Of a DNA stretch of 64,000 nucleotides, positions 1 to 64,000 are shown one piece after another. Below the pieces are notes generated by a model. That model was given only the letters and a program-made list of their open reading frames with translations, was not told the DNA's origin and made no database searches. The DNA is from Fimicolochytrium jonesii (taxonomy: Eukaryota): contig NW_026515701.1 in assembly GCF_025526975.1 (NCBI RefSeq), positions 248,001 to 312,000 of the forward strand, given 5' to 3'. The stretch's first letter is position 1. Each line of letters begins with the position of its first letter. The position numbers and the translations under genes were made by a program.

Positions 1-1805
1 GGTAGCGGCAGCAGACATTGTGCGGAAGGTGGTGGTGCTGAGGCAGGGGAGGATGTGTGGGGAAGGAAGCGTTTGGCGAGAGATGAAGCGACGATGCGTT
101 TGCAAAAGGAGGGCGGAGCGGGGCCTCGTGGGTTGCAGCTTTATGAGTTGGGCGAAGCGTGGAAGCATTACCCCTGCGGGGCCGATCTCTCTCTGTCTTC
201 CCAACACAGAAAACAATGAAGGAGGGAAAAAGGACTGGCTATGTGGCATGCGCGTCAAACTGCCCTCATCGATAATGATCATTAGGCCACGGTCCGCCGG
301 AGACGCCCACTTCATCAAGCGCCGCTAATCAAACGGGCGTGTTCTGACAAGGTGCACGTCTAAGCATCGAGGGACAACGCGTGAAATGACATCACGCCCT
401 CGTGCTCCGCGTGTCTTGTCGCCAAAATCAGCGCCCAAGCGGACACTGAAATCGGAGCCAGCCCCAGCACTGCAAGAATTTGTCAATGGACAGCGTAAAT
501 GGACTTCCCTTCAGATCCATTCCATGTCCGATCCCGGTTCGCCCAGACTCCCGAATGAAGCCATCGCTGCAATGGCTGGGATGGCTTGTAGTGTACAATA
601 CATGTATGAATTTGTGCGATACCAGACGGTCTAGGATACGCGGAATCGTGGAATATATTCGATATGCCCTGTTCGAGCGGCATACCCGCCGATTTGCCTT
701 CGGGGTGCAGCCCCTTTATGAAAAAAGATGCAGCGCCGTCTCCAATGATGCCGAATATGGAAGGGGGAATCCGGCAAATCCACCGGAAACCGAACAAGCC
801 CGCGCCAGTCGCGGGAGCTCTCTCCTGCAGGAGAGGTTGCATATCGCTGATACCCCTGGCAAAATCGTGTCGGTCGTGCCGATGATAGCGGAAGATGCAT
901 TGTTACGAGGAAAACCGGACGAAATCAATGGACCCAATGAAACCAAGAGCTGCTCTGAGCGCCTCCTGGAGGAGAGCGCAAGGACTTGCCCTCCTCCGTG
1001 CTATTTTCGCTTGGGTCGATTTGTCTGGTTGATCCTTGGCTAGGGGTCGGACTGCCTGGACAACGGACCAAACGCGTCCCCTTCCGGTACTCGTTGCGAC
1101 GCGATTTTGCTTACGCGAACACGCGCATGCAATGATTCCCCCTGCGAGGACACATGCAGTCCGCGATGAAGTCGACCCGGCATTAGCAATGGCATTCCGG
1201 GACCGATCGCCATTTTGTCTCGCTTCCGGCGATTAAGAAGCAGCGCTGTTTAGGCGAGGTCTTCGTTTAGGCGCTGTTTCCTGTATCGAGACTGTTGAAG
1301 GTGTGACTTAGCGCTGCCTCGCGCCACATCTGCGCCACGCATCAAAGTCCAGTCTTCGGACATCCTCGCCCGCATGTCGGATCTGGATCTGGAACCCACC
1401 AAGTCGCCCCGCAAATTCGGCTCCAAATTCCTGCAAATCCCTCCCGACTCAAAACTCGAATTTATCCTCGACCCACCTCTCCAAACCCACCCGGAAATGC
1501 TCGGCGGCGCCATGCGTCGTTCAGAAGCCTCCAGCTCGCGCGGCACAGGGTCCAGCAGCAGTTGCATGTGGGGTCTAATGCTGGTCTATACTACAGGGGT
1601 GTTGCAGAATGCGGGTTTATGAGCTTGCTCGCGGGGGCGAAAACGCCCCTGGTTTCGCGCTATAATGATATTAAATCGGGGGCTCGTATTCGAATCACTT
1701 TCGGGAAGATGCGTGGTTGCCGCGGCGGTGATAACGAGGGATGCAGGTGCGTGACGGACGATGATGTTGTTGGTGGGGTGGGTAACATCGATTCAGGCCG
1801 CTGCT

Positions 1806-2634
1806 TTACTCCCTCGCCTGCACAACGCCAACCTGCGCCGGCCGCAAGCACCTGTTTCCGAGCTTGTATCCGATCTTGGCCACCTCAAACACCGTGTTCG
1901 GCTCCTTATCCGGGATAGGAGCCTGGAAAAGTGCCTCATGGAAGTTAGGGTCAAACACCTCCCCCTGCGGGTTGAACACCTCAATGCTAAACCGCTTGAA
2001 CGTCGCCTGCAGGTTTGAGCGGGTCATGTCGACTCCCGTATAGAGATTCTTCAAGGCTGCGTTCTCTTCCAGTTGCTCCTGGGGCACAGCTTTCAGGGCC
2101 AGGTCGAGGACGTCAGCAACGGAGAGGAGGTCTTTTGCGAATTTGGTGATTGCGTATTCTTTGGTGTCGGCGACTTCTTTGCGGGTGCGTTGGCGGACAT
2201 TTTCGGCGTCTGCTAATGCGCAGCGGTAGACATCCTAGACGGAAGATGGCATAGGTTAGAAATGCGCTCTTGAAGTTCAGTTCTTGCACGGAGCGGCCGG
2301 GCATTACCTGTAGTCCAGCAATTTGCTTCTCCTTCTCCGCAAGCGCAGCCTTCAGCTCCGACTCCGTTATTGTCTTCGGCTCGTTAGCCTCAGGGCCTTC
2401 CTCCTTTGTCGTCTTCTCCGCGGTTTGTTCCGCACCTGCAGCAGCTTCCTTGGGTGCTTCCTCCGTCGGTGCGGTGGAATATGTCCGGCTAGCCAAGAGT
2501 GGTGACGACCGGGCGGTGGTGTGGCAAAATATGGTGGGGAGGGAGGAGGTTTGCGAGAAGGTGGATGGACGGGCTTGGAAGAGTGCTGCTTCTCTTTGCA
2601 GAGAGCGCTTGATCACGCGGAAAGATGTGTTCAT
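1806..2634 (-). CDS. MGE1: Mitochondrial GrpE nucleotide-exchange factor (2 exons, intron ~2235-2307)
   Basis: Arg/Ser-rich presequence, then ...DVYRCALADAENVRQRTRKEVADTKEYAITKFAKDLL..., FDPNFHEALF and GYKLGNRCLRPAQVGV (GrpE signature). The GT..AG intron joins the frames. Confidence 0.95.
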
Positions 2635-3545
2635 TGCTGGAATAGGTTTGGTTCGGCCGAAACGCGGGTTGATGCAGAGTTTACGAGTCTGTCGGTTGTT
2701 TTCGACGAGTGCTGGGGAACTGCTTGTGGCTTCTGATACGTATGAATGCGTTCGACGGAGAAACGTTTGCGAGTTGCGAGGGGAACGAGTTGCGAGGGGA
2801 AGAAGAGGACCGCCTGGAAAGTTGGAAACAGGCCTGGAAAGATGGAAACGCACACGCGATCGGAATATTGGCGCGCTATTTGATGCTTTTGATGCTTTTG
2901 CAAATTAGATACAGGACGAGCTTCGCACTCCGGCAACGGAATGCCATTATTTAGATTCGTCAGCTGCCATGATAACATTCAATACGTAGCATGAGCTGCA
3001 AAAAATAGTCCCGATTGGAAGAGCTTTCCATATGTTCATCTGAGCACCGTATCTAAACGGAGTACCTAGGCGGGCTGTATCCAATTTCGATCAGACTCGT
3101 AGATCCCTTTGGGACACATCATGCCTCATCAATGTCCTCCCACTGAACCTGGGGAAACAACCCCGTTATCCAGGTCGCACTGGCTCTAACATGTTCGACG
3201 AAGCCTTATAATGTAGTTTGCAAGTATATCATACGCACGCGGGCCGAAGGGAACTCGTGATGCTGCTGTCCTTACCCAACTCACATCGAAGGCATATATA
3301 CAATCACCATCACTTTTGCAGTGCTGACGGAGGCTAGTACGTAGCGGGGTAGTAACGCGGCTTAATCTGGGTCTGCGGGGAGCGAATCCTCGAACGCGTG
3401 CACTGAAGAACACGCTGCTGTGCGACTCGCACTTCTCGCCTTCAAAGGCTTCCTCCCCTCCTCGCATATGGATTTCTGGCTTCTGTCGCTGCAACATCCC
3501 TAGTCCAGTCTCCTGCAAAACGACACTGCCCTTCGGCCCACAGCA

Positions 3546-6500
3546 ATGTCTTATTCGAACGGCGGATACAGAGGAGGAGGTACGGCCTGTCACTACTATA
3601 TCGGTTTCACGGATGTCGCCCTAGAAACAGTCATTTAATGATCTACCTCGATTCGTTGGTTCTTTTTAGGCCACCCAAGGAGGTCGAGGTATGAGGATCA
3701 GGAACCTCAACAGAGCCCGGAGGAAAGGAAACAGCAGGAAATCTCCTCGTATTTGTTTCGTCTGGGCGATGCGGTAGGTGGTTGCCTGATTTGCGGCACT
3801 CTATAAGGATAGTTGGTCTCACAGTCCGTCCTCAACCAGGGAAGCGAAGGACACGACCAAACGGTTGCAGTGAATGCCATCGCTACTCGATTGGATAAGG
3901 ATCATGGGGCATACCCAGATCTGGTTAAGAGCGCCATCAATGCCTGGTAAGGTGGCTTCGCTTGCCTTATAAATCCCACGTACAGCTAACCACAAAGGCT
4001 TTTCTTGCAGCATAACGCAGGTCCCACAAAAAACCTGCATATACGGCGCTCTGGTCCGTGTGATCGAATCGAATGGATCCCCTGTTGCGCAAACGTTTGT
4101 AGATGTCGCCGGAGACGCGCTGCAAACGGCGCTGAACGCAAACGACTTCCGGACGGTGAAAATCGTCCTACGGTTCCTTGCCGAGCTTATGAGCAGGGCG
4201 ATTATTTCTCCTGCACAGTTGATTACAGTATACGACCTGTTTCTGAATGTGACGAATGAGCCAGGGGTGCAGGTCGAAAGGGCAGATGCGTTCGTTTTTT
4301 CGATCCTAGCGAGCATTCCCTGGGGAGCTGAGCAGCTCAACGCGCGCGCCCCTGAAGAGCTGTCGCGGATCATGGGAACGGTGGAGAGCTACATCAATGC
4401 GCGAAGGGAGACGTTCTCTAGCACAGACATTCCGTACGCTTTGGAAGCGCTCAGCGAATACCGTGACGTTCCGGCGGACTGGCCTTATGCGCCGCGGGAT
4501 CGACTGGAAACGCTGTGGAATCAAATTGTCGACCTAAAGACTGCAGATCTGTGGGCGTCCAGGATACTCTACCGCCTTGATCTTGGGCCGGCCCCTGCGA
4601 TTGGGCAGGCAGCACACGCATTACAGGAGTTCAGTGTCACCCCGTCCCTCGTGGAGGTGAAATTCTCGTATCAACCGGTGCTTAGAATCTTCGACGATTC
4701 TCTGATGACGCCCGAGAACGCAATCATCAAACTCCCCTCGACGAACAGTATTTCTCGATACATTCTGGAAGACATGATATACGACATCGTCCGCATTTTC
4801 TCACACAACCACAAAGAGGCGTCCAGGCTGTTATGGCAACTGGAAAGCTTCTTGGACGGATTCTTCCTCGAAGACGGCAAGATCTCGTATTTGGCGAGCG
4901 TTGTGGAAACCCTCTTTGCGGAGATGCTTCGTCTGCCCCGCAGCGGCGAACGAGGGATGTACTACACCACACTCCTCATGGATCTGATCAAAGAAGATAT
5001 CCAAACGGTCCCGAAGATGATCGGACGGGCAGTGAGGACGCTGTATTCACGGCTTGACGGACCTGAGCATCTTGGCGGTGGAATGGACGTGGAAGGCATA
5101 AGGAGACTATCCGAGTGGTTTGCGGTCCACCTCTCGAACTTCGGTCATGTGTGGCCATGGCAGAGTTGGTAAGCTCGAAGTTTCACACGGTGGAAGCTGC
5201 CCAGTTGCTAACGTATCTGAACAGGGAAGCGGTGTTGAATGTCGAGCAGACGTCAGCTTCGTTCGTCTTCGTCCGTGAGACACTGGAGCGATCTACACGA
5301 CTAGCTTACTGGGAGCGTGTGCAAGGGAGCATCCCGGAATCTTTCGCTCAGAATGCGGCAATATTCCCTCCTCACGCCCCGACAACGAATTTCAAGTTCC
5401 AAGATCTGGAAGGTATGTCTGTGGGACAACTTGGCTTAGACCGCGCTTGATGCTGACAAAAAACCGTCTTCCCAGACTCGCCAAAGGCCGAGCTGATCGC
5501 GACATTCAGGAAATCCATGGCGGCGAGAACACCAGCACCAGAGTTGACCACTATTCTCCAACAAATCGCTCAACAACCTACAACGGATGGCATGAGCACC
5601 TCGGGTGAAGAGGACGCTCGGGAAGTTCTTGTTCAATGTGTGATGTTGCAAGGGAGCAAGAGTTTCAGTCACTTGCTGAATATTGTGGAGAGGTGAGAAA
5701 TCAGGCGCTTTATGTCCCAACGCAATTCGGCCAATTCACTGGCCGGTCCCATCAGATACGTTGGGTTGCTACGGGATTACAATACCACTGAAGAGGCGCG
5801 AGAGCACACAGTCCGCATCATCGCCGACTTCTGGAAACACAACACGCAGTTTTTGGAGATTGTGCTGGATAAATTCATGAACTACCGGGTTCTGGACCCC
5901 AAGAGTATCTACTCGTGGGTACTCAGCCCGGATGTGCTCGATTCCAACTACACTCGGTAAGCGCCAAGCCAATCGTATGAGGGCCTTCCACGGGAGCACT
6001 TCTCTTACGCACGGTTTATTCCCGCAGATTCTACTTCTGGTCCATCCTACGGTCGACATTAGCAAAAGTGAACCTAAAAGTGGAGCAGCTAACGCTGAAA
6101 GTGCAAGCAGCGAAGAAAGAACAGGACAGTTCCGACATGGACGTGGATGGGGATGCTACTGCCGCGCTTGATAAGAACAGAAGCGACGCGTTGCGCGAGC
6201 AGAAGGAGGTGTTTGTGCAGCTCTTCCAGAAGTTCGTGGACGTGATACGTGAGCAGTATGCCGTGTTTGAGTCGCAAGGAGTGGATCCCACCACGACGGC
6301 TTGGAATCGATGGGTGCTGGGCAATATGCGGGAGGTTGCTAGAGGGGTGAGTGCATCCTATGCTCTGTTGTCGTCTCCACCCAACCCGACAGTGACTATA
6401 TGATCTTCATCACGGCCCGCAGTTCCCCAACGAAGTAAAATCATACAAAGTCACACTCGACATGCTCGTCTTCCGCGAAGACATCGACGCCCGGATCCTG

Positions 6501-6557
6501 AAGGTCTGGCGCGAGATCAAGGGGATGTACGCCATTCACACTGACACACTGGTGTAA
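3546..6557 (+). CDS. NCBP1: Nuclear cap-binding complex large subunit CBP80/NCBP1 (MIF4G domains), multi-exon
   Basis: PQKTCIYGALV, KIVLRFLAEL, ILASIPW, YYTTLLMDL, EWFAVHLSNFGHVWPW, GSKSFSH and IVLDKFMNYRVL motifs. About 8 short introns; exon boundaries approximate. Confidence 0.9.
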
Positions 6558-7072
6558 AGATTGCCACATAGCGAAGATTGGGTGTACAATGTTTCTGAAT
6601 CGATGCGCCAACGTATATATATATAATCTCCAATCTCGAATCGATCAGTTTAGCGGTAGTGGTATGTAGCTGTGCGATGGGGACAGCACAGGAGGTGCTC
6701 TGAGCTTCTTATATTTGGTTTGCTGTGATAAATAAAGGCAGCGAATACCGGTTCCCTCTATGCTGAAACCACTTCATGCTACTTTCGATCTAGTGCCGGG
6801 CCGTTGCACTACCTTCTACGTGCACAGGGGGGGCGAAGGATGTCGTCGTCGATTTCAGTGCGGACATCGCGCCTACGTGCATGACATATCCGCACTGTAG
6901 CGTAGTCCATAGTCCCCACATGGATCTCTTCCAGGGAGACTGTGATTGCTCCAAAAAGATGCATAGCATTCGGCCATGCACACCATCTCATTTATACCCA
7001 GCATCGATACGAAGCGCCTCAACATCAATTCGGACGCATATTCGAACCCTCTCTCTCGCCTCCTGCGTCCCC

Positions 7073-7525
7073 CTACTTCTTCTTCTTCCCACCCTTCTTC
7101 GCCTGCTGCACCGGCTCCGGCGCCTTCTCGATCTTCTTGCTCTTCTTCGCCTGACTCGCATCAGGCGTGAATTCCGCAAAACTATCCAGATCAAAGTCCC
7201 CAAACGCCTTTTCGAATTTCGCCAGCTCGCCCGTCTGGTCGTCCAGGACGTTCAGTGCCGGATTCCACAGGGCGTGGTTGCGGGAGTCCTTTGTGAGTTT
7301 GAGGAGGGAGCGGGGTGAGGTGGAGCGAAGGGTGAAGGTGCTGCCGTCGGAGTGCATGATGGTTTGGTGGAAGGCGGGTGGGTTGGCGCCGACGGGGCGG
7401 AGGAGTGGGGTGGATGCCATTGTGCGGCGAAATGGCGTGGAGAGGCATGACCGGCACGACGAGGAGACAGCGAACTTTAGCGGCCGTAAGTGTGCGGCGC
7501 TGAGCTTTGTTGTTGATAGCGGCAT
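7073..7525 (-). CDS. Mitochondrial ribosomal protein bL31m (Mrpl36-like)
   Basis: Presequence followed by HQTIMHSDGSTFTLRSTSPRSLLKLTKDSRNHALWNP; Lys-rich tail. Confidence 0.8.
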   Translation of the reverse strand: MPLSTTKLSAAHLRPLKFAVSSSCRSCLSTPFRRTMASTPLLRPVGANPPAFHQTIMHSDGSTFTLRSTSPRSLLKLTKDSRNHALWNPALNVLDDQTGELAKFEKAFGDFDLDSFAEFTPDASQAKKSKKIEKAPEPVQQAKKGGKKKK

Positions 7526-7628
7526 GGTTGGAAGATGAGCGTTGGATTCTGTGTGTGGAATGCCGGTGCAAGAGATTGTCGATGCAAGTTGGGCGAGTTC
7601 CGAGACGCTTTGGACGAATCCAATTGGT

Positions 7629-7638
7629 GTCACGTGAC
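7629..7638. promoter_or_regulatory. Palindromic E-box GTCACGTGAC in a divergent promoter
   Basis: Perfect 10-bp palindrome between two divergent starts (7525 and 7888). ATCACGTGAC recurs upstream of SMG9 (51711-51720). Confidence 0.35.
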
Positions 7639-7887
7639 GGGGCCAGGAGTTTGCCCGGTCTCCCAAGTGCCTGACGACAAGTGCAGTTTCCCTCACCCAT
7701 CCGGCTCGAATTCTGGTGATTTAGGACCCCAATAGCTTCTTCCTAGATACACAGATCATATCGCAGGCGTCGAGTGACGCTCAGGTTAGCTTTGTTCGCA
7801 TTGCGTTTTTCATTCCGAGCAGGAACCGTTCATTTCCGCGTCGAGTCGCTAATACTCTTCGCAACCCAGCTCAACTTCCGAAATCCC

Positions 7888-8348
7888 ATGTACACATCGG
7901 CATCTCGCTCATTACCGCGGTTATCTCGCTCCGCTCCGTCGTTAGCGGGGCGGGGTGGGTCCGGTGGCAGCTCATTACCTCGCGCATCACCGACAACGTC
8001 CCCTCGCGCTACCCCCAGACAGCAACCCTCCCCCTCAGCCAGCTTCTCGTCCTCCGCCTCACAATCCGCTCCTAGTTCGCCATTACCGCAAAGCACGGCT
8101 TGCAAATCCTCCGTACCAAGTTCTTCAGGGTGTGTGGACTCGGTGAGAATTGGGGAGGGATAGTTCGCAATCCCAAAAGGGCGGCAGCTCTAACCAGCGT
8201 TCGTCCCAAATCATGTTTATCCAGGTCCCACCTGCCCTCGCGCGTAGCATCGCTCAGTCGTGCGTCCTCCGCCGTATTGCCATGCTGGACGCCGGTTCCT
8301 GCCTTGCCGATGATTTATGAGATGTTTGGAGAAGATGATGAGGGATAA
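7888..8348 (+). CDS. Small Ser/Arg-rich hypothetical protein (~120 aa, 2 exons), possibly mitochondrial
   Basis: Intron 8130-8224 (GT...ctaac...CAG) joins MYTSASRSLPRLSR... in frame to ...PALPMIYEMFGEDDEG*. Confidence 0.5.
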
Positions 8349-8991
8349 TGGGAATCGACGGGGGCGATGTGAATGGAAGGGATGTCATCACCGCAGGCGT
8401 TAGAGCCGCTGCTATTAGCCGTGTTTATCTTCACCATTCGAAGGGAACACGCAAACATCTGTCGTAAAAACGATGCACACGAGTTCAATACATGAGAAAG
8501 GCACCGCCGCAATCGCAACTGCTCGGATGAATCTTCGCATTTCTTGGAGACTGTTGGTTATTGTTCTCGGTGCTAACGCAAGCTGTCGGCACAGGAAAGT
8601 GATCTCTGAATGACGCCTCTTACAGGTGCGGCCTGGATGAGTGTTATCCTGCGTCGCGTATGAAGGGATGCGTGGTCTGGTTCTAATGAACCAGGACGCC
8701 GCGAAGATTGACCGAACCGACCCATGGAGCTTGTCCTCCATGCGCGATGGGCTCACCCCTTGTGGGACTTCTAAGGACTTTCGCGCGTGGACAGTTATGC
8801 CGGCTACATTTTGGAGGGACATGGAGCTCAATATTTGTCAATATCGAAAGTTAACCAGAGCAACAACAACATAGTGCAAGGACTAGGTGGTGGGTATATA
8901 TGTTTTTGGATTCAAAACTTCTGAATGGGGTTGCAATGCTCTGCACACTCGTTTATATACACATGTGGGTATCCAAAAATCCACGCTCACT

Positions 8992-10025
8992 CTAAGCGAC
9001 GTAGCCCATAATCTGGCTTTGGGCCGTAGAGGTGACCTTGCCAACAACAGCGGCAATCACCTTCTTCTTCGCGGCAGCGGCGGCGTTGTTGTACTTTTTG
9101 CCCATGTAGTCAAACATGGTCTCTGGCACAAAGTGCAACACGAGGCAGACCTTGCCCGCCGGCTTATCCTTATGCCTCAACTCGACCCACTGGGTGAGCA
9201 TTCCTTGCTTGTTAGCAGTCAAGAAGCCCTGAGGCACGGCGACGATCCCGGCGCCGACGAGATCGTGAGCGTTGTAGTCCTCGTCCCAGATGGAGACACG
9301 AAGCGAAGTGGGGACGGTGCCAGACGATGATTGGGGGACAGGGAACACGAGACGCTCGTTCCAGATCGGGGAGGCGCCCGGCTGGACTTGCGTCCTTTGG
9401 GCGGACTCGGTGGGCTCCTTGATGTCGTGGATGGCGGCTTGCGCCTGGCCGGCGGGGGTGTGGTCAAGTTCAACGATGACGTACTGTGTTGCGATGAAGG
9501 AGAGAGGTTCAGTTAGGACTCGTGTAAAAGCAAGAGGATGCTCGATAGACTCGAACTTACGTTGTCGTTCTCGCCGGTCCAATCCATCTTGGCCAGGTTC
9601 TCAGCCTCGAGAACGGTCACGGTCAAGATACCGTGTAGACGAGCATCAGGGTTGGCAGCGGTTGTCGCGTTTGGGTGCACCTTGGCGCTAGCCTCAGGGG
9701 CGTGGGGGAGGAGGCCATTTCCGGGAGCACCTGGGGCCTTGCTGGTGAAGTGACCAGGCTCGTTGGTAGCGCCGGCCATCCCACCGATGACACCCTCACC
9801 GTACTGGTGGCCCTCGGCGGCGGGGGCGACATTGGGGTTGGCGGTGGGGTTGGACGTGCCGGGAAGGGTGTTGACGCCGCTCTGGGGAACGGAGCGAGTA
9901 ACGGGTGGGTTGGTGTGGTCGGTAGTCTTCAGAGAAGCGTCAGTAACGGGGCCCTCGTGGTGAACATCGGCAGCCTTGTCGTGGTGGACGGCGGACTTAA
10001 TCTTGTTGGTGATGGAGGAAAGCAT
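8992..10025 (-). CDS. C2-domain protein with disordered N-terminus (intron 9484-9560)
   Basis: LTVTVLEAENLAKMDWTGENDN|YVIVEL...SPIWNERLVF...LRVSIWDEDYNAHDLVG: C2 fold with Ca2+-binding Asp residues. Confidence 0.9.
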
Positions 10026-11108
10026 TTTTAAACTGTCGATGATAGTTTTGTGTGATTAAATGTGGGGTTGATGTGCTATGCTGTGTGCAAGGTGTTTGTC
10101 TGGGGAAAGGAAGGACGGAGGCGAACCTCCCTTCCTTTTATAACCGGCCGGAGGCCACCGGCCAATGCAACGGACAGCCTCACGACGTCACGACTTCTCC
10201 CCGATGCTGTGCCTGTCCTGCCGAATGGTCTCGAAGAGTCGAACGGCGGCTGTCACCATCACATCCCAATTTTTGAGAAGGCGGGAAGAAGTGATGACGA
10301 GTGAGTGCCAAGCCGCATTCATACACAGTATTACGTTGATAAGTTGTGACCGTCATTTGGGTCAAAAGCCAAAACCAAAAATGGTAGGTCGTAGTCGTAC
10401 GCGTCCTACGACGCGTCTGCACGACATCGGACGCCGAGTGAGGCTTGCTTGTGCCAGGTCGGACGTGTCAGGGTGCTCCCGTGCTGTGCACCTCACCAGG
10501 ATCCCTGTCGATTCTCGAAAGAGACTTGCTGTCATCCGTTCCGCCTCAAACATGAGGGGCGGTCCCCCCTTTTCCTACGGCAATGCTCATCGCATCTACA
10601 TATACTGTACATAGTTGTTGAGCTTCATTCGACTCATCAGAGGACCCTGCATCTCACGCAGGATTGATGATGCTTTGGCAGGGATGGCAATTATTCAAAG
10701 AATCAAATTGAAGCCCCAACGTGGGGCTCTGCGTCCAAGACTCAGCAGCCTCGTTACGTATTTCTATTCGCCGGATGTCAGCGGGACGCAAGCAGTTATG
10801 GGGATTCCTTGACAGGATTCGACAGCGCGACTATCTCAAAGCCAATCTCCGCCGGTTTCTGGTGCCTGGTGCCAAACGCGCCAAAGAGCGAGAGGGTCCA
10901 ATGCTTGCCTGTTCCACTCACATTGTCCCGCTGCAATCTATGTGCGAACTTCGCAGAGAGATTCCATCGTAACCATAACTTGGAAGCACATAGACCATCG
11001 TTTCTTCGATTTGGAGGGAATCATACGCTAACTAACACCCACTGCGCGCTGGAGATCCTCACAAACCTCTTCCCGTAAGAATCTCCGATAGAGGCCGTTC
11101 GATTCAAC

Positions 11109-12400
11109 ATGGCAGTCCGCAACCTTCTCTTTCTCGTCCCTCTCATCTCCGCTCTCCTGCTTCCATCCACATCCATTGTCCAAGGGGGTATGGGCTCCAA
11201 CCCCGGGGCAGCCGTCCCAGGGGCTGTGAGCGATACCGAAAACATCGCCAATGCCGAAACGGTCGTAATTGCCGAGCCGGGCTCTACGGTGAACATCGCG
11301 GACGTAGGAACTGTTCCAATCATAATCCCCGCAGAGCCGCTCGTTCCCAACACTACAGACGCAAACCGAGAAGTCGACCCTCCGTACAAGCGCGACAGTC
11401 GATTCCATACCCGTGGAGCGCAGTCCTGGACGTCTGGCGCTATGGCAAATGGGTGGGAGTCGGATTGGAACCTGGCAAAGGACTCGTACGGGAGTCAGAA
11501 CCGGGCAGTGGTGCCGGATCCAGCCGGTGCTAAAGGGAAGGTGTTGCAAATCACATACCCAGCTGGTAAGTTCCCTCTGTACGCGGGTGTGAGTAAATCT
11601 GCCTAGGTTGACACAAAATAACGCCGGGCATCCGTTTGAATATAGGCAGCAGGAATCCAGCAGGCAGCAAAGTGGGAGGCACAGGTTTTTATGCCCAGCC
11701 CATCGATGTCACAAAGGCATCCACTATCACTTTCTCATACAAGATCATGTTTCCGGCGGGTTTCAACTTCGTAAAGGGCGGGAAGCTCCCTGGACTATAT
11801 GGTAAATATCTTTGCTATGCACCGCAATATCATGCCCCGCTGCTCACGATTGTTTCCTTATAACCAGGTGGCCACTATGGTTGCAGCGGTGGGAACTCCG
11901 CCCTGGACTGCTTCTCTACGCGTTTCATGTTCCGCACCAATGGACTTGGGGAAATCTATCTCTACGTGGATCGCAGTCTACAGGACCCTGGATTCTGCAA
12001 AGTCAAGCCGGTCACTCTTTGCAACCCCGTGTGTAAGTTCACCCAAGTCCAAGGGTTTATCCTGTGTTTCCCAGCTTAACGCTTTCCATAACCAAATTCA
12101 GATGGCGCTTCCATGGGGCGCGGCGCATATTCCTTCAAACCCGGCCAATGGGTAGCCATGAGCCAAACGATAACGCTCAACACGTTCAACGGGAAGAAGC
12201 CCAACAAAGATGGCCGTGTCCAGGTCTACTCGAACGGAAAGAAGGTGATCGACTTTGCGAAGGTGGTCTTCACACCGGCGCCGAGCGTCGGGTTCCAGGG
12301 TATCGATTTCGAGACGTTCTTCGGGGGTAATGACGACGCCTGGATCACGCCGACTACGCAAAAGGTCTACTTCAAGGAGTTTGCACTGAGTGCATACTAA
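11109..12400 (+). CDS. Secreted polysaccharide lyase family 14 (alginate/glucuronan lyase-like), 4 exons
   Basis: Signal peptide; LQITYPAGSRNP, GGTGFYA, FNFVKGGKLPGLYGG, CFSTRFMFR, GASMGRGAYSF and FETFFGG motifs. Confidence 0.9.
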
Positions 12401-12951
12401 TTGGGTGGAGGCTCGAGGAAGCTTAGCGCCCACGCTCCAGCGAAGCTCAGAGACGAATGCGGGAGGGTCGTCCAACCCGAACTGTAGTGCTCTGCTGATT
12501 CCGTGCACGGTTACCTTATTATTTAGTTACCCTACGTTCTGATGACTTCAGTGGTTAGTGTTAGTCCAGTCAAAAGATACGTGTACTGTAGATAACTTCG
12601 GAAACTGGTTGCGGCTTTTCCGTTGGATTTTGAGCAGAGTTCATCACTTAGGATCTTCGGTGGCCTGGTCTCCGCCGGAAAGAAACCTTCCATCGGAGTC
12701 TCCTCAAATCACAGCATTGAGTCTTGAAAGTACGATAGGCCACCTGATGGGGAATCGGATCAACGCCTTGCGGGACTTGCAAAATGTCTGGTTATGCCGG
12801 ACGCGACAGGAGATCCAACGTCACTACCTCTTTTCTAGCGGCTTGTCTGACTTCAAGCATCAGCCCAGTCCTCCCGAGCGCACCACGCACAAGACAGAAC
12901 CCCAAACTCAAAACCCTCTCTTACTCCGAACCTTGTACTCCGCTGCTCAAA

Positions 12952-13552
12952 ATGGCATCCTCTCCAGCAGATGGTGTCAAGGTCACAATTTTCTACTCGT
13001 CGGTAGCGGGCTCCTTACAGGTACGCGTTTGATCTCCGGGCCCTCGCCATGCGACGAGCAGATACAGTGCCCCTAGCTCGTATCGGGGCCGTGAGGACCC
13101 GCGTCCTAGCATTGCGCACAGTGCGTATGTCGGCCAGTCTATCGTCAACTCACGAACTTTGGAATGAATTTGACAGGTTAAGAAGAACCAAATACGAGTA
13201 GAGAACATCCTAGCAGCACGGAAGATAGAATACAAGCTAGTTGACGTTGCGGCAGAAGAGTAGGTTTCGAAGCTGCTTATAGCTTTGCAATATAGCATGA
13301 GGAAGTAACATACCTGGTCGCGCTTTTCAGGGAGGAGAGGGACTTTATGCAACGCAAGAGTGGGAAAATCTCACTTCCACAAATATTCGTCGATGGGGAA
13401 TACAGAGGGGTAACTTGGAGCAGTCCATCTTTCTACCTGGAATGGGAAAGAGAAGTTGTAACACACTCTGTGTCTTTGTCTAGGGTCCGGAAGAGCTCGA
13501 GGAAGCGAACGAGGATGGTGAAGCCGAGGTCCGGCTGTTCTTGGGATTGTGA
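12952..13552 (+). CDS. SH3BGR-like glutaredoxin-fold protein (4 exons, ~100 aa)
   Basis: Spliced product: VTIFYSSVAGSLQ|VKKNQIRVENILAARKIEYKLVDVAAE..|..RDFMQRKSGKISLPQIFVDGEYRG|GPEELEEANEDGE..RLFLGL*. No CxxC motif. Confidence 0.85.
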
Positions 13553-13873
13553 AGGGATTGTGAGGGGAGGGGATTTACTGGACGCTGCTCGATTCACGAA
13601 AGACGACGTGTGGAGCCAACGTTCCATGAATAGCCAGAGATTCCTCGAGATACATACGAAACGAGATGGACTTATACCAGCTTATAGAAGGAGGAGGCCT
13701 TGTGATGAAGGGGCCATGTTTATCTTGTGCTAAACGCAAAATGCCAATACATCTGTGCACAACGGACGTGAAATAACAATGTGGTGGCGAGAAAAAGGTA
13801 GTATATTCATATGGAATAAGGGTGTTCACGAGTGTGGGGTTGAGGAGTCAGAGGAAACAGAGAGTCTTTGTAG

Positions 13874-14985
13874 CTAGTCCCATTCCTTCTTAATGTCGAA
13901 AGACTGCGGACGGGGGGAGAGGAAGGAAGAGCCGATGAGTTGAGTTCCGGGAACTACGTCGCGACTGAAGAAAAACTTACCCATGCCCATTCAAGATGAG
14001 CTGTGCCATCGTCGTCGATGAATCTGCTTTTCACTTCGTAGTGGCCACGGGCAAGCATGCCGCTAGGGGCTTCCTCAGCCAGGAACTGGGAGTCACAGGA
14101 CGATCAGCATGTCAGTCCATGCAGGAGATGGTATAAATGATAGCACGGACCTTCTTCTCGTAAGGTTCCGTTGCAGGTCCATAAGAGCCGAGCATTTCCT
14201 CCATCTTATCCACTGCAACCGAAGTGTTAGTGATCATCTAGGCATGCCTCCGAGTGCTCCCCCGAGGCGAAACTCACCCTTGATTCCCTTGCGCTTGACG
14301 ACGTGCAGGTACTTCAACCCAGAGACGACATCGTGCTGGACCTTGAAGGTGACCTTCAGCCTGTACTCGACACCTTCCTTGATTGTCATCTTCTGGTCCT
14401 TCAGCTGGGCGATTGCAGCTAAAGGAATTGTCCAAAGGGTCAGAGATGTAACGCGTGGCAATGGCCCTCGTTTAGCCATCAAGCCGAAGTTCGCCGACAC
14501 AGCGGATACAGCCGGGCAATCGAGACTAACCAGGTGTAGACAAGTCGACAGTAACATCTGGTCGTCCAGGGCTCTCCATGCCTAACGCCAGGACAACCAC
14601 CTTTCGCGGATCGTCGGAAGGTCCAACGGCTACAACCAGGGCAATCTGAGTGAGCCGATATTGCATGCAATCTTGGTGAACCTGAAAGCAAATCTCACCT
14701 GCTTTGAGACCCAAGCTTTCTTTCCACTTCTTCAGAGACTCTGCATAAGTTAGCAGTGAGTTAGATATCGTTCTCGAGCCCCGCAAACATAAGGCCGCGG
14801 CCACGGAGGGTGGATGTTTCCACGCGTTCCCATGGATGCACTCCATTCCCGTAGAAAGGCTTGCCGTCCCTACCATCCTGAGCGTCGAGGTTTGCAAGCT
14901 CCTCAACGGTCTTCTTCTCGGGAGCCTTGTACCCAGTGGTCGCGGTAGGCGCGAGATCTTCTGTGGAATCTTGGTGGTCACCCAT
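13874..14985 (-). CDS. RDI1: Rho GDP-dissociation inhibitor, multi-exon
   Basis: [86 protein letters not shown]. Confidence 0.95.
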
Positions 14986-15867
14986 GTTGTAAGGTTCCTG
15001 TTTTCTTTAGACTGTGTCGGGACACCACTTTGACGAGCTGATGGGGGTCGGAGTCCTGCTGGTTTCTTTACCGCTCGGCAAGAAGGTTGAGTGGGACAAC
15101 GAGTGAATGGGGTTGTGTCAGAGAAGCAGGGGCTAATGCGGCACAGTCTCGACCGCAAGCTGGGGGTAAGTTTCTGTGCAAGTTCTGCGCGTGTTAACCG
15201 AGGCTCAGACCGAGGCTCTTGCGGTCGTCCCTTCACGCGTGCGCCGCGCCGTCTTCCCAAGTTTCCACCTCGCAGAGAGGCGTCAACATGGGAGATTTCG
15301 AAGGAGGGCCAGGCAGCTGTTCTGCCTCTCTATCTGTCTTGTAACTGTTGGTTAAAGAAAGAGTACCATCCTTTGTGATGCCTGTGTTTTTCGTATATTA
15401 ATGATCAATTCCGTTGCAAGTCGAGGGTTCACTTGCAAATCCGACGATGTCCATGGACATACTGTACTGCACATACTGTACATGTCTTGAATGATTCGTA
15501 CATAGGCAAACTAGTACCATTGGGTCCCCTCGAGACTCCGACTCAGCGGGGGTATGCCATGGTCGGTGGGTTGTCCGTGCGGGCAACTCTTCGCATTCTC
15601 CCGTGTCGCATTGAATGAGCGACCGATCCGCCACATTTCATAACGCGGCCGCACGGAGCTGCTGGCGGAGGTGACATCGAGCAAGCTTGAACCTGAACAA
15701 CGTCCTAGAAATCAAAGTATCCTCGTAGTCCGCTGCACTCCTCTATTACCTAGTACCGTACGTGCGCTTGAGGTGGTATCTTTCCCTTAGCTCGTATCGA
15801 CTATCATTCCAATACCAACAACCTACGTTCACTCGAGTCGGGCGACAGCTTTGTCGCCGCTGCCAAA

Positions 15868-18800
15868 ATGTCGGAGCCTTTACTACCAAAACTAGCTTCC
15901 ACATTTTCCCACGCCGCTTCCGTTGTCGGCTCGACGGTTACAGCAGGTACGAGGAGAAAGGCCAACTTTTCAGTACGGGCGCATGGAGCTCTCCACGATA
16001 TCCTCCTTCTGATCTGCTGAATTCCGTGTCCTCCAGTTGCCTCCGGAGAGGCGCCCGTTAACGGACAAACGACAAGTCGATGGGGAGGCATTTGGCCTGC
16101 AAAGCACCAGCATGGCCGTCACTGCAAGCATGAACACGATGGAGAGAAGGAGGATGCCGTCGGGCTTTTGAATAACGCGGATAGGTCGCATACTCGAACA
16201 ATACGACCTCCTCCAGGAGAAGACGACGACATGATGGATTTGAAAGGTAGGTGTTGGTGTGCATACCTCAAGTATTTAGGCTGGCGGCTGCGAAAGTAGC
16301 AATGGCGGTCTTGGGGTGCCATTGGGTCGCGGACCTTGCTCTAACGAGAGACACGCAGATATGCTCGAAAAAGGCGCTCCTCCCGAACCGGACCTCTTTC
16401 TTGCCTCACAACAAGGCATCTATGATCGCGTGAAGCAGCTTTTGGACTCTGGCGAAAATGCCGCAACGGATCGGGATGCGGAAAACTGTACTGCATTACA
16501 TTGGGCCAGCATTGTGAGTCTTGGACTTGCACGTTCGCATGAGGGTGGTATACTGATTCGAGTCCTAGAACAACCATGTGCGTATTGCACAACTGCTGAT
16601 AGAACGTGGTGCTCAAGTGGACGCAACTGGAGGTACGGATGACATTATGAAGTGTCCTGGCGAATCGTTACTTATGCTTTCCATAGGCGAGCTTCTTGCA
16701 ACACCTTTACACTGGGCAACTAGGAGTGGACACGTACAAATCGTGTCGATACTACATAGCGCTGGGGCCGATCTGACGCTGGAGGACAATCAGGGTTACA
16801 ATGCACTGCACCTCGCTGCACATGCGGGGAACGCCTTAATGATCGTATTCCTCCTGGCGCTTGGCATGGATGTGAATAGTCTGGACACGATGGGGCGCAC
16901 GGCTTTGATGTGGAGCGCATATAAAGGCAACTCGATCGATTCGTTGCGTGAGCTATTGCGGGCTGGAGCTGCGCTGGATCTTGTGGATCAGACCGGGTAC
17001 TCGGCGCTTCACTGGGCTGTAAGAGTGCTTGAGAGCAAATCTGGAACTGGGAAGAACCCGGCTCTCATACATTTTCCATTCAGGTGATTGCTTGCCACAT
17101 GGATTTCGCCACGAAGCTTATCGAGAAGGGAGCGCGAACGGACCTGAAAGACGGGGAGGGGAAAACACCGGCAGATTGGGCGCGAGAACGTAATCAAACG
17201 CGGCAATTCGAGGAGATCATTGAGCTCTATGCGCCAACCGACAAACCAAAGCATGAGGATGGGCGGCCCTTTGATCAGGTACGTAATGACAGTGTTCCAT
17301 GGCGCTAATGGATCTCACGAATCCTGACATCGGTTGGATCTACAAATTCCAGCGCACCACCAATCGAATCGTGTATCTTGCCCCATTTGTCGTTCTGTTC
17401 TTCTCATTCTATGCGGGGTCGACTCTCCCATACTACTTCAGCATACCCACCGTCGCCCTTCTCTTCTATCTTGTGCAAGCAAAGTTGGTCGTACGATATC
17501 TGTTGCACGGTGCGCGGAATCTGGTCAAAACGCCGTTTATCACCGCTATTCCTCAGGCGACTTTGACCTTCGTCGGTCTTTGCTGGTTGATGATTGTACC
17601 ATGTAAGCTCACGGTATGGTCGGAGTACCAAGGGCCAAACTCTTATGAGGCGTTCGCATCCTGACAGATACCGGATTCTTGTACCTTGAGCACATATTTT
17701 TCCTCGCGTGCTACGGCACGTGTATTTACTCTCTGTACAAGACGATACATACCGATCCTGGGTATATTCGCAGCCAGACAGTTGATGAGCGTGTGCAGGT
17801 AAGGTGTGTTTTCCTTTCGGATTGAATGGCAGAGCAATTGGAGTAACTGTTTCCCTCGTCAAGACCGTCTTGTCATTAGCGACCACAGGAAAACTGGAGC
17901 CAAGATCATACTGCATCACATGCTGTGTACGTTACTGAGGCTTCACTGCATTTGCTGCAAAACTGCCGACTTATCAGGTCTTCAAACCCACAGAACAAGA
18001 AACCAATACGTAGCAAGCATTGTAAAGTGTGCGATCGCTGTGTGATCAAATTCGATCAGTGAGTAGCATCCTCGTCATCCCTACCTCTTTGAATTTTGAT
18101 TACTCATTTCACGGTGTTCGCTCAAACAGCCATTGTCCATGGACATACAGTTGCAGTAAGTCATCTAACATGAGGTGCCTTGTTCACGAGCAGCGCATGC
18201 TAACATCACAACTTCTTCTAGTTGGTGCACTAAATCATCGCTACTTCATCTTGTTCAGCGGCACTCTGCCGCTTGGAGCATGGATGTTCGTGCATATCGT
18301 CTTCGCATGTAGGTCTTCGAATTTAACTTCCACTTTTAAAGCACACCAGACTCACATGAAGTACCAATCAGATCTGGACTCCTTATTTGACACACCGCGG
18401 CCGCCCACATACTACGAATGCAGCCTCCCGATCGACGGTCTCTGCGGCTACTTCGCCTACGACGGCTTCGCCTTCCTCGTCGCCATATGGACTCTCTTGA
18501 ACTCCATCTGGTGCTTCTTCCTCTTCTTGACACAACTCTGGCAGATCTCACAAGCGTACACCACGAACGAAGGCGCCAATTGGTGGCGGTTGTCCTACAT
18601 GGTGGTACCCGGGGACATGGCCCAGCCTTCTTGGCGGAGACGGATGCGGAATCCGTTCAGCAGAGGGATCTTTAGGAACTGCGGGGAGTTCTGGGGTGGT
18701 TCTGAGGTGCAGCTCAATAGCAAACGGACCAAAACCAGGAGTCGATGGTAATGGAGATCTGCCTTGTTTGTGGTGCACCCGGATTGATTTCCTTACTTTC

Positions 18801-18896
18801 CACTGTCTTTCCCATTTCAGGTTCGACGTTTACGAGGTGCCATCAGATAGTGATCACTCTGGGTCATTTCACAAGGGAGGCGATCTACCCGTCTAA
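15868..18896 (+). CDS. AKR1: Ankyrin-repeat DHHC palmitoyltransferase Akr1-like, many exons
   Basis: Ankyrin repeats (TALHWAS, TPLHWAT, NALHLAA), TM segments, SKHCKVCDRCVIKFDH|HCPW split by an intron, TTNE and NPFSRG motifs. The first exon at 15868 splices in frame. Confidence 0.92.
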
Positions 18897-19813
18897 GAGG
18901 GCTCTCCTTCCCAAGTTACCTTCGCATCCTGAAAGCTTCATGCTATATTCTCTCCCGATATTCGACATGTACTAGTGGCACTTATTTTTGGATACATACG
19001 ATAATATACGTTCTCCCGCGCTGAGATACCTGGAATCGAAACGGCTGAAGCCCTCCTGCGCGTTTCTTGCCGCTCCTGGGTTGCATTGGATGACTGCACC
19101 GGATGTTCGCTTCGAAAGACGTCGAAACATGCCAAAAGAGTAAGCTTTGCCAAGCAAATCTTCGTGACATCGAGCACCTCAACAGGGCTGTGGCTGCGCG
19201 TTGTTAAGTCTTGGCCGCACACTGTGTGTGCCGCGGGGAAGCCCTAGGTGGTAGTACGCTGAGAACCTAAAACTTTACATAGCTCTGTCGCCCGACCTTG
19301 GTCGCGGGACCCCCGTCAACCTTCGAACTTGGCATCTCTGTCCAGTGATCCAGTCCACTTTGGCGGACTCCAAGAGCCAGCCTGCCAAGACTGACTGCGG
19401 GTGCGGGATGCGGGAGCGGAACCTTGTTTGAATCATGATGACGCAGGGCGCGCGTTCCCGCAGTCGCGGTGGATTGTCCCTTTGTCCCTGTCTCTCTGTG
19501 GCCGCGGCGTGCGCTTTCCCCCCGAATCTCCACTTAGCGTTCTTCGCAACAAACACCCAAGCATCCCGGCCATCCCATCCCACTCCCCACAACCGACATT
19601 GTTTAGTAGTGAAACGTGTCCCCACATACAAGCGTCCACCCGTATATCAAGCCTGTAGCCTTCTTTCGGACCCCTAGCCCCATCCGAAGTGTTTTTTGCA
19701 TACTTTTAAGCCTCGCTTGCAACTCGTAAACCCGCAAGGAACACCAAGCAACAAGCAGTGTTCCCTTTATCGCTCTTACTCTCGCCTACTGCCAAACTTA
19801 GTAGCTACTCAGA

Positions 19814-21309
19814 ATGTCGATGCCCGAGAGCCGTAGAGCATTGGATTTGACACCGCCCGATTCAGCCATCTCATTGGAAGCGACGAAAAAGTCACCTAAC
19901 TCCTCAACGGAATTCCAACCTGTTCCGCTCGCCACGCTAAAGACAAGCGCCGAAGACGCAAGTGCCGAGTCTCCACCTTCAGTAGCTGACTCGGCTGCCG
20001 CACGCCGATACAACTCCATGAGCGAGAGTGCAGTGAGCGATAAGCATGGTCATGGAGGACTGAAGTTCTCAACATTACCCCGCGCCAACGTGTCGTCATG
20101 GCTCCTGCCAATACCCCACCGAAAGAGCCACCGCCGTACGTCCTCACAATCCTCCAAAGAATCAGATTCATCACTGGACAACGAGGGATCGAGTGCAACC
20201 GCGCCCCGCGGTGTCCATGACTCCGAGGCTGCGGTCGCTGCCAGCGCAGAGCCTCAAGGCAGCAGCGGCCACCTTGGAGTTCGGGATGCCATCAAGCGGA
20301 AATTATCAATATCCCGGCCTTCGCGGCACACGGTCAATGAGAATTCAGGGGAGGGCGACAGATCGTCGGTGCCCACCTCAGTATCTGTGACGCCGCTGCC
20401 GTCCTCGCCAGGGGAGCAGCCGGCGAGCTCCTCGACGTCGGAGGTGGAGAGGAGGGCGAGTGGAGAATTGCCAAGGGAGATCGCGTATCTTGTGGATTAT
20501 TCTGAGCGACGAAATAGGGAACTGCATCGATGTTTCCCGGAACTGGACAAGAAAGAGATCCATGTCGATGGTGCGTATCCTTATATCTGGAGATCTCATC
20601 CCACAATTACGCTGATCGTACTTTGAACATTCAACAGACTACGTTTGTGCCTTACAACGCGACATCCTCGTGCAAGGACGAATGTACCTCACGATCGAGC
20701 ATGTCTGCTTCAGCTCCAACATTTTTGGGTACATCACAAACCTGTTGATTCCGTTTGCCGCCATACAAAGCATCGAGAAGCGTACGATGCTTCTGATACC
20801 CAATGCAATCCAGATCAACACGAAAGACGGGAAGGTGAGATGTCCTTATCCCCTCGAAGTACGTAGAAGTACGAATACTTACGCGCTTCATTTCTCAGCA
20901 ATACTTCTTCGCTTCCTTCGTGAAACGTGAAGAAGCATATATCAAGCTACAATCGATATTCCGTGCCGCCTCGGCAAAGCGTTCTAATGACTCGACCGCA
21001 AGTGAAGCATCACTCAAAGAGGAGTCGCCGAACGGCGATACCCGCGAACAGTTGGCGGATGATGATTCAACCGTGGTAACGGAGGCTGCCACGGTCGGCC
21101 AAAGGGCGATCCACGAAGCTCGCCCGAAAAGTGAAACCGAAGGGCTGACGATGGACACGGTCCTGTACGTTGCGGTAGCCCTGATGCTATTATGGAGCTT
21201 GTTCACGACGGTGATGTGCACAGCTCTGATATGGAAGATCAAAGGAATGGCACAGCGATTGGAGATGGCGACGGAGGGCATGGCGCTTTTCGGAATCCCT
21301 CAACGATAG
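19814..21309 (+). CDS. GRAM-domain protein with C-terminal TM helix (3 exons)
   Basis: RNRELHRCFPEL...D|DYVCALQRDILVQGRMYLTIEHVCFSSNIFGY...IPNAIQINT...YFFASFVKREEAY; hydrophobic C-terminal segment. Confidence 0.88.
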
Positions 21310-22031
21310 TTCCTAGCTTAGGAGAGGGAACTTTCCTTTCTGGCGCGAGGGGAAGTTTACCGCTAGCGTTTTTGGCGTGTTTTTGTATATAGTAGTTGAG
21401 ATTTTTGGGAATCGTGATAGTCCCATGTAAAATACCATCAAACAGTATGTCGTCAAAGTCATAAATCGATCATGACTTTGGTTGCGGTGCGAAGCACAGA
21501 GGACTTCGCTGAGAAAGCTAGACATATGCGAAGTACTACGAGCAACTTTGTCTTTCGGGTTGTCCGTCTGTCTGCATCCGGTTTTCTGTCTGTCTGGCTG
21601 CGAGTAAGGTCGGAGACTAAAGTCAGGCCTGCACACCTCCGACTCCTCCGCCCGGAAAACTTTGGCGTTTGATGTTGACGCTGTTGACGGCCTTTTTTGA
21701 CGCGGGAAGCGGCGGAGAAAGCCTCACCGCGAAGCCTCAGCCCCGTTAGGAGCCTGTAGGACCCATATGTGCATGCACAACTTCACAACCCTACTCAAAA
21801 AGACAGCACTTCGGTCCTCCTCAGGCTGTCCCAAATCCGTTGTCTTGCTGTTAGCGTCCATTCCGGTTGAAAAGTTGGGAATTTGACACGAATTCGCGGT
21901 CTGCAATAAGAATTAGTGGGACAAGTGCACTACGAAAAGAAGCTCTCGGTCCGAGTCGATAAACATCAACCATCTGAAGGCACGAGCGAGGAGGGTGGCT
22001 CTTCTGTTTGCTTGGAAAGCCCTTCCGAAAT

Positions 22032-23550
22032 ATGTGGGCGTTCACGAGCAAAGAACGAGCGAACGATGTGCTCGTAAAGATCATGCTCCTGGGCGACTCG
22101 GGCGTCGGCAAGTCACAGATATTCCAGCGCATATTACGGCGACCCTTCAGCGAGCGGCATAAGCCGACTGTTGGGATTGATTTTGGGACTATGACCTTGA
22201 AAATTGCGTCGGAGCGGATATTGAAGGCGCAGGTGTGTGTTGAACGGGTTCGTCGAAAAGGATGAGCTGGAGGGACTCCGGTACTGACGAAAGTAAACGA
22301 ATGCAGGTCGTCGACACTTCAGGTTTAGATCGATACCGTTCAATCACCCAATCTTACTGGAGCTTGGCGACCGGCGTGATGGTGGTGTACGATATCACGA
22401 GCAAAGAGTCCTTCCAGCGTGTGCGGACGTGGGTACGGGATTTCCAAAGCAAGGTGTGTTTGCGGCATGTCAGCTGATGTCTCAAGGCCGAGAGAAGACA
22501 CTTCTTGTTCTGACCCCGTTTTTCGCCTTTCCGCCTTTCCGCCAGCACACCAACAAGGCATTCCAGCCGGTCATCATGATCGTAGGCAACCACTCCGACA
22601 AAGAGTCGCTTCGTGAGGTCCCACGGCACGAAGCGCAAGCCTATGCCCTAGCCAACACCTTCCTGTTCAGCGAAACTTCAGCTTTCACAAACACCAACAT
22701 AGATCTCGCATTCAACATCCTTCTAACGGAAGCTTACTACGCCCTGGCCGCCGTCACAAACCAGAAAGCCCCACAGTCAACATCCGCGCCCTCATCGGCG
22801 ACTTCATCACCCACGAAGCCGTCCACGAACAACGGGCTGTCGCCGCTGATTGCTGGCAAATGGCGGCCACAGCCACGGACGTCGTCACTCGAAGAGGGGG
22901 GATCGCTGGGGCTGGGAAGATCGCTGTCGGCAGCGTCGGCGTCGATGCCGTCCCTGGCGCCGCGGCATAGGTCGTTTGATGAGCGGGTATTGGATGTGGT
23001 TGGGTGGATTGGGAGGGAAATTAGCACGCAGGTGGCTGCTCTCACGTCGGAGGACAAAGGGAGTGCGGAAAGCGAAACACCGGCGGTTGCCCCCAAGCCT
23101 GTGGAGAAGCCATTAGAGAAGTCGGTGGAGCCGCCAGCGGAGAAGCCGATGGACTACGCATCCCGTGACGCGAAGCCAGCGCCGGTGTCGACAAAAGACA
23201 AGGACTCGGAGCCTGCACCGGCCCCTGTCCCACTCTCTGAGCCTCTAGTAAACGGCAGCGACCTTACCGACGACATGCATCCGCAAAGCAACGGCGCGAG
23301 CGACCACGGCAACCACTCGCCCGCTGCCGCCGCTGAGCCCCACGTTGCCGGTGCCTCGACGCCTGATCTGGCCAAACAATCGCTCACTCGCGTCGACAAC
23401 CACAACCACCATTCGGGAACGCCAGAGCCGGAGTTGCGGATGGGTCGGTGTGGGAGCATGGGCTTCGATGACCCGATGTTTTTGGAGGAACCGTCGTCGC
23501 CTATTGCGTCCAAGGTTGCGAGGTCGAAAACCACCTTTGTGCGGCGATGA
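22032..23550 (+). CDS. Atypical Rab-like small GTPase with long low-complexity C-terminus (3 exons)
   Basis: G1 GDSGVGKS, PTVGIDF, G3 VDTSGLDRYRSIT, G4 GNHSD, G5 ETSA; no terminal Cys motif. Confidence 0.85.
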
Positions 23551-23871
23551 AAGGCCTTTTAGCTATATCTACCATCCACTGAAACACGTGGCTCTCGGGT
23601 GTTAGGATGAATGGGCGTTAATCCTCTTAATGACACCCGATGGTATAACACACATAATCATCATTGCCATCAGAAGCACCATAGCATTGATATCCCCACC
23701 TAATGCACATAATCGAATACACAACCACGACCCGCCGCTGGATCTGTCATACTTGAATAATTGTAGTATTTTTGTTGTGCGCTGTTCATTTTGATATTCG
23801 AAATGTACAAAGGGCAGCGGCAAAACCTGCGACGCCATTCTCCCTTCGCCGCTTCCCAAAATCTCAACCAT

Positions 23872-24962
23872 CTAATCCATACGAGCTTTAAGGGTCCGCG
23901 TAATGACCCCTTCTTGGGTGATCACGTGGACGACCACACCCCAACCACTGCTCGCGTCACGGTCGACGGCGGCCATCATCGCTTGGGAAATTGTCTCGAA
24001 GAGCTCCTCCGGTTCCTGTGGGGGAATTCGGAATGTCGATCAATATTCAGGCCAAAGTGGGATCAACAAGTGCAACTTCTTTCTCTGCTCAGTGGCCATT
24101 CTTACAAGATCGGGCTCCCATAGACCTTCCGCGGTACCGTACATCTGCGACGATGCGGTCCCGCTAACGACGATATCTTTTGCGTGGTTGATGCATCCCA
24201 ACATGTCCATGGAGCAGATGTATGGCGAGCCGTCCTTTTCGAGGCCTGCAATCACGGGTTCACAGAAGTATGGTCCAAATCTGGATTGAAGAATGACGTA
24301 AGAAGCTGGAAGATGCCATCAACTTCTGCGAACGATCACTGGCCGCTTCGCGGACGATCCGTAATGCCCCCAAGGCTATCTCATACGAACAGGCACATAC
24401 CTCTTCTCGTATAATGCTGAGGATACCATGTGGGAAAACGTCTTTGGGCTGATATCCCGCTCTTCGCGCAGTTTGTACATGTTGGTCTTGAATCTGAACA
24501 GCTCGGACCTGCAAAAACGGGGGTCATAAGTCTCAGATTACGCGTCCATTTCCCACGCCTGGGACAGCCTTTATCCTCAATCGCACGAATGAACTCACAG
24601 CGTCTGAACGTCGGTAGCGAGTCCTGGCAGTCCAATAAAAGTCCTATCGTTGACGGCAAAGATCTTTTGAAAGTCGGTGGACATGGTCATGAGCTGGATT
24701 CCGAACCGGCGGTCGGCTGCTATTGCGACACAGCCTTTGCCTTTCATAGCCATGATGGCCGAACCGTTATACTCCATAATCGACTACATGGCGATTCGCG
24801 TGCAGCATACGAGAGAGGACACATAGTATTCGTTTGGAGTGGACAGATGGAAGTGGTGGAGTCGGACGAGTGCGTAGATCGGGGATCAGCATGCAATATT
24901 ATGTTAGTCGTGTCATACTTTGCAGGATTGCCAGACAATGCAAAGGCCCAGACACTAACCAT
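23872..24962 (-). CDS. PUP3: 20S proteasome subunit beta-3; first coding exon is ATG only
   Basis: [29 protein letters not shown]...[38 protein letters not shown]. Confidence 0.96.
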
Positions 24963-25427
24963 GTTGACGACTTTTTCCTATTGCGACAAAGGAGTTAGAA
25001 GAGTTGATAGGCTCAGGCAGAGCGAGTGGGAGTGAACGACTTGGGTGGGAGCTGACGGACGATTGCGTTTCGAGCTGCTCGTCTCTGGGAAGGGATGTTG
25101 CCTTTCCAAGTTGGGTCCCAACAGACTTCTTGCCCGAGAAAGCGCATATGGACGCGTCTATTGAAGTGACGCTCGCGGACACTCCCAGAATTGCAGTTGG
25201 ACAAACGTGGGAAGAAACGACCAACAGACTCTCCGACGGAGGCCCACGGCGTTGCGCCGCCACTTCCTCCTATCAACAAGGGAGATCACCCAGGCGGCTG
25301 CAGGAGGCCAACGTCTCGTATCATTCTGCTCTAGGCGTCTGGCCAGGCACAGTGCAGTATGAACCTTTCTTGACCTACTCCCACTCTTGGTTTCCCACCC
25401 CACGCCGCCGTCGCCGACTCGCCTGTA

Positions 25428-26555
25428 ATGAACACCCTTCCGCCGCTATACCCTCCGTTTCGTTATGGTCAGGTTGAAGATGACCTCTACCGGGGCGGAT
25501 ATCCGAAGCCACGCAACTTCCGCTTTCTGACCCGTCTTCGCCTGAAGAGCATCCTGTCGCTTACCCCCGAACCCGCAAACGCAGACCTGGCCGCCTTTTG
25601 TGCCGAGCAAAAGATCACCGCCCTGCATGTCCGTGTCGATAAACCGAAAGAGCATATCCCGCTGACGTTCCAGAAAACCGCTCAGATCCTCGCAATTGTC
25701 ATCGACCCCAACAACTACCCGCTATTCGTCCACTGTCTTGACGGCGCCGGTGTCACGAGTGCCCTCATAATGTGTCTGCGCAAGCTACAGTGCTGGACTA
25801 TGTCGTCTATACTATACGAGAGCAGCAGGTACAACAAGGAAGGGACGATCGGGTCGGAAGAGGGAGAGTTTGTCGAAAAGTTTAGCGCGGAGGTCGAGCT
25901 GCCCATTAGACTGCCGGCCTGGTTGTGGGGCGGACAGATGGCTTTCAAGAAGCATCCCAGCATCCGGTTAAAGCTGCCGCCACAAATCAACAGCCCGGCG
26001 AGACCGCTAACTGCTAACACTGGCGGACCAGCGAACAGCGGGGATCCCGTCGCGAACTCTGTGACCGGCGCCGATGCCACTTCCGCCACGGCAGGTATAC
26101 ACGATCTACAGACAATAGGGCAGCCAATCACCGGCGTGATAGTCAGTGGGAACGGACTCGCGAGCGACTCATTCATAGGCGGCTCTTCCGAGCACACACC
26201 TGTGCGCCGAGCTGGCGACGCATCCCAGACCCCACTTCTGGACTCACTATCCCCTCAGATGACACCATCAGCTTCGGGCGTCGGCCTGTCTGGCATGAAA
26301 GATGCCACCGTGCAGTTTGCGCCCACAGTGAACACCTCGAAATCCGACTTCAGGAGGGAGAAGGAAGATCTCCGACGGCGAGCGGTGACGGAAAACCTGC
26401 TTGGCGTAGACGTAGGCAATCGGCTAGACGACGCGTTGCTGGGTGGGAGGATCGAGGAGGATTTACTGGACGAGGATGTGGAGGATGGCATGTCAATGAC
26501 GTTGCAGGCGTTGGCGTTGGAGATGTCTGGCTCGTTTACCAAAAATGCAAAATAG
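25428..26555 (+). CDS. Siw14/Oca-family tyrosine-phosphatase-like protein (Oca6-like), intronless
   Basis: PPFRYGQVEDDLYRGGYPKPRNFRFL..LRLKSILSLTPE and YPLFVHCLDG motifs. Confidence 0.88.
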   Translation: MNTLPPLYPPFRYGQVEDDLYRGGYPKPRNFRFLTRLRLKSILSLTPEPANADLAAFCAEQKITALHVRVDKPKEHIPLTFQKTAQILAIVIDPNNYPLFVHCLDGAGVTSALIMCLRKLQCWTMSSILYESSRYNKEGTIGSEEGEFVEKFSAEVELPIRLPAWLWGGQMAFKKHPSIRLKLPPQINSPARPLTANTGGPANSGDPVANSVTGADATSATAGIHDLQTIGQPITGVIVSGNGLASDSFIGGSSEHTPVRRAGDASQTPLLDSLSPQMTPSASGVGLSGMKDATVQFAPTVNTSKSDFRREKEDLRRRAVTENLLGVDVGNRLDDALLGGRIEEDLLDEDVEDGMSMTLQALALEMSGSFTKNAK

Positions 26556-26791
26556 AAGCTTTCCCATCCATGTGTGATGTAGTTCATTTGAGGGACCTAT
26601 TCATTGAATGAGAAGGTCTCTAGTGGCTACCAATGTTGCGACCAAAATTGAGATTCAAACAAGGTTCGATAGAGTTATGATACAACAAGGATCGGGTAAA
26701 ATATGTCATCAAAATCCCAAAAACTGTACAGGGAAGGTGCTGCATGTCCAGCGCAGGATGGCAACCATGTCCATCAAACGAGTTCCCACAA

Positions 26792-29700
26792 TCAAACCCT
26801 CGTAGGCGTTGATGCGCTTTTCGTCGTCCGTAGTTCGTCACCGACAACACTTTTCAACGCGCTAATCCATTGGAACATGCTGGGATCACTGCCCGTATAA
26901 AAGAGGACGGTCCGTCGCGCGCCCGGTCCGGGAAACAGGCGGAGAACGTGTTTTCGCTTTTTGTAGTGGGCGGGTCCGACGCAGTTGCCTTGTCGGAGGA
27001 GTGGGATCGTCTCTGTGAGGGATAGATGTGGTGGCTACGAGAACGCGAAATGTCAGAACAGCGGACGCATTCCATGGGACCAAAATATAGCCCAGTGTGG
27101 GACGAAAGCTCACCTCCTGCTCGGCAGACTTCCCAAACAACGACTTGGACCCTCTCGCAGAACCCGTCGATCCCATCCGACTTCTCGCATTCCCACTCCC
27201 CTGTGATCCAACCGTCGATCCGCTGAATCCGGACATGGCATGCCACAGCCGTCGTTTCTGGCCCAGCGCCTTTCCCGCTGGCCCAGACGTGCTTGGCCGC
27301 TCCCCCTCGGCGGGGCATGGGCTGCCCGTGGATGATAGACCTTGTGCGGGAGATGATGGGCGTCCTGACCCCGTTGACAACTCGCTTCGGACAGGTGTAC
27401 CGGGACTGCCGCCGTCGAGCATATCGGTGCGTTCCTGGGAAGAGCTGTTGCCGTTCAGCGGACTGCCCGCGCGGAGGGTGGGAGGTGTCAGACCAAAAGT
27501 CGGGATGTTGCTCGGGTAGTCCGTCGGGGACGTTGGAGTTTTCGGTGCCAAGTCGCGCGGAGAGCTTTTCCCGCTATCAGCCTTATTCTGCTGATAGATC
27601 TCCAACCGCGGCGGGTTGCCGTACAAGGCAACCCATGCACGTGCCCATTTCCGTCCCGGGACTTTCTTCCCGATATCCGTGAGCTCTTCCTTCTTATCTA
27701 GATACCCTTGCAAGATGGGTTCCGGGAGGGTATTGCTGCGGATGGACCCTGAGAACGACGATCCACTCCGGCCTTCGAGGATCGGGGGCTTATCCCGCGC
27801 ATCCACCATCGGAGATTGGCTTACGTTCAGACTCCCGCTCGACGACGCTGGCGATGCCACGCTACTCGGCGACGAGTTGATGCGTTTGATCTGCAACGGC
27901 ATGGGTTGGTTGTGCGGTTGTACGTGATTCGCGTTTATGTGCGGATGTTGATCAATGACCGCCTGTGATGCTTTCGGTGCCAGGAAATTGAAATCGTAAC
28001 CCCCGTCGGTGTTGGGGGTCATGCAGTCGATGTCGCAGGTTTTGAACGTGAAGTCTTCGAAACTGGCGGATGTGTTTTCGGCTCGATCGCCGTCGCCGAA
28101 TGGTAGCATGGTGACGCTCAGATCTGGATCCCCAAAGTCATGTGAGCCTGGTGCGATGTATCCGACGGGCTGGTCCAGCGCAACGAGATGTAGGCCTTGA
28201 TTCTCGACGGGGGTGACGAGTTCATTTAGGTCCGTTGTTGAAACCAAGTCACCGGCTGCCAGTTGCGGCTGTTGCAGCGACCGACTGGATCGCCGGACAC
28301 CGGACGAAGCGTTGGATGTTGTTGATGCGCTCACGTATCGTGCGGAACTCGTCAGTCGTCTTCCACGACTATTAATCTCAATGCTAGCAGAATGCGAAGT
28401 CGACGGGCTGCTGATATCCGATTCCCGGCTATCATTCATCAACTCAATATCCTCCTCATTCTCATCCACCCAACCTTTCGACACCAAGAAATCCGATATC
28501 GAGCCCATGGACAGTCGCGACTGCCTATGCGTCATAGGTGTCGAAGCCGGCGGTGAGCCGTGGTACGTGACGGCAGCGGATCCAGATTTGCTTCTCCTAT
28601 GCCCGCGCGCTTTTCGTTTCGCGGCCGCCGCGGCGCTCATCTTGTTGGCGGCCAGCGGCTTAGTGTCGCGTGTGGATCGAGCGGGCGGTGTCGCCGGCGT
28701 CCTGCTGGGAGCCGGCGTCCCTAGTGGAGATTGTTTCCGGTCGCTTGTTTCGCTTCCTGATCGTTTCCCACCTAGGTTGGAATGGTTTTGGACACTGCCA
28801 TGCCGTTCGATCGTGCGGTTGCTTCCCGTCCTGATACTACTGCCGTCTGTCACCATGGTATCCGAGAACGCGGTGCTCCCGTCGTCGGACGCACCATCCC
28901 CGATGTGCAGCTCCAAAAGGCCCGCATTGCTAGCCGGCTCACATCGAATGCTCGCGCTATTTCCTCGTATCCTATTCCGTATCACTTTGATCGTACCGGA
29001 CTTGCCGCTACCGGTGGTGTCCCCTGTCCCGACAGTGTCGACCCCACCACCCTTCGAGCTCGACGGCGTGATCTTCGGCTCGACAATTTTGCTGCGTAGG
29101 TACTGGTCCTCCTCGATCTTGTTGACGTCCTGAGACAATTGGAAAGAACTAAAAGCATCCTGGATCCCTTGGACTACTTCAAGCTGTGGGTATACGCTGT
29201 TTTGCTGGTATCGGGATATATCATCCAATAGAGCATCCATCTGCGCTTGTCTTTCCACAAGTTGCTGGGCGCGATTGGGGTCATCCTTTTCTTTCTTGAT
29301 GCACTCATTCAGAAACGTCAGATCTCCTAACCATACGCCCAGATACGGTACGCAGGGCGGCTTTGTCTCAGTCAACCGCCGTCGGTACGCATCACTGTTG
29401 CTCAATGGCGACATGAGGTCACACATCTTGTCAAACACCGCCTTCTCTCGCCGCCCAACCATCGCCCACGTCCGCTCTAGTCTGTGAACGGCCGTGGATT
29501 GCAGGCCAGCAGTGATGCTGCGAAGACCGTTGAAATTGTTGAGGTCCATACAGTACTTTGCAACCCCAATAAAGTGGCAAACGAGCTGAAAGCGTCTTTT
29601 GACCTTCTCCGCCAGCACAATCTGCTCCGCCACCCACAATGCAACTTGATTGAAATGCTGTGTCGCTGCGACAATCTGTGGGGCGCGCTGCTGCTTGTCC

Positions 29701-30926
29701 TGCCCAGTCCACGCAATTGACGCCAGCTCTGCACGCGGAATTTCCCGAAACACCTTACTATCCATCAACGCCAGCTGCCTAGCCACTTCTTTCGGTGGTA
29801 CATCCAGTATATCCACGACTTCACCTTCGTATTTTGATCCCGATGGCGTTTTCATGTGTTTGATGGCTTTATCCTTGATTAACGTCCCCGTTGATGCTAG
29901 GCTGGCTGGAATCTTTGACACTCCCGTCAGATTCCGCAGGGACGTACGAGCCCCCTCATCCTGCGTTCGCTTCTTCGTGGACTCATGATTCTTCGCTCGA
30001 ACGCTGCCAGCGCTGCTGGTATGCCGCCTTACATTATCATCCCCTTGGAACAGATCCTCACTACTGCGGACAATCGAGCTATCCGCCGATGCCCGTCGTG
30101 GCACCGCGATGCCTGCCAGTTCCGCTTCCGCCTGGCTGAACGACTGGGTATGTGCCAGAGAAGGACTCGATGCCCTCCTTGCAAGATTGGAGTACAAGGA
30201 CGACATAGATGCATGAGACCTCCAAGATGGAGGGGGTGAGTTTCGGCCCTTTGATGTTGGCTGAGGACTCGCAGCAGTCCGAACAATGTAAGGCGTTTCG
30301 GGAACATGGGATGGGTTAGGAGGTAGCGGACTAGCGTTCCCGCTTTTCAGTCCTTTTCCAGTGACCAGATATCCCATTTTCTTCTTCCCCGAAACACGTT
30401 CGTTCATCTCCGACGCCGGGGTGCGCTCCTCGCGCTGGTGGTTCCCTAACGCCAACAACACCCGTTCCCGCGGTGACATGGTTTCCCCATTTGTGCTTCC
30501 GCTCGTCACAGGCGATGCCGAAGCCGAGCTATCCGTTGTTGAGTAGAACCGCGGCGATACGGCACTAGGCGACCCCAACACAGCTGTTTTATACGCGTCG
30601 AAAGGCGGTAAAGACGGCCCTGTCCAGGCACGGGTGCGCGAGGCACCCGCGAGCCCCGGTCTCGTTCGCAGCAGAATCTCATCGTCGCCAGCGACTTTCA
30701 ACTCGCTCCTAGGCGTTCGATATGCCGTTTCGGGTTGCCGTGGACTTACGCCGGGGGTCCGAGGCGAGAGCTGAGGAGTTGCATTCACAGGTCGTGCAAG
30801 GGGGGAATTGCCGGGTGGATTGAAGTTAGCGGGCTGTTGCGGTGGGACACCTTCTGCTGGAACCAGCCCAGTAGGCTGTTGTGGCGTAGGAACCGGGGGC
30901 TGAATGGGTGGTCGTTTTACGTCCAT
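26792..30926 (-). CDS. CDC25-type RasGEF with C-terminal split PH domain (RalGPS-like architecture); intron 27035-27113
   Basis: EVARQLALMD, NNFNGLRSITAGLQSTAVHRLERTW, PCVPYLGVWLGDL. PH N-half LQGYLDKK..KWARAWVAL; PH C-half in last exon HYKKRKHVLRL...SMFQWISALK. Start codon uncertain. Confidence 0.88.
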
Positions 30927-31392
30927 TGCGGGGTAGTCTGGGTAGTCTAAGAGCCCATTTCCACTTTGAAGTTTGAGACTTGCAGCCAACGCGTTTCTTC
31001 CCGTTTGACTGTTTTTGGCCGGCGGAATCCGTTCCAGACTCGCATCCACACCGCAAAACGTGCGGCGGTGAGGACCGCAGGGAAATGGTATAAAACGCGA
31101 GGTGGGGCGAGGTTGCCCACCGTCCTTTCAATCAACCATGCCCTCTAGATTTATTTTAAAGTCTCAAGATCCAACTTCCAAGTGCCAGGATAAAGTTCAT
31201 CCACATAGGATTGCCAAACACAAGGAGGAGAAAGAATAGGAGGGATGCGAACCATCAGGCGAGGGTGTCCGGAGGAAAAGGGCTATGGGGTATCCAAAAC
31301 TCTATGCTGTTCGACCAGAAGAGTCACAAATAGCGAGTGGGGGAAGATACGATGACCAGAAGAAGGAATGAAACGAGTACCGCTCTAGGTGA

Positions 31393-32582
31393 TCACTGCT
31401 GTTTGATCAAACGCCCTGGCGAAACCCTTCCCTGCGTGATACGTGACACAAATTCGCCTACGCCTGCTTCCTCGACGGCAGCACCAGGTACGGAAGCGCT
31501 AGCGGCGATGGCATTGAGAACCTGAGCCATTCTGCGGCCTGCATGGACGACGCGTTCTTCAGCCTGCACAATGACCGCATCAAAATAGGCGCCGGCGAGA
31601 TCATCCTCTCTGAGAATCTCGCCATTCTTGTCAGCAGCTCTCTCCGCTGCATCAAGGTGCACAAAGTCCGAGCGTTCGTGGTGAGGGAGCGCCGGGTAGA
31701 CAAGTTTGCAGACGAGAGCGGCCGACTCGGTTGCCCAAAGCGCAGGGCAAGCGAAATATTGGGATTCGAGGAACGGATCGCATGTTGCGGGCATGCTTGG
31801 ATAGGTGCTGAGTAGGTAGTCCGCGTATGAGGTGCGACTGTGATTGAGACGTTTCTCGCGGAGCTACAGAATCAAAAAGTAAGGCTCAAGGTGAAGTGAT
31901 CTCCCAAATCCCAAGCGATCACAGACCTCCAGAAGTCCATAGTCCCAGACTTCATGGAAGGACATTCCAGATCGACCATTGAACCGCACAGTTTCGGTCG
32001 TGCCGCCTCTACCTCGCGAGCTGACATGCAAAGGCTGGTGCACATCGCCAATGTAATGGATCAAAAACTTGATGGCTTCGGAGCGATCTTCCAGAGTTGG
32101 GCCGACATGCGTGATCCGGGTATAGTTTTGAATGGCGCTCAGGATGCATGTGCACGGCGACGATGGCGACGGTGCAGGGAAGTTAGCGGTGCAACTGTCT
32201 CCGGTCGGCGGATTGACGTAATGATACTTGGACGCCCACGGGAGATGAATCTCTGCGTAAGGGAATGCCAATGGTTGAAGATGGTAATCCAAGGCAGGTC
32301 ATGAACCACTCCTAGGTCATACCATCCGCCCAAAGACTGGCTCTCGCCAAGCTTCCGTCATAGTCGGGCAACAAGAAGCGAACCCATGCTTCGGCCTCGC
32401 TGGTGAGCAGCTTCTGTGCGATTTGACCCGTCAGCCAGTGCCCTAGATCAAAGTAGATTAGGCTGGAGTCGGGTCATTCCATTCCGGGGGCTGAGCTCAC
32501 CAATTCGTCCATATCCTTCCACGGGTGCGACAACGACAGCAAGACCGCAGAGGATGCCTCCCAGGCGCACGGAGGCGTGCAT
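31393..32582 (-). CDS. Secreted S1/P1 nuclease, multi-exon
   Basis: Signal peptide, YGRIG|HW, ASLWAD, YHYVN, FLIHYIGDVHQPLH..RGG, FHEVWD and AGRRMAQVLN motifs. Confidence 0.92.
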
Positions 32583-33214
32583 CCAATGCATTGGATCGCT
32601 CCAACGTGGCCACAACGGCAGATAGTAAGTACGGGGTGGTCGACTTGTCTGCGGATACTAAGAAGAAAGAGAGATCGTTCCGCGAAGATGGGATGTTCTG
32701 ACGGCGGGAGTGGCTAAGACCGACGAGGCTGGACACAGGAGGAGAGAGGACTGCCTGCCATACGCAGCTGGACTTTATATACTCGGCTTTCGGGGAGTGC
32801 CGGTGGGGTAAGGGTCCTCCTCAATAAGATGCGTTGATTATTGCACTTGCCAAATATTAGCGCTCAGCAGGGTGTCATCGGACGTGCGTGTTTGGGGAAG
32901 TGTTTGTTGGAACAAGGGACTTCACATCCGTCCAAAAGCCGTAATAACCTGAGGAGATCTGCGATAAGATCCACATAGCAATAATAAGCGACCCCCCATA
33001 ATATCTCGCACATGTCGGCACAACTGCGCACACGTGACCGGAAATGGATGCTGACTAAACCTAAGCCCCGCGACGCGTCGACATGGGACAATTCAATGGT
33101 TTGCCAAGGGAAGTCGGCACAGATGGCGAGCTCGGTCCACTTGACTGTTGCTATCGCCACATTGGAAATTGCGGCAGCAACTACGCTGTTTTGTCCCTCA
33201 TAAGCTACATCTTT

Positions 33215-33900
33215 CTACGTCTGCTGGACGTATCCTCGCAGACCTGCCATCTCTTGCAGCAGCTCGTAGCAGGCCATAAGGTAGTCGGTGGCTTGGCTAC
33301 GAAAGTGAACATCAAGTCAAGTTAGTCAAACACTCATCATTCTTCCAGGAAAACGTCAAGTATGCCCCTTCTTGGTCTTGAATAATGCGGTAACTCTGCA
33401 GATCTTCCAGGTTTGGGGTCGTGACGGGCTCGCTCTTCTTGCCCTTCTTGCTCTTGGCATTCTTTTTACCCCGCTTGCCCTTTGCCCGCTTCGGCTGCCT
33501 ACGCGGCCTAACTCGCTGAGCGGTCTCCTGGCTTTCCACATCATCTTCCTCAAGTTCCTCCGACATTGCAGCAAGGAGTACTTGTTCGAAAATGTGGCTT
33601 GGTCGCCGGCATCTTCGTCGTCCTCGTCCTCAAGTTCGCTGGAACTGCTCTCCTGCCTCCCGCTACGGGTCGCCCCCAAGGACTTTAAACGCCTTGGTCA
33701 GGGCCGCAATGTAATGCTTGTGGCGAATCCTGCTCCCTTCCATGTCTGAATCCGAACTCGATTCGACATTTTTTCATAGGCCTCGCTCGTCCTTTTGTCG
33801 GGATGATGGACGTTTTGTCGTGAATGAACTCGACGAACGTTCGATGATGGCGCAGGCGGACAGAACGATGTGATGCATGTTTCGGAGGGATGGAGAACTC
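33215..33900 (-). pseudogene. Degraded fragment resembling fungal DUF6604-type proteins
   Basis: Pieces in shifting frames: RHKHYIAALTKAFKVLGGDP* (TAG 33663-33665), FSNKYSLL, KGKRGKK...EDLQSYRIIQDQEG, ATDYLMACYELLQE. Family assignment is from recall. Confidence 0.55.
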
Positions 33901-34700
33901 CCTCAATTTTATACCTCTTCATGGGGCGTCCAAGGAACCAGGCCTCCGCTCTTCCGCAAGACATCAAGGCTGCAATGGCTGCATCAACCGTCGTCCAGCC
34001 GTGTTCAAGATGAGTGTTTCGGTTCACCAAGCACAGGAACCGGATCTTTGAAATGTCCCATTAGCGTAACACGTAGACTGGTCAACAGCACAAGAGCTCA
34101 AAGGAAGATGCCCTTCACGCGCGCAACTCGAAACTCCGACGAGTCGCCGAGCCACGTCTTAATCCGCCAGAACGAGGCGGTCTTTTGAGTCCGTGCATGA
34201 CGCAATCAACCACGTCGCTACATATGGACAACACCCTCTCCTCTCCTCTCCTTCGTCATCAAGACCTTCCTTCATCCAGAGGGAGGGAGGTCGTACGGAG
34301 TCCGGTGCAGATGAGGCTCTCGATCGGGCTCTCAGATCTCACGCAGACGGGCTGCCGGTTTAATATATTTTACCTTACTTCTCAAGGTAAGGGTACTTAA
34401 TACCACTCAGTGCGGCAGAATCTCGCGGCGACTGCGCACACCGGTCTCCTGGATATAATACATGAGATTCTCCCACTTTATATAATGGGAGTTTCATGCT
34501 GTCAATCGCCACGACGCCGATCCTGTCAGTCCGAATCGGAGGGAGCGACACGGGCGCGAGGCTTGTCCAAGAGCGAGCGAGTCCTTGGCAGAAGTCTCTC
34601 CGCACAAAACGAAAGCGCTTGCACCGACATTCCCCTTCAAGTCCACTTCGACCATCTGCATCACTGCTGCTCAGAATTTGACTGCTATAGACGAACGGAA

Positions 34701-35911
34701 ATGAGCTATCACCATGGAAGCCATAGCGGCTTCGGGGCCCCCAGCGACAGGGTATGTAGATTGACCGCACCCATAGTGGCGCGCAGCATTCTTGGAAACC
34801 TCATGCTCAGCGCTCTGAAATTCTCATTCGCCCATCTACTTAGGTTGACAGCGAAAGCACTCTGGGAGGTTACCCTGCTGCCACACACCTGCATGCAAAT
34901 GACACCCAGTACCCATCGTATGGACGGAGCGGCCACCAGGATGCCTACCGACATGGCGAAGAACAACACGAAGAGTACGCCACCAGTGACAGGTCTACGC
35001 CACCGAGGGCACACTTCAAAGCCGGTCAGGCCCCAACAGAAGCGTATAAACTCCTCGACGACGAGCACAGCCGACGAGGCAGTTTCTCTCCACCGTACGA
35101 TCGCCGAAAGCGGCGGGGTTGCTGTGGGAGGGTGTTTTGCAGCCCCATTTGTTGGGTGGTGACGTTCGTGCTGTTGGCGGGCTTGGGAGTCACTTTGTTC
35201 TTTGTGTTCCCACGTATACCCGACGTGGCCATTTCGGACCCCTTCGTTCCGGCGGGAGGAGCTGCTGCAGAGGCGTTTACGAAGCAAGCGGACAAGTCGG
35301 CTGGAACCTGGACGCCTGGATTGACCAACTCTGGCAATCCCGCAGCTGCAACGCCAGCGAACCCGTTCGTGCTCGCTTTGGGACTGGGTGTCAACGTCAC
35401 CGTCAATTCCGCAAACTACATCCCGTACAAAGTCAACAGCATCAACGTGGTCGGTGCCTTGAGGGACGTCAACGGTCGCGAGATCGTGATGAGCAACCAG
35501 AAGAATTCACTCAAAGTTTCCGCAGTCGTCAACGATGTGACGATCGAACCGAAAACTCAAACCCTGATTCGCATACCGGTCTCGGTAAACTACACCGTGG
35601 TCGGGCCGCTGACGGCGCAGACCCTCCTCCAAGACCCGGTCCTGGCGGTCTTGGCAAACGCATGCGGAATACCTGGACTGCAAGACAAGCAGGCCGGGGC
35701 CAAGTTCCGTCTCAAAGTCACAACCACTCTCGATCTGAAGCTCGTTTCATGGACGGGTTACAAGCCGCAGATCGACAAGGATGTGGCCTTTGATTGTCCC
35801 AGCACAATCTCAACTGCGTTGGCGGCGATCTTCAGCGGCATGGGCGGTGGGTTGGCTGCCGCGCTACTCGGGCCTGGGTTTGGTGCTGCGTTTGCACCGA
35901 CGTCGGACTGA
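34701..35911 (+). CDS. Single-pass membrane protein with Cys cluster and LEA_2-like beta domain (2 exons)
   Basis: RRKRRGCCGRVFCSPIC, TM helix, FPRIP, VNVTVNSANYIPYKVNSINV; intron ~34752-34843. Confidence 0.7.
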
Positions 35912-36300
35912 TGACGCCGGACTTGTTGAGCGTATCTATTCACCTTTAGCCGATCTGTAAATCCTCATTTCTCCCCTCTTCTGTCCGGGCGTATCGCCGT
36001 CGCTCTTCCCTTGTCTATATGCTCCGTATTTCGAACTGTAAAACCTCCCAAAGAACTTTGTAAATAAGCATCACGCCACTGTTCATCAATACCAAAGCTG
36101 TCACCGCATTTTAAGCCAATCTGTTTCGCTGAGCGTTGCACCAACCCCGTTCCAATGTTTCGCTGATGATCCCTGCGAACGAGTTCATCTGCTTCTACTC
36201 ACTCCTATTCATCCCACGGCCCTACGTTATACTTCTATCTGCACTTGAATCTCTGCCTTCTACCTCGTCATCACGTTCGCGCCCGTCAAAGCTGCAAGCT

Positions 36301-37974
36301 TTACTTTGCATCCAGCGCTTGGACGCCTTTGTTTATCGATTCCAACGTTGCCACCAGGTAGTTGACCAACGCCAAATTTTCCGCTCTCAAACCTAGGAAT
36401 GAAAGGGTGTTCAGCGCATGGCGCTGCTACCAATCATAGAGCCACACGCCTACTCACCTTCAACCTCCTTCTCCAACCCGGACAATCCAGATCCAGTAAG
36501 TTCATCCCGCAGCGTTGTTGGCGGGTTGCTATTCAGCAACGACTGAGATATAATCCTCTGCAAGGGCGATGGCGCTGGCGGCTCTTCGCTGTCTGATGCA
36601 CGCAGTTGCAAGAGTTCGTGCACGCTGGATGACCGCGATGGTATTTTCGGTCTTGGCGATGGGGCGCTCTGGAGGGAAGACAGAGGCGCGGTCTGAAGTG
36701 GGGGGCCCGGAGTAAGCAGAGAGCTCCAAGAGGACCAAACATGTGTCCTGTAGCAACTTACAGCACACCGACTACATATCGTCTGCACTCCATCAAGCGG
36801 CTGCGTCGCGGCTTCAAGCTCATCCCTCAGCGCATCGTTCTCTTCCTCCAGCTGCTGAATTAGGACATCTCGTGGGTCTGGAGGTTTCGTGGAATCCAGC
36901 GAGTCACTGGACTGGCCAGTGAGGAGTACGTTGCTTCGAGAGGGTCGTCTCCGTAGATCCAGTTCAGAGAGTTTCAGCTGTCGCAAGAAACAGAGCGTGT
37001 GAGAAGAGCCGAGGATGTCGCTGTGCAGGTCCCCTCTGCCACCTACCTTTTCCATCTCTGCTTCGAGCGTCCTCATGATGACCAAGTGCGATGTCTGTTC
37101 ATGCTGTGCCCCGCGCTCCGCTAAGAGCAGCTTTTCCGATAGCTCATCCGCGTGCTTATCCTTTGCCTCTAACTGAGCTGAAAGGATGCATGATTAGCGA
37201 CTGGGTAGCGGACCCCTCCCACAAGATCACACACCTTTCAGCTCCGCCACAACAAGATTTAATCCCTGCACTTGCTTGCTGAACGCCGCTTCAGCCTCTG
37301 CGCGTTCCTCTTTGATCTTTGCCAATGTCGCGGTCAGGCTTTCCACCTCCTTCGCTGCGGTAGACTGTCCCTTTTGCGCTAATGCAACTTGACGCGAAGC
37401 AGCTAGAAGATTCTTCTTCAACGATTCTGTCTCCTGTATATTCCCCTCAAGCTCCTCATGCAGGTCATGGTGTTTTTCCTCCAGGTCTTCATATTTCTAC
37501 TTGCAGGGAGACGTCAATCCTCCGTTCCTGGTTCGCGAGTGTGTTTCATCGCGCGTCACTGCACCTTCTGCCATATCGTCGATTCCTCTGATGCGAGCAA
37601 GAGCCTGCCTTCGAGCTTCAAGACGTGGGTTCACGCATGAAACTAAAAGAAACGGGCGTGGGAAATGGCCAGGCAGCTCACCTGCCCTATCGACTTGCTT
37701 CGGTCCCGGACGCCATCTTGTGGGCGAGACAATGGCGACGACGAGACATCGTGGTCGGTAGACGGGTTAAGCGGGGATCCGTATAGGGAGGTTGGCCGCG
37801 ACTTTGTTTGCCGTGATGGCGTTCTGGGCTTCTAGATTTCCAACGGTTTAGATGATGGCGAGTAACCTTCTAAGTAATGTGGCGTGAATGTAGTACCCTG
37901 AACGATGGACTCCTCGCAATCTCCTGTGAGCTTTCAGAGCTACCGTATCCCGTCAACTCAGCGTGGCTTGCCAT
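36301..37974 (-). CDS. Coiled-coil protein, multi-exon
   Basis: GT-AG exons link MASHAELTGY... through heptad-rich segments to ...LEKEVEGLRAENLALVNYLVATLESINKGVQALDAK*. Internal exon boundaries approximate. Confidence 0.6.
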
Positions 37975-38102
37975 CGTTCCTGCGTCAAGGTGGGAGGCTT
38001 TATTTGACGACGTCGCACTTTCTCAGAGCTTTTGCAACGTTGGGTGAATTTGAAGCCGCGCATGCGAAAGAAACCATTCTGTTGACCGCAACCTTCCCAG
38101 TA

Positions 38103-38443
38103 CAGTAACGTCTCGTTTATTTCAATTCCGGTTACTTCAACTTTCGCTTATTTCAACGGTCAGAGGGTTTGGGTTAGGGTTAGGGTTAGGGTTCGGGTAA
38201 CAATGACTTTGACAACACTGAGAGCACGAGGCTTGAGCACTGAAGAGTTCATTGCTCGCCAGATTCTTAGTGAGGAAGGGTTGGAGGTTATGGGGTTAGC
38301 CTAGGGAGTGCCTGTTCACCGAGCTTAGCGTACGTTTTAGTTGCGCACCTGTTTGTATACCCTTAGTATGAGGAGGATTTCAGATATTTCAACTTTCGCT
38401 TATTTCAAGGGTCAATGGTGTTGAAATAAACGAGACGTTACTG
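38103..38443. mobile_element. MITE (Tc1/mariner/pogo type), 341 bp
   Basis: Perfect 23-bp TIRs CAGTAACGTCTCGTTTATTTCAA (38103-38125; 38421-38443), TA on both sides, and 27-bp subterminal direct repeats (38136-38162, 38388-38414). Confidence 0.9.
38165..38200 (+). repeat. Interstitial telomere-like (GGGTTA)n tract inside the MITE
   Basis: GGGTTT GGGTTA GGGTTA GGGTTA GGGTTC GGGTAA. Confidence 0.85.
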
Positions 38444-38516
38444 TAGTAAAGCGTCGAACGCTCGGAATTCGCGTTCCTCAAGTTTGAACATCCCAAACAC
38501 CATCCCAAACAGCAAA

Positions 38517-39020
38517 ATGCCTTCCCTCACCACCCCAACAACCACCGCCCCGTCGTCACCATCAGCAGCAGCAGACGACCTCCTCCCACCCTATTTCCCG
38601 CTCAAATTACGCAAATGCATCGACGTCGCAGACACATTCTTCGCGTGTTTCGAGAAGGTGCGTTAACCGGGGCTGTGGGGGAGAATGGGACGGAGGAGGG
38701 CAGGCGGGGAGCCAGGAGTTTTCTGTATCCCGCTGAGAACGATGGGAGGAGGGTGTGCATATGGGCCGAATGTCAGAACCTGCGTGAGTACTCATTCTTT
38801 ATTTTCCGAACCCCATTACAGGAATCATTTCCCAACGGGGTACAGTATCCCTCACGTGCTCCTGTGGGTTTCGCCCATCCCCGTGATAGCATACTAACAT
38901 CTTTTTGGAATGTAGGATCCGAATGTAGCCCGAGAAGCGGTTCGGAAGTGCGCGGTGCCGTTGGATGCGTACAAGGCGTGTATGGAGAAGTTTGTGGGGC
39001 CGAGGGCGGAGCGGCGGTGA
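38517..39020 (+). CDS. Small twin-CX9C protein (mitochondrial IMS type), 3 exons including an 18-nt microexon
   Basis: C-IDVADTFFA-C...EK|ESFPNG|DPNVAREAVRK-C-AVPLDAYKA-C; exons 38517-38657, 38822-38839, 38916-39020. Confidence 0.8.
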
Positions 39021-39547
39021 GGAGGAGGGGATAGCAGAGGAATGAGCTTGACGAGGCAGGAGGGAAAAATGGTTGGGTGGACTACTTATGGGCTGAGGAT
39101 GAGCGGGAGTGCACGTCGATTAGGACCGCCACGGTGAGGGAAGATACGAACGGAAGGACGAGCGGTCTTGCAGAGAGACGCAGGACACATCAGGCCGTTT
39201 TGCCGAATGGTGCGCGCAACCTCCGCTTGTGGTTTAGATCAGGACCCCATACCCGCTGCTCTCGGGGTTGCAGAATAGCGCAGATCGTTATAGCCGTCCC
39301 TGACTATAGATAGGCGCGAGAACATCCGCCCGGTGTACGAATGAGTGTGCGTATGTGGAATCACACTCAATGATGCGGCAATACTTATGAACCACTGTAT
39401 GCATGCATTTATGGTAGTGTTCGTACTCAGATGAATCTATGATAAGCAAATGGTATTCGTGATTCAGACACCACAATTCGATATGCTGAGCACGTCAACA
39501 CGGATTGGTTGCCCTTCATGACCAACCGACTATACAACTCCCATTGG

Positions 39548-40484
39548 TCATCCCTCCACCCCTCTCCTCGCGAAATGCAAAGCCCTCAGCATCCCATTTA
39601 TCCCCTCATAGGTGCCACCCGTCCCTCCTATCTCAGTCGGCGGTGAATACTGCTGTTGATGGTGTGTATGTGTAGCCCCAAACGACGGCCCAGCCTCCAG
39701 ATCAGCCCGCCGACGTGTCTCGTGCAGATCGTACAAATATGTGTTTATGTCAGCGTATGGGTTGGGGTGTTGTAAGTGGGGATTTATGTCATCTGGGGTT
39801 GATTGTGAGTGCCGGTTGGGTTGGTGGAGGGAGCGTGTGGAGATGCGTATGGAGCTGAGTGGGTTTTCAGATGGGATGTGATTCTGTTGTGGGGCGTGAT
39901 GTGGTGGGATGTGGTATTGTTGAATGCGATGTTGTGCGATATCCGGTTGTGGGAAATCCGCCGGCGGATGGGTTGCAAATGTATCTTCAGCAGAGCGGCT
40001 TAGCAGCCTGAGGAGAATAACAGCGTGGGGACAAAGCTCTCTAGCATGGTAATGCATGTCCTCCTCCATCAAACACATACCTTTCCTTGACCACAGGCTG
40101 TCCCTCCATCGCCTCCACTCTCGCACGCTTAAGATGTTGATGCTGCCCAAAGTCCCCTTCTCCGCCTACATACCCATTCCCTTTCCACCCATTTATCCCA
40201 CTTCCTCCATTCCCACTATCCATCTCCACACCCTCCCCCTCCCTAGCCTTCCTCTTCAAATTCCTCACTGCCGGCATGGCAAACTCATACCCTGGCCGCT
40301 TGTACGAGAAGGAATTATGTAATGGGAGGGGGTATACGGGGCAAGCAAGCATCGGATGATCATCTTCGTCGACGTCGGGATGCGGCCAGGGGGGCGTTGC
40401 AGTGTAGGGAGGTGGTGGAGAGGGGACTGCTGTTCCGGGGAACGTTGGGAAGGCGGTGGGGGTTTGGACGGTTGGAAATGACAT
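39548..40484 (-). CDS. Disordered hypothetical protein with KRK NLS-like motif and C-terminal helix YEGINGMLRALHFARR (intron 40008-40080)
   Basis: A GTATGT...CTCAG intron joins the two ORFs in frame. Confidence 0.6.
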
Positions 40485-41280
40485 GCGGGGAGTCTGATGG
40501 TTCTGGGAGAAGCCGACTAGGCGGGGTATGTATGCTATGGCCCGTTTGAGTGTCGAGAGGATTGCCTCCGCAGAGGTCTATCGGTGGAGAAAGCCGTGGG
40601 AAAATCAGCAGTTTGTGCGTGAAAATGTCCCCGCAACGACGCGTTTATCGTTGCCCGAACTCTTGACAATCTGACCGCGAGGATGAGAAGTTGAGACGGT
40701 TCTCCGTGTACTCTCCTCTCAATGCCACCTCGCGACCGCAACGGCATGGCCTGTGCCATCAGGCCCGTTTCCAGCCCTCTAGATCTAGGTACAGAGGTAC
40801 ACGGCATGCCAATCTCACATGCAATGCATATCCATGTGGAAGTCATCACCGTGGGACCACCACGACCATCAGTGATGTGCAACAAGTGAATGTAATCCCA
40901 GCGCTCAGATTGACAGGGCCCATCCATTTGAGTCAGGCCCGTGTCTCCGTCCACCTCGCGTAATTGTCCAAAAATCCCTGGGAAAAGGCCCTCCAAACAG
41001 GACCCTTGGGTGTCCCATTAACCCCACCGGACGACCAGCATTCAAAAATCTAATCTTACAAAAGCCTGGTGGTAGACAGGGCAAGTCAGTAGGACGTCGT
41101 GTGGTGGATACCCCTGTGTTTGGGGAAGCTGCGTTCTGTTGACTTGTGCGTGATCTTGGCAAGGTAGGAATTGGGAGGGGATCATACCCGCAACATTTTC
41201 TGCATTTGCAACCCCTGCAACCTGGCCCCTCACTCACCCGTTATGTTTCGCTGTATCAGAAGCAAAAAGCGGCTTCCACA

Positions 41281-44200
41281 ATGCGCGACTCGGAGTTGGG
41301 AGAGATGGTGATGGTGTTCGAGGATGACGATGTGGCGACGCAGAAGGATGAGGTTCACGGGACGGACGTATCTGTCTTCGTTAACGGTGACCTTGACGAC
41401 GACGATGCACGGTCGGATACAACAGTCCCATCCCACCCACCTGCTGTTACCGTCGCCAAAGGGGCCCTGGATATGCTCACGGGAAGGGATATTATCTTGC
41501 CCGCTGACGCGTGCTTCATGTCGCATCACGATCATCGACCGTTGCTCGACCCAAGGATAGCAAGGGTCGTCAGTTCCGTGTCCAGTGCTTGCAGGATATC
41601 ACTGCGAACCGCGTCGATTCTCGTCGAGATCATTTTTGAGTCTCTCAAGTTCTCCGCTACAACATCCTTGTCGTTCACACGCCGAGCGCTGGTTGCCGCT
41701 GTGTCCTCAGCGCGTACCGTGCATCTCATTGCCATGGGCAAAGGCCGAAAGTGAGTCAGCAGGCGCCCTCTTTGAGGAAAACGATGCGACTTGCCATGCT
41801 GACGCCTTTCTGACGCGCCATAGAGACAGCCTGTCCTTCTTCAAAGTGTTGGACAAGTACACATCTGCTGGCGTCTACGTGATCCACAATGTCTTCTCGT
41901 TGGCAGAGCTATTGACGCACACTACATTCCATTTGGCTTCATCGACGATTCAGTTCTCTTTGGAGGTATGGAGTCTATGATAATGGTGTTTACGATCTCA
42001 GCATCGCACCTTACATTCGGAGGTTCAGGCGGCAGAAGAATGTGTACAGGTGCTGGATGGGCTCTTCGGGGAGACGGAGACATCGAAGGCATTGGCTGCC
42101 TTCATCTGCTTAGTCAAAAAGGAGCTGCGCGGGCATGAGGATGATCTTTTCATCAGTCAAGGAAGATGCGGCAGATTGTCGGCACTGGGCCAGATCACGA
42201 AAGCGTTGACGGTGAGTTGCGGTGTACAACCCTGTACTGCCTGGCTCAATAGGGTCGTACTCATCCAGATGAACACCATCAATCAGGCGTACTGCTGTCT
42301 GCAATATGTGAATCGGAAGCGCTGGAGACAGTCACTCAAACTTACGCCGATCTTCGAAGGTCATGTGCGGGTTGCGGAACTCGAGGAATTACCAGCGCCA
42401 GACATCCCCCGTCAAATCACCGACGGCTCGGAACAGCGGAAGAAAGCGGATGACATGAGCTACACAGATCTACTTTCGCTGGCGCTTCAAAATCCCGACC
42501 ATCAGCTTACGTCTATGCCACTGAACCGGGCGCGGTTGCTAAATGCAATGGAACGTCGACGGATGTCCAACCCAGAGCGGTGCTCCACGTTGCCAATCCG
42601 ATTATCGGACATTGATGGTGCTGAACCGCGTCGTGCACTTCTCCAAGATTTGGTCGGACTGAATGGGAATGTTGCTGCCTATGGAGAGCTTTCCGACGCT
42701 GACAACTTCGAGAGAACAGAAGATCATCGGCATTCACCTCTCACTTTCGATGGAAGACGCACCCGGACAAAATCTGGCCAAAACATTCCATATCGGTTGC
42801 AACCAGAGCAAGTCAGCAATGTACTCCAGATGCTCGAGACAGTGCAAAGCACTAGCCGCGAAAAACATGCCCACAAATGGGAACGACACTATTCCGAATG
42901 CAAAACGATGAAGCACAAACTGCGGCCACACTCCCTCGTTCAGTCCACTGCTCCGCTTCTCCTACGACCACCATCACCTCGTCAAAAGCTTTTTGAGAAG
43001 ATCACCCGCTATGTCCGCTTTGCAAGTGGAGCATACGGAACGAACTTTCTCAAAATTCTGGGGTACGAATATTGGGTTTGAAAACACAACTTGTTTCATA
43101 TTTTCAAACATAGGCTCACCTCCCGTTTGCAGAATTGGGAGAGCGCGGGACTTCCTCCTTGAACATTCGACGGACCATCACAACCACCAAAGCTTTGCCT
43201 TTCACACTGACGTGCCAGTGGAGCATATCCTCACGTCCTCTTTTCGTGATCCAACTGTGCTGCATCCGCCATCGTTGATTGCACCAGTGCACTATCTCGT
43301 TGTGGATGCCAAAACCTCCGCGGTTGTTGTTAGTTTGCGTGGAACCCTAGGTCTCTCCGATTTGATCACAGTACGTTATGACGGAGCCTCCCGAACCTTA
43401 TATACCGCCGTCTTTGTTGACCCGAGGTATCTCAGGATTTGACAAGCAGCTACTCCGCATACACAACTTTCGATGGGCATCCGGGCAAAGTGCACTCGGG
43501 AATGCTCGCATCAGCAGAGAAAATAGCTCGAGGACCCGTTCGGAAAGCAGTCTGCGAAGCATTGATCAAGCATCCTGGATTCAGCCTTGTGCTCACCGGG
43601 CACAGTCTAGGCGGTGGGGTTGCTGCACTGCTGGCACTTCTATGGTCGCGAAAGTCGCTGGACAACAATGGAGAGCACGTGTTTGTCACAAGTGATTCGA
43701 GTGGCTTCCCTGAACGACAAGTTCACTGCTTCGTTTATGTGAGTATGGACTTGGAGTGTCAGTCTGCAAACGGGACTTAACTGACAAATCGAGCGGTCCC
43801 AGGGTTCACCGGCAGTCATGTCACTCGACCTCTCCAATCACTATAAGCACCTCATTACCTCTATCATTTATCGTGGGTACTGATGCCGCGTCTTCATGCG
43901 TTCCAGAATCCTTTCCTAATAGTTATCTAGGCCATGATATCGTCCCATGTCTGTCGCTTGGACTGTTGCGCGACTTCCGAAATGTCGCTGTCAACCTGTG
44001 CCAGGAGCAGGGCATGGCAGAGCGGGTCATCGGTAACGTTCTTGGTGTATTTAAAAAGTATCCCTCCGCCACTCCGCCGGAAGAAGCAAACCATGAAGAT
44101 GATTTGTGGTATTGGGCTTTGCTGAAAACGCTTCGAGCTGACATGTGCGCCGAAAAGCTGTATCCACCGGGTTCAGTGTAAGGGCAGGCCCTGGAAGCTC

Positions 44201-44578
44201 ATTACTGGCTTGAGGCTCACTTCATTTTGGATTTCAGATACTGGATCGACGCCACGACACCGGCAGTCACAGCAGCATCGTTTTCTGATCTTCATGGTCC
44301 TCCATCTCCATCGGCCGCCCCAGCGGCGGACTCTTCGAAACCGCCCAAGAAAGCCACGGCGCTCACGGTGCACGAAGTTGACGATGTGGAAACGGCCTTC
44401 TCGGAATTCACTTTCTCCCGGACAATGTTCCTAGACCAGTGAGTCCAAGTCTTGGGAGAAGCGGGTTCTGTTATGAAGTCGCAATATTTACTTGATGTTT
44501 CACGCCAGCTCGCCATACTCGTACGAAAGAGCTTGCGGAGCACTCACGGCCGCCATGAAGACTCAAGAATGGGAGTGA
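41281..44578 (+). CDS. Class-3 lipase (DAG-lipase-like), multi-exon
   Basis: RFASGAYG, VVSLRGTLGLSD, VHSGML, LTGHSLGGG (nucleophile), DIVPCLS, KLYPPG, MFLDHSPYSYE. Confidence 0.9.
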
Positions 44579-45573
44579 GCTCGGCATTTTATTCGACCGT
44601 CGGACACTTATGCAACTGGACAATTATGAGCCGGACGACCCGCGTTGCGTTTGACATTGAACCTTTTCGGCACACGGACATTTCCGATTTGTCACCGTAC
44701 TTGCGGACATTTTTGCTTTTTTCCCTTCATTCGGACTTTCGACGAACAATTTTTCTCATCCCTGTACAATCTCTTTGTCCCCACACGCGATGTGCGATGT
44801 GGTCCCATGACTTATTTTCGTTCCCATGTATATTTCCTTCCCATATTTCCCGAGACCAGCCCCCATCCTTCTGGGATGGCGCACGACCCAGGTTTCATGT
44901 AGCCATACTCAATCCTATATTTTTGATACCATGTTGTTTCATCCTCGGGAAGTAGATCCCGGGTCTTGTTACTGACTATCTTTTAACTCAAAGGACGTCT
45001 CCCAGAAACACAATGTTGAGGTCGCGGAAAGCGGATTTGATTGCGGTCGTCTCAAATCATGCAAGTTTTATGTACTGTACAGCGTGGAGGATGCAAAGAT
45101 GCATTATCAAGGGTCGGGCCTCGCTTTGACTTATCGATAACGATCTACAGCTCCACCAAAGGGGAACAGGGGCACAGGCGCTTCGCTTTATCAACGATTC
45201 GGAAGCAGAATGAATGGCGGACACATTCTCGTTGTTCCACGCGGACTGCACTCTCGTTATGATTGTGCTGATGGGTGGAGGGGGCGTGTCTATCACTACG
45301 GGGCCATGTCGACCGTGACAGGGTGTGCATACTACGACCCATGGCGTTTGCTCCTGCTAGCGTATCTTGCCGTTGAACTGCCAGCCAAGCGACGTCGTGG
45401 AGAGGTAAGGCCGAGTGACCAGCAGTGGGCAGTTCCGGTGGTTGGACAACCGACAGACTGAAGCGTAATGAGGCCCCTGCGAGGAGCGGTAACCGCAGGC
45501 CAACTCTGCCCAGGTGCCCACCCTGCAGCGCCCGTGGTTGACGGTTCAACAGTCACGCCGAACAGAGCTCCGA

Positions 45574-47449
45574 TCATAAGACGATATAATCGGAAAGATG
45601 CCCTCCCCCAGAATGCAGCGGCAAGCTCAGCTCCGCTTTCCGAAGCGCGTCCTCGAACGTCGCAGGTATCCCTTCCGCTTGCCCGTCCCTGATGTTTATG
45701 ACACCGACGTCCACTTCCGCCTCATGCCCCTCAGCCCCATTTGCGCCACTAATATCGAGCGACGGTGCAGCATCCTCCTCTTCTATGTCCTCGCCAACCT
45801 TCCATACAGCGACCGCGTCGATGATCGCCCTCATATTCGCCAGCGTATGTCTCAGATTCACAACAGGAAGATGTAGATGATTCATCAACTGTTCGATATC
45901 CTTGTTCAACAAGAATACAGCGTAGTCGAACCGTATCCGCTCCACACCCTTGGAATACAACGGGAGAATTTTACTGCCGGTATAGTGCTCCGAGACGGTA
46001 TCGGTGACAGTCGAGCGGGATGACATGGATCTCAGGGGGTATCTGAGTGGGACGTCAAGATAGTGGGCTATCATGTTCAGAAGATGGGAGCTGAATCCGA
46101 GGGCGGTAGCTATTTGGTCATCGTCGTGGCCTGCGAAATTTGAATTGGGAAGCCGGAGTCCCCGTATCGTCCAGGCGTCGCCGTCGCTGTCGATGGGTAA
46201 TATGGATGCGGCGCCTGCAATGAGATCTTTGCGTCGTCGGCGGATCTCTGCAGCCATCGATGCGACGGACTCTTCTGTTTCGCCCAATGACATGTGATCC
46301 TGCCTCAGCTCGCTCGTCTGCTCCACCAGCTCTTCCCAGAAGGATGATAGGCCTTCTTCACTCGACAAACGCTTCTTCGGCAGGTCCGACGCATCCTTTC
46401 TAAGCTTCTCCACCTCTTCTGTGTCTACTTTCAGTTTTTCCCTTATCAGATTCAGCCGGTGAGAAAGATGCCGATGCTGTTCCATCCGGTCCCGCCGGCT
46501 GCGATGCTTCGAGCAAATCTCTTCCGCCTTCTCAATAAGACCGGACACGTCCTGCTGCTCATGACATAGCTCCCGCTGCGCTGCCAGCACGGCCATGAGC
46601 GTCTCATAGGAATACGAGTTGCGCGATGCTGCGGAATGCACCGAGACCTTGGTCGGCTCTGAATGATCAGACTCCGACGCAGGCATGTCCCTTGCGGGAA
46701 CATAGAATCGTCCACCAATCTCCAAAAAGATAGCGTTGCGTTCCGACGCTTGTGGCTCATGATCTATGCTCGTCCTTATGCATTTGAGCCGCTGTAGATC
46801 CACCACCACCTCATCGCAACATCCGAAGGGTTTTTCAGAGTGTTTCGCGGCCCAAACTTTGAGCACGAACTGTGATCCGGACCATGGCGTCTGGCGTGAG
46901 CACGCAGAACGATCAACCGACTGCCACTTCGGGTTCCGAGACGCCTCGATGACTTCGCTGATATAAAAGGGTGAATCGTCCGGTTGGGACCGCGCGGTAT
47001 CGACGGGGGAAAGTGTATAGTACGCGTCCAACAAGTCGGTCGATGTCGCTGTTTTGCTTGCTCCGTAGCGTTCGTCGAAGAGGCGTTGCGCACTCATGGA
47101 ACGACTGATGCGTCTGATGGGCTGCTGGAGGCTGGGATGCGAGGACTTTCGCCGTCGCGCCAGGATTTGGGTGATCGCAAGGCTTCCATGAGGTGGTGTA
47201 GGTGATGCGGGCGCTCCATCGGAGCGATTGCTCTTCGACGACCCATCGTTATTATGTGTGACGACTGCCCTTGGCCCAACTTCCAAGGGCTTTTCCAGAT
47301 TCCTTATAAAGATGCAGTCCAAGTGCCGGATCCTTTTCTGCACGGGTCGACATGGGGGGTTTGAGAGTTCAGCAAACCGGGGGGTTGAGACCAGCGATAA
47401 CAGGACCTACCGTTTGACTGTTGCTGTCGATGGCTGACCCGTTATTCAT
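45574..47449 (-). CDS. VPS38: UVRAG/Vps38 (PI3K complex II subunit); short first exon
   Basis: RIRHLDCIFIRNL, C2-like FYISEVIEASRNPKW, coiled coil, TIRGLRLPNS, ATALGFSSHL, LRYPL, RFDYAVFLLNKDIEQL. Confidence 0.88.
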
Positions 47450-48059
47450 GCTACATGAGGATGCTAGCCGTCAATACGAAGGCCGTTGTCCCGCTTTATC
47501 TTGGGCTCCGCAGATCGCGAACTGTCGAGGAATGTGATCTCTGGCTTGCGGAGAGTATGCTTGTGCAACTTCCGCCCAGAGTCCGCCGACTGCTCAAAAA
47601 GTGACGTTTACCGCGCTTGCACCAAGTTGTACGTAACCGTGCGGGAATATCATGCAAGAGAGGGAGAAGGGCTATGGAAAAAAGCACAGAAACCACTCCT
47701 AGAAGGTGGGCAGGACAGGAAAGACAGTATGATCTCGTTCGATGGTGCCAGTTGCCGATTCCTTGCATTCATTGTGGACGCAGCGTAAACCCCAACATCC
47801 CAAGCTCGTGCAAGCAGCAGATCTATAATATTAACAATTCGGAAGAGTAACCTATGTGCATTTACAGTTGAAGCCATGGGCCGGAAACAAAGTACATGCC
47901 CTTTCCGGCAGCAAAGTATCCAGGATATAGGGGATTGCCAGAAGTGAGTGAATTCACGACCTCTATCAAGTACGCCACCGAGTAAGTACGCCAGTGCGGG
48001 TACATGAGCTGTCGAAGAGCAATGTCATGCTTCGACTAGTACCGGGAAGGAGTCGCTAC

Positions 48060-48851
48060 TCAAAGACTGGCCGATAAAGCACCCAATACGCCTGCTACGA
48101 ATGCGCCAGCCAGTGCAGACCAAGATCCGCCCAACACCTGCTTAGCCGAGTTGGGAGCTAAGCTATCGGGGTACACGGTCAATGGGCTAGCAGTCAAGAT
48201 CTTGAACGGCCTGCTGTTCACCGATCCAGGGAACGTATCGGGGATGCAGTTGGAGGTGCTCGCCGCGGGCCGCTGTGGGTCGATGTCGTCAGCAGCGATA
48301 TGGAGGAGGAAGGTGCCTCCCTGCATGGATGGAATGATCCACTGGTAGCTAGTGGCCTTTGGTGGGATAGCCTCGTCGATGGCAACCCATCCGTCAGCAG
48401 TGACCGGGCCGGGAATGCTGCGTTGGTAGTAGAGCGCTATTTTCTTGGCTGGGAACCGTGACCTGTCCGTGAGGTCGCTGTAGCCCCAGGTGACGTTCAG
48501 TGCGTTTCCGATAGAGCCATATTGGTTCGGGTTTGGGTCAATGATGTTGAACTGGCCCTGAGAGCTCCCACAAGGTGGTAGAGGCAGCGCTGAAGGGGTG
48601 GGGGTGGTCGAAGCGGAAGCACTGGGAGTGACCGTCACATTACCGGTGGCGGCAGGTGGTCGAGCAGTGCCAGAGGCGGACACGCTGGGTGTCGCTCCCG
48701 ACGGCGCTGGGCTAGCAGGAGCCAATGGTGTTGGCGCCGGAGCCGGTGCCGGTGCGGGCTGAGCATTGACAAATACTGCAAGGAGTAGGCAAGCAACGAC
48801 GGACAAGGTAATGGCCCTTGTCATGCTGTAAAGGTTTTTGTTGTTGACCAT
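48060..48851 (-). CDS. Secreted, probably GPI-anchored Pro/Ser/Thr-rich cell-surface protein
   Basis: Signal peptide, (AP)n linker, Ig-like NVTW...SYQW..P domain with Cys pair, omega-like NS and hydrophobic tail. Confidence 0.8.
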   Translation of the reverse strand: MVNNKNLYSMTRAITLSVVACLLLAVFVNAQPAPAPAPAPTPLAPASPAPSGATPSVSASGTARPPAATGNVTVTPSASASTTPTPSALPLPPCGSSQGQFNIIDPNPNQYGSIGNALNVTWGYSDLTDRSRFPAKKIALYYQRSIPGPVTADGWVAIDEAIPPKATSYQWIIPSMQGGTFLLHIAADDIDPQRPAASTSNCIPDTFPGSVNSRPFKILTASPLTVYPDSLAPNSAKQVLGGSWSALAGAFVAGVLGALSASL

Positions 48852-49274
48852 GTCTGGGAACTGGTGTCAGGAGGAGTGTGAGCCTCGTGAAAGAACTGCG
48901 ACGGGAACCTGGCCGATTGTAGTAGAGCGTCTGGAACTATGCAGTGGTAAGACAACGAGTTTTGATGCCGATGCAGCAAGTGTGGCTAATGTCAAAGCTT
49001 GCAGAATGGGGGTTGCTGCGAGAGCCTGCGAAGTCTTTTGTGGCCATACCGCTCTCTTTTGCCTTCGCCCGAAACAAATCACAGGGGTGGTGTGCCGCTA
49101 ACAACGTAGGCCGCATGGAAGACGCGTTCCCATAGATCAGAACAGCCCCAAGCTGACAAGAGAAATAAGGGCTTAAATCTACGATGGAGACTCAGATATG
49201 TACAAGACTATGCAAGATATATACAATTGGTGCAAATCCATGGAAACTCGCGGGCACTTGCGTGCGCAGAATTT

Positions 49275-51593
49275 CTACTTTCCGGCTCTCACCCACTCAG
49301 CAGCCATATCGGCCTTTCTCACAATCTCCCACGTCTTCGCCGCCGCTTTGTACCACTCCCTCTCTGACATCAGATACCAAGCAGGAACGCCAGATGGAGT
49401 AAAAGATGAAGCTCCGGCGCTAGTCAGATGCGCCTTAGACGACGTTGGTGTCTCCGAAGGTGCCGACGTCATCCCTGGTCTTCCGCTGTGGTTCGAATGT
49501 GTCTGGCTTGGTAGAGGTGATGTTGCCACCTGCTCGTGTGGGCCAAGACCCTTCCTCCTGCCCAGCACCGAAGCAGCTGGTGGTGAGGCATGAGGTGTCA
49601 TGTTCATCTGTACAGCAGGCTGATCAACCCCGCCTTCCGGATTCATGGTGCTCGTAGTAGTGTGGGTATTCTGCTGTTGGGTATCTGTATGACTGCCAGC
49701 CCGGGAGAGTTTACTTGTAGGCGTAGGAGCGGGGGTCGAGGGTACGTAGCGAGGCGTCTCGTAAACCTGAGTGAGAAGGATGGACGCCAGGGTATCATAG
49801 CGCGCGGGAATGCCAAAACCAATCAGGCGAGATGCGAGGGATCGCCGTTTTCGAGGACTCATGCTGACATCTGGCGCGGTATTCTCTGAGTCTTGTGAGT
49901 TTTCTGATATTCGAGGAAGTAGGAAAACATTTCCTTGAGAAGTTCCAATGCTATTGATGTTGGCATCCGACGGCGGGTACATCTTGGGAAACGCGTGTCT
50001 CAGTCCGATCGTCGGATGCCCCGACACTCCCGCTCGCGCCCCCTTGAATCTGGCCACAAATGCTTTTTCCGTCAAAGCAAGCGCATGTCTTTCATAGGCT
50101 GGTCCGGTGCAGTTCGTCCTCACAAACACGAGCTGGGGACGTGCTTCGTCCTTGTTGCCACTGGATGATGGAAACAGACGATGCCGCAAAGCCTCAACTC
50201 GGTGAAGAAACGAGAACGTATCTTCGTCGACGAGGTGCCGGAAAGATTGCTGCCGCTTGTGCGTGGTCGCATCCCCTCCATTCGCGAATTCCGTAAGACC
50301 GCTGCGCGATGCACTCTGCAACAACAGAGGCTGAATATTCTCGAGCTCTTCCTCAGCGGTGAGGTTAGCTCCGTCGCTATTCAGTGATGGGCTCACGATG
50401 AGTAATACGTGACAGACTGTAAACATGAACGTGGCAACCCTGATCGACTCCATGGTATCCTGCCTTCCCAACTGCTGTGTTGAAGGGGTATGTCCTACCA
50501 GCGACTGCGAATCCAGAATTACTACACGCTCTGGTGTTATGTGTAGATCGATCCCTGCTGTGGGCAACTGCGACGACGGACTTGCCGTCGGGTTCAAGAA
50601 GTGGGAGACGAGAGTGCTTTTGCCGGAGTCTCTCGGACCAATGACACCGACAATAAAGGAGCCGGGTATCTCGGATAAGGAGCGATGTATGGCCTCTGAG
50701 GTCTGGAACCGAAAATATTGGTCCACAAGCTTATGCGTTCGAGTTGCTGTGATGGGTAGTTGCTGCTGCGCGTACAGTCTTTGCGGCTCGTGAATATGGG
50801 CTGGCTCGTCTGCAAGCTTTGTACCTGTTGGGGTTGAGTGATGTTCGGGTTGCCCTGCTATCGCTTGTGCTGGGGGCCTTCTGAGTAAGAGACCTGTCGG
50901 CATTATGGTGGGCTTCGAGAGTTGTCCGCCACCGCCGCCGGATTGCGGTCTCCTTTCCAGCAATGGACCGTTTTCCGCATTTTTCCTTCCCTTGTCTCTG
51001 CCCCTTCCACGTTGGTCTCCCCTCTCACGGTCACGGTCACGGTCGCGGTCACGCTCACCATCCGGGTCTCTCTGACGGTCGTGTTGCCCTCCACGACGGG
51101 AATGTTGACCTGATCCCGAGCCGGATCTCTCGACCCTGGTGCCGGAACCCCCTTCCGCGCGGCCTGCCAAGCTTCTTTCCACGCGCGGTTGTCTTCCATC
51201 GTTCGCTCTGCTGTCTGCGGTTGCTGCATCATCTCTGTCATCGGGTGCAATCGTCAGGGTCCGCAACTCACTAACTCCGCTACGGTTTGGTGAATGCTCA
51301 TTCGGAGGAGCTTGCTGTCTCCGGCGCGGTGCCCGTCTGTTGGCTGACTTTGGCGATCCGGAGGCAGTGGACGGCGGTCCTTGTCCGCCTTCTGAGAACT
51401 CGTCCCTCCGTGAGTGCCATCCCTGCAAAGGTTCCGATAGCTTTGAAGGCTGAGCCGACAACGAGACTGCCTGAGACGGCGGCTGGGGTGGGTTCAGACC
51501 GTGGGGCGGGTGGGGCGGTTGAGGAGGACGAGGAGGTTGTGGTGGCTGAGGCGGACGATTAGGCTGCGGCGGTCGAGGCGGCGTCGATGACAT
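49275..51593 (-). CDS. SMG9: Nonsense-mediated decay factor SMG9-like P-loop protein, intronless
   Basis: IVGVIGPRDSGKSTLVS, GIDLHITPERVVILDSQ, FMFTVCHVLLIV, and C-terminal MSEREWYKAAAKTWEIVRK. Confidence 0.85.
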   Translation of the reverse strand: MSSTPPRPPQPNRPPQPPQPPRPPQPPHPPHGLNPPQPPSQAVSLSAQPSKLSEPLQGWHSRRDEFSEGGQGPPSTASGSPKSANRRAPRRRQQAPPNEHSPNRSGVSELRTLTIAPDDRDDAATADSRANDGRQPRVERSLAGRAEGGSGTRVERSGSGSGQHSRRGGQHDRQRDPDGERDRDRDRDRERGDQRGRGRDKGRKNAENGPLLERRPQSGGGGGQLSKPTIMPTGLLLRRPPAQAIAGQPEHHSTPTGTKLADEPAHIHEPQRLYAQQQLPITATRTHKLVDQYFRFQTSEAIHRSLSEIPGSFIVGVIGPRDSGKSTLVSHFLNPTASPSSQLPTAGIDLHITPERVVILDSQSLVGHTPSTQQLGRQDTMESIRVATFMFTVCHVLLIVSPSLNSDGANLTAEEELENIQPLLLQSASRSGLTEFANGGDATTHKRQQSFRHLVDEDTFSFLHRVEALRHRLFPSSSGNKDEARPQLVFVRTNCTGPAYERHALALTEKAFVARFKGARAGVSGHPTIGLRHAFPKMYPPSDANINSIGTSQGNVFLLPRISENSQDSENTAPDVSMSPRKRRSLASRLIGFGIPARYDTLASILLTQVYETPRYVPSTPAPTPTSKLSRAGSHTDTQQQNTHTTTSTMNPEGGVDQPAVQMNMTPHASPPAASVLGRRKGLGPHEQVATSPLPSQTHSNHSGRPGMTSAPSETPTSSKAHLTSAGASSFTPSGVPAWYLMSEREWYKAAAKTWEIVRKADMAAEWVRAGK

Positions 51594-53408
51594 GCCCTCT
51601 GCGTTTCGATACTTTCCGGAAATGCCCGTCACTGTCGCTCAAAATGGTGGACGGGCAGGACAGTCCCAAACCCCTCTAAGGAAAGCGCCGCAATAGATAA
51701 TAACAACTACATCACGTGACTCAGTCCTGTTTAGTGGCTGCTGTCGCGTGTTTTACAGTTCCCATCATGTACAGTACTGTATATGTACCGAGGTGCGAGC
51801 AAAGCGCATGAATAGCGGTGAAACTGGCAAATGGTGCCATGTGTTTTCTCCTGGGGACGGTATCCTATTAAAGGGCCAACATGTTTGCTCAGTCCGAGGA
51901 CCCGGCGTGACCGTCTAGGCGATGCCATCCTGAAAACCCGGTAAAATGAAATGGCCCTTCTACTTCGACTGAGCCATATGTGTCTCTGATTTGGTTCCTC
52001 GCATTGGTAAGCTGATAATACGCCAATTCTCAGAGAATTGGGTATGTTGAAAGAGTATGCCATCTCGGTTTTTTTGTCAGATAGACAGCTATTGCTTGCA
52101 GCACGTTCGTGGACCCGCAGCACTGCAAGAGGAGAAAACCTGCACGATCGAGACTATATATGTATATATACCTAATGTGCGAGGTGTGAATGAAGCTGCC
52201 ATGCACTGAGCGCAGACATTGTCGTCCGAGCAATTGACAGAATCAGGACTTGCATTGTGGGACAGGGTGGTGTAAAAGCATTTCAAAATGCCAAAATGTG
52301 CAAGCTGCTGCCCAATTTGGGCAGCAGATCACATGAGCCTGCACTAGTGACGACGCGCGTGTTGGCGAGTCGGACAAGCATCGCACATTTGGCGATATGA
52401 AGTCCGAGCGACCTTCAAACCCTATACATAACTTGGTTCTCAATATTAGCCCAATTCAACCAATGAACCCCAAGTACTTCCAAACAGCAAGGGGTCTTGG
52501 GGGCCCTGCAGTCTCCTTCCATGGGGGTGTTTTCATTCCCGAGATGAGGACAGCAAGCAAGGATAGCTGCAGGTAAACTATATCCGAACCTCGTTCACTT
52601 CACAAGTCATCCCATTTACGATCCCTGTTGCAGACTGTACGATCCCAGCAGTCTGTTAGAAGCCCTCGGAGTTCCGAAGCTTCGGGTCCGATGTGAGAAA
52701 GGGCCCACAATGTTCGTAAAAGCAATGTGCTATGGGGAGACACAGAGCACATTGAAAACCTTATGTTCGGCCGATGGAATCAAGGAGGTCCTTATAGTGC
52801 ATGGGAAAGCTGTTGTTCGCTCCATTTTAGCTCAGGGTCGTGTCAGTACTGCACTTCTTTGCCTTCCGACTTCAATCGGTGAATCAGCTGAAGGTAGAGA
52901 GGACGACCCAGCCGATGACATGGAGAGTGGTTCGGACACCATCGGGAGTGGTTCGGGGAACATTCGGAGTGGTTCAGAGAACATTGGGACAGCTGGACAT
53001 CCTTCTGGAGGTATGCACGAGATCCCATTCAACAAACAAGCAATGGACAAAATGACCAAGTGTTACCAAGCCTGGATTCAAACCCCTCGGCTGAATGAGC
53101 AACCTGTCTCTCGTACTGCAAGTGTTCGCTATACCCATCAATGAGCTGGGAGTCACCGAGAAGAGTGGGATGAGACATGTCGAACGACCCACTCAGGAAC
53201 TTGCGTCGCCCGTGGACAAAGAATGATCACTCCAGTGAGCGAGGTGGCCGGTTCGAATGCCTGCAGGTATGATGATACTGATGTTGTCGTTGAAAGCATC
53301 CCACTAATCTTGGCCTCCATGCAGGGCTCCTGGGGCAACTGCTGTTCACCGGGCTTACGCCAAGCATGGCATCGCCAAACTCATTCATGCGATGGCATGG
53401 ATCGCCTC

Positions 53409-53971
53409 TGTTATGATCTCAACGACGGAGGCGGAAGCGAAGTAGAGAAGACAGGGCGAGAGCGATAGGCGACAAGAGATTGTAATGGCAAAACAAGAAA
53501 CAAGGACTAGAACAGGAGATGAGAAGAACTGGTGTTGATCTGCTGGGGAGGAAGGGAATGGACGAAGAGAGGCCGGCTATTTATAGATGGGCAACCCAGC
53601 AGATCAGAGAACAACAACAACAAGAGGGGACTTGGGGGGCGCCAGCTATGCTCCTAGAGCGTGCGTGGCGAGCGTAGAGAGCATTGCTACAGCTGCTGGC
53701 TATGAGGAAGTAGTGGGGGGTGTGGAGAAGCCGAGGGGGGATTGGCGAAATGAGAGGAGAGAGGAGGAGTGGCGATATTGCAAGAGGATTGGCGAAATGA
53801 GAGGAGAGAGGGGGAGTGGCATTGACATTGACATTGACACTGACATTGACATTGACATTGACACTGACATTGACACTGACATTGACATTGACATTGGCGT
53901 TTGACATTTGGCGGTTGACATTGGCGGCCGTCAGTAGGTAAGCTTATGGTATGGGCTCGTCGTCCATAACA
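53409..53971 (-). repeat. 3' LTR with an (ATTGAC/ACTGAC)n microsatellite
   Basis: Direct repeat of 58936-59495; adjoins the PPT. Confidence 0.95.
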
Positions 53972-53983
53972 TCACCCTTCTCT

Positions 53984-56900
53984 TTAGCGGCCGCGGCGGC
54001 GGCGTCGAGTTTGGTGTGGCCGCAGAGGAGGTGCTACAGGGACAGAGGAAGGCTTGTTGGGGTACGCGCTGTGGAAGTCCTGGAGGAGTGCGTCGGTATG
54101 GGTGAGGTGTTCCACGGGCTCCCAGGTGTTCTCAGAGTCAGGCCAGCCCTGCCCTTTGACCAAGTACTGAAGGCGACGACGATGGATGCGAGAGTCAAGG
54201 ATGACTTTGACAACCCACTCTTCTTGACCCTCAACGGTCTCTGGGGGCGCGGGTTTGGGTTCGTGTCGTTTGGGGATGGTGAAGCGGGGTTCGAGAAGCG
54301 AGACATGGAAGACATCGTGGATTTTGTACGTAGGCGGGAGCTTGAGCCGGTAGGCGACGGGATTGATTTTTTCAACGATGGGGAATGGCCCAATCTTGCG
54401 ATGGTCGAGTTTCTGAGAGGGCCGGGTTGTATGGAGGTTTTTGCGGAGGAGCCAGACGTGGTCGCCATGCTTGAAGTCCGGTCCAGGAATTCGTTTGGCG
54501 TCGGCGTAGCGCTTCATTTGATCTTGGGCTTTCTTGAGCTCGAGGGCGAGCTGTTCATGGACTTCCCTGATTTGTTTAGCGCGGGCTTCCGCGGCGGGGT
54601 TGACGGATTCGGAGGTAGCAGAGGCCGCAAAACTGAAGCGGGGGTGGAGACCCTTGTTGGCGTAGAAGGGGGTGGTCTGGGAGGCAGACTGATGGGTGTT
54701 GTTGTAGGCGAACTCGGCGGACGACAGAAGCTGTTTCCAGTTGTCCTGTTGGTGGTTGCAAAAGCATCGGAGATACTGCTCCAGGATCTGGTTGGTGCGT
54801 TCTGTCTGGCCATCGCTCCGGGGGAGGAAGGCCGAGGAGAGGTTGGCTTTTGCCCCAAGGAGTTCAAGAAGTCGACGCCAGAACCGGGACTTAAACTGGG
54901 GTCCTTGGTCAGAGATGACGTCGTCGGGAGGCCGTGGAGACGGATGATGTTGTAGAAGACTAGGTCGGCGGTGGATTTGGCGGATTCTGACTCGCTGCAG
55001 GCGATGAAGTGGGCCATCTTGGTGAGGCGACAGTTGACGTTCAGGATGGAGTCGTACCCGTCCACGGGAGGCAGACCGGTGATAAAGTCCAGGGACCAAG
55101 ATCCCCAAGGGCGGGTAGGGATACTGTTGGGCTGGAGTAGGCCGTATGGTTTGTGTCGACTGGATTTCGCTTGGCTACAGGTATCGCAGGACTTGACGTA
55201 GGCCTTGACGAAGCGCCACTGGCTGGGCCACCAGTAGTTGCGGGAGGCGAGTTCGAGCGTCTTGGACATCCCAAAGTGGCCGGCTAGGGGAGTATCGTGC
55301 ATGTCGTGGCAGACTTCAGCTCGGAGCTCGTTGGTGGGGACATAGACCAGGTTATCGTGCAGCAGGATCCCATCTTCATCTGAGAACCGCTTGATACGAT
55401 CTTGGGTTTCCTCAGTTCGTTGGGCGAGGGGTATCTTGAGCTTTTCGCGAATGGCCTTAGCGAGGAGATCAGAGGCCTGGGCGGCCTTAATCTTGTCAAG
55501 CAGCGTGGTATCCATGGGTGTGAGGTAGGCAGCCGCGAGTCGAAGGCGTTCGGGAGTCAAAATTGTGGTTGCCTGGGAGCGGAACGCTTCTTCCCCCTTT
55601 TTTTGCTCATGTTCGGAGCGTCGGGAGAGGGCATCGGCTTGGTGCTGCTGGGAACCGGGGCGATAGGTAATGACAAAGTCAAAATCCGAGAAGAATATCG
55701 ACCAGCGGGCTTGGCGGCGGTTCAGGGTGCGGGTGGTCATGAAGTACTGAAGGTTTTTGTGGTCGGAGTAAACGGTGATCTTGTGACGGGCGCCAATGAG
55801 ATGGTGGCGCCACTGGGCAAAGGAGTCTTGGATGGCCAGAAGTTCCTTGTCGTAGATCTCGTAGTTGATCTCTTCGGCCGTGAATTTGCGAGAGTGGAAG
55901 GCCACGGGGTGGAGCTGATTGTCCTGGTCAGGTTGGAGGAGAACTGCGCCAAGAGCGAAGTCGGAGGCGTCAGTTTCGACGACGAAGGGCTTCTCTGGGT
56001 CAGGGTGAGCAAGGATGGGGGCGGTGGTGAATGCTTTCTTCAGGTTCTCGAAGGCGGTGTTTGCGGCGGGTGTCCAGGCGTACGGGATGTCTTTCCGGGT
56101 CAGGGACTGTGAGCGGGGTAGCGATCTTGGAATAACCTTGGATGAATCGGCGATAGAAGTTGGCAAAGCCGAGGAACCGCTGGACGCCTTTGACAGTCTT
56201 GGGAGGTTCCCAATCCGTGATGGCAGCGATCTTCTTGGGGTCCATCTGGATGCCTTTCTCGGAGATGATGGAGCCTCGGAACTCAACGGATTCGCGGTTG
56301 AATTCGCATCTCTCCGGTTTGGCGTACAACCCATGCTGTCGGAGGCGGGACAAGACTTCGCGGACATGTTTGGGGTGATCTTCGGGGTTCTTGGAGAATA
56401 TCAGGATATCGTCGAGGTAGACGACAACAAACACATCGAGAATGTCGCGGAAGATGTCGTTCATCAGGTACTGGAAGACGCCAGGAGCATTGCTGAGTCC
56501 AAAGGGCATGACATTGTATTCAAATAGGCCGTAGCGGCAGCGGAAGGCGGTCTTCCATTCATCGCCCGGGCGCATGCGTAAGAGGTTATAAGCGCCGCGG
56601 AGGTCGATCTTGGTGAGACGGCGGGCGCCGCGCAAACAATCCATGATACCGTTGATCAGGGGCAGGGGGTAGCGATTCTTCACCGTGATGCTGTTCAGGC
56701 CTCGATAATCGACGCAGAGGCGGAGAGAACCGTCCTTTTTTTTCACGAATAAGACTGGTTACCGGCAGGGGACTTTGAGGGTTTGATGAATCCTTTGGCG
56801 AGGTTTTCTTCGAGGTATTCGCAGAGTGCCTTCATTTCTGGTTTGCTGAGGCTGTAGATCGGGCCGAAAGGTGGCTGCTTGCCTTCTTCCAGATCGATTG

Positions 56901-57895
56901 GACAGTCGTAGGGCCGGTGCTCGGGGAGAGTGTCAGCATTTCTCTTTTCGAAAACGTCGGCGAAGTCTCAATACTCAGGGGGCAGGAAGTCTTTGATGTC
57001 TTTCTCGGGTGTCGGGGGTTTACTGGGGCTAGGAGAGGCTGGGAGATCGGGTTTCGCAGGGTTGGCGTAGCCGACAAAGACCTGGTCATGGCTTGCTGCG
57101 ACCCGGGAGGCTGGGGCGGAGATGAACGAGACTCGGAGCGGCGTGGGAGCCGGTCCTGGGGTGCTGAAGCGAGATACCTTGGGTACTGGAATCGACCATG
57201 TTTCGTCGACGGGGACTTCATCCTGGGGGATGCGGATCAAGGGCTCGGGGGTTCTGGCGGGTGCTGGGCTTGGGGGTGCTGGAGAGTTGTCCCAATTCGC
57301 GAATTCATGGTACAGACAGTCGCAACGGAAACCGACCGAAAGGTTCTTGAAGTCAAGGTTAATGTCGTGGAGGCGGAGCCAGGGGAGACCAAGGGGGATT
57401 GGAGCATGGGGTGATTTGGTGACATGGAAGACAAGTTCTTCGAAGTGGTCGTCAACCCACATGCCTACTGGTTGGGTGTGATGGGTGATTGGCCCAGCAG
57501 AACTGGGTTGACCGTCAACGAGTTCGATCTGTCAGGGGACGCTGATGTTGGACTAGGGGGATGCGGTGTTTGCGGGCAAAGTCTCTGTCGATGAAGCAGG
57601 ACAGGGCACCATTGTCGATCATGGCTGAGGTAGGTATTGGGGCGCGGCTGGATGATACCATGATGGTAACGGGGTAGTTGAAGGGTTCGAGGGGACCCAG
57701 CGCAAGCATGGCGTGGGGGTTAATTCCGGAGTTTTCGACAAGGGCAGCGGCTAGGAGGGTTGTGTCGGCTATAACGGAGTTGGGAACCAGGGGGGTGGCC
57801 TCTCCCGTTGCAGGAGCTGTGAGGTTAGGAGGCCCGGGGCGGTGTGTGTTGTCCAGTCGCTGGGGCTTTACTGCGGCTGGACTTTGGGAAAACCC
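53984..57895 (-). pseudogene. pol: pol (protease, RT, RNase H, integrase, chromodomain), disrupted
   Basis: [85 protein letters not shown]. Frameshifts near 57520, 56760, 56110 and 54930; stop at 56968. Confidence 0.93.
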
Positions 57896-58866
57896 TGTTT
57901 GGTGGAGGGTTCTTTGATGTCGACGTTGGCGGCACGGATGGTGGTCTTGTTCTTGACGGGGCAGACTTTTGCAATGTGCCCCGCACCACCGCAGTAAAGG
58001 CAGAGGCTGTTGGAAATGCGGCGTTGGCGTTCCTGAGGGCTCAGAGGGCCGCGGGGACAAGCGGCGTCAATCTGCATAGGCTCGCTGTGGTCGACAGTGG
58101 TGGTAGTAGTAAACGAGGTATGGGGAACCGGGAAGGTCTGGCGGCTTCCGTTTCGCTCCAGGCGGCGCTCAAACAGCCGGTTATCGCACTGGATAGCCTG
58201 CTCCATCACCACATCAATGGTGGCCGCAGGGGGCATTGTGAGCATCAGGTCTTTGACGTCTTCTTTGAGGCCACGGCGGAAGGTAGCGATCAGGGCCTGG
58301 TCGTTCCAGGAGACATCGCATTGTAGCTGGCGGAACTCAGCGACGTACTCGGTTGCTGCACGGGTTTGGCGAAGGTTCTGGAGCTTGTTTTCAGAGGTGC
58401 GGACCGTGTCGCTGTCTCCGAAGACCGATTGCATCTGACTGATAAAACTATCGAAGTCCTGAAGGCTGTGATCTTGGCGTTCGACTAGGGGCGCCATCCA
58501 GGCTTGCGCAGTGCCGGTGAGGTAGGTGCCAATAGTTTGGATCTTGATGATGTCGCTGGGGTAGCGGTCGGGCTGGAGAGCAAACATCAACCGGATGTTG
58601 TTCAACTACCCACGGAATTTGCTGCGGGTACCATCAAACTTCTCGGGCGAGCTGATTCTTGGCTCCAGAGCAGGGTTGGTGGCTTGGGGAAGGGTGTACG
58701 TATCGGCTTGAACCTGGGCGGCGATGCTCTGGGCAGCTTGTGCGTCGGCTTGGGCTTGCGCTAGGTTGGCCTGCAAGTTGGCGTTTTGGCTTTGCAAGGC
58801 GGCGATGGCTTGGCACATATCGTTCCATTGCTTGGCGGTGAAAGGTACGGATTCGGGTTGGGACAT
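57868..58866 (-). pseudogene. gag: gag with CCHC zinc knuckle; in-frame TAG at 58606-58608
   Basis: PEKFDGTRSKFRG*LNNIRL, YLTGTAQAW, LRQTRAATEYVAEF, EPMQID, CLYCGGAGHIAKVC. Confidence 0.93.
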
Positions 58867-58935
58867 GGCGAAAAAGGTTTGTCGGATGCAGGGCTGGACG
58901 GGTTCTGAACTTCGCAGTGTTGGAGCAGATCAAAC

Positions 58936-59495
58936 TGTTATGATCTCGACGACGGAGGCGGAAGCGAAGTAGAGAAGACAGGGCGAGAGTGATAGGCGAC
59001 AAGAGATTGTATTGGCGAAACAAGAAACAAGGACTAGAACAGGAGATGAGAAGAACTGGTGTTGATCTGCTGGGGAGGAAGGGAATGGACGAAGAGAGGC
59101 CGGCTATTTATAGATAGGCAACCAAGCAGATCAGAGAACAACAACAACAAGAGGGGACTGGGGGGGCGCCAGCTATGCTCCTAGAGCGTGCGTGGCGAGC
59201 GTAGAGAGCATTGCTACAGCTGCTGGCTATGGGGAAGTAGTGGGGGGTGTGGAGAAGCCGAGGGGGGATTGGCGAAATGAGAGGAGAGAGGTGGAGTGGC
59301 GATATTGCGGGAGGATTGGCGAAATGAGAGGAGAGAGGGGGAGTGGCATTGACATTGACATTGACACTGACATTGACATTGACATTGGCGTTTGACATTT
59401 GGCGGTTGACATTGGCGGCTGTCAGTAGGTAAGCTTATGGTATGGGCGCGTCGTCTAGTAGGTAAGCTTATGGTATGGGCGCGTCGTCCATAACA
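58936..59495 (-). repeat. 5' LTR with TATAAATA (59112-59105) and a 32-bp tandem duplication
   Basis: Direct repeat of 53409-53971; upstream of gag. Confidence 0.95.
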
Positions 59496-59934
59496 GCCTC
59501 CCCCGATGAATATTATTCCAACCGAGACACGATCAAGGGTCTCACCGATATCGACAAGGCATATCTCTCAAAAGACGATTGCTGGTCTACCCACACCCAC
59601 ATTTAGAATTCGACAGTTGATTGCCACTTCGATGTCGAGGACAAGGGTTTCACAGCTCAGTACACCTTTGGCGACTTCGACGATGGGGGAGATCTTGAAC
59701 TCATCGATGCAGGTTTTGTTCTGAAGCAGGAAGTGGGTACCTTAACCCTGTTCCGAGCCGATCTTCTTCATCATTCAGTGACCGACTACTCGAGGGGGAA
59801 TCGGTATGTGCATTCGATGTATATGCAAAAAAAAGTACGCAACGCTGTACAGAGGAAACCTGGGGATGCCGAGTCGTAGAGTCTGTTTTTGTATGTACTG
59901 TACTTTGTATCAAATATATTCGAGTCTTTTTGAA

Positions 59935-62900
59935 TTATTTTGGTGAACTGCTATCTACGCCTACTTCTACGTGTGCATGTTTACGTGGGGTCGTTGTCGG
60001 TGTAGAGCTTGGTGTTGCCAAGTGTACAGTGGTTGCGATACTTGCTGTACGCTCAACAACATCGTGATCAACCCGGTGAAAGGAGCGAATGGCAAGGTAT
60101 GGTGTTGCGGTTGTGTCGGCACGAGCCCTTTTCCCCGCGAGTGTTGTGACTTTACTGGCTTGAGTACGTGTCTGGCCGGTTGACCACTCGCTCAAGTTGG
60201 TGATGTCTTTGCAGTAGCTCTTTTGTTCGTAAGAGTGGCCGTGTGCGACGGGTCGGGAGTATCCAAGCTGGCCAGGTACGCTCATCTTGTGCTGGAAGCG
60301 GTGCCAAGGATCAGCCATTTTGCATCTGCCACCAAAAATTGTGACATGTACCTTGTGGACGATGAGAAGCTTCTTCAGCGCAAGGAAAGCATCGGTTGGG
60401 GAGGCTTTGTTGACTTGATCACGTCCACCTATGCAAACTCCAGAGTGTAAGTGGCACAATATCATGCCGACAAATAAAGCTGCATATCTTTTCCGAGGAT
60501 TTGTTTGAATGCTGAAAAGTGATTCTCCACATCATTGGATTGTTGCCAGCGATCGTTGAAGAGTGGGGTGTATTTCTCGGGATCGGGAGAGGTTTTGGCA
60601 TATGTTTTGTTGCAAGGAACACTTTCCAAGAAGCGAATCATTGCTTTTCGCCCAAAACACAGGATTAGTGTCGCCTCCAACAGTTCAATCGGGAGAGCAG
60701 TCTCTTCATTGTGCAGAAGCGCCGAGGGGCAGGTGAGCCTCGAGTGGCGGTATGCATAAGGGGTCTGAAGAAGATGCGATCAGCAGGGTTCACCATACAT
60801 GAAAGGTAACACCTTGTCGGCCAGCCAATCAATCATACGGTCAACCCTTGCTTCTCGATCGTCCTGCAAAATACCAGACAGATCAAGTGCTTCAAAGAAT
60901 TCTCGAAGAACATTGCAAAACTCAGCTTCCGTCGCATATCCTGTTGTTTCCAGAATATCTGCGACCTGCTTGCAAAACCCGGTCTTTGCATCAGGGACAC
61001 ACTGATCGTCACGCTTATACCACCAAGTTCCAAACACCTCGTTGTGTTCAGGCATTCCCGCAATGCTCAGCCAGGCTTCTTTCCTCAAGTGGGCTCCGCA
61101 CCTGGATGTTGTAACATGTTTGATAAATTGCTTCATGACGTGATCCAGGTCGATGGAAATGATCAAAGGAAGGTCTCGGTTACAAGGGTTCCTTTCAGGC
61201 ACATAAAGGGAAGAAAAGAAATCGTTGCCAGCCCTCCTCCTCTCGGCCAATCGCCTTTCCACCCGGATATGTGTGAGCCATTCTCGTAATGGCGACATGG
61301 ATGTGCGATTTGTGTTCGCTGCCACAATAAGCGCCGAGATCGTGAGAGTTCGTGCAAGGTTAACAGGATGTCCCCGCTGGCCTGGCAAAAATGCTGACAT
61401 GTTGAACTGTCATTCCTGTTGTGTCAGTGCCCAGATCTCAACAATCTCCAGAAGGTTTCGCAACTCAGGGATGCCGACCAAGTCTATGCGTCCAAAAACA
61501 TGTAGAGTTTCAAGTAGCGTTGCAAAGAATGGGGCACCCTCACTGCGATAGTTTCTCAGCAGTGTTTCCAAACCCGCAGGTAGATGTGGAACAAATCGTG
61601 TGCCGATTCCGTAGGGCATGCCATCCCACTGTTGAGCACGGGATTGCAGAATATATTCATGGGCCTCTTCCTTCAGACACTCCACGATCTCGGCTTTCTT
61701 CCTGCCCTCTTTCACAACCGCATCCAGCTCGGCGCGCCAAATCTAAACACGACACGATGAGTTACTGTTCATTATTGGAGTTGCAGGAAGCAAACCTACC
61801 GCATTAATAAATTTCGGCTGGTCAAGCCCCCGTGTTGCAAGAGAATGACTTGCCCCATCGCACAACACAGAGATAACAGGAATTGAGCGCTTCTGGAATT
61901 CCTCGAGCAGAACTCGAAGAATTGCGGTATTCTGCTGATGGTTTGGTGCTTCCACAAAGCAGGCAAAGACAATCTGTGATTTCAAACGCTGGGAGTTGGC
62001 GAAGGTCCAAAGCTGTAATTTCTTTGCCCTTGGCAAAAGATGCAGCCGTGCAGCAAGGAAGTACTCTAGCGCATTCCGACATAGGCTGACTAATTCGTCT
62101 TTGTGTTGCAGTAACAGCCATGTCGACGGCAGAAGGTCGAGGGGGTTGTCGGTAACGTCGGGGGGTTGCGCCAGCTTCAACTGCCAATTTGCGCATTCGG
62201 TAAGAATTTTTTCCACGGCGGTGCGAAGATTGTTTGTTTTCACCGCATCACTTTCGTAGGCTCCTAACGCAGCTGCCGGGCGCTGACTGGAAGGTGCAGT
62301 GAGCACTGTCCCTGCTTCAAAAGCAATCGCACCAGTCTCAATCTCGCGTCGTTTCGTGGTTACTTGTTTCTCCGCTCCAACTGCATACACAGTCAGCTGC
62401 GCTAGGAGGGCTACAAGATTGCTTTCACATTCCGTCAGCCAGTGGGTAAATTGAACCGTCAAACGTGGGTCGCCCCATGTGTATTCAACATCTTGTGCGT
62501 CGTTCATTTGTGCCATGCACAACTGTGTGCTCAACTCGAATGCGTTGAGGGCTTGTTCAACCTGCGGTGCAGAAATCAGGGTGCGCCGACATGAGTTGAA
62601 ATGTGCACAGAGACAATACCGTTGCCACATCCTACAGTCCCAGAATGCTCTCAGTCAGTCCGGGGCCAAGGTCGACAGTTCCCGTCAGCCGTCCTTTGCT
62701 TCCACGTTGAACAGTCGAGATTCCGTAATCGGTTTCATCAACCCCAATGCCGCCGGCCAGGTAGCGCAATCCGAGACTTTCCTGCAGCCGAGCGTGTTGT
62801 GCACAAATCACGTCTATGCGGTCCGAATCCAATCCAACAAGCTGCACACCCACATCTGCTCGAAGCTTCTGCTGAGCACGCTGTGATGGGAGAACCAGGT

Positions 62901-63883
62901 TTCCGTCTTATTCGCATGGCTTCCGCGGCCCACTGCGCCCAACTCCTGCCCATCCTTTGCCGACAAGAAACTTGTAAGCCCGACCGCCAAAGCGGGTCTC
63001 AAATTCAAACCAGAACTCAGCAACACGAGAAGAGAAGATGCTGCATCTCCGCCCACGGTAGTCCTTCACCGTAAAGAACTGTAACTGTATCGGATAGCGT
63101 GGTAGGTGTCAGTGATGGCAATTGTGACAATGGCAAGATTGGTAGGCAAAATAAAAGGGGCAAATGGGCGAGCACGACGCACACATACCTGACTCGCGAT
63201 GAATTCCCAGAGCCAGTGAGTGGGCCTCAGGCATCCTGAAACTACAGCCCGCATCGCCATCAGAGCAATGTCAATCACCTCCATATCCTCGAGGTCGGTG
63301 AGCTTGTGGTACTCAGTGTAGAGCTTTGCTGCTCGATACACATGTTTGTTCTCCTTTTCAAAGATGAAGGCACCTTTCTTGTCGTTGGCCAGGACTCGCT
63401 TGGTAGGCAGTGCTCCTTTTGCCAGCAACTGATCGTGGGTGAGACTCCCATTCCGACCTCAGAAACCCATGAGGCCAGTCTGCAGAAGATCTCCTTGCAT
63501 GGCTCTGTTCTTGTCGACCAGGCATTCAACTCTCTGCTTTGTCTCCTCATGTTCCTCCTGCAGTTTGGTGTAGGTCGTTTGCAGTTTGGTAAAGTCGTTT
63601 CCGAGTTTGGTATGTTCGGATTGGAGTTTGGTGGCCAAGGAAGCCTGCAACAAGATCCCATTCAGTTTCCAGGTGTCCTTGGACTCATTGCATTAGGCAT
63701 ATACAGTGCCAGAATGGTGAACATATTGTCGCTGTCGATACCATAGATGATTGAGTCGGTGGTGAGAAGTTGAGTCGGGGGCTTCAAGTTCGCATCAGGG
63801 GGAGTTCGATGGTAGCAGCCTCGGACACGATTCTGAATCTGAGCAACGATGAATACTGTCTGTTTGTTGTCAAGCCACTCATG
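59935..63883 (-). pseudogene. Large decayed P-element/THAP9-like DDE transposase
   Basis: Ordered motifs: NLVLPS, GVDETD (D1, ~62735), GTVDLG, VISVLCDGASH (D2, ~61858), IDLDHVMK (DxxH, ~61145), DDQCVPDAK..F..QVA, EAEFC..L..FFEALD, QSNDVENHFS (E, ~60525). Many stops and frameshifts; 5' end cut by an LTR. Confidence 0.72.
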
Positions 63884-64000
63884 TGTTATGGACGACGCGC
63901 CCATACCATAAGCTTACCTACTGACAGCCGCCAATGTCAACCGCCAAATGTCAAATGCCAATGTCAATGTCAATGTCAGTGTCAATGTCAGTGTCAATGT
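63884..64000 (+). mobile_element. Start of another LTR of the same Gypsy family, opposite orientation (truncated by window)
   Basis: TGTTATGGACGACGCGCCCATACC...(GTCAAT)n is the reverse complement of the LTR end. No PPT precedes it, so it is a 5' or solo LTR. Confidence 0.93.

What the first reader, a model, noticed from the sequence alone, without database searches (positions are those of the whole stretch)
52463..63883. Candidate new system: P-element-like DNA transposon carrying a TET/JBP DNA dioxygenase
Seen: a TET/JBP-like gene (+, stop at 59879) and a P-like DDE transposase (-, ending near 59935) converge about 55 bp apart. Both are similarly decayed, both are hit by the same Gypsy family, and they lie next to intact housekeeping genes. 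Known: fungal TET/JBP genes are carried by Kyakuja-Dileera-Zisupton and Plavaka transposons, mostly in basidiomycetes. I do not recall this linkage for P-superfamily transposases or in chytrids. Inference: the two genes form one element whose cargo enzyme oxidises 5mC (or 6mA/T) and could act as an anti-silencing module. The element termini are not visible; the right end lies beyond the window.
Basis: partly seen in the sequence, partly recalled or inferred. Interest (0 to 1): 0.92.

Follow-up and report, generated by a model that had tools for sequence, protein, structure and literature searches.

The report
P-type transposon carrying a TET gene
A broken, multi-copy jumping gene of the P-element type in a chytrid fungus sits tail-to-tail with a TET-family DNA-oxidising enzyme gene, which it likely carries as cargo and would use to undo silencing by DNA methylation; such cargo is known from many other fungal transposons, but I did not find it reported for P-type elements or chytrids.

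Summary
Real, with corrected anatomy. The window's transposase is a Fimicolochytrium jonesii gene model. Its family folds like Drosophila P transposase (Z 28.2, rmsd 2.9 A over 388 residues; Transib 11.8, Hermes 10.0) and keeps D-D-D(2)H-E. It is not KDZ or Plavaka. The partner is a TET/JBP dioxygenase (ESM Atlas 0.96). The pair recurs as consecutive gene models on a second contig, and more transposase copies lie on further contigs. Sister copies show that the window copy carries an internal inversion (about 53032-63666) that swapped the two 5' ends: 52463-53010 is transposase, 63667-63883 is TET. Both Gypsy insertions therefore hit the TET gene. A metagenomic relative is a complete 5.3-kb TIR element without TET, so the cargo is optional. 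Termini and target duplication of the TET-bearing element are not shown; 52263 is a tentative left end. Both genes here are dead. Anti-silencing by 5mC oxidation is inferred; thymine activity is not excluded. TET cargo is published for 11 transposon lineages in Dikarya (Kojima 2025), and this scan noted it before on other DNA with other carriers. A P carrier and a chytrid host were not found in print: a new variant of a known kind.

The parts
52023..52041 (.). Perfect 9-bp hairpin; may lie in or just outside the element's left end
   Evidence: 2 such hairpins (arm 9 bp or more, loop up to 6) in 51609-52470, 0 in 1-51600
52263..52274 (+). Tentative left terminus (starts CA; 10 of 12 bases match the terminal repeat of the relative L001)
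   Evidence: best match in the 854-nt gap; 3 of 120 host tiles hold such a match; window-wide 5 matches against 6.6 expected, so not significant by itself
52305..52327 (.). Perfect 11-bp subterminal hairpin
   Evidence: L001 also has a subterminal hairpin
52463..53010 (+). Transposase exons 1-2 (52463-52572, 52634-53010), cut off from the rest by the inversion
   Evidence: P0004, P0008 and P0009 join this stretch to the transposase coiled coil
53020..53033 (.). Left inversion breakpoint (53030-53033); the 12-mer at 53020-53031 recurs only at 63653-63664
53032..53408 (+). TET middle part (53032-53266, intron 53267-53324, 53325-53408); premature TGA at 53142-53144
53409..59495 (-). Gypsy LTR retrotransposon inserted in the TET gene; LTRs differ at 16 of 527 sites; 5-nt target duplication 53404-53408 / 59496-59500
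59496..59879 (+). TET/JBP catalytic part: H-x-D at 59625, distal His 59772, Arg 59802; premature TAG at 59604-59606 (Trp in P0005)
59935..63644 (-). P-type transposase, exons 63644-63189, 63084-62620, 62561-61800, 61742-60488, 60428-59935; catalytic D 62739, D 61859, D(2)H 61151, E 60527; 5 in-frame stops, a frameshift near 63640 and a splice donor changed from GT at 60487
63653..63667 (.). Right inversion breakpoint (63664-63667), 3-nt microhomology with the left one
63667..63883 (-). TET 5' part, interrupted at 63883/63884 by the second LTR; about 105 more residues expected beyond the window
   Evidence: P0005 residues 99-176 match here; the Atlas structure match to Tet_JBP clusters spans P0005 114-326
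63884..64000 (.). End of a second Gypsy LTR of the same family, opposite orientation, inserted in the TET gene

Best explanation
This is a dead, internally inverted copy of a multi-copy P-superfamily cut-and-paste transposon of a chytrid, which likely carries a TET/JBP dioxygenase gene inside its ends, tail-to-tail with the transposase; the intact enzyme would oxidise 5-methylcytosine on the element's DNA and so would blunt host silencing. Shown: P-type transposase, TET/JBP family, recurrence of the pair, several diverged copies, the inversion junctions. Inferred: that both genes lie between one pair of terminal repeats and move together; that the host methylates transposons; that the substrate is 5mC; that oxidation helps the element. 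Ancestral layout (inferred from sister models): left end, transposase reading inward, 55-nt gap, TET reading inward from the right end. In this copy the inner segment flipped at a palindrome in the second transposase intron, and two Gypsy insertions, stops and a frameshift disabled both genes.
For: Transposase: an AlphaFold model of a full-length family member (P0014, E 6.8e-33 to the window protein; pLDDT 71.4) matches P transposase 6P5A first (Foldseek E 1.1e-4; Z 28.2, rmsd 2.9, 388 of 442 residues, against Transib 11.8, Hermes 10.0, ISCth4 8.7). The family profile's best PDB hit is also 6P5A, but weak (E 0.16). The window's own model P0003 falls among THAP9/P clusters in the Atlas. D, D, D(2)H and E align across homologues. 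TET: Atlas features 0.96, 24 of 30 hits in the Tet_JBP set, structure TM 0.69 over 199 residues; PHROG 2OG-Fe(II) oxygenase E 1.8e-5. Linkage: 509429 (transposase, 193 of 219 identical in its longest block) and 509430 (TET, 73 of 86) are consecutive models on another contig; the inversion junctions are reciprocal between the two genes. Mobility of the family: L001/L002 hold the same 5,283-nt element (2 differences) with terminal inverted repeats and different left flanks. Methylation context: CpG observed/expected 0.80 and TpG 1.31 in the element, against 0.88-1.05 and 1.05-1.23 in 9 of 9 equal host tiles; 5mC is confined to transposons in the chytrid Spizellomyces (PMC12695648, passages).
Against: No TIR pair or TSD is shown for a TET-bearing copy; the right end lies outside the window and no genome is held. 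The second pair rests on consecutive model numbers and equal contig length; strand and distance were not seen. TET was found beside only 1 of the other transposase models (P0004, P0006, P0007, P0008, P0009), and the TET search covered only proteins of 224 residues or more. The one complete relative has no TET. Pfam scores are below the curated cut-offs (Tet_JBP 15.5 bits against 34.9; TNP-like_RNaseH_N 13.9 against 24.6). By spacing, the position of TET2 H1904 holds Gln, and H1904Q raises thymine oxidation fivefold in TET2 (PMC11804724, passages). CpG loss is mild, and the TET-less L001 element is also CpG-poor (0.70). Every copy seen in this genome looks broken, so no selection on the TET gene is shown.
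Confidence: 0.8

Rival explanations
1. The TET gene belongs to a separate neighbour (a host gene or another element) next to a P element, and the two were copied together by segmental duplication rather than by transposition.
For: No enclosing TIR or TSD shown; the complete relative L001/L002 lacks TET; only one other pair was seen.
Against: Only 55 nt separate the stop codons, with no terminal repeat seen there. Both genes differ from the second pair to a similar degree (88% and 85% identity in the longest blocks). Transposase copies lie on 4 contigs at differing identity, as for a dispersed repeat family.
Confidence: 0.1
2. It is one element, but the cargo acts on another base (thymine, JBP-like, or 6mA) or marks the element rather than lifting silencing.
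For: By spacing, Gln stands at the H1904/H297 position and Asp at HxD+3; Asp there is shared by NgTet1 and the thymine-oxidising JBP1 (PMC11804724). Spizellomyces has high 6mA on expressed genes. CcTET acts on 6mA (PMC12730594).
Against: Asp at that position defines the preference for C5-modified cytosine in NgTet1 (PMC4678852). The Gly that helps 6mA binding in CcTET is replaced by Asp here (by spacing). AG-type fungal TETs also lack His at the equivalent place (read by eye), and CcTET, a close AG-type relative, oxidises 5mC. Removing 6mA, an active-gene mark, would not help an element.
Confidence: 0.2
3. The inversion in the window copy is an assembly error and the genomic copy is colinear with its sisters.
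For: No reads were available. The neighbouring model P0004 is identical to the window over residues 518-768 but differs upstream, which could reflect collapse or mis-joining of copies.
Against: The junctions are reciprocal without gain or loss, share a 3-nt microhomology, fall at the tip of a palindrome and restore the TET frame; the Gypsy inside keeps its target duplication.
Confidence: 0.1

Closest known systems
TET+ fungal DNA transposons (Kojima 2025, PMC12730594): Zisupton, Kyakuja, Dileera, hAT7, IS3EU, Harbinger/PHISTA, EnSpm, ESTA, Plavaka, Helitron1/2
   Same: A DNA transposon with a separate TET/JBP gene as cargo, with TET-less relatives in the same lineage; proposed anti-silencing role. 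By eye the catalytic half is colinear with AG-type sequences.
   Different: The carrier is P superfamily and the host a chytrid; the paper has 0 occurrences of 'P element' or 'chytrid' and its supplement 0 of 'Chytridiomycota'. The enzyme has Asp at HxD+3 and a loop after HxD two residues shorter than the AG type.
Drosophila P element transposase / THAP9 (PDB 6P5A; PMC7776569)
   Same: Coiled coil, HTH, split RNase H with D-D-E and a helical insertion domain that superpose over 388 of 442 residues.
   Different: No THAP domain pattern (THAP is animal-restricted per PMC7776569). About 1,300 residues, with long helical inserts between the first strands and between the second Asp and D(2)H. Carries a second gene. 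TSD unknown.
Fungal P elements (Pucciniales, Allomyces; PMC5751038)
   Same: Same superfamily, rare in fungi (11 transposase-bearing copies in that survey).
   Different: This lineage falls below Pfam's P-family cut-offs (0 of 45 proteins reach one), so it was probably missed by such surveys; homologues are in at least five other chytrid genera and in Saprolegnia.
NgTet1 / TET2 / JBP1 / CcTET dioxygenases
   Same: HxD...H iron triad, Arg for 2-oxoglutarate, aromatic residue six after the Arg, Asp at HxD+3 (spacing partly recalled).
   Different: Gln at the H297/H1904 position by spacing; activity untested.

Membership tests
P superfamily | RNase H-fold transposase with D-D-E triad and D(2)H motif | tested here: met
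   (the D(2)H label is recalled from Yuan and Wessler 2011, which was not held)
P superfamily | HTH plus P-type helical (GTP-binding) insertion domain | tested here: met
   fold of family member P0014: Z 28.2, rmsd 2.9 A, 388 aligned, 6P5A residues 135-565; Atlas neighbours of P0003 carry TNP-like_GBD. GTP binding itself untested
P superfamily | Terminal inverted repeats | tested here: inconclusive
   met for the relative L001/L002; only a tentative left end at 52263 for the window copy
P superfamily | 7-8 nt target site duplication | tested here: inconclusive
   none at L001, whose flanks may come from different copies; L002 ends at the terminus; the window's right end is missing
P superfamily | N-terminal THAP domain (animal members only) | tested here: not met
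   no C2CH pattern in the first 420 residues and no Pfam THAP hit; not expected in fungi (PMC7776569), so not counted against membership
KDZ (Kyakuja-Dileera-Zisupton) | GE..E..W catalytic signature (recalled) | tested here: not met
   no KDZ Pfam hit
CMCT (Plavaka, EnSpm, ESTA, Transib) | [quoted passage not shown] | tested here: not met
   no C..C anywhere and no H(3-4)H before the E; Transib/RAG1 Z 10-12 against P 28
TET/JBP dioxygenases | HxD...H triad and Arg in a double-stranded beta-helix | tested here: met
TET/JBP dioxygenases | Family-level match extending N-terminal to the core (not AlkB or prolyl-hydroxylase type) | tested here: met
   Atlas 0.96, 208 of 256 features, TM 0.69 over residues 114-326 (the Atlas's own model has pLDDT 0.48). 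Pfam score below cut-off
TET/JBP dioxygenases | Oxidises 5mC (or T) in DNA | not testable with these tools
   needs an assay
TET+ DNA transposons (Kojima 2025) | TET gene enclosed by the element's termini in several copies | tested here: inconclusive
   pair recurs and the inversion links both genes, but the ends were not seen

The most novel reading that the evidence does not exclude
An unnamed, THAP-less P-superfamily lineage spread through chytrids and oomycetes, with recently mobile members, has captured its own TET/JBP gene: the first TET cargo on a P element and outside Dikarya. Its pocket (Asp at HxD+3, Gln for His) would make it a mixed 5mC/thymine oxidase that writes 5hmC or 5hmU in a genome that also uses 6mA.
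Probability: 0.2. Interest if true: 0.72.

Novelty: new variant of a known kind. Interest (0 to 1): 0.52.

Why it matters
It would extend TET capture by transposons to a further superfamily and to early-diverging fungi that use both repressive 5mC and active 6mA. That supports repeated, independent recruitment of demethylating enzymes as a counter-defence. It also exposes a divergent P-type lineage that Pfam misses, with a seemingly intact 5.3-kb member (L001/L002) that could be tested for transposition and GTP dependence outside animals. The principle itself is published and the copy here is dead, which limits the interest.

Tried and rejected
No genome is held and no sequencing run was listed, so copies, ends and junction reads could not be examined. 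Scans of viral contigs found no relative of either gene; phage tblastn gave one hit at E 0.9. Single-sequence PDB searches were uninformative. An AlphaFold model of the TET C-terminal part from a 2-row alignment had pLDDT 36.2 and was not used. The TSD search at L001 was negative. KDZ and CMCT membership were rejected on motifs and fold. A first idea that the two Gypsy LTRs caused the inversion was rejected: the breakpoints lie about 380 and 220 nt from the nearest LTRs and the target duplication is intact. Two introns in gene model P0003 look like gene-caller skips of stop codons; homologues align through the second. The paper search for the recalled P terminal motif found 0 occurrences among the 10 papers listed, so it is not used. 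Iyer 2009, 2013, 2014 and Yuan and Wessler 2011 were not held; Iyer 2014 and its supplements could bear on the claim that chytrid TET-transposon links are unreported. Look-ups of earlier findings by place and by sequence were empty.

Full report
Origin. No genome is held for the window. A protein search with the read-through transposase returned 2 proteins among 7,996 candidates, both Fimicolochytrium jonesii models on a 323,871-nt contig. P0003 (EV422DRAFT_509608) equals the window frame apart from its introns, so the window comes from this chytrid. P0004 (509609) is a second, neighbouring copy that is not in the window.

What is in the sequence. A Gypsy element spans 53409-59495. Its LTRs differ at 16 of 527 aligned sites, and the same five bases flank both ends. 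A third LTR of the family starts, inverted, at 63884. A dioxygenase frame ends at 59879 (+) and a transposase frame at 59935 (-), 55 nt apart. To the left lies an intact host gene starting near 51593.

The copy is internally inverted. The TET search (proteins of 224 residues or more only; 1 hit among 219 candidates) found P0005 (509430) on a 327,040-nt contig. Its residues 99-176 match 63913-63680 on the minus strand (the real match begins at the LTR edge, 63883), and its later residues match 53068-53408 and 59496-59753 on the plus strand. Conversely P0004, P0008 and P0009, on three different contigs, join 52463-53010 (+) directly to the coiled coil at 63632 (-). The junctions are reciprocal. 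Flipping about 53032-63666 back, with a 3-nt microhomology and no gain or loss, gives a 304-codon TET frame with two internal stops and a 43-nt GT-AG transposase intron that folds into a hairpin of -26 kcal/mol with the break at its tip. An in-frame join alone has a one-in-three chance; the sister models carry the argument. Whether the palindrome caused the break or arose with it is open. So 52463-53010 is transposase, 63667-63883 is TET, and both Gypsy insertions hit the TET gene. The ancestral order was still tail-to-tail.

The transposase is P-type. Pfam is weak (TNP-like_RNaseH_N E 0.068). A phmmer search of 1.84 billion representatives gave 44 proteins at E up to 0.001. None of 45 proteins scanned reaches a Pfam P-family cut-off. 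In the frames that sister copies support, the window protein has about 1,300 residues, with first Asp at 62739, second Asp at 61859, D(2)H at 61151 and Glu at 60527. These align across most of the 16 homologues included; P0030 and several partial or animal-like sequences do not align at the first motifs. I folded the full-length homologue P0014 with a 40-row alignment (pLDDT 71.4), because no window model holds all four motifs. Foldseek ranks P transposase first (E 1.1e-4; next Transib and RAG1 at 1.2e-2), and VIA-align gives Z 28.2, rmsd 2.9 A over 388 of 442 residues, against 11.8 for Transib, 10.0 for Hermes and 8.7 for ISCth4. The window's own P0003 lies among THAP9/P clusters in the Atlas, behind one unnamed cluster. 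KDZ and CMCT signatures are absent, and so is a THAP pattern. The window gene is dead: five in-frame stops, a frameshift near 63640 and a lost splice donor at 60487.

The family is mobile, and TET is optional. A metagenome scan returned 2 loci from 146 pattern matches. L001 and L002 hold the same 5,283-nt element, with 2 differences, terminal inverted repeats and different left flanks. It encodes a transposase that looks intact and no TET (best tblastn E 4.9-7.4). No target duplication can be read. In the window, 52263-52274 matches that terminal repeat at 10 of 12 bases. Such a match occurs in 3 of 120 host tiles of the gap's size, but window-wide the count is at chance (5 against 6.6), so this end is tentative. 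Two perfect hairpins lie in the gap and none in 51.6 kb of host DNA.

The cargo is TET/JBP. Pfam Tet_JBP gives E 0.01, below cut-off, and PHROGs a 2OG-Fe(II) oxygenase at E 1.8e-5. The Atlas places P0005 105-326 with Tet_JBP clusters (0.96; 24 of 30 hits) and aligns residues 114-326, across the inversion junction, at TM 0.69. The HxD, distal His and Arg are intact. By spacing, partly recalled, there is Asp at the NgTet1 D234 position, Tyr at F295/Y1902 and Gln at H297/H1904. D234 sets the preference for modified cytosine in NgTet1 (PMC4678852, passages), but JBP1 also has Asp there, and TET2 H1904Q gains thymine activity (PMC11804724, passages). 5mC is the likeliest substrate; thymine is not excluded.

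Linkage. A search for shorter transposase relatives returned 4 proteins among 7,996 candidates, all F. jonesii. One is 509429, the model numbered just before the TET 509430, on a contig of the same length. Strand and distance were not visible. With the window, P0004, P0008 and the pair P0007/P0009 (same contig, possibly two halves of one copy), this makes about five copies on four contigs. TET was seen beside only one of the others, but short TET fragments were not searched.

Mechanism. Shown: anatomy, families, recurrence. Inferred: the transposase moves the whole unit by cut-and-paste, and the TET oxidises 5mC laid on transposons by the host. In the chytrid Spizellomyces 5mC is confined to transposons and 6mA marks expressed genes (PMC12695648, passages). 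The element is mildly CpG-poor and TpG-rich against 9 of 9 host tiles, which fits past CpG methylation but does not prove it; the TET-less L001 element is CpG-poor too.

Novelty. Kojima 2025 (PMC12730594; I read parts 1-5 of 7 of the text, the figure legends, and parts 1 and 11 of 20 of the supplement plus a term search) describes TET cargo in 11 lineages in rusts, mushrooms and Pezizomycetes, with no P element and no chytrid. P elements in fungi are listed as rare, from Pucciniales and Allomyces (PMC5751038, passages). P domain layout and TSD lengths are from PMC7776569 and PMC3698922 (passages). Searches for TET with chytrid and transposon, for P element with TET, for P transposases in fungi and for TET JBP with Kyakuja and Plavaka listed no report of this pairing; I saw those only as listings unless named above. 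Iyer 2014 was not held. This scan has noted TET cargo on hAT, Mutator-like, CACTA/ESTA and Plavaka-type carriers in other genomes (unchecked notes). Verdict: a new carrier and a new host phylum for a published kind of element; interest 0.52.

Noticed in passing
window 38101-38445: Perfect 25-nt inverted repeats 295 nt apart, beginning and ending with TA, with an internal 47-nt repeat: looks like a MITE of the Tc1/mariner type (label recalled).
   Followed up: no
P0004 (F. jonesii 509609), beyond the window: The neighbouring copy is identical to the window protein over residues 518-768 but about 4% different upstream, and ends at the same stop: gene conversion, a chimeric copy or assembly collapse. 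A copy next door also fits local hopping.
   Followed up: partly
L001:88-5370, L002:302-5584: Complete, seemingly intact 5,283-nt P-type TIR transposon of the same unnamed lineage from metagenomes, without TET; perfect 19-nt inverted repeat at L001 359-421.
   Followed up: partly
P0047, P0064, P0065: Distant relatives carry a YqaJ-like exonuclease domain ahead of the transposase part.
   Followed up: no
window 53984-54300 (-): The Gypsy pol ends in a chromodomain-like stretch (label recalled); gag and pol hold several stops and frameshifts, and the right LTR has a 33-nt tandem duplication at 59424-59495.
   Followed up: no
window 49275-51593 (-): Intact host gene with a P-loop motif, SMG9-like by recall; only weak Pfam P-loop hits.
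   Followed up: no
Atlas: The nearest cluster to the transposase is an unnamed 67-member eukaryotic cluster, mostly Basidiomycota where known, so the lineage may reach beyond chytrids and oomycetes.
   Followed up: no

Follow-up and report, generated by a model that had tools for sequence, protein, structure and literature searches.

A TET/JBP-type dioxygenase pseudogene convergent with a P-like transposase pseudogene in Fimicolochytrium jonesii: likely remains of a DNA transposon with TET cargo

We analyzed a stretch of 64,000 nucleotides from Fimicolochytrium jonesii (GCF_025526975.1, NW_026515701.1:248001-312000), hereafter called the window, in which a TET-like gene broken by an LTR retrotransposon lies beside a transposase-like gene. 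Coordinates are counted from the first letter of the window, and the proteins used for comparison are designated by P and a number. Two host genes are found to the left, both on the minus strand. The gene at 49275-51638 encodes a P-loop protein with weak Pfam matches to GTPases and ATPases, which we take to be SMG9-like, and the one at 45574-47406 encodes a coiled-coil protein that is presumably UVRAG/Vps38-like. The window also contains a MITE-like element of 345 bp (38101-38445), whose inverted ends, 25 nt long and perfect, each include a TA and enclose a repeat of 47 nt and a short run of GGGTTA; by its look, we assume it to be related to Tc1/mariner.

The 3' part of the TET-like gene is on the plus strand. 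Part of a middle exon occupies 53046-53266, immediately after the left breakpoint of an inversion described below, and matches P0010 (residues 528-674) and P0028 (176-307) together with the later exons. It is followed by a GT..AG intron of 58 nt (53267-53324), whose acceptor region is shared by P0003 and whose retention lowers the alignment scores to all nine homologues (9/9), and by an exon that ends at the LTR insertion (53325-53408) and is matched by homologues. The catalytic exon lies at 59501-59879, with its natural stop at 59877-59879. As the original prediction had it, the frame is kept when 53408 is joined to 59501, and the motifs are where they had been placed: HFD at 59625-59633, followed by an Asp five residues after its His (H+5, 59640), FGDFDDGGDL, the HH pair at 59769-59774 with the distal His at 59772, and RYVHSMY at 59802-59822, starting with the Arg at 59802. 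The motifs hold, but two spacings are longer by one residue than predicted (N-x5-H and F-x5-HH, not x4). Likewise, both proposed introns are canonical (GT..AG, 61 and 58 nt), but the first one (52573-52633) belongs to the transposase-like gene. The expectation of an open frame once the retrotransposon is excised failed: the predicted reading of 402 codons is stopped at codon 207 (TGA, 53142-53144, in the middle exon) and at codon 311 (TAG, 59604-59606, in the catalytic exon). The latter lies seven codons ahead of HxD, at a place where P0003 has Trp. With the correct 5' piece, the TET frame comprises 293 codons and the two premature stops are unchanged.

The element separating the two exons is a Ty3/Gypsy LTR retrotransposon with a chromodomain integrase (53409-59495, minus strand, 6087 bp), and its predicted insertion in the TET-like gene is borne out by direct reading. 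Its LTRs (53409-53971, 563 bp; 58936-59495, 560 bp) have TGT..ACA ends, and a 5-bp target-site duplication, GCCTC, flanks it on the left (53404-53408) and on the right (59496-59500). Pfam matches comprise Retrotrans_gag, RVT_1, RT_RNaseH, Integrase_H2C2, SH3_Tf2-1 and Chromo; the LTR pair, the target-site duplication, the gag-RT-RNase H-integrase order and the chromodomain are those of the chromovirus type of Ty3/Gypsy elements. The coding strand is the minus strand, with pol scattered over several broken frames, and the LTRs differ by 11 substitutions in 452 bases. One LTR ends with a 33-nt tandem duplication (59424-59495), and the number of GACATT repeats differs between the two. A second LTR of the same family, in the opposite orientation (63884-64000, plus strand, 97-98% inverted match to both LTRs), leaves the window and interrupts the 5' piece of the TET gene, the remainder of which lies past the window end. 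When the original order of the gene is restored, this LTR and the first insertion are about 575 bp apart. Chromodomains direct the targeting of retrotransposons, and two insertions of chromodomain retrotransposons in one gene are consistent with a silenced region.

The neighbouring gene is a pseudogene of a P-element/THAP9-like transposase, whose body spans 60462-63644 on the minus strand. Two relatives of it, P0006 (100% identical) and P0007 (96%), were found among 7995 scored candidates, in a search that covered gene models of 532-2000 aa. P transposases share the motif order D..DG..DH..E, and we found VDETD at 62742, GTVDLG at 62682, VLCDGAS at 61868, IDLDHVMK at 61154 and NDVENHFS at 60536. 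In the Atlas, residues 300-720 of P0006 gave a first match of 0.92 with 174 shared features, to TNP-like families and P-element/THAP9 clusters, and structural comparison gave a TM of about 0.5 to THAP9/P clusters, in rows below the naming bar of the Atlas. A PDB sequence search with the protein returned no match. The gene thus resembles P-element/THAP9 transposases (Pfam TNP-like_RNaseH_N, TNP-like_GBD) in its feature and structure neighbours and in its motif order, and differs from them by scores below the curated cut-offs (E of 0.068-0.11 for TNP-like_RNaseH_N), by the lack of a THAP zinc finger in P0006 and P0007 at E <= 10 in Pfam, and by termini that were not seen. It probably belongs to the P superfamily. 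P elements are described as rare in fungi, with 11 copies having a transposase (PMC5751038). Compared with P0007, the copy in the window carries a premature TGA in place of Arg230 and shifts frame near 63640. The two genes are convergent, and the end of the last transposase frame, 60462, is around 580 bp from the TET stop. P0007 is an un-inverted, 96% identical copy and the next gene model after P0006, so that a second element probably lies near the right end of the window.

Both genes are joined to the wrong 5' end. The 5' exons of the transposase-like gene are on the plus strand (52463-52572 and 52634-53010, separated by its first intron) and correspond to residues 1-163 of P0007, while the 5' part of the TET-like gene is a piece of 66 codons on the minus strand (63883-63686) matching P0003 (109-168, 78%), P0028 (104-168), P0004 (198-217) and P0010 (460-519). 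The ATG at 52463 is therefore not the start of the TET gene, as had been proposed, since, of 44 proteins compared, P0007 alone matches 52463-53010, at 96% over 164 aa. P0007 is one protein that reads 52463-53012 on the plus strand and then 63632-61413 on the minus strand. Conversely, P0003, P0028 and P0010 are one protein each and read 63883-63686 on the minus strand and then 53046 onward on the plus strand; the residues of P0003 after 109-168 match the plus strand from 53068 onward. These proteins read across both strands, and the 5' ends were thus exchanged between the two convergent genes by an inversion that spans around 10.6 kb (roughly 53046-63685). It broke the transposase-like gene within its second intron (donor GT 53011-53012, acceptor AG now at 63646-63645) and the TET gene within an exon. 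At the GCAATG junctions (53040-53045, and 63691-63686 on the minus strand) the homologues carry five extra residues, hence the breaks can be placed only within 53031-53045 and 63677-63691. The TET-like gene is a pseudogene with five lesions, namely two nonsense codons, two LTR insertions and one inversion, and this copy is incapable of giving an active enzyme.

We then assessed the family of the encoded protein. The closest longer relative of the catalytic exon is P0003 of the same species (85% identical), the sole one among 116 candidates. In the public gene model of P0003, part of the middle exon is in the wrong frame and the model ends before the distal His, so that the annotation conceals the family. 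The profile search supports the predicted family in part: Tet_JBP is the sole Pfam family matched by the window's catalytic domain, but at 15.3-15.5 bits, under the cut-off of 34.9 (P0005 reaches 21.8 bits). Unaided PDB sequence searches placed PiuC-type hydroxylases first, at non-significant E values (0.065 for PiuC). A three-sequence profile searched against 1.84 billion representatives gave 40 matches at E <= 0.001. Of the 38 that were new, 24 match Tet_JBP at E <= 0.01 (5 over the cut-off), 13 are close relatives without a Pfam family and one is an unrelated Ig-repeat protein. A profile of 35 relatives ranked CcTet (9e-12) and NgTet1 (2e-9) ahead of PiuC (3e-4). In the Atlas, residues 215-326 of P0003 led to fungal clusters in which 13-19% of the members carry Tet_JBP.

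Structure predictions, for which the input alignments consisted of TET-like relatives, agree with these profiles. The 125-residue catalytic half, modeled on a 35-sequence alignment, gave a double-stranded beta-helix (pLDDT 94, pTM 0.82), and all 17 Foldseek matches at E <= 0.001 were chains of CcTet, NgTet1 or CMD1. The TM was 0.70-0.75 to CcTet and NgTet1, against a TMq of at most 0.54 for other oxygenases. The model of P0008, the closest full-length relative (37% identical over the core), retrieved CcTet (8e-15), NgTet1 (2e-11), CMD1 (3e-11) and TET2 (4e-8 to 4e-7) before FTO, ALKBH5 and PiuC, which ranked at 1.6e-5 or weaker. Hence, the comparison with the Naegleria and Coprinopsis TETs proposed at the outset returned these two enzymes as top fold matches, and folds and profiles alike put TETs above AlkB and prolyl hydroxylases, in agreement with the predicted TET/JBP-type 2OG-Fe(II) dioxygenase. 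These models argue strongly for a TET/JBP fold with an Fe(II)/2OG site made of His-Asp-His plus Arg.

The best structural and profile match is CcTet of Coprinopsis cinerea (PDB 7VPN, 7W5P, 8JKK; AG type), which shares the HxD..H..R core and the extended N-terminal strands and helices ahead of the beta-helix; the latter are present in the TET-like gene when the minus-strand piece is included, and the alignment of the P0008 model with CcTet extends over around 350 columns. Identity to CcTet is just 15-18%, and the last strand reads RYVHSMYMQ in the window versus RYCMAHFWR. The second-best fold match is NgTet1 of Naegleria (PDB 4LT5, 5CG8). It resembles the window's protein by an Asp at H+5 (D234) and an aromatic residue at R+6 (F295, Tyr in the window), where R is the Arg of the last strand, and differs from it in that the window has Gln for H297, Ser for V293, and Ser rather than Arg at H-5, a position equated with the stacking Arg (R224) of NgTet1 through the CcTet alignment.

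To place the gene among its relatives, we aligned 35 of 46 proteins and built an unrooted tree from 34 cores, P0010 being omitted as truncated. Seventeen sequences, pre-grouped by score and motif, are set apart from the rest by a branch (support 96/91). The named members of this clade are all Powellomycetaceae (7/7) and the remaining ones are environmental records. Five of the seven are models of F. jonesii, each from a contig of its own other than that of the window, and two are adjacent models of Geranomyces variabilis. The five other F. jonesii models all look damaged: four end early, and P0037 has HVN in place of HxD. Intact members of the clade are P0008, P0009, P0046, P0012, P0014, P0016 and P0022. 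An N-terminal Cys/His-rich segment in P0014, P0016, P0022 and P0042 looks like a PHD finger by eye, and has no Pfam match at E <= 0.01.

What could bring a TET gene next to a transposase? We consider it likely that this dead TET/JBP gene facing a dead P-like transposase is what remains of a cut-and-paste DNA transposon with a TET cargo, whose enzyme is predicted to oxidise 5-methylcytosine and so to ease the silencing of the element. Both genes are multi-copy in F. jonesii (five more TET-clade models, one more transposase model) and probably moved as one element. Transposons of the P superfamily have terminal inverted repeats and a target duplication of 7-8 bp. Neither a terminal inverted repeat nor a DNA-transposon target duplication was found in the window, beyond which the right end lies, and 51640-52470 has no 12-nt inverted partner within the element. 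As the termini were not found, the cargo status is one that we infer. A perfect hairpin with 11-bp arms at 52305-52327, some 140 bp ahead of the ATG of the transposase-like gene, is possibly a subterminal repeat of the element.

The two genes bear a trace suggestive of methylation. Their CpG observed/expected ratio (5.5 kb) is 0.80, against 0.87-1.10 in 187 overlapping host segments of the same size. There are 20 residue differences to P0007, of which 19 are single-step, and 8 of these 19 are CpG transitions versus 7% expected (P 2e-5, or 0.003 counting transitions only), the changes being deduced from protein rather than DNA and one of the eight having a transversion reading as well. P0003 and P0004 end exactly at a CGA codon of the window, CGA making up 6 of the 293 codons. 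The element was thus probably CpG-methylated. Spizellomyces, of the same order, is described as having 5mC on transposons alone and 6mA as a mark of expressed genes (PMC12695648), and F. jonesii as having over 1% 6mA (PMC11258239). A transposon in such a host would benefit from the removal of 5mC, not of 6mA. We propose that a P-like cut-and-paste element bore its transposase gene and, tail to tail with it, a TET gene, whose enzyme would have oxidised 5mC on the DNA of the element and eased its silencing. Copies of the element would have spread, become methylated and decayed, and this copy would have gained nonsense changes, two LTR insertions and the internal inversion, in one order or another.

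A different reading accepts the TET pseudogene and denies that it is cargo: two mobile or dying genes with no relation to each other would have ended up as neighbours where the DNA is rich in repeats and methylated, close to the end of a contig, and some other carrier would have spread the clade. The termini missing from the window leave room for it, as does the occurrence of the pair at this locus alone, none of the related loci retrieved carrying both genes; at the environmental locus L001 (1.5 kb), no transposase-like frame was found in the 1 kb behind the TET gene. By accession order, P0006 and P0007 come close to the end of the models on their contig and P0003 near the beginning on a different one, as would be expected of repeat-rich regions. 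F. jonesii also has two transposase models versus five other TET-clade models, the transposase count applying to models of 532-2000 aa. On the other hand, the two genes are arranged tightly tail to tail with no gene between them, their CpG loss is common to both and absent from host DNA, and fungal TET genes have been placed inside DNA transposons in 11 lineages (PMC12730594). We regard this reading as unlikely.

The substrate is a separate question, on which the last strand of the fold is informative. In the clade it follows R-x-V-H-S/T-x-H/Y-x-Q: among the 15 sequences in which this strand is present, 12 have His at R+3, 11 have Ser/Thr at R+4, 8 have His at R+6 and 8 have Gln at R+8, where none has His (0/15). 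The other relatives (n=17) have Val/Ile at R+4 in 15 cases and His at R+8 in 11. In addition, Arg occupies H-5 in 1 of 18 sequences of the clade, and H+5 is Asp or Asn in 15 of 17. According to PMC4678852, V293, F295 and H297 of NgTet1 shape the base pocket, and His297 binds the base together with Arg224. Positions R+2, +3, +4, +6 and +8 are thus changed jointly across the clade, and these places line the base pocket in NgTet1. The original prediction had read altered specificity from RYV in place of RxS. RYV is present, but as a lone argument it is weak because the solved NgTet1 (RIG) and CcTet (RYC) also do without RxS. Two His outside the iron triad are typical of the clade, at 59592 (H-11, 13/18) and 59811 (R+3, 12/15), and there is a further His in an upstream HxG motif; these might form a second metal site or a structural site.

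The earlier hint at 6mA is not favoured. The 6mA activity of CcTet is reported to depend on Gly331 and Asp337, and the H+5 residue of conventional TETs to contact N4 of 5mC and to block 6mA (PMC11040006). The window has Asp at the place of Gly331 (H+5) and Thr at that of Asp337 (G+2), which is the conventional 5mC pattern by the account in PMC11040006. The combination of these two residues makes 5mC the likelier substrate, and the window's enzyme would be expected to act on 5mC rather than on 6mA or thymine. As the clade is without the His at R+8 and nearly without the Arg at H-5, both base-binding in NgTet1, we are more certain of the family than of the substrate.

The clade could then be TET-like in fold but act on a different base, thymine or 6mA, or end at a different product by stalling at 5hmC, its base-binding strand having been rebuilt. 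This would concern the substrate alone and is compatible with the cargo reading. The changes at R+3, R+4, R+6 and R+8 relative to the other relatives, at places that shape the NgTet1 pocket (PMC4678852), would fit such a change, and so would a host with over 1% 6mA (PMC11258239). Yet the Asp or Asn kept at H+5 in 15 of 17 sequences is of the kind said to bind N4 of 5mC and block 6mA, and CcTet is described as retaining 5mC activity with Arg at the position of His297 (PMC11040006), while the CpG decay indicates 5mC as the mark to counter. We find another substrate unlikely. It is quite unlikely, though directly testable on the intact members of the clade, that Powellomycetaceae hold a fourth type of transposon-borne TET, carried by P-superfamily transposons, with a rebuilt strand giving a substrate or product unlike those of known TETs, in a host with 5mC on transposons and abundant 6mA.

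Regarding the inversion itself, an assembly error, with both genes in order on the true chromosome, is very unlikely. Repeats abound in the region and P0007 is 96% identical to the transposase-like gene, but the two junctions match each other reciprocally to within about 15 nt, both fall in unique sequence outside the LTRs, and the gene would be dead regardless through its stops and insertions. There is next to no chance that a single, otherwise intact gene runs from the ATG at 52463, silenced by the retrotransposon alone and restored by excision or splicing: in its favour are the in-frame join of the empty site and the two canonical introns, but two premature stops remain, the 5' exons are those of the transposase-like gene, and adding the 52463 exons to the TET 3' part raises the scores to 9 homologues by just 0-8 points. 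With the minus-strand piece, by contrast, the scores to the two closest homologues rise by 154 and 64 points. The picture of a gene that is hidden but repairable, with its start at 52463, is thus rejected. The locus is a clear example of a gene predictor and a sequence reader both attaching the wrong 5' end after an inversion.

Transposons carrying TET genes are not new in principle. DNA transposons with TET genes were reportedly described in fungi by Iyer et al. in 2014. More recently, Kojima (2025) showed that, in three groups of Dikarya, TET genes map within transposons of 11 lineages; the main text of that paper mentions neither chytrids nor P elements (PMC12730594), and we found no pairing of a P element with TET in fungi or chytrids in the literature searched. 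As in the fungal elements described there, a TET/JBP gene adjoins a DDE transposase, an arrangement for which escape from methylation silencing has been proposed; unlike them, with their mapped termini and mostly intact genes (PMC12730594), the present locus has no termini found and both genes are dead. The P-like carrier, the chytrid phylum and the enzyme subtype appear to be new, and the link between cargo and carrier is a probable one. Since the copy is dead, the locus matters as a marker of its family, and it brings to light a TET clade with a changed pocket that is mostly missed by Pfam. If the TET gene was indeed cargo, the P-like element would be a twelfth carrier lineage and would add an early-diverging phylum to the hosts of TET-carrying transposons. 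This would suggest that transposons across the fungi, and not those of Dikarya alone, generally counter 5mC silencing by acquiring a demethylase.
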